From a virus, in UHGV virus genome UHGV-1370261: 20,330 bases of DNA; one strand, written 5' to 3'. Shown here piece after piece: positions 1 through 20,330 of this stretch. Below the pieces are notes generated by a model. The model was not told the DNA's origin and searched no databases. It worked only from the letters and a program-made list of their open reading frames with translations. Position 1 is the first letter of the stretch. Every line of letters begins with the position of its first letter. The position numbers and the translations under genes are program-made.

Positions 1-381
1 AACACAGAAAAGTTAGTAGAAACACTAAACGAGGAATTAGTCAATTGTGCTATTACTGGGAAGAAAACCACTCAACTGAAAAAAAAGTTGATGGAAAGAT
101 TTGATGTAAGTTATAGCCAAGCTGATATGTTAGTTAGAACAGAAATGGCTCATATTCAAACTCAGGCTTCTGTCGATAGATATAAGGACGCGGGCCTTAC
201 ACACTATGAGTTTTTAGCAGATACCGATGAGAAGACTTGTAGCGTGTGTAAGGCCCTTGATGGTAAAGTGTTTAGTTTCGCAGAAGCCCAAGTTGGCGTA
301 AATATGCCCCCAATCCATCCCAGAGACAGATGTACTATTATTCCAGTAGTGGATTACAAAGAAATCCAATATAAAAAATAA
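1..381 (+). CDS. Head morphogenesis / minor capsid protein, C-terminal part (SPP1 gp7 / Mu F family). The ORF is open from base 1, so the upstream part lies outside the window or at the window end if the molecule is circular.
   Basis: The frame is open from position 1. It carries ...LVRTEMAHIQ... (the family's 'RTE' motif) followed by TCSVCKALDGKVFSF...PPIHPRDRCTIIP, the Cys-x2-Cys...HP.CRC metal-binding end typical of Phage_Mu_F / SPP1 gp7 proteins. It sits directly upstream of the scaffold and capsid genes. Confidence 0.8.
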   Translation, partial: NTEKLVETLNEELVNCAITGKKTTQLKKKLMERFDVSYSQADMLVRTEMAHIQTQASVDRYKDAGLTHYEFLADTDEKTCSVCKALDGKVFSFAEAQVGVNMPPIHPRDRCTIIPVVDYKEIQYKK

Positions 382-526
382 AGTGTTCAAATTATTAGAA
401 ACCAAAACAAATAATTCTACTTATGAGTAGAAGAAAATATTATCTTTCGGGGCGGCAGATGTAAAAGAACCGAATCAAATAAATGGGGCTTGGCGTAAGT
501 CAAGAATCATAAAAAGGAGAATTACT

Positions 527-1099
527 ATGGAAGACAACACTAATATTCAGAATCTTGAAACTGGAAGTGCTAGCGAAAACCAGGAGCAAGAGACTAAAAC
601 CTACACCCAAGAAGAAGTTCTAAAACTAATTCAAAGCGAGGCCGATAAGCGTGTCAATCAGGCTCTCGCAAAGCAAAAGAAAGAATATGAGAAGAAACTT
701 TCTCTATCTTCTCTTGATGAACAACAGAGAAAACAAGCAGAGGCTCAAATGAAGATTGAAGAACTACAATCTCAATTGGCCCAGTTCCAGATTGAAAAGA
801 ACAGAAGCGAACTAAAATCTGTTCTTTCTAGTCGTGGTTTATCTGCTGAATTTGCTGACATTATCAATATTACAGATGATATTGAGGCTTCTCAATCTGC
901 TATTGATAAATTAGACAAACTATTCAAATCCGCTGTAAAGGCAGAAGTAGAAAAGAGATTAGCGGGCAATGCTCCCAAAGGAAATGGAAATGGCAAACCC
1001 GCAGAAATCACAGAAGAAACTGTGAAGAAGATGTCTATGGCGGAACTTACTAAACTTGCCGAAACGCAACCAGAAGTGTTTGCGAAATTTTATGGCTAA
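527..1099 (+). CDS. capsid scaffolding protein
   Basis: 190 aa, acidic, highly alpha-helical/coiled-coil sequence (EEVLKLIQSEADKRV..., Q/E/K-rich) with a Gly-rich C-terminal tail. It lies between the head-morphogenesis and major capsid genes. AAGGAG RBS is 8 nt upstream. Confidence 0.7.
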   Translation: MEDNTNIQNLETGSASENQEQETKTYTQEEVLKLIQSEADKRVNQALAKQKKEYEKKLSLSSLDEQQRKQAEAQMKIEELQSQLAQFQIEKNRSELKSVLSSRGLSAEFADIINITDDIEASQSAIDKLDKLFKSAVKAEVEKRLAGNAPKGNGNGKPAEITEETVKKMSMAELTKLAETQPEVFAKFYG

Positions 1100-1117
1100 T
1101 AATTGGAGGAATTTATA

Positions 1118-1930
1118 ATGGCTAATAATACTGTTTATCCCAACAAGGTCATCGAGGCCAAGGCCAAGGATATTCTAACTACTCAAATCAATGCCCGCTC
1201 TATGATGACTATTGATACTAGTCTAACGCAAGAAGCTGGCATGGTAAAGACTATCAATACTTATACCTATACTGGTGCCGCCGAGGAAGTTGCTGCTGGT
1301 TCTGGTAATAGCACTCGTGGTTCTATTTCCTATGTAGGTAAGGACTATACTGTAAAGATGGTTCAGCAAGCCTTTGACTATTTAGATGAGGACTTTATGA
1401 AGGACCCCGTAATCGTTGATTTTGGTATCAAGGGTGCTACGTCTGTAATGGCTAACGACATGACTTCTAAGTTCTATGCTGCTCTTGCTACCAAGGGCTC
1501 TGGCTCTACCGAGTTAGTAAAGGGTATTACCTTTGCCAAGGGTAAGGCTCTATCTTATGATGTTATTGTTGATGCTATTTCCGAGCTAAATCTTGAAGAT
1601 GAAAGCAAGATTTTTGTTGTTATTCCTAATGCTTGGAAAGCCGCTCTACGTAAGGACGCCGATTACAAGTCTGCTCAAATGGGCGAAGTAATCTATAACG
1701 GCCAGGTTGGCACTATCTGCGGTATTCCTGTTGTTGCTACCAAGGCCCTAACTGATAAGGCTTATGTTATGACTAATGAGGCAGTCACCCTATTCCTAAA
1801 GAAGGATGTTGAAGTAGAGCAGGATAGAGACGCCGACAAGCGTAAGAATTCTGTATATCTTCGTGATTGCTATGTTTGTGCTCTAACAGACGCGACGAAA
1901 GCGTGCAAGATTACCGAAGCCGCTTCCTAA
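1118..1930 (+). CDS. major capsid protein
   Basis: About 270 aa ORF immediately after the scaffold gene. ATG at 1118 has GGAGGA 7 nt upstream; the track start at 1103 is a TTG within the RBS. Composition is typical of sipho-phage major head proteins and a strong GC hairpin follows the stop codon. Confidence 0.7.
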   Translation: MANNTVYPNKVIEAKAKDILTTQINARSMMTIDTSLTQEAGMVKTINTYTYTGAAEEVAAGSGNSTRGSISYVGKDYTVKMVQQAFDYLDEDFMKDPVIVDFGIKGATSVMANDMTSKFYAALATKGSGSTELVKGITFAKGKALSYDVIVDAISELNLEDESKIFVVIPNAWKAALRKDADYKSAQMGEVIYNGQVGTICGIPVVATKALTDKAYVMTNEAVTLFLKKDVEVEQDRDADKRKNSVYLRDCYVCALTDATKACKITEAAS

Positions 1931-1949
1931 CAATAATACTTATGGGGAA

Positions 1950-1977
1950 GTAGGGGAGAGGGTTCTCCTTTCCCTTT
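1950..1977 (+). promoter_or_regulatory. GC-rich stem-loop downstream of the major capsid gene (GGGGAGAGGG/loop/CCTTTCCCC), with no U-tract
   Basis: About 11-bp stem (including G-U pairs in RNA) with a 3-nt loop, followed by an A-rich rather than a T-rich run. It is a near-copy of the hairpin at 3789..3825. Confidence 0.5.
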
Positions 1978-2015
1978 CCCCTTCCTCTACTAAAATAAAA
2001 AAGGAGGTAAAATAA

Positions 2016-2312
2016 ATGGTAGAAGAAATCAAAATTCTATTAGGTTCTGCGGCGGATAATTACTCTGATGCCCAGATTGGGGTTTGCCTAAAAATGGCAT
2101 TAGCAGAAGTCCAAGCTTACTGTAATAGAGAACTTGATTATGAATTAGAGATGTGTGCTGAACGCTTGGCAGTTATAAAGCTAAATCGCCTAAATACCGA
2201 GGGCCTGGCATCTCAATCTTACTCTGGTGTAAGTGAGAGTTATGAGGATGATATTCCTGCTGATATTCTTCGTATTCTAAATAGGAAACGCCGTATAAAG
2301 GTGGTGGGATAA
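2016..2312 (+). CDS. head-tail connector protein (gp6-like / DNA-packaging QLRG family)
   Basis: 98 aa in the first position after the capsid gene. The sequence ...AQIGVCLKMALAEVQAYCNRELDYE...ERLAVIKL... resembles Phage_connect_1 / gp6-like connector proteins. Confidence 0.6.
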   Translation: MVEEIKILLGSAADNYSDAQIGVCLKMALAEVQAYCNRELDYELEMCAERLAVIKLNRLNTEGLASQSYSGVSESYEDDIPADILRILNRKRRIKVVG

Positions 2313-2600
2313 GTGATAAATAGTCAAATCAAACCTTATGACTACTATGTTCTTACTACTAATGATTATGGCCAGGATGTCATTTCCACAAAGCCCGCGG
2401 GCCAAGTAAGAATGGCAATAAACATCACTAATCAAACTAATCAAGACAATATTCTCTATTCCAAGGCTGAATATATTGGCCTAACTCACGACAAAGTCTC
2501 CGATACTTATGTAATTCAATACAACAATACTAAACTCAAAGTTCTCTACATCAACGAGATGGGGCGTTATACCCAAGTATTTATGACAAGGATGGCATAA
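2313..2600 (+). CDS. head closure / head-tail adaptor protein (GTG start)
   Basis: 95 aa with a GTG start preceded by GGTGGTGGGA. Position and size match the SPP1 gp16-like 'stopper' and head-tail adaptor class. Confidence 0.45.
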   Translation: MINSQIKPYDYYVLTTNDYGQDVISTKPAGQVRMAINITNQTNQDNILYSKAEYIGLTHDKVSDTYVIQYNNTKLKVLYINEMGRYTQVFMTRMA

Positions 2601-2601
2601 G

Positions 2602-3024
2602 ATGAAATTTGAATTTACTAATTTAGATGTTGTGTTGAATGAATTAGACAAAAAGATAAGTGATGAAGCTTTGAAGAAAAGTGTGGGCCAGGCTTGTGCT
2701 ATTGTTGAAAGAGAGGCAAAGACAAAAGCCCCAAAAGATACAGGAGCACTACGTCGCAGTATCCAATCTACAGTAAAGAAAGAAGACGGGCAGATAGTAG
2801 GAACTGTCTTTTCTGATGCTGAATATGCCCCATACGTTGAGTATGGAACCGGCCTATTCGCAGAAGATGGAGACGGCAGAAAGAAGCCTTGGTCTTATCA
2901 AGATGATAAGGGTGAGTGGCATACTACAAGTGGTATGAAACCTCACCCTTTCCTACGCCCGGCCTTCGCAGAAAATAGAGAGAAAATCAAACAAAAAATA
3001 ATGGAGGGCATTATTGATGATTGA
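2602..3024 (+). CDS. neck/tail completion protein, HK97 gp10-like family
   Basis: 140 aa with ...KTKAPKDTGALRRSI..., matching the G.L(R/K)(R/K)SI signature of the HK97 gp10 family. Conserved position in the neck module. Confidence 0.6.
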   Translation: MKFEFTNLDVVLNELDKKISDEALKKSVGQACAIVEREAKTKAPKDTGALRRSIQSTVKKEDGQIVGTVFSDAEYAPYVEYGTGLFAEDGDGRKKPWSYQDDKGEWHTTSGMKPHPFLRPAFAENREKIKQKIMEGIIDD

Positions 3025-3364
3025 TTATCACCCTACTTTACTAAATGCCCTAAAAGAAATAGGGTTGCCCGTTCATTATGAGATGACTTTACACAGTGGA
3101 CTAAAAACGCCTTGTATTAGTTATATGGAACTTACGAATTATGTTTCAACTCAAACTGATATAACTGATATAAGCATAATCCAATATCAAGTAAAGGTAT
3201 GGGCAAACGATATATCTCTAATCCAGAAGTACGCGGGCCTTGTAGATGAAAAACTACGCTCGCTGAATTGGAAAAGAGTTTCATCTAATGAGTTATATGA
3301 TAATAACTCATCTATGATACAAAAGGTTATGACATTTGAGGCAACAAGCCTCGAAACTTTATAA
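3014..3364 (+). CDS. tail terminator / tail-to-head joining protein
   Basis: 116 aa ORF overlapping the previous gene and directly upstream of the major tail protein gene, the usual position of the tail terminator. Assigned by synteny only. Confidence 0.4.
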   Translation: MMIDYHPTLLNALKEIGLPVHYEMTLHSGLKTPCISYMELTNYVSTQTDITDISIIQYQVKVWANDISLIQKYAGLVDEKLRSLNWKRVSSNELYDNNSSMIQKVMTFEATSLETL

Positions 3365-3382
3365 GTAATGGAGGAATAATAT

Positions 3383-3772
3383 ATGGCTATTCTATCAAAA
3401 GGTATCAAGCTTGCTTATAGCTCTAGCGGAACTACTTCCTATACCGACCTAACTGACCTATTAGAAATCCCTTCTCTAGGCGGTTCTATCGATAAGGTAG
3501 ATGTAACCACGCTAGCTGATGCCAGCAAAAAGTATATCAACGGCATCAAGGACTACGGCGACCTCGCCTTTAAGTTCAACTATGCCAAGGAGCAATTCAC
3601 TACTCTAAATGGCCTAACCGGCTCTATCAATTTCAAAGTAACACTACCCGACACTACTACTGCTACTTTCTCTGGTGAACCTTCTGTTTCTCTGGAAGGT
3701 GTCGGCGTTGGTGCTGCTATGACCTACACGCTCAATATCTCTCTTAATAGTGATATTGAATTTGGTGCGTAA
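3383..3772 (+). CDS. major tail protein
   Basis: 129 aa Ser/Thr/Gly-rich beta-type sequence immediately upstream of the frameshifted chaperone pair and tape measure gene. Followed by a perfect 13-bp hairpin. Strong GGAGGA RBS. Confidence 0.65.
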   Translation: MAILSKGIKLAYSSSGTTSYTDLTDLLEIPSLGGSIDKVDVTTLADASKKYINGIKDYGDLAFKFNYAKEQFTTLNGLTGSINFKVTLPDTTTATFSGEPSVSLEGVGVGAAMTYTLNISLNSDIEFGA

Positions 3773-3788
3773 ATAAACCCATATGGGG

Positions 3789-3825
3789 GTAGGGGAAAGG
3801 GCTTCTCCTTTTCCCTTTCCCCTAC
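3789..3825 (+). promoter_or_regulatory. Perfect 13-bp stem-loop (GTAGGGGAAAGGG / 11-nt loop / CCCTTTCCCCTAC) after the major tail gene, with no downstream U-tract
   Basis: Pairing 3789-3801 with 3813-3825 was verified base by base. Its sequence is related to the hairpins at 1950 and 12868. Confidence 0.6.
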
Positions 3826-3849
3826 TAAAAAATAAAGGAGAGAAAAATT

Positions 3850-4212
3850 ATGAATTATATGAATTTTGAAGCGGGTGGCAACACCTACAAACTCGTTCTT
3901 ACTACTCGTGCTATGGTTGAGTTAGAAAAGAAAATTGGTTGTAATCCTCTTGATATTCTGGTAAAGGTCCAGAGTGAAGAAAGCCTGCCCAAGGTCTATG
4001 ACATGGTAGCTATTATCTGGGCCAGCCTATTGAAGTTCAATCATGGCATCAAGTTTGATGATTGTTATGATATCTTTGATGACTACCTAAATGAAGGCCA
4101 CGCCATTACTGATTTTCTTGAAGTAATGCTTGAAATTTTCAAAGTAAGTGGTCTTATCAAAGAAGATGAAGAGGGCCAAGACCCAAACGCACAGAAGGAG
4201 GAGGAGAACTAA
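3850..4212 (+). CDS. tail assembly chaperone (gpG-like)
   Basis: 120 aa acidic protein between the major tail and tape measure genes. An overlapping -1 frame ORF continues to 4607. Confidence 0.7.
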   Translation: MNYMNFEAGGNTYKLVLTTRAMVELEKKIGCNPLDILVKVQSEESLPKVYDMVAIIWASLLKFNHGIKFDDCYDIFDDYLNEGHAITDFLEVMLEIFKVSGLIKEDEEGQDPNAQKEEEN

Positions 4213-4607
4213 CTCCTCCTCAAACTCTAACTGAATTAGCTGAACAAACTTTGGAAACGGCTCTTGATATAGGAATAGATGAGGATACTTATTGGAATAT
4301 GAGTATTGGTGAGGTAGCCCGCAGAGCAAAAAGCTATGAAAGAACCTATCGACGCAAACTAAAAGATAAAGCCTCGTTTGACTGGATTTTAGGTAATCTA
4401 ATTGGTATAAGTGTTGGTAGATGCTTGTCTTCTGATGCTACTTACCCAGAAATATATGAAGCATATCCTACTATTTTTAGTAGTGAAGAAGTAGAAGAAC
4501 TAAAACAAAAAGAGCAAGATGAACGAAGTGTGGCTAATTTCCTCGCTTTTGCCACAGCACATAACCTTAGGAATAAAATGAAAGAAGGAGGTAATGTGAG
4601 TGGATGA
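3850..4607 (+). CDS. tail assembly chaperone frameshift fusion (gpGT-like), produced by a -1 programmed frameshift at 4182-4188
   Basis: The -1 frame is open from 4170 and overlaps the 3' end of the gpG ORF. Heptamer C CCA AAC (4182-4188) fits X XXY YYZ in the gpG frame. The downstream ORF (track 4251..4607) has only a TTG start and ends where the tape measure gene begins. Confidence 0.6.
4182..4188 (+). other. candidate -1 ribosomal slippery heptamer CCCAAAC
   Basis: X XXY YYZ pattern in the zero frame, 8 codons before the gpG stop. This is the canonical G/GT arrangement of siphoviruses. Confidence 0.5.
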
Positions 4608-7416
4608 ACAACTAAAAGTAAGAATAGTAGTTGATAAGAGCGACTTCAATAAAGGTATAACCGACGTAAAGAAAGAACTCAAATCAACTGCTAGCTCAAC
4701 AAAACAGGGCGTAAGTGGCGTCTCACAAGAAGTGATGAACGCCGCCGGCATCATAAAACAATCTATTTCTTCTGCCCTTGGTGTGGCTCTTCCTACAATA
4801 GGAATTATCAGAAAAGAAATAAAGGGGCTTTCAAAGGACATAAAAGAAGTTTTCAAATCTGGAACTTATAAGGGATTTGAGAGAAACTACGAACAAACTT
4901 TCTCTAAGATGTATGAGAAGTATAAGGGTCAAGGTTTTGATGACAAAACTGCTTGGGGTAAGGCGGCTGGGTCGCCCGAAGTAAATGAAGCTATGAAGCA
5001 GTGGGATGCCTACAATACCAAGATGGATGCGGTCAAAGGGAGAATGTCAGAAGCACAAATCGCATTTATTGACTTCAAAGACGATATGAGAGATAAGGTC
5101 ACTCGCCCCATTCAAGTGGCGAAAAAGGCTTTATCAGTTCTTGGAAATGGGCTAAAAGAAACTGCTCAATTCCAGGCTTTGGCTATTGCATTTCAAAGAA
5201 TAAAGAATAGTAGATTCGGTGAATGGGTTAGACATCTTGGAACTGCTATAAAAGAAAGTATTGGAGTAATAGCGGGATGGGTCGCAGCTCTCATAGCCTT
5301 CGCGGCGGTTATCACCAAAGTAGTAAATTCTGTTACTAAATTAGGTGATAGCATAGATAAAGGCTCTCAAAAAATGAATATGTCCGCAGAGCAGTATCAA
5401 AAATGGGCCTATGCTATGGAATTGAGTGGTTCTTCTATTGAAGAATTGAGAGAAGGCTATAACCAAATGAGTGGCCAAATTTCCCAAGCTGTCAATGGAA
5501 CCGAAGAAAGTCAAAAGGCTTTCCAAAGATTAGGCGTAAATCTCAAAGATGCTCAAGGTAATCTTCGCTCTACCGGCGATATATTCGAAGATGTAGTAGT
5601 TAGCCTACAAAGCATGGATAACGTCACAGAGAGAACTGCCCTCGCATATAAGTTATTTGGTGAGAGTACTTCAAAACTCAATCCCCTACTAAATAATAAT
5701 GCTAACTTTTTGAAAGATGTAGTCAGAACCCAAGATGCCCTTGGTTCTCAAATGAGTGGGAGTTTAGTTGCTGCGAGTGCTAAATACCAAGATGCTATTA
5801 CTACTATGAAGCAGGCATGGCAGGGCTTCAAAAATGTATTAGGTGAGACTTTCTTACCAGTAATCCAAAAGGTAGTAGTATGGGTTACTGTGGCAGTAGC
5901 CAAGATTAGTGCTTTATTGAGAGTTCTATTCGGTATCAAGAAAGACAAGTCTTCTGAAACCATGAACAAAGCTACGACTTCTGTTTCTTCCTATACTGGT
6001 GCAGTCAATAAGGCCACTGACGCAGTAAAGGAACTCAAAAAACAGACTATGGGCTTTGATGAGATGAATATCCTCCAAGGCCAAGATAGCGGAAGTGGTA
6101 GTGGTTCTGGTGCTGATGATGCTGGCTATGGCATAGATGTAGGAGGGGGCGGTTCAGTAGGAACTCTACTTCCCGAAGATGCTTTGGCTGATATTGAGAA
6201 TTTTGAAAAGAAAATGGACCAGATTGGCGGTAAAATCGCTGGATGGGTCACTGCTCTTGGTATCTTAGGTGGAGCAATTCTATTCATTATTGGCGGTATC
6301 TCTCTAAATATTCCTATGATTTTAGCTGGTGCTACCCTTTGTGGTATTGGTATAGCAGTAGGTAATGGCTCTGGTGTTTTAGATGGTATTAGTCCAATTA
6401 TCAAAGCTATTGTAATGGCCCTTGGTACCTTTACTGCTGTTTTACTGGTAGTAAAAGAAGCAATAATTGCGGTAAAAGGGGCTCAGGCGGCACTGAACAT
6501 TGTTATGAACGCCAATCCTATTGGACTTGTTATAGCAGCAGTTGCGGCATTAGTAGCAGCGTTCATTTATCTATGGAATAACTGTGAAGAATTTAGACAA
6601 TTCTTTATCAATCTATGGGAGCAACTCAAAGAAGTAGTAAAAGCAGTTGCTGATTGGTTTGTTCAAGCCTGGACCGATATAAAGGACTTTTTTGTAAATC
6701 TATGGAATAGTATCAAAGACGGAGCCGTCAATACTTGGAATAATATCAAGAATGTCTTCTCTGTTGTTGGAAACTGGTTCTATAATAGCGTTATTTCCCC
6801 AGTAACCAATTTCTTCTCTGGAATGTGGGGTAAAGTGAAGAACGGGGCCAAAAACGCTTGGGAAGGCATCAAGAATGTATTCTCTACTGTTGCTCAATTC
6901 TTTGGGGATATCTTCTCAAAGGCTTGGAAGAAAGTAAAGGATGTTTTCTCTACTGGTGGCAAAATCTTCGATGGTATCAAAGACGGCATCGTAAATGCTT
7001 TCAAAGCTATTGTAAATGCCATTATTAGTGGTATCAATAGAGTAATAGCTATTCCTTTCGATGGTATCAACTGGGCCCTCAATAAAATAAGGAATGTTAG
7101 TATCTTTGGATTGAAGCCCTTTGATTGGATATATACTATTAGCGTTCCTCAAATCCCCAGACTGGCGAAAGGTGGTATTACCAACGGAGCCACGCTGGCT
7201 GAGATTGGTGAAGCTGGCCGAGAGATGGTTCTTCCTTTGGAGTCCAATACTCAATGGATGGATTTACTGGCTGATAAAATCAACCAGAGACAAGGCCGAA
7301 GCACGCCTACAAAGCTAATTCTCCAAGTAAATGGCCGGACCTTGGGCGAAACCACTATCGAGAACATAAATGAAATCACCAAACAAACTGGCACTTTGCC
7401 ATTAGTCTTTGCGTAA
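4600..7416 (+). CDS. tail tape measure protein (GTG start)
   Basis: 938 aa. N-terminal helical region, central hydrophobic/TM-like segments (ILGGAILFIIGGISL..., LVIAAVAALVAAFIYLW), a GSGSGSG linker, and a C-terminal 11/22-residue periodic W/F repeat (WNNIKNVFS..., WEGIKNVFS..., WKKVKDVFS...). GAAGGAGG RBS is 9 nt before GTG 4600. The position is after the G/GT chaperones. Confidence 0.85.
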   Translation: MDEQLKVRIVVDKSDFNKGITDVKKELKSTASSTKQGVSGVSQEVMNAAGIIKQSISSALGVALPTIGIIRKEIKGLSKDIKEVFKSGTYKGFERNYEQTFSKMYEKYKGQGFDDKTAWGKAAGSPEVNEAMKQWDAYNTKMDAVKGRMSEAQIAFIDFKDDMRDKVTRPIQVAKKALSVLGNGLKETAQFQALAIAFQRIKNSRFGEWVRHLGTAIKESIGVIAGWVAALIAFAAVITKVVNSVTKLGDSIDKGSQKMNMSAEQYQKWAYAMELSGSSIEELREGYNQMSGQISQAVNGTEESQKAFQRLGVNLKDAQGNLRSTGDIFEDVVVSLQSMDNVTERTALAYKLFGESTSKLNPLLNNNANFLKDVVRTQDALGSQMSGSLVAASAKYQDAITTMKQAWQGFKNVLGETFLPVIQKVVVWVTVAVAKISALLRVLFGIKKDKSSETMNKATTSVSSYTGAVNKATDAVKELKKQTMGFDEMNILQGQDSGSGSGSGADDAGYGIDVGGGGSVGTLLPEDALADIENFEKKMDQIGGKIAGWVTALGILGGAILFIIGGISLNIPMILAGATLCGIGIAVGNGSGVLDGISPIIKAIVMALGTFTAVLLVVKEAIIAVKGAQAALNIVMNANPIGLVIAAVAALVAAFIYLWNNCEEFRQFFINLWEQLKEVVKAVADWFVQAWTDIKDFFVNLWNSIKDGAVNTWNNIKNVFSVVGNWFYNSVISPVTNFFSGMWGKVKNGAKNAWEGIKNVFSTVAQFFGDIFSKAWKKVKDVFSTGGKIFDGIKDGIVNAFKAIVNAIISGINRVIAIPFDGINWALNKIRNVSIFGLKPFDWIYTISVPQIPRLAKGGITNGATLAEIGEAGREMVLPLESNTQWMDLLADKINQRQGRSTPTKLILQVNGRTLGETTIENINEITKQTGTLPLVFA

Positions 7417-7429
7417 AGGAGGACTTTGA

Positions 7430-7792
7430 ATGACTTATTTCAAAATAGGCAATACAGATTTTAGTAATCTGGTTAGCGGTTTGAAGTGCGGGTTTGAAGT
7501 CCTCCTTAGCGAGGACAGCGGGCGTAACGCCGCGGGAGATAATGTGGTTGATGTAGTAAATCGTAAAGATAAAATCTATGTTACCACAAGACCTATGAAT
7601 GAGGATGAGATGGCAAGTTTTCTTACTGCGGTCCAGCCTTTTGTAGTTTATATCTCTTATAGAAACCCACGCACAAAAACCATAAAATCTAATGTAAGGT
7701 GTTATATAGGAACCCCAGAACCAGAGTTCTACACCATTCAAAATGGAAAGGTTCTATATAAGCCATTACAACTAAACTTTATCGAAATGTAA
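7430..7792 (+). CDS. short distal-tail-protein-like protein (Dit N-terminal ring-domain-like)
   Basis: 120 aa immediately after the tape measure gene. The N-terminus FKIGNTDFSNL...GRNAAGDNVVDVV resembles the Sipho_tail/Dit N-terminal region (F.FDG..SSDFG...GRN....DNVVEI). It is much shorter than canonical Dit proteins. Confidence 0.4.
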   Translation: MTYFKIGNTDFSNLVSGLKCGFEVLLSEDSGRNAAGDNVVDVVNRKDKIYVTTRPMNEDEMASFLTAVQPFVVYISYRNPRTKTIKSNVRCYIGTPEPEFYTIQNGKVLYKPLQLNFIEM

Positions 7793-7810
7793 AAAAGGAG
7801 GGACAAGAAT

Positions 7811-9901
7811 ATGATAGAAACAACTCAAACTTCTCTTGATGCTCTTGTCTCTCCTTCAAGAGAGATAAAGGCCAAAATTGATTTATTTGATGGCACTACC
7901 AAGAAAGCTACTTTTACTGGTAGTGATAATATAAAGAAATTCCAAATTGAGAGAGCGGGCGAGGAAGGCAAGTTCTTTGGGTTTGGAATAGGCCAGAAGT
8001 TAGAACTGGAACTACTCGATAAAGATAGAGAACTCAATATAGTAAAAGGCAATACTTTTGACATTTATCTTACTGCTGATACTACTTATACTAAAATTTT
8101 GAGTTGTGAAGTAGATAGCATAAAGAGAGATGAAAAGACTAATAGTCTTACTATTTCCGCCCATGATACTCTTTATAAGGCCGCGGGCTATCAAGTCAAA
8201 GACCTCACTCTTACAAAGCCCTATACTATAAAACAGTTCTGCGAAGCGTGCGGGGCCAAGTTAGGAGTATCTGTAAAAGGTATAAATACCTTTACTTTAT
8301 CCTATCCTAATGGAGCTAACTTTGATGGGGCAGAAACCCTACGAGAAGCTTTGGATATGGTAGCCGAAGCCACGCAAACCATTTACTTTATGGATAGCAC
8401 TAATGCCATGGTTTTCAAAAAGCTGGATAAGGCCGGGCCCAGTCTCCTTACTATTGATAAGAACATCTACTTTGAGTATAAGAATAATGGGCCGAGAGTC
8501 CTAAAAACTATTTGCTCTACTAATGAATTAGGCGATGATGTGAGTGAAAGCGGGACTACTGGTGATGCCACGCAATTTGTAAGAGATAATGCTTTCTGGG
8601 AATTGAGAGACGATATAACAGATTTAGTCCATAATGCGGTTGTGGCAGTTGGCGGTTTATCAATCTCTCAATTTGAATGTAGATGGAGAGGTAATTTCTA
8701 CTTAGAGATTGGCGATAAAATTCAAATCCTTGGTAAAGACAATAGTTCTGCTATTACCTATCTTTTGAATGATACCTTGGTCTATAATGGCGGTCTAAAC
8801 CAAACAAGTTCTTGGAAGTATAAGGATAGTGGCGAAACCGCATCAAATCCCACTAACCTAGGTGAGGCAATAAAACAAACCTATGCGAAAGTAGATAAGC
8901 AAAACAAAGAAATAACCTTGCTGGCTTCCGAAGTAAGAACCCAAACAGAGACCATCAAAAAGACAGTAAAACAAGTTGATGTGGAATATTACCTATCTAC
9001 CAGCACTTCTACTCCTACTGGTGGCACTTGGAGCACAGAGGCCCCGCCATGGGAAGAAAACAAGTATATGTGGAGCCGTCAGAAGATAACTTATACTGAT
9101 GGAACTTTTGCTATAAGAAATGCTACTTGTATTGCTGGGGCAAAGGGGGCTGATGGAAAGCCTGGTTCCGATGGAGCACCCGGCCGGGGCATTACAAGCA
9201 TCACTACTGAATACTACATTAGCACAAGTGAAACGGAGTTGGTGGGCGGTTCTTGGAGTGAGAACCAACCAGTATGGGAAGAAGGTAAATATATCTGGAC
9301 CCGCAGTAAGATTGTGTATAATAACCCAACCTCAACTGAATATACTACCGAGGTATGCGATGCGGCTTGGAAAGAGATAAACGCCATCCAAGGCGAACAA
9401 AAAACCCTTATTACTGATGTTGCGGAATTGAAAGTCGCAAAAGATAGTATTACTGCTTCTGTATCTCAAATCACAGAAAATCAATCTGGTTTGAATAGTG
9501 CTCTTACTGACTTACAGAATGCGTTTACAGACCAAAATAAAATAAACGACGAGCAATTTGATACTCTCACTCAAAAAGTTGAGAGTAGCATGACTGCCGA
9601 CCAAGTTCATCTTGCTATTTCAACTGAACTCTCAAAAGGAGTAGATAAAGTAACCACGTCTACTGGCTTCACCTTCAACGAAGCGGGCCTAACCATCAGT
9701 AAATCTGATAGTGAAATTAGCACTAATATTGATGAAGATGGTATGAGTATTTACAAAAATAATGAAGAAGTGCTAACTGCTGATAATACAGGAGTCACAC
9801 AAATAAATGCGACCATCAAACAATACCTAATAGTTGGCAAAAATAGCCGTTTTGAGGATTATGGAAGCGATAGAACTGGTTGCTTCTGGATTGGCTCATA
9901 A
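7811..9901 (+). CDS. tail-associated / baseplate hub protein (Tal-like) with collagen-like G-X-Y stretch and duplicated ~40-aa module
   Basis: 696 aa in the position after Dit. It contains GAKGADGKPGSDGAPGRG (6 GXY triplets) flanked by two repeats of EYY(L/I)STS...GG(T/S)WS...P(P/V)WEE.KY(M/I)W(S/T)R.KI.Y. The C-terminal region is coiled-coil-like. Confidence 0.55.
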   Translation: MIETTQTSLDALVSPSREIKAKIDLFDGTTKKATFTGSDNIKKFQIERAGEEGKFFGFGIGQKLELELLDKDRELNIVKGNTFDIYLTADTTYTKILSCEVDSIKRDEKTNSLTISAHDTLYKAAGYQVKDLTLTKPYTIKQFCEACGAKLGVSVKGINTFTLSYPNGANFDGAETLREALDMVAEATQTIYFMDSTNAMVFKKLDKAGPSLLTIDKNIYFEYKNNGPRVLKTICSTNELGDDVSESGTTGDATQFVRDNAFWELRDDITDLVHNAVVAVGGLSISQFECRWRGNFYLEIGDKIQILGKDNSSAITYLLNDTLVYNGGLNQTSSWKYKDSGETASNPTNLGEAIKQTYAKVDKQNKEITLLASEVRTQTETIKKTVKQVDVEYYLSTSTSTPTGGTWSTEAPPWEENKYMWSRQKITYTDGTFAIRNATCIAGAKGADGKPGSDGAPGRGITSITTEYYISTSETELVGGSWSENQPVWEEGKYIWTRSKIVYNNPTSTEYTTEVCDAAWKEINAIQGEQKTLITDVAELKVAKDSITASVSQITENQSGLNSALTDLQNAFTDQNKINDEQFDTLTQKVESSMTADQVHLAISTELSKGVDKVTTSTGFTFNEAGLTISKSDSEISTNIDEDGMSIYKNNEEVLTADNTGVTQINATIKQYLIVGKNSRFEDYGSDRTGCFWIGS

Positions 9902-9914
9902 GGAGGTATGATAA

Positions 9915-11669
9915 ATGGCAACAAGTGGAATTGTAAAAACTAATGTAAAATATGGTTCATACTTCTGGGTAAAGTGGGAAATTAGAGGTAGCCAGGATAT
10001 TGCTAATAATAGGACTACTATTGCTTGGAGTTGTGGTTTACACCCAGAAGAACAATACTATACTAATGCGGTCAAAATGAACGCAGTTACCATCAACGGA
10101 ACTGAAGTATACAGCGGTGGCACTTATTCTGATATTACAGACTATAAAGACAGAACTTTTGATTCTGGAACCCTAACTATTCCTCATAACTCTGATGGTA
10201 GCAAGAGTTTTACTATTTCAGCGGTTAGTGGTTGGATTTATGATAATGGCAATTACTATGGGGAAGCCAAAAGTTTCACACTACCTACTATACCGCGGGC
10301 CAGTTCCGTTTCTTGTTCTACCGCCAATATCGGCAGTAATACGACAATTACAATCAATAGGGCCTCGACCTCTTTTACTCATACACTTACCTATTCTTTT
10401 GGTAGTTTGAGTGGAACAATCGCAACGAAAACGTCCAGCACAAATATTAGCTGGACTATTCCTACTACTTTCTATGGCCAGATACCAAATAGTAAAAGTG
10501 GAACAGGAACAATCACCTGCCAGACTTATAATGGCTCAACCCTAATCGGCAGTAAATCTACTTCCTTTACCGCCACAGTAAATGAGAGTGCTTCAAAGCC
10601 AACTCTATCACCAACTGTAAGCGATAGTAATAGCACCACTACTGCCCTAACTGGTGATAGTTCAAAATTCATAAAATACTATTCCAATGCGTCGGTTGCT
10701 ACTGGTGCCAAGGCGAGAAATAGTGCTACTCTTAAATCTCAAAAGATAACCTGCGGGGCCAAGTCCATTACAAGTGCCAGTGGGACTATCAACGCAGTAG
10801 AAAGCGGTTCCTTTACTTTTAGTGCTACGGATAGCAGAGGCTACACAACAACCCAAACCATCAATAAAACCCTAATAGACTATATAAAACTAACCTGTTC
10901 TATGGAAGCCGGGGCTCCTACCACCGCGGGCGTTGCTACGCTAAAAATTAGTGGTAATTATTGGAATGGTTCTTTTGGAAAAGTAGCCAATACTCTAACC
11001 GTCCAATATCGCTATAAAGCCCAAGGAGGCTCTTATGGTAACTGGATTGGTGTTACTGCTACAAAGAGTGGTAATACATATAATGCTACTGCGACTATTA
11101 GCGGATTAGACTACAAAACTACTTATGTGTTCCAGGCCCGGGCAGTAGACAAATTAGCCACAATCTCTACTGATGAGCAAGCCCGCAGAACTACGCCTAT
11201 CTTTGATTGGAGTAAGGATGACTTTAATGTAAATGGAACTCTAAAAGTAAATAATACAAATATTTTTGATTTGATTTATCCTGTGGGTTCTATTTATATA
11301 AGTGTAAATTCTACAAATCCTGGAACACTTTTTGGTGGTACTTGGGAACAGATTCAAGGTAGATTTTTGCTTGGTATGAGTAGTAGCTATCCAATGGGAA
11401 GCACTGGCGGTAGTAAGGATGCAGTAGTCGTAGCCCACACGCACAATCCAGCCAATGAGGCAGGATACTCCGGATTTATCACCAACAGCAAGAAGGCGTT
11501 CAGCATAGGTGATATGGGTTCTCAAAGTGGTAGTGGGAGATATTACCCCTTTGCCACGTCGGCATTTGATATCAGCCGAAATACTGCGACCGGTTCTACT
11601 GGTGTAAGTGGGACGGATAAGAATATGCCTCCTTATTTGGCCGTAGCTATATGGAAGAGAACTGCATAA
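9915..11669 (+). CDS. tail fibre / receptor-binding protein with C-terminal phage tail collar-like domain
   Basis: 584 aa, extremely Ser/Thr/Asn-rich (beta-rich) body. C-terminal IYPVGSIYISVNSTNPGTLFGGTWEQIQGRFLLG... matches the phage tail collar domain consensus (G.I......P.G.L.C.GQ.L...YP.LF..IG). It is the last structural gene before the lysis module. Confidence 0.6.
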   Translation: MATSGIVKTNVKYGSYFWVKWEIRGSQDIANNRTTIAWSCGLHPEEQYYTNAVKMNAVTINGTEVYSGGTYSDITDYKDRTFDSGTLTIPHNSDGSKSFTISAVSGWIYDNGNYYGEAKSFTLPTIPRASSVSCSTANIGSNTTITINRASTSFTHTLTYSFGSLSGTIATKTSSTNISWTIPTTFYGQIPNSKSGTGTITCQTYNGSTLIGSKSTSFTATVNESASKPTLSPTVSDSNSTTTALTGDSSKFIKYYSNASVATGAKARNSATLKSQKITCGAKSITSASGTINAVESGSFTFSATDSRGYTTTQTINKTLIDYIKLTCSMEAGAPTTAGVATLKISGNYWNGSFGKVANTLTVQYRYKAQGGSYGNWIGVTATKSGNTYNATATISGLDYKTTYVFQARAVDKLATISTDEQARRTTPIFDWSKDDFNVNGTLKVNNTNIFDLIYPVGSIYISVNSTNPGTLFGGTWEQIQGRFLLGMSSSYPMGSTGGSKDAVVVAHTHNPANEAGYSGFITNSKKAFSIGDMGSQSGSGRYYPFATSAFDISRNTATGSTGVSGTDKNMPPYLAVAIWKRTA

Positions 11670-11681
11670 GGAGGTGTAGCT

Positions 11682-11897
11682 ATGACTTGGGAAATCTTTT
11701 TAGGTATAGTTGCCCTCACTGGCTTTGTAATATCAATTGGAAGAATTGTAAGTATGAATACGAAAGCTATGCAGAGACTTGAAGATAGTATTTTAGAGCT
11801 AAACAAAACCATAGCAGAGGAAAAGAAAGACGTAAAAGAATTGGATGATGTAGTCCAAAACCACGAAACCCGCATTACCTTATTGGAGCATAAATAA
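11682..11897 (+). CDS. XhlA-like membrane protein (holin-associated haemolysin-like)
   Basis: 71 aa with an N-terminal TM helix (IFLGIVALTGFVISIG) plus a C-terminal coiled-coil. This is the architecture of XhlA-family proteins found upstream of holins in Firmicutes prophages. Confidence 0.55.
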   Translation: MTWEIFLGIVALTGFVISIGRIVSMNTKAMQRLEDSILELNKTIAEEKKDVKELDDVVQNHETRITLLEHK

Positions 11898-11902
11898 AGT
11901 AT

Positions 11903-11940
11903 GTGGCCCGCTATCACTAAAATCTATGGTAGCGGGCCAT
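11903..11940 (+). promoter_or_regulatory. Perfect 10-bp GC-rich hairpin (TGGCCCGCTA / 16-nt loop / TAGCGGGCCA) between xhlA-like and holin genes
   Basis: Pairing 11904-11913 with 11930-11939 was verified. There is no downstream U-tract and the holin RBS follows. Confidence 0.55.
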
Positions 11941-11963
11941 TAGAGCAAAAGGAGGATTTTATT

Positions 11964-12152
11964 ATGAAAGAGAAATTAGCAAAGCTGGTAAATGTAAAGA
12001 GTATCGTTACCCTAATTATTTGCGGTGTATTTGCTTATTTGTCTGTAATAGGACAAATTATGCCCGACCAGTTCCTAACTATTTTTACAGTTATTATCAG
12101 TTTTTACTTCGGTTCGCAGTATGGAAAAAAGGAGGGTAATAATAATGGCTAA
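11964..12152 (+). CDS. holin (small, 2-TM class)
   Basis: 63 aa from the ATG with AAAAGGAGG RBS. It has two hydrophobic helices (IVTLIICGVFAYLSVIG; FLTIFTVIISFYFG) and a charged C-terminus KKEGNNNG. The track ORF starting at 11901 adds only translated hairpin sequence. It overlaps the endolysin start. Confidence 0.7.
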   Translation: MKEKLAKLVNVKSIVTLIICGVFAYLSVIGQIMPDQFLTIFTVIISFYFGSQYGKKEGNNNG

Positions 12153-12804
12153 AGTATTTCTATCCCCAAGTAATCAATACGACAATCGCTACGCCTATGG
12201 AAATACTACCGAGGGAGTACAGTGTGGTAAGATTGCCAATGCTTGTAAGGTTGCATTAGAGAGAAGTGGCATCTCTGTAAAGCTAATGCATGACGAAAGT
12301 ATGGCCGAAAAATGCCATGCGTCTAATAGCTTTGGGGCCGACCTTCATGTTTGTATTCACACAAACGCCTTCAACGGCTCTGTAAGTGGAACTCGTATGT
12401 TCTGCTATAATGCGGATGGAAATGGCTACAAAGCCTGTAAAGCAATATTCAATGTATTAGCCCCATTTACGCCTGGAACAAGTGAAAGTATTAGGCCCGA
12501 CCCCTCTCTCTATGAAATAAGGGTTCCTTCTGCTCCTACTGCTTATGTTGAGTGTGAGTTCCATGATGTACCCAGCGTAGCAAAGTGGATTATCGAGCAT
12601 ACTACTGAAATTGGAGAAAAAATCGCAGAAGGCATCTGTTCCTACTTTGGTATTGCTTATAAGGCCCCGACTGCTCCAAAGCCCGCGGGCAATGTAATGT
12701 ATCAAGTAGTTACTGGTAGTTTTTCTGTAAAAGCTAATGCGGAAAAGAGGGTTCAAGAACTAAAAGATAAAGGGTTTGATAGTTTCATCCAAATCAAAAA
12801 GTAA
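12145..12804 (+). CDS. endolysin: N-acetylmuramoyl-L-alanine amidase (Amidase_3-like) with C-terminal SPOR domain
   Basis: The N-terminal ...FLSPSNQ...HVCIHTNAF...ECEFHD... region is typical of MurNAc-LAA (Amidase_3) catalytic domains. The C-terminal YQVVTGSFSVKANAEKRVQELKDKGFDSFIQ matches the SPOR (sporulation-related repeat) peptidoglycan-binding motif. GGAGGG RBS is 8 nt upstream of ATG 12145. Confidence 0.75.
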   Translation: MAKVFLSPSNQYDNRYAYGNTTEGVQCGKIANACKVALERSGISVKLMHDESMAEKCHASNSFGADLHVCIHTNAFNGSVSGTRMFCYNADGNGYKACKAIFNVLAPFTPGTSESIRPDPSLYEIRVPSAPTAYVECEFHDVPSVAKWIIEHTTEIGEKIAEGICSYFGIAYKAPTAPKPAGNVMYQVVTGSFSVKANAEKRVQELKDKGFDSFIQIKK

Positions 12805-12867
12805 TACGCCCTAAATTTTAGAGTTCAAAATTTTAGAGTAAAGGTAGTAAAAGTCTACTTATTATAT

Positions 12868-12903
12868 GGAAAGGGAAAGAATTTGTAGCCATTCCTTTCC
12901 CTC
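12868..12903 (+). promoter_or_regulatory. Imperfect GC hairpin (GGAAAGGGAAAGAAT / CCATTCCTTTCCCTC) after the endolysin gene, in the same sequence family as 1950 and 3789
   Basis: About 10-bp stem with one bulge and no U-tract. It shares the GGGAAAGG...CCTTTCCC arms. Confidence 0.4.
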
Positions 12904-12931
12904 GTTGGAAACCTCCTATTTCCTTACTCTA

Positions 12932-12972
12932 CCGCCCAGTTTTCAGCCGAACTGGGCGGTTTCCTCTTTTTA
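12932..12972 (+). terminator. Rho-independent terminator ending the late (structural-lysis) operon
   Basis: 9-10 bp GC stem CCGCCCAGT(T)/(A)ACTGGGCGG (12932-12940 paired with 12951-12959), an 8-10 nt loop, then TTTCCTCTTTTT. Confidence 0.75.
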
Positions 12973-13033
12973 GAGGGCCCGGGCTCTCAAAGAATTGCGT
13001 AGTAGGCCCGGCTCCTTTTAGAATTGAATGAAC

Positions 13034-13118
13034 ATACGAAAAATTTTCTGATAAATTTTTCTGATAAATTTTTCTGATTTTACCATATACGAAAAATTTT
13101 CTGATAAATTTTTCTGAT
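13034..13118 (+). repeat. Iteron array: five direct copies of AAATTTTTCTGAT(AAA) at 13-bp spacing in two clusters (3+2); candidate replication origin / initiator binding sites
   Basis: TTCTGAT cores at 13046, 13059, 13072, 13099 and 13112. The larger unit ATACGAAAAATTTTCTGATAAATTTTTCTGAT is duplicated. It lies in the AT-rich intergenic region between the late-operon terminator and the early promoter. Confidence 0.7.
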
Positions 13119-13144
13119 TTTGGATAAAACTACGGTTATTTTTT

Positions 13145-13366
13145 TCTTACTTTTCAGAAAAATTTACATGAGTAATATAAAGAATATCATTTGCGTAGCA
13201 GCAAAGCGTAGCAATAGATATTCTACTGGCTGCGTTTTCGTATGGGCCCTACGCTCGCCTTGGGGGCTCGCTGGGCCCAACAAAAGTAGAAAGAAGAAAA
13301 AGGAGTCCGGGCCAAGTAAGAAGTAGAAAGTAAGAAGTAAAATTTGAAAATTTCTGAAAAGTAAGA
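13145..13366. repeat. 16-bp perfect inverted repeat (TCTTACTTTTCAGAAA ... TTTCTGAAAAGTAAGA) flanking a ~190-bp GC-structured segment; the arms are degenerate copies of the iteron
   Basis: Left arm 13145-13160, right arm 13351-13366. The right arm forms the spacer of the consensus promoter. Both arms contain AAATTT(T)TCTGA, as the iterons do. Confidence 0.6.
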
Positions 13367-13372
13367 TATAAT
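13344..13372 (+). promoter_or_regulatory. Consensus sigma-A type early promoter: TTGAAA - 17 nt - TATAAT
   Basis: TTGAAA at 13344-13349, 17-nt spacer, TATAAT at 13367-13372. It reads rightward toward the Rep-like gene, and its spacer is the right inverted-repeat/iteron-like arm. Confidence 0.65.
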
Positions 13373-13562
13373 ATAAATAGAAAATAAAAAAATTTCCCAA
13401 AAAATTAGAAAGATTATCGTATTATTCCACTTATAAATGGAGGGCGAAGGAAGGAGTCATGACCTTTCCTAAGCCGCCAACACTATACCGCTCCTGTATG
13501 GCGTGCGGCGTACCCTCCATTTTTTATATATATAAAACTAAAATGGAGCAAGGAGAATTATT

Positions 13563-14030
13563 ATGGCACATTACGCAAATCAGAAAACATTTACAATTCA
13601 CCGCATCATTCCCGAAAGAGGGGGCGGGCAGTTTTTACAAATCTATTCAAAGAATATAGCAGAAGCTTCACGTGTTCTAACTCCTGTTGCTTTCAAGCTA
13701 TATCTTTATTTAGCAAGTAATCAAGACAACTACACAAAAGATTATTCTCCAAGAGACTTTTCCAATCTTTATGGTGTTTCCTATGATGCCGCTCGAAAAG
13801 CACCTCAAGCACTAATCGACGCAGGATATTTAGTTCAAACGGATAATGGCGTTGAATTCTTCGAAACACCCCAAGAGAGACGGCCCCGCCTCGTAGTTGA
13901 ACCAGAACGCCGCAAATATAAAAATTTTGTAATGACCTATGAGGAAGTCTATGAAGATTTGAAAGAAGGCGGATGGTTAGATTCAAGAATTGAAGACTTT
14001 TGGAATAATGAAATGGAGGTAATCAAGTAA
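13563..14030 (+). CDS. Replication initiator-like winged-helix protein (replisome organiser / RepA-like N-terminal domain)
   Basis: 155 aa. ...LTPVAFKLYLYLASNQD...YSPRDFSNLYGVSYDAARKAPQALIDAGYLVQTDNGVEFFE... is a wHTH pattern like the phage replisome-organiser / plasmid Rep N-terminal domains. It is the first gene downstream of the iterons and early promoter. AGGAGA RBS. The stop overlaps the next start (TAATG). Confidence 0.5.
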   Translation: MAHYANQKTFTIHRIIPERGGGQFLQIYSKNIAEASRVLTPVAFKLYLYLASNQDNYTKDYSPRDFSNLYGVSYDAARKAPQALIDAGYLVQTDNGVEFFETPQERRPRLVVEPERRKYKNFVMTYEEVYEDLKEGGWLDSRIEDFWNNEMEVIK

Positions 14031-14539
14031 TGGGCTTACTAAATGATTGTTTATATGAAAATAATATGGCTAAAAACGAAGGCCTGCGGGCCGTTGAAGC
14101 TATTATAGATAAGGAAAATTCTTTCAGCACTAACGACACTATCGACTTTTCAATTGAAAATCTTCCTTCTCTCCAAGAAGAAGAATACAATAACTTCCTA
14201 AAAGGTATCTACGCCGAACGTCGCTATTTTTTCACTCCTAACACTGACCGAACCCCACTAACAAAAGTCCAACTACTCCAAAATTTCGTAGATTTTTATA
14301 GTGAGGACTATTCCTCCGAAGAAATCCTCGCCCAAGTCGAAAAACACTGGGCTCGGGCAGATGTAGTCCCTACAAATATCGGAGATTTTTTATTCAATCT
14401 TTCGAATTACATGACTTTATCATATTATTGCTCCATAGCCCGCGGAGCCAAATCTTCTGTCTTTCGTAAAGAATACGAAAGATATATAGACGAAATGCGT
14501 AAAAAAATCAACGAAGCCCGGCCCTCAAAGAAAAGATAA
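14030..14539 (+). CDS. hypothetical protein, translationally coupled to the Rep-like gene
   Basis: 169 aa ORF with ATG overlapping the upstream stop. No recognisable motif. Confidence 0.45.
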   Translation: MGLLNDCLYENNMAKNEGLRAVEAIIDKENSFSTNDTIDFSIENLPSLQEEEYNNFLKGIYAERRYFFTPNTDRTPLTKVQLLQNFVDFYSEDYSSEEILAQVEKHWARADVVPTNIGDFLFNLSNYMTLSYYCSIARGAKSSVFRKEYERYIDEMRKKINEARPSKKR

Positions 14540-14696
14540 GTTCTCAAAAGGCCCGGCCCGCCCCGCGAAAATAGATATAAATAAAAGTAAAAGTATTTAT
14601 TTCTCTTTCAGAGGCTAATTATTATTTTTCTTTCGAATATCTTTACTCTCCTAACTTCTATCGAGGTTTCTCGTAAAGATTTTTCCATGTAGAAAA

Positions 14697-14729
14697 GGCC
14701 CTGGGCCCCATAAGGCCCGGGGCCGTCAT
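14697..14729 (+). promoter_or_regulatory. GC-rich 11-bp hairpin GGCCCTGGGCC(CC) / GGCCCGGGGCC, a possible terminator/attenuator between early genes
   Basis: Arms are complementary except for one G-U pair. Followed by GTCATTTTCG and a 14-bp AT palindrome AAAAAAGCTTTTTT (14741-14754). Confidence 0.4.
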
Positions 14730-14837
14730 TTTCGCCCAATAAAAAAGCTTTTTTAGTAAAAAAAAGTTTCAAATTTTTAGAGTCCTTTTTCAGTTTCTCT
14801 ACTTATAAATAGAGGAAAGAAAAAGGAGGAATCTCTA

Positions 14838-15326
14838 ATGGCAAACTACGATGGCTTTGAAAAAGCTTCATACTACGGAAATATAGGAGAGCGGGTCGCC
14901 CTCGAACTACTCGAACGAAATGGCTTTACTACCCAATACGTATCCTCAAACCCAAACTTTTTTACCGCGGGCGACATCATCGCTACAAAAAATAACCAAA
15001 ACTACTTTATCGAAGTAAAAACTGACACAACCGCCCATAAATCCCAAAACCTCGTTATCGAATTCACCTCAAATAAAGAAGCGGGCCGGGATGGCTGGTT
15101 TCATACCTCAACCGCAGATAAATTTTTCTTTTATCTAATTGGTTCTAACGAAATGATTATACTGGATGGGAACGAGCTACGAACTTACTACAAAAAGGCC
15201 CTAACCCGCATACTTGAAACTTCCCAATGCGACAACTGTTATACTTACAAAACCGGTGTAATCGGACTACTTTCAATATCCGAACTCCAAAAACTATGTA
15301 AGTCTTTCCGTCGTATTCAACTATAA
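14838..15326 (+). CDS. PD-(D/E)xK nuclease (YraN/Hjc-like; likely Holliday-junction resolvase / recombination endonuclease)
   Basis: 162 aa. ...YYGNIGERVALELLERNGFT...GDIIATKNNQNYFIEVKT... matches the G..GE..A...L...G(F/Y)...N....GD(I/L)I(A/V).....(F/V)(I/V)EVKT pattern of UPF0102/YraN and Hjc-type PD-(D/E)xK nucleases. Strong RBS. The position upstream of terS is typical for a phage resolvase. Confidence 0.5.
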   Translation: MANYDGFEKASYYGNIGERVALELLERNGFTTQYVSSNPNFFTAGDIIATKNNQNYFIEVKTDTTAHKSQNLVIEFTSNKEAGRDGWFHTSTADKFFFYLIGSNEMIILDGNELRTYYKKALTRILETSQCDNCYTYKTGVIGLLSISELQKLCKSFRRIQL

Positions 15327-15340
15327 AAGGAGGAATTCCT

Positions 15341-15475
15341 ATGGAACTAAACGAAGCTATGGCCTACCTACGGGACACTTACGGCGAAGAAGAAATCATA
15401 AACGAAATCACCTACCACTACTCTGATTTTCTTTATAGTCTAAACTACCTACTAAATAAGAGGCTCGAAAAGTGA
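15341..15475 (+). CDS. small hypothetical protein (44 aa)
   Basis: AAAGGAGGAATTCCT-ATG RBS. Stop TGA overlaps the next ATG (GTGATGATG). It is below the 60-aa cutoff of the ORF track. Confidence 0.4.
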   Translation: MELNEAMAYLRDTYGEEEIINEITYHYSDFLYSLNYLLNKRLEK

Positions 15476-15681
15476 TGATGTTTGAAGACCGTCTCGTGCT
15501 CGATAAGCTACTAAAAGCTTATGACAAAGCTTACTATGAAGGCCGGCCCGAACAAGCAGTTCTACTCAAAGAACAAATCGAAAAATTATTGGGGACTCTT
15601 CCGACTATTCCAAAAAAGAATATAACATATATAGAAAATAATAATCGGAGGAAACAAAATGGCTCCAACTTCAAAAAATAG
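15472..15681 (+). CDS. hypothetical protein (69 aa), overlaps the MTase start
   Basis: ORF coupled to the preceding micro-ORF. It ends with the only TAG stop among called genes. It may be real or may be a frame artefact. Confidence 0.3.
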   Translation: MMMFEDRLVLDKLLKAYDKAYYEGRPEQAVLLKEQIEKLLGTLPTIPKKNITYIENNNRRKQNGSNFKK

Positions 15682-16573
15682 TAATCTTCATACCGCAAAG
15701 AAAGCAAAAAATGATGAATTTTATACTCGGTATGACGATATCGAAGCTGAAGTGATGAAATATCGTAAATATTTTAGAGATAAAGTTGTATATCTACCTT
15801 GCGATGATCCTGTAGAAAAGAAGAGTGAATTCTGGTCTTTCTTTGTGAATAATTTTGATGCTTTTGGAATTAGAAAGTTGATTGCCACTCATTATGATGA
15901 AAATGGTAAGACCTATAAAATTTGGATTGATAGAGATATTACAAATGATGGCTATATTGACGATAGTGATGCACTACAAGAAGACTTGACCGGCAATGGA
16001 GATTTCCGTAGTCCAGAATGTATTGAGATTCTTAGTGAGTGCGATATTGTTTGTACTAATCCACCTTTTAGTCTGATGAAAGAATTTTTACCTCTAATTC
16101 TCAAATATAATAAACAATTTTTGGTGATTGGCCCTCTGAATGCTGTTACTTATAAAGAAATTTTTCCTTATGTTTTAGAAAAACGTATTTGGGCAGGATA
16201 TAATAATGTGCGTCATTTTAAAGATCCAGAAGGTAATGACCGCACTATGGGAAATACTTTTTGGTATACTAATTTGCCTAATAGATCTTTGACCGATGAA
16301 ATTGTACTTACAAAGAAATATGATTCAAGTAAGTATGGTGTCTTTGATGAACGTCCTGACATTATAAATATTAATCGAGTAACCGATATTCCAGCTAATT
16401 ATGATGGTCTCATGGGCGTACCAACATCTTTTTTCCAAGGAAAATATAATCCCAATCAATTTGAGATTGTTGGAGAAATTAAACATGGCTCAGATGGCGA
16501 TTTTGATTTTTGCAAGCCTTTTGTAAATGGTGTAGAAAAATTTACAAGATTAGTTATTCGTTGTAAAAAGTAA
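15659..16573 (+). CDS. N6-adenine DNA methyltransferase, EcoRI-methylase-like family (orphan)
   Basis: 304 aa. The N-terminal NDEFYTRYDDIE and catalytic motif IV CTNPPFS (the (D/N)PP(F/Y) signature of amino-methyltransferases) match the 'adenine-specific methyltransferase EcoRI' family, common in Firmicutes phages. GGAGG RBS. No cognate restriction enzyme is obvious nearby. Confidence 0.65.
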   Translation: MAPTSKNSNLHTAKKAKNDEFYTRYDDIEAEVMKYRKYFRDKVVYLPCDDPVEKKSEFWSFFVNNFDAFGIRKLIATHYDENGKTYKIWIDRDITNDGYIDDSDALQEDLTGNGDFRSPECIEILSECDIVCTNPPFSLMKEFLPLILKYNKQFLVIGPLNAVTYKEIFPYVLEKRIWAGYNNVRHFKDPEGNDRTMGNTFWYTNLPNRSLTDEIVLTKKYDSSKYGVFDERPDIININRVTDIPANYDGLMGVPTSFFQGKYNPNQFEIVGEIKHGSDGDFDFCKPFVNGVEKFTRLVIRCKK

Positions 16574-16651
16574 AAACCTAAAACCTACTTGGCCCGCGAG
16601 TCTCAAAAATAAGGCTGGCGGGCTAAATACTACCCAAAAGGAGGGATAGAC

Positions 16652-17002
16652 ATGGCACTAAGTCCAAAGCAAATGAAGGCTCTTGAACTTCTAACTTGTG
16701 GGAAAGGATTGACCTATAAGGTAATCGCTGAAGAAACTGGCGTTAGCCCCAAAACATTATGGAACTGGCGTTATGGAAAAGCTTTTACCGAGTTTCAAGA
16801 GGAATTGAAGAAGCTAAATGACGATAGATGGATGGCGGCGGTTGACGCTGCCAGAGAAGGAGCAATCTCGCTCTGTCGAGACGGTAATCAAAAGATGATT
16901 GAATTTGTTTTGAAGAATGAAGGTTTCAATCCTACACAGAAAGTAGAGGCCGATGTAAGTTCTACTATCACAATAAATATCGGTGAGGAAGGAGAAGAAT
17001 AA
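16652..17002 (+). CDS. terminase small subunit
   Basis: 116 aa with an N-terminal HTH-like segment (LTYKVIAEETGVSPKTLWNW). It lies immediately upstream of the large terminase gene and is first in the late operon. Confidence 0.6.
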   Translation: MALSPKQMKALELLTCGKGLTYKVIAEETGVSPKTLWNWRYGKAFTEFQEELKKLNDDRWMAAVDAAREGAISLCRDGNQKMIEFVLKNEGFNPTQKVEADVSSTITINIGEEGEE

Positions 17003-17039
17003 ATGGATTTCTCTTTTGAGGTAAAAGGTGGTGATGCTT

Positions 17040-18289
17040 ATGCCTAATATAAATCTCAATATAAAAAAGAGTGTTTTCAATGATACTTATTTTCCTCATT
17101 TACAAGACTACTCAAAGCGATATGAGATTTATTACGGCGGATAGGAGCCGGCTCGGGCAAAAGCGTTTTCCTAACTCAAAAGCTTCTAATCAAAGCTATG
17201 GCCCGACGCCGTAAAGTTTTGGTTATTCGTAAATTTGCTACAACTCTAAAAGATAGTGTATTTCAACTCTTTATAGATACTCTAAAACAATGGAATCTCT
17301 ATTCTTACTGTAAGATAAACCTTTCTACTTATACAATAACTCTTCCTAATGAGAGTATTATCCTATTCAAAGGATTGGATAACGAAGAAAAGATAAAGTC
17401 GATAGCAGGAATTACTGATATATGGTGTGAAGAAGCAACAGAACTTACAGAGGATGAGTTCACGCAATTAGACCTACGTTTGAGAGCAAAGGAGCCCGAC
17501 CTTCAGGCGTTCGCAAGCTTCAATCCTGTGTCTCGAGCCAATTGGGTTTTCAAGAAGTGGTTTGCCGAAGACGCAATAGTAAATCCCAACAATACAATGA
17601 TACTCAAAACCACTTATAAGGACAATAAGTTTTTGCCAAAAGAATATACCGATGCTTTGGAGGAGAAGGCCCGCACCAATCCCACTTATTATCGTATCTA
17701 CGCATTAGGAGAGTTTTGTTCTCTCGATAAACTTATTTTCAATAACTGGAAAGTAGAAGAATTCAATCACAACGACATAAAGGGCCAACTAATCGTAGGT
17801 CTGGATTTTGGCTTCTCAAATGACCCCTCGGTGGTCATCGCGAGTATTGTCGATGAAAACACGAACACTATATACATTTTCAAGACCTGGGGTGATACCA
17901 ACAAAACCAATGATGATTTGGCCTCAATTATAACTTCTCTGGGCTTTGCTAAATCTCAAATAAAAGCAGATTGTAGTGAACCCAAATCAATCGAAGAACT
18001 AAAAAGAAAAGGTATAACTCGAATATCTGCCTGCTCCAAAGGAAAAGACAGTATTCTCTATGGTATCCAAACCTTACAACAATACCAAATCATCGTTCAT
18101 CCATCCTGCGAGGGCATTATAACAGAGTTTGAGAATTATAGCTGGCAGAAAGATAAAAAGACTGGTGAGTATCTAAACCAGCCTATTGATAGTTTCAACC
18201 ACTATATAGATGCTCTACGTTATTCAATCCAAATAATTGATAAATCAAAAAAGCTCAAATCTTTTAGTAGAAATGGATTAGGCTTATAA
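17040..18289 (+). CDS. Terminase large subunit, PBSX family. The reading frame is interrupted at 17142: 34 codons end in TAG, then the frame shifts by +2 into the Walker A box.
   Basis: Frame 0 from ATG 17040 reads MPNINLNIKKSVFNDTYFPHLQDYSKRYEIYYGG*, the classic PBSX-family terL N-terminus up to the YGG that normally precedes the P-loop. The frame-2 ORF (track 17198..18289, actually open from 17126) then reads (I)GAGSGKSVFLTQKLL..., with Walker A GAGSGKS, Walker B DIWCEEATE, and nuclease motifs VGLDFGFSNDPS / NHYIDALRY. Deleting the 5 nt TAGGA (17142-17146) yields YYGGAGSGKS in one frame. Confidence 0.8.
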
Positions 18290-18299
18290 GGAGGAAAGT

Positions 18300-18575
18300 A
18301 TGGCTTTAGAACTACTAGGTAACGCAATTCGCCTTACTAATGGCGACAATACACCAATCTCCAAAGTTATCAAAGATAGCGACGGCGTGCCTATCACAAC
18401 CGGTGATATGAAACTAATTATCCCCGATATTGGTTTATCTATTACCGGAATTTATGAAAATGGTGTATGGAGTTTTGAAATTCCCAGTAATCCTAATATC
18501 AAAGGGCGGCATATGTATCTCTTTGAATATAATGGAACTTATTTGGAATTTGAGGCTCCTATTTATTTTGAGTGA
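18300..18575 (+). CDS. hypothetical protein between terL and portal
   Basis: 91 aa with a GGAGG RBS. No recognisable motif. Confidence 0.4.
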   Translation: MALELLGNAIRLTNGDNTPISKVIKDSDGVPITTGDMKLIIPDIGLSITGIYENGVWSFEIPSNPNIKGRHMYLFEYNGTYLEFEAPIYFE

Positions 18576-18588
18576 GGTGAGATAAATA

Positions 18589-19905
18589 ATGTTTTATATA
18601 AATAAAGAAGCTCCCCTAACCGATGCTCTGCTTCATAAGCTAATAAATCAATTCCAAACCACAGAACTTCCCAAGCTAAAGAGGTGGGGCGACTACTACA
18701 ACGGTATTCAAAAAATCCTAAACAAATCTTATAGCGACCCAACAAAAGAATGTAATCATATCATTACTAATATGTGTAAGACTATTGTTGATACATACGC
18801 GGGCTACATTTGTGGTAAGCCAATCACCTACACAAGTAATAGTGATATTAGTGATGTTCAAAGTGTCATCAACTATAATGATAGTTCTGCCGAGGATTAT
18901 GAGTGGCTATCTAATAGTCTTATCTACTCCGTAGGTTATGAACTCTATTGGATTGATGCTTACTCCCAAGTCAGATATTCCCAAATTAGCCCTCTATGCG
19001 GTTTCCCTATCTACGACAATAGCCTTGACCAAGAACTCTTATACTTTGTTAGATGGTATAAGGAAGATAGTTTCAATGATAATGACAATTACTTTGTTGA
19101 GGTATATGATAAGTTCTCCATCAAAGTCTATAAGAGCATCGGGCTAAATGGTGCTTTCACTCCTGTTGAGGAAAAGGCTCACTACTTCAAAGATGTTCCT
19201 GTGTCTGTATTCTGGCTCAATACCCAAGAGCAAAATATCTTCAATTCTATTATTACTCTCCAAGACGCCTATAATGACCTACAAAGTGGCGAAATTGATA
19301 GCTTCAATGCCTGGGTAGATAGTTATCTCGTTCTTACTAACTGTGATGCCGGCGAGGATGAGTTGAGGGTTATGAAGGAGAACCGCACAATGATATTACC
19401 AGAAGGTTCAACTGCTACTTTCCTTACGAAGAATGTTAGTGATACTCAAATCTCTAATATGCTTGAAAATATCCGTAAGAACATCTATAAGATTACTGCT
19501 TGCCCGGACACATCAGACGAGGTCTTTATGGCCCAATCTGGTGAGGCTATCAAATGGAAGCTAACTGGCTTTGAGAACGCCGCGGCGGGCATCGTGGCAA
19601 AGATGACAAAAGCAGTTCAAAAGCGGATTGAACTCATCTGTAATATTCTCAATCTAAAAGCAACTGATGCTATCTGGCGGGATATCGATATTCAATTCAC
19701 TCGTAATCTACCTACTAACAATACTGAACTCATTAGTCTGGTTCAAAATCTACAAGGTATTGTATCAAGTGAAACTCTATTGTCTCTCTTACCTTTTGTA
19801 AAGGACACAACCGCAGAAATGGAAAAACTCAATCAAGAGAAGCAAGCCAATATGGCCCTCTATAGTTTTGGGCTGACTACGGACGAGGAGACTGATGTCG
19901 AATGA
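18589..19905 (+). CDS. portal protein (SPP1 gp6-like)
   Basis: 438 aa in the position after terL. The N-terminal region (...LKRWGDYYNGIQ...ITNMCKTIVDTYAGYICGKPITY...) is consistent with the SPP1-type portal family. The stop overlaps the next start (ATGA). Confidence 0.7.
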   Translation: MFYINKEAPLTDALLHKLINQFQTTELPKLKRWGDYYNGIQKILNKSYSDPTKECNHIITNMCKTIVDTYAGYICGKPITYTSNSDISDVQSVINYNDSSAEDYEWLSNSLIYSVGYELYWIDAYSQVRYSQISPLCGFPIYDNSLDQELLYFVRWYKEDSFNDNDNYFVEVYDKFSIKVYKSIGLNGAFTPVEEKAHYFKDVPVSVFWLNTQEQNIFNSIITLQDAYNDLQSGEIDSFNAWVDSYLVLTNCDAGEDELRVMKENRTMILPEGSTATFLTKNVSDTQISNMLENIRKNIYKITACPDTSDEVFMAQSGEAIKWKLTGFENAAAGIVAKMTKAVQKRIELICNILNLKATDAIWRDIDIQFTRNLPTNNTELISLVQNLQGIVSSETLLSLLPFVKDTTAEMEKLNQEKQANMALYSFGLTTDEETDVE

Positions 19906-20330
19906 ATTACTGGGCCAAAAGACTCATTGATGAACAAAATAAAATTAGTGATAGAACAATCGCAGAAGCCCAGGCCCAACTACGAAAATATTACTTGACT
20001 GCTTCAAGAACTATTATCAAAGAGTTTGAATCGCTTTATGAGAAAGTATTGAGAGCAATAGCAGAAGGTAAAGAAATCACGCCCGCTTGGCTCTATACTA
20101 TGGATAAGTATTGGGAACTACAAGCTCAACTCAAATCAACTCTTACCAGTCTGGGAGAAAAAGAACATAAACTCTTATCAAAAAAATTCGAGAAAGAATA
20201 TAAAGATATCTATAACTCAATTCCTTTGAAATCCGATAAAATGTTCACCACTTTGGGCGAAACCGCGAAGTCAATCGTAAATCGGCCCTGGACACCAGAC
20301 GGAATTCATTTTTCTCAACGCATATGGAAG
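19902..20330 (+). CDS. Head morphogenesis protein (SPP1 gp7 / Mu F family), N-terminal part. The ORF runs off the window end exactly at a codon boundary.
   Basis: 143 codons ending ...NRPWTPDGIHFSQRIWK, the family's W..DG..FS.RIW motif. It continues seamlessly into the ORF at 1..381 if the ends are joined. Confidence 0.75.
   Translation, partial: MNYWAKRLIDEQNKISDRTIAEAQAQLRKYYLTASRTIIKEFESLYEKVLRAIAEGKEITPAWLYTMDKYWELQAQLKSTLTSLGEKEHKLLSKKFEKEYKDIYNSIPLKSDKMFTTLGETAKSIVNRPWTPDGIHFSQRIWK

Follow-up and report, generated by a model that had tools for sequence, protein, structure and literature searches.

A putative short translational bypass over a stop codon in the Walker A coding sequence of a phage large terminase gene

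Outside mitochondria, translational bypassing has so far been described in very few cases, namely T4 gene 60 with its homologues and the Hau3 terminase candidates, and the list in a 2024 preprint still goes no further than gene 60, Hau3 and yeast mitochondria. The bypass of T4 gene 60 follows the layout GGA-UAG...GGA (reviewed in PMC5009743). For the terminase of Streptomyces phage Hau3, mass spectrometry in E. coli has confirmed that 10-nt inserts are bypassed (PMC10732093), and in yeast mitochondrial mRNAs longer inserts, the byps, are known (PMC5009743). Byps are 27-55 nt in length, GC-rich and hairpin-forming. Much shorter hops of +5 or +6 nt over a stop to a matched codon were obtained in synthetic constructs by Weiss, Dunn, Atkins and Gesteland in 1987 (reviewed in PMC5009743). 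Without stimulation, the efficiency of stop-hops in E. coli is about 1% at most. As of the 2016 review, no natural in-frame stop-hop was known, while shorter natural counterparts had "long been presumed" (PMC5009743). In the literature searched, we came across no account of either a stop-hop or a bypass affecting a Terminase_3-type terL gene or a Walker A box.

The DNA analysed here, referred to as the window, is the whole 20,330-nt stretch of virus genome UHGV-1370261, a complete circular genome with an 87-nt terminal overlap. Compared with PBSX-type large terminases, its terL gene is discontinuous inside the Walker A coding sequence. Frame 0 begins with the ATG at 17040 and runs through TAT TAC GGC GGA (17139-41) directly into TAG (17142-44), the product being MPNINLNIKKSVFNDTYFPHLQDYSKRYEIYYGG. 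The +2 frame reads GGA (17144-46) GCC GGC TCG GGC AAA AGC, corresponding to G-AGSGKS, and is open to the stop at 18287-89. This frame is bounded upstream by a TGA at 17123-25 and its first ATG, GTG or TTG is the ATG at 17198, downstream of Walker A; the frame change is therefore confined to 17126-17144. Removal of TAGGA results in a 414-aa protein with the P-loop YYGGAGSGKS. The earlier note had claimed a terL split by TAGGA, a Walker A box in a start-less +2 frame and recovery of the family consensus upon removal of the 5 nt, all of which held on re-reading the sequence; its coordinates required a small correction in that the landing GGA occupies 17144-46, with its first G being the last base of TAG. 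The features of the locus are as follows.

16652..17002, plus strand: small terminase candidate of 116 aa with an HTH (Pfam HTH_Tnp_1_2, 3e-11), directly upstream of terL, its position kept in relatives
17026..17034, plus strand: Shine-Dalgarno-like AGGTGGTGA, separated from the terL start codon by 5 nt, read from the sequence, function inferred
17040..17141, plus strand: terL ORF1, 34 codons up to and including RYEIYYGG, covering the N-terminus and the first two P-loop Gly, homologous to residues 1-34 of intact relatives
17123..17125, plus strand: TGA of the +2/-1 frame, upstream limit of the region permitting a frame change
17139..17141, plus strand: take-off codon GGA (Gly34), invariant in interrupted alleles of the window clade, take-off role inferred
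17142..17144, plus strand: TAG stop, directly 3' of the take-off codon GGA
17142..17146, plus strand: TAGGA, 5 nt contributing no residue, absent from intact relatives
17144..17146, plus strand: landing codon GGA, +5 nt from take-off, overlapping the G of TAG, landing role inferred
17147..18289, plus strand: terL ORF2, 380 codons beginning with the resume codon GCC and followed by the stop at 18287-89, with AGSGKS and the ATPase and RNase-H-like nuclease domains
17147..17200, plus strand: Walker A segment, 18 codons of the +2 frame before the first ATG (17198), without a start codon, yet evolving as coding sequence

The motif AGGTGGTGA also precedes terL in the relatives L021 and L059. In the window, terL is flanked by terS upstream and by a 91-aa ORF followed by the portal gene downstream, and no second terL copy is present in the genome. 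The rest of the genome is compact and its ORFs are intact under code 11. Inspection of 24 long window ORFs revealed TAA as the stop in 20 and TGA in 4, with TAG found only at terL ORF1.

The protein obtained by joining both ORFs across the 5 nt (hop-joined protein) matched Pfam Terminase_3 with 215-217 bits (residues 26-223 against profile positions 2-201 of 201) and Terminase_3C with 96 bits (residues 254-396), and 2WBN, a terminase large subunit nuclease domain, matched residues 249-396. Its P-loop aligned without gaps to that of the solved Sf6 gp2 terminase (4IDH), RYEIYYGGAGSGKS versus RYKVAKGGRGSGKS. The hop-joined protein is a full-length PBSX-type large terminase in which the Walker A, ATPase and nuclease domains are all matched. 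Comparison of the conceivable products on Terminase_3 yielded 217.3 bits for the hop, 210.6 bits for a -1 frameshift and 183.6 bits for a start at ATG 17198, the latter being devoid of the P-loop. Intact relatives with 91-97% identity are mostly 414 aa in length (413-417) and carry the P-loop YYGGAGSGKS, encoded across the junction as GGC GGG GCC (L001), GGC GGA GCG (L043) or GGC GGA GCA (L047).

The interpretation we consider likely, which is inferred from sequence alone with no translation product having been observed, is that translation of the window terL involves a short programmed bypass, or 'stop-hop'. The ribosome would decode 34 codons, whereupon peptidyl-tRNA-Gly would be located on GGA 17139-41 in the P site and the slowly decoded TAG 17142-44 would fill the A site. 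The peptidyl-tRNA would then unpair, the mRNA would slide by 5 nt and the tRNA would re-pair on GGA 17144-46, with decoding restarting at GCC 17147 to give the 414-aa PBSX-type large terminase with the P-loop YYGG-AGSGKS. The predicted junction peptide is YYGGAGSGK (YEIYYGGAGSGK); ribosomes terminating at TAG would release the 34-aa peptide only. The hop itself, its efficiency and its purpose are all inferred, without protein, ribosome-profiling or proteomic evidence. Possible purposes would be a low TerL level or, by analogy with a proposal for T4 gene 60, the shielding of the conserved P-loop DNA from a site-specific nuclease.

Contigs from several assemblers, covering more than 12 different samples, share the identical junction GGCGGATAGGAGC, and in ENA ERZ1304297 and ERZ28595695 the window genome was re-assembled with 1 mismatch; SAMEA2338750 is another carrier sample. 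The exact 34-aa product of ORF1 has index entries in 73 blocks of public assemblies. The 5-nt insert is the same in Logan, ENA (SPAdes, MEGAHIT-style) and JGI assemblies of different samples, while the flanks have diverged; the recurrence of this 5-nt element across many independent assemblies puts the feature far beyond chance. As a DNA pattern, the window junction had no match in IMG/VR, JGI metagenomes or GTDB genomes, and the window clade is, therefore, visible only in the Logan/ENA/JGI assembly index.

Among seven distinct, diverged interrupted alleles, GGA-TAG-GA was kept exactly at dS values of 0.29-0.50, with dN of 0.02-0.05 and dN/dS of 0.07-0.14; for ORF2, dN/dS was 0.06-0.13. The variable codons of ORF1 comprised nine with synonymous changes only and four that change the amino acid. 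In the start-less Walker A segment (codons 35-52), six variable codons were synonymous only and two were conservative changes, with variable sites distributed 3/0/5 over the three codon positions. Purifying selection thus acts on both terL ORFs, including the start-less Walker A segment. The landing codon is GGA in most alleles of the window clade and GGG, of the same tRNA class, in L395.

Interruptions were also found in further relatives, whose TerL is 47-70% identical to that of the window, with one group being approximately 40% identical to other family members. The interruption falls at one of two neighbouring codons, Gly or Ala, of the P-loop GGAGSGKS, and 18 junction types were distinguished, given below as take-off/skipped/landing.

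Gly junctions with 2 nt between the codons: GGA/TA/GGA, GGA/TA/GGG, GGT/TA/GGC, GGT/TA/GGT
Gly junctions with TAAAT or TAACT: GGC/TAAAT/GGT, GGC/TAACT/GGT, GGT/TAAAT/GGT, GGC/TAAAT/GGC
Gly junctions with TGACA or TAA: GGA/TGACA/GGA, GGT/TGACA/GGT, GGT/TAA/GGT (the last one in frame)
Next-codon (Ala) junctions: GCC/TA/GCT, GCT/TA/GCT, GCG/TAG/GCT (in frame), GCC/TGAAC/GCC
Near-cognate junctions, in frame, with the landing codon matching at 2/3 bases: GGA/TGA/CGA, GGA/TAG/CGA, GGA/TAG/AGA

A stop (TAG, TAA or TGA) directly follows the last decoded codon in all 18 types, and in 15 of them a landing codon of the same tRNA class is located 5, 6 or 8 nt downstream. The three types with NGA landing are only near-cognate, and stop-codon readthrough could decode them instead. 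Of the Gly junction types, 11 land on GGN, and every one of these stays in class (GGA/GGG with GGA/GGG, or GGY with GGY); with a chance of 0.56 for a class match per pair, as calculated from the Gly codon usage of the window, the probability is 0.002 for 11 types and 0.03 for 6 lineages. A caveat to the stop-hop is that the host and its tRNA-Gly set are unknown. Between L059 and L063, which are separated by a dS of 1.34 at a dN/dS of 0.03, take-off and landing codon have both changed from GGA to GGT, and TGACA has remained unchanged (neutral expectation 0.0075). In the TerL tree, the interrupted lineages occupy at least seven places among intact relatives.

Most of the extra lineages were found with a pattern requiring a stop after GGN GGN, which introduces an ascertainment bias; only the window clade, L021 and the loci of a stop-independent scan are free of it. 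In that scan, every TerL locus with an insertion at the P-loop site had either a plain sense insertion of one codon or a stop-hop layout. Intact alleles are interspersed with interrupted ones, so that recombination or repeated gain and loss blurs the number of independent origins. Loose DNA patterns gave mostly chance matches, which were filtered by tblastn; L423, L463, L335 and L311 were dropped as such. The GG-R-GSGK variant of the pattern yielded no interrupted terminase. The closest GenBank phages are Clostridium phages with 49-63% identity and an intact terL. Bacillus phage BC-6 has a split terL too, but its break lies at residue ~118 and is unrelated to the P-loop site.

With T4 gene 60, the window site shares the inferred departure of a peptidyl-tRNA-Gly from GGA, the UAG directly 3', the matching GGA for landing and the production of one protein from two ORFs, and in both systems the gene encodes a DNA-handling ATPase-type enzyme of a phage. 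However, the gap is 50 nt in gene 60 and 2-5 nt between the codons in the window family. Gene 60 needs the nascent-peptide signal KKYKLQNNVRRSIKSSS, an SD-like element and two stem-loops, one at take-off and one 5', none of which was found at the window site, and the window ORF1 product MPNINLNIKKSVFNDTYFPHLQDYSKRYEIYYGG does not resemble KKYKLQNNVRRSIKSSS. Furthermore, gene 60 belongs to a mobE homing-endonuclease cassette, whereas no such linkage exists in the window, and there is no sequence homology. The likeness to gene 60 that had been put forward for this site was, hence, only partly upheld, namely for the core event, and the synthetic +5/+6 stop-hops of Weiss et al. (1987) are the closer analogy. 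As in these, matched or synonymous codons flank the stop at a very short distance (+5, +6 and +8 in the window family), no elaborate stimulatory structure is present and the A-site stop would serve as the slow-to-decode trigger; the layouts GGT TAA GGT and GCG TAG GCT are exactly of the Weiss type, where '9 nt specify one amino acid'. Unlike the Weiss et al. cases, which were engineered in lacZ and of low efficiency, the layout of the window family is natural, resides in an essential phage gene, is under selection and occurs in many lineages.

The Hau3 terminase and the prophage StrepC.1 candidates (PMC10732093) resemble the window site in having short frame-disrupting inserts (7-10 nt there) inside terL, insert flanks that equal the uninterrupted sequence of relatives and take-off after a Gly codon (KGWG in Hau3/StrepC.1), as well as in the argument that the junction is too conserved for extra residues. 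The trigger in Hau3 is a rare, tRNA-limited UUA sense codon, proposed to be a sensor of the developmental state of the host, whereas it would be a stop codon in the window family. Moreover, the Hau3 terminase is a different, actinophage protein with inserts at other positions and no sequence link to the window site, and only 3 genes of the Hau3 type are known, compared with 18 junction types, all at the P-loop, in the window family. The byps of Magnusiomyces capitatus mitochondria are likewise numerous short coding inserts that are skipped by the ribosome between matching take-off and landing codons, but neither a hairpin-type structure nor a mobility signature was found at the window site.

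The fold of 17100-17200 was no better than that of shuffled sequences (z = +0.7), and a 4-bp stem CGGC/GCCG enclosing GGAUAGGA is not conserved, being broken in GCG alleles. An SD-like stimulator was dismissed as uninformative, because GGAGG-like strings are intrinsic to Gly-Gly codons and also occur in intact relatives. No distinctive nascent-peptide signal was found, MPNINLNIKKSVFNDTYFPHLQDYSKRYEIYYGG being a normal TerL N-terminus common to intact relatives. No endonuclease domain adjoins terL in the window; a NUMOD4/HNH gene is present elsewhere in the genome of one relative, L042, and the L376 lineage has terL introns with endonucleases. Neither a linked homing endonuclease nor a gene content specific to interrupted alleles was detected, as the neighbours of interrupted and intact alleles showed no consistent difference.

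Regarding other decoding routes, the ribosome could make a programmed shift of -1 (equivalently +2) at GGC GGA while the stop occupies the A site (a 'shifty stop'), which would yield YYGG-IG-AGSGKS with two extra P-loop residues and the junction peptide YYGGIGAGSGK (YEIYYGGIGAGSGK). The frame relation is compatible with this route (+5 being equivalent to -1), stops in the A site are known to stimulate frameshifting (Weiss et al. 1987, cited in PMC5009743) and the product still scores 210.6 bits on Terminase_3. We nevertheless regard it as very unlikely. There is no X XXY YYZ slippery heptamer in the permitted region 17126-17144 (GAG ATT TAT TAC GGC GGA TAG), the P-site tRNA would have to re-pair on CGG/AGG with 2/3 pairs for GGA take-offs and 1/3 for GGY, the invariant first P-loop Gly would become Ile, Asn or Thr, and the Pfam score is 6.7 bits below that of the hop product. 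Some junctions, GGT TAA GGT and GCG TAG GCT, are in frame and therefore cannot be explained by frameshifting, which also leaves the third-base match and the joint change of take-off and landing codons unexplained. Another route would be two separate polypeptides, where termination at TAG and re-initiation in the +2 frame would give a 34-aa peptide and a protein starting just before GAGSGKS. In the TGACA lineage, an ATG (L059) or TTG (L063) in the +2 frame overlaps the stop (GGATGA, GGTTGA), which is the classic layout of stop-start coupling, and for that lineage alone re-initiation can, therefore, not be excluded. The corresponding triplet, however, is ATA in the window and CTA, TTA or absent in other lineages, none of them usual starts; there are in-frame junction types without any start codon, and the conserved beta-strand RYEIYYGG would be cut from the P-loop it leads into. 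Taken together, this makes re-initiation highly improbable as a general route. Reassignment of the stop codon was rejected, since a ribosome decoding TAG as sense would stay in frame 0 and meet a stop after another 10 codons, without ever reaching Walker A. No tRNA or suppressor gene is encoded in the window.

An assembly or sequencing artefact, for which nothing speaks beyond the prior suspicion of indels in metagenome assemblies, can practically be ruled out by the identity of the insert across Logan, ENA and JGI assemblies with diverged flanks; a 5-nt non-homopolymer insertion is no known systematic error. That terL is a pseudogene, disabled by a lesion in an element that is decaying or defective, is suggested at face value by its split before Walker A and by the lack of a start for the second part. 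This view is, however, scarcely tenable, given that both parts and the start-less segment are under purifying selection, with dN/dS of 0.03-0.14 and not near 1, that the lesions are confined to two adjacent codons, where they recur in at least seven tree positions, and do not lie at random places, and that the remainder of the genome is compact and intact. Finally, the interrupted allele could be an 'off' state, with function supplied by reversion of the 5 nt (a rare slipped-strand deletion between the GGA direct repeats), by recombination with intact alleles or by TerL from a co-infecting helper. In favour of this, the take-off and landing codons are 3-nt direct repeats that could mediate precise deletion, and intact alleles resembling exact deletion products are located among the interrupted ones (L043 GGA GCG versus GGA TAGGA GCG; L001 GGG GCC versus L395 GGA TA GGG GCC). 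We consider the off state a remote possibility, as an untranslated gene would not maintain a dN/dS of about 0.03-0.14 over a dS of 0.3-0.5 (1.34 in the TGACA lineage). Also against it, the imperfect repeats (GGC..GGT, GGT..GGC, GGA..GGG, GCC..GCT, GCG..GCT) are of the same tRNA class and not exact DNA repeats, and complete circular genomes with the interruption are the assembled consensus in many samples. Repeats of 3 nt give very low slippage rates. The earlier note had left three options for the TAGGA. Its assembly error failed, with the junction occurring in more than 12 samples from several assemblers and the genome re-assembling as a circle, and its inactivating lesion failed for practical purposes in view of strong purifying selection at a dS of 0.3-0.5 (1.34 in the sister lineage). 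Its GGA-UAG-GGA hop was supported, with 18 junction types, 15 of them class-matched, and one co-change, the mechanism still being an inference; the comparison with relatives, which had been proposed as a check, favoured the hop more strongly than expected.

Returning to the stop-hop, a bolder reading, which we consider fairly probable, is that natural stop-hops exist and are recurrent in the terL P-loop of a family of small phages of gut Firmicutes. According to this reading, 5-, 6- or 8-nt stop-containing inserts would have been gained repeatedly after a Gly or Ala codon of GGAGSGKS and would be bypassed by a peptidyl-tRNA hop to a cognate codon, for which no product has been observed. The inserts would be kept by selection to throttle TerL synthesis or to immunise the P-loop DNA against a site-specific nuclease. 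This reading includes the first natural in-frame stop-hops, with 9 nt per residue.

If true, these would be the first natural examples of the short stop-hop, which had hitherto been known from synthetic constructs alone, and would form a natural series with three stop codons, three hop distances, Gly and Ala take-off families and cognate as well as near-cognate landings. Interrupted alleles with matched intact counterparts in nearly identical genomes would provide an allelic series for dissecting the efficiency of a minimal hop. Phages with an interrupted terL risk being scored as defective, and it is possible that other 'broken' P-loop genes in viromes represent the same phenomenon. Gene callers split the interrupted terL into a 34-aa ORF and an N-terminally truncated ORF, the latter appearing as 363-aa proteins in public collections.

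Re-reading of the sequence confirmed the split of the large terminase gene (terL) as described in the earlier note. The frame-0 part (ORF1, 34 codons) starts at ATG 17040 downstream of the SD-like AGGTGGTGA, encodes MPNINLNIKKSVFNDTYFPHLQDYSKRYEIYYGG and ends with GGC GGA (17139-17141) TAG (17142-17144). The Walker A box lies in the +2 frame, where GGA (17144-17146) GCC GGC TCG GGC AAA AGC encodes G-AGSGKS and the frame is open as far as 18289. Since the +2 frame has a TGA at 17123-17125 and neither ATG, GTG nor TTG before ATG 17198, Walker A is reachable solely via a frame change within 17126-17144. Removal of TAGGA yields a 414-aa protein with full-length matches to Pfam Terminase_3 and Terminase_3C, the P-loop of which was aligned without gap to the solved Sf6 gp2 terminase. 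The stop codon of the window's 24 long ORFs is TAA in 20 and TGA in 4, never TAG; the TAG at 17142-17144 is the only one that acts as a stop there.

A protein search revealed intact relatives sharing 91-97% identity (413-417 aa long, most of them 414), and three clusters of 363-aa proteins (14, 7 and 3 members) corresponding to the ORF from ATG 17198. The contigs of these clusters stem from different samples and assemblers, all have a 34-aa ORF followed by a 363-aa ORF, and the break is in every contig exactly GGCGGATAGGAGC. In the assembly collection, 73 index blocks list the exact 34-aa ORF1 product, and 15 of them contain 20-50 kb contigs. Pairwise comparison of seven distinct interrupted alleles gave dS values of 0.29-0.50, dN values of 0.02-0.05 and dN/dS ratios of 0.07-0.14. 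Nine of their variable ORF1 codons are synonymous only and four alter the residue; of the 18 codons that separate the break from ATG 17198, six vary synonymously only and two show conservative changes. From this pattern we infer, without protein data, that ribosomes translate the start-less Walker A segment in the +2 frame, which excludes a pseudogene as well as a protein starting at ATG 17198. We conclude that an artefact and a fresh lesion can both be ruled out as the cause of the break. Two options of the earlier note thereby failed, namely an assembly artefact, given the recurrence in independent samples and assemblers, and an inactivating lesion, given the purifying selection on interrupted alleles including the start-less segment. 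The comparison with relatives it had named as a check showed the 5-nt element to be kept in relatives, and intact alleles to exist as well.

Distant relatives were surveyed by homology-based and pattern-based scans, with candidates filtered by tblastn. Their interrupted terL products are 47-70% identical to that of the window; the L441/L519 and L459 lineages share ~40% identity with other family members. All interruptions are located in the P-loop G-G-A-G-S-G-K-S, either at the codon for Gly G4 or at the adjoining Ala codon (A5).

Junction types of interrupted terL genes, written as take-off codon, skipped nucleotides and landing codon, with the inferred hop (L-numbers, terL loci in related contigs)
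GGA-TA-GGA, +5, window clade
GGA-TA-GGG, +5, L395
GGT-TA-GGC, +5, L303
GGT-TA-GGT, +5, L345/L357
GCC-TA-GCT, +5, L441/L519
GCT-TA-GCT, +5, L459
GGC-TAAAT-GGT, +8, L021
GGC-TAACT-GGT, +8, L291
GGT-TAAAT-GGT, +8, L294
GGC-TAAAT-GGC, +8, L370
GGA-TGACA-GGA, +8, L059, L308, L330
GGT-TGACA-GGT, +8, L063, L315
GCC-TGAAC-GCC, +8, L481
GGT-TAA-GGT, +6 in frame, L329
GCG-TAG-GCT, +6 in frame, L455
GGA-TGA-CGA, +6 in frame, L300, L316, L376
GGA-TAG-CGA, +6 in frame, L305
GGA-TAG-AGA, +6 in frame, L400

A stop codon (TAG, TAA or TGA) directly follows the take-off codon in 18 of 18 types, and in 15 the landing codon belongs to the same tRNA class (GGA/GGG, GGY, GCY, or GCG to GCU via U34 tRNA-Ala); the other three combine a GGA take-off with an NGA landing codon, leaving 2/3 pairs. 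Once the interval is skipped, every type matches the family consensus, ...GG-AGSGKS or ...GGA-GSGKS, and interrupted genes occupy at least seven separate places among intact relatives in the TerL tree. With a chance of class match of 0.56 per pair, based on window Gly codon usage, the match of 11 out of 11 Gly types landing on GGN has a probability of 0.002, or of 0.03 if only six lineages are independent.

Most extra lineages were found by patterns requiring a stop after TAY GGN GGN, so that stop adjacency is partly built in for these; this does not apply to the window clade or to L021, both recovered through protein similarity, and the landing codon was unspecified in every pattern. A final, partial scan required just a 1-9-nt insertion at the site and no stop. 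Among TerL-family loci, it revealed at least 37 with a plain one-codon sense insertion (sub-families YGG-S/G/A-AGSGKS), the rest having the stop-hop layout. Two apparent exceptions were dismissed as out-of-frame chance matches. Hop distances are confined to +5, +6 and +8; +7 never turned up, though the search patterns permitted it. TAG is the stop in every +5 type, as its G doubles as the opening base of the GGN or GCN landing codon. The window-clade locus L400 (SRR33022569, 2094-2112) reads GGA TAG AGA GCT, with one extra A compared to window positions 17133-17149, so that both ORFs share one frame, interrupted by a TAG (YGG-stop-RAGSGKS); this protein-level layout is also found in two unrelated lineages (GGA TAG CGA and GGA TGA CGA).

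Loci L059 and L063, members of one lineage, differ with dS 1.34, dN 0.043 and dN/dS 0.03 (ORF1: 12 synonymous differences, one non-synonymous). The skipped TGACA is identical in both, for which the neutral expectation is ~0.0075, and take-off and landing codons both differ, GGA in L059 being GGT in L063. Such co-change is a prediction of re-pairing by the same peptidyl-tRNA and is not predicted by frameshift or re-initiation. In a sister lineage, the site has shifted to the Ala codon in two forms (L455 and L481); thus, the gap sequence changes without loss of the underlying logic. In the TerL tree, intact alleles are interspersed with interrupted ones. Intact L001 (GGC GGG GCC) resembles an exact 5-nt deletion of L395 (GGA TA GGG GCC), and intact L043 (GGA GCG) one of L036/L037/L042 (GGA TAGGA GCG), or the reverse. 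Interleaving and deletion-like alleles suggest repeated gain or loss, or recombination.

A stop-stimulated hop very likely provides the unified explanation, as inferred from comparison without protein evidence. While the stop occupies the A site, peptidyl-tRNA-Gly (or -Ala) would unpair and re-pair 5, 6 or 8 nt downstream, and decoding would restart at the codon after the landing codon. No stimulatory RNA structure was detected at the window site. Because the ORF1 product is a normal TerL N-terminus, any nascent-peptide role of ...RYEIYYGG would pre-exist in intact relatives.

A -1 frameshift at the break, occurring while the A site holds the stop, is very unlikely: a slippery site is lacking, the tRNA would re-pair poorly on CGG or AGG, the in-frame junction types could not be decoded, and Ile, Asn or Thr would substitute the invariant first P-loop Gly, the product scoring 210.6 bits on Terminase_3 versus 217.3 for the hop product. 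Re-initiation after the stop is supported by an ATG or TTG overlapping the stop in the TGACA lineage, where alone it is conceivable; the overlapping triplet is ATA in the window, and CTA, TTA or lacking in the remaining lineages, making re-initiation a highly improbable general account. DNA-level reversion between the 3-nt repeats may well occur, as deletion-like intact alleles are interleaved with interrupted ones, but it is most unlikely to be the source of function, since it explains neither the long-term purifying selection on interrupted alleles nor the keeping of imperfect repeats within a tRNA class. In the three NGA in-frame types, readthrough to GG-X-R-AGSGKS remains a real alternative, inseparable from a near-cognate +6 hop.

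The likeness to T4 gene 60 put forward in the earlier note held in part: the core event, GGA-UAG...GGA, is shared, whereas the 50-nt gap, nascent-peptide signal, stem-loops and mobE linkage of gene 60 are all absent. In the absence of these defining accessories, a gene 60 homologue was rejected. In mechanism, the stop-stimulated hop comes closest to the synthetic +5/+6 stop-hops reported by Weiss et al. 1987. According to a 2016 review, shorter natural gene 60 counterparts with matched take-off and landing codons have long been presumed, and no natural in-frame stop-hop was known (PMC5009743). The sole other terminase case of bypassing is Streptomyces phage Hau3 with two prophages, where 7-10-nt inserts come after a rare UUA sense codon; that terminase is a different one, and the inserts occupy other gene positions (PMC10732093). 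A December 2024 preprint lists gene 60, Hau3 and yeast mitochondria only, and no description of these interrupted terL genes was found in the literature searched. The earlier note's hop hypothesis is supported by comparative evidence, with protein-level proof lacking; the site is best classified as a natural, recurrent, new variant of translational bypassing, as yet unproven in protein.

The inserts might throttle TerL synthesis or, by analogy with the proposal for gene 60/mobE, might shield conserved P-loop DNA from a site-specific nuclease. L376 (Clostridium sp. MAG JALFMW010000050.1) has stop-rich terL insertions at ~950-1226 (~270 nt) and ~1873-2663 (~790 nt), and L300 and L316 have one of ~270 nt at the site equivalent to its first. 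These lie within ATPase and nuclease coding regions, with coding resuming in frame after each, and are likely self-splicing introns. L042 carries a NUMOD4/HNH_3 endonuclease ORF (7692-8216) between the Mu-F-like and scaffold genes. The probable introns and the HNH gene indicate that this group of phages harbours active homing elements, and bear loosely on the nuclease-protection idea.

Further loci showed peculiarities. L303 (ERZ827423 NODE-10015, coverage 1.8; 2723-3947) has an extra downstream frame change, giving three tblastn pieces in three frames; it is weak evidence, possibly reflecting low-coverage error or a truly decayed copy. L345 (OCTX011771641.1, ~1000-2260) and L357 (AUXO014986636.1) have in-frame stops at the relatives' conserved Trp (GITDA-stop-MEEA, RNYS-stop-KKDK), suggesting that the host reads TGA as Trp (code 4), the identity of these codons as TGA being inferred; their hop-site TAG is still a stop in code 4. 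In Bacillus phage BC-6 (L393, OQ259508.1, 601-1864), the terL annotation consists of two CDS that part at ~residue 118, the gene being intact in the sister phage BC-7; this break is unrelated to the P-loop site and may reflect faulty sequencing or an interruption of another kind.

The window equals JGI contig 3300045988 Ga0495776_011002 minus an 87-nt terminal repeat, and is therefore a circular 20,330-bp assembly. ENA contigs ERZ1304297 (20,385 bp) and ERZ28595695 (20,417 bp, like the JGI contig and so possibly the same assembly) wrap round the same end junction with one mismatch. The genes form a compact siphovirus set.

Genes of the window
+ strand, DUF4355 scaffold protein, capsid, connector proteins, tail tube
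+ strand, tape-measure protein, DUF859/Gp10_C distal tail proteins
+ strand, Amidase_3-SPOR lysin, EcoRI-like methylase
+ strand, HTH small terminase, terL, SPP1-type portal, Mu-F-like protein

Neither a tRNA gene nor a second terL was found in the window. The type of lysin and the presence of strong SD-like sequences point to a Firmicute host; related interrupted contigs were binned in a Christensenellaceae MAG and a Clostridium MAG, which is weak host evidence owing to phage contig binning. The gene for the Mu-F-like head morphogenesis protein, which has 269 aa in relatives, apparently spans the window ends (19902-20330, then 1-381), consistent with a linearised circular genome. Between terL and portal, L041, L042, L043, L047, L049 and L395-L403 have variable ORFs of 327-520 aa, with one Peptidase_G2 and one head-fibre match among them; the window lacks these and has a 91-aa ORF alone there (18300-18575).
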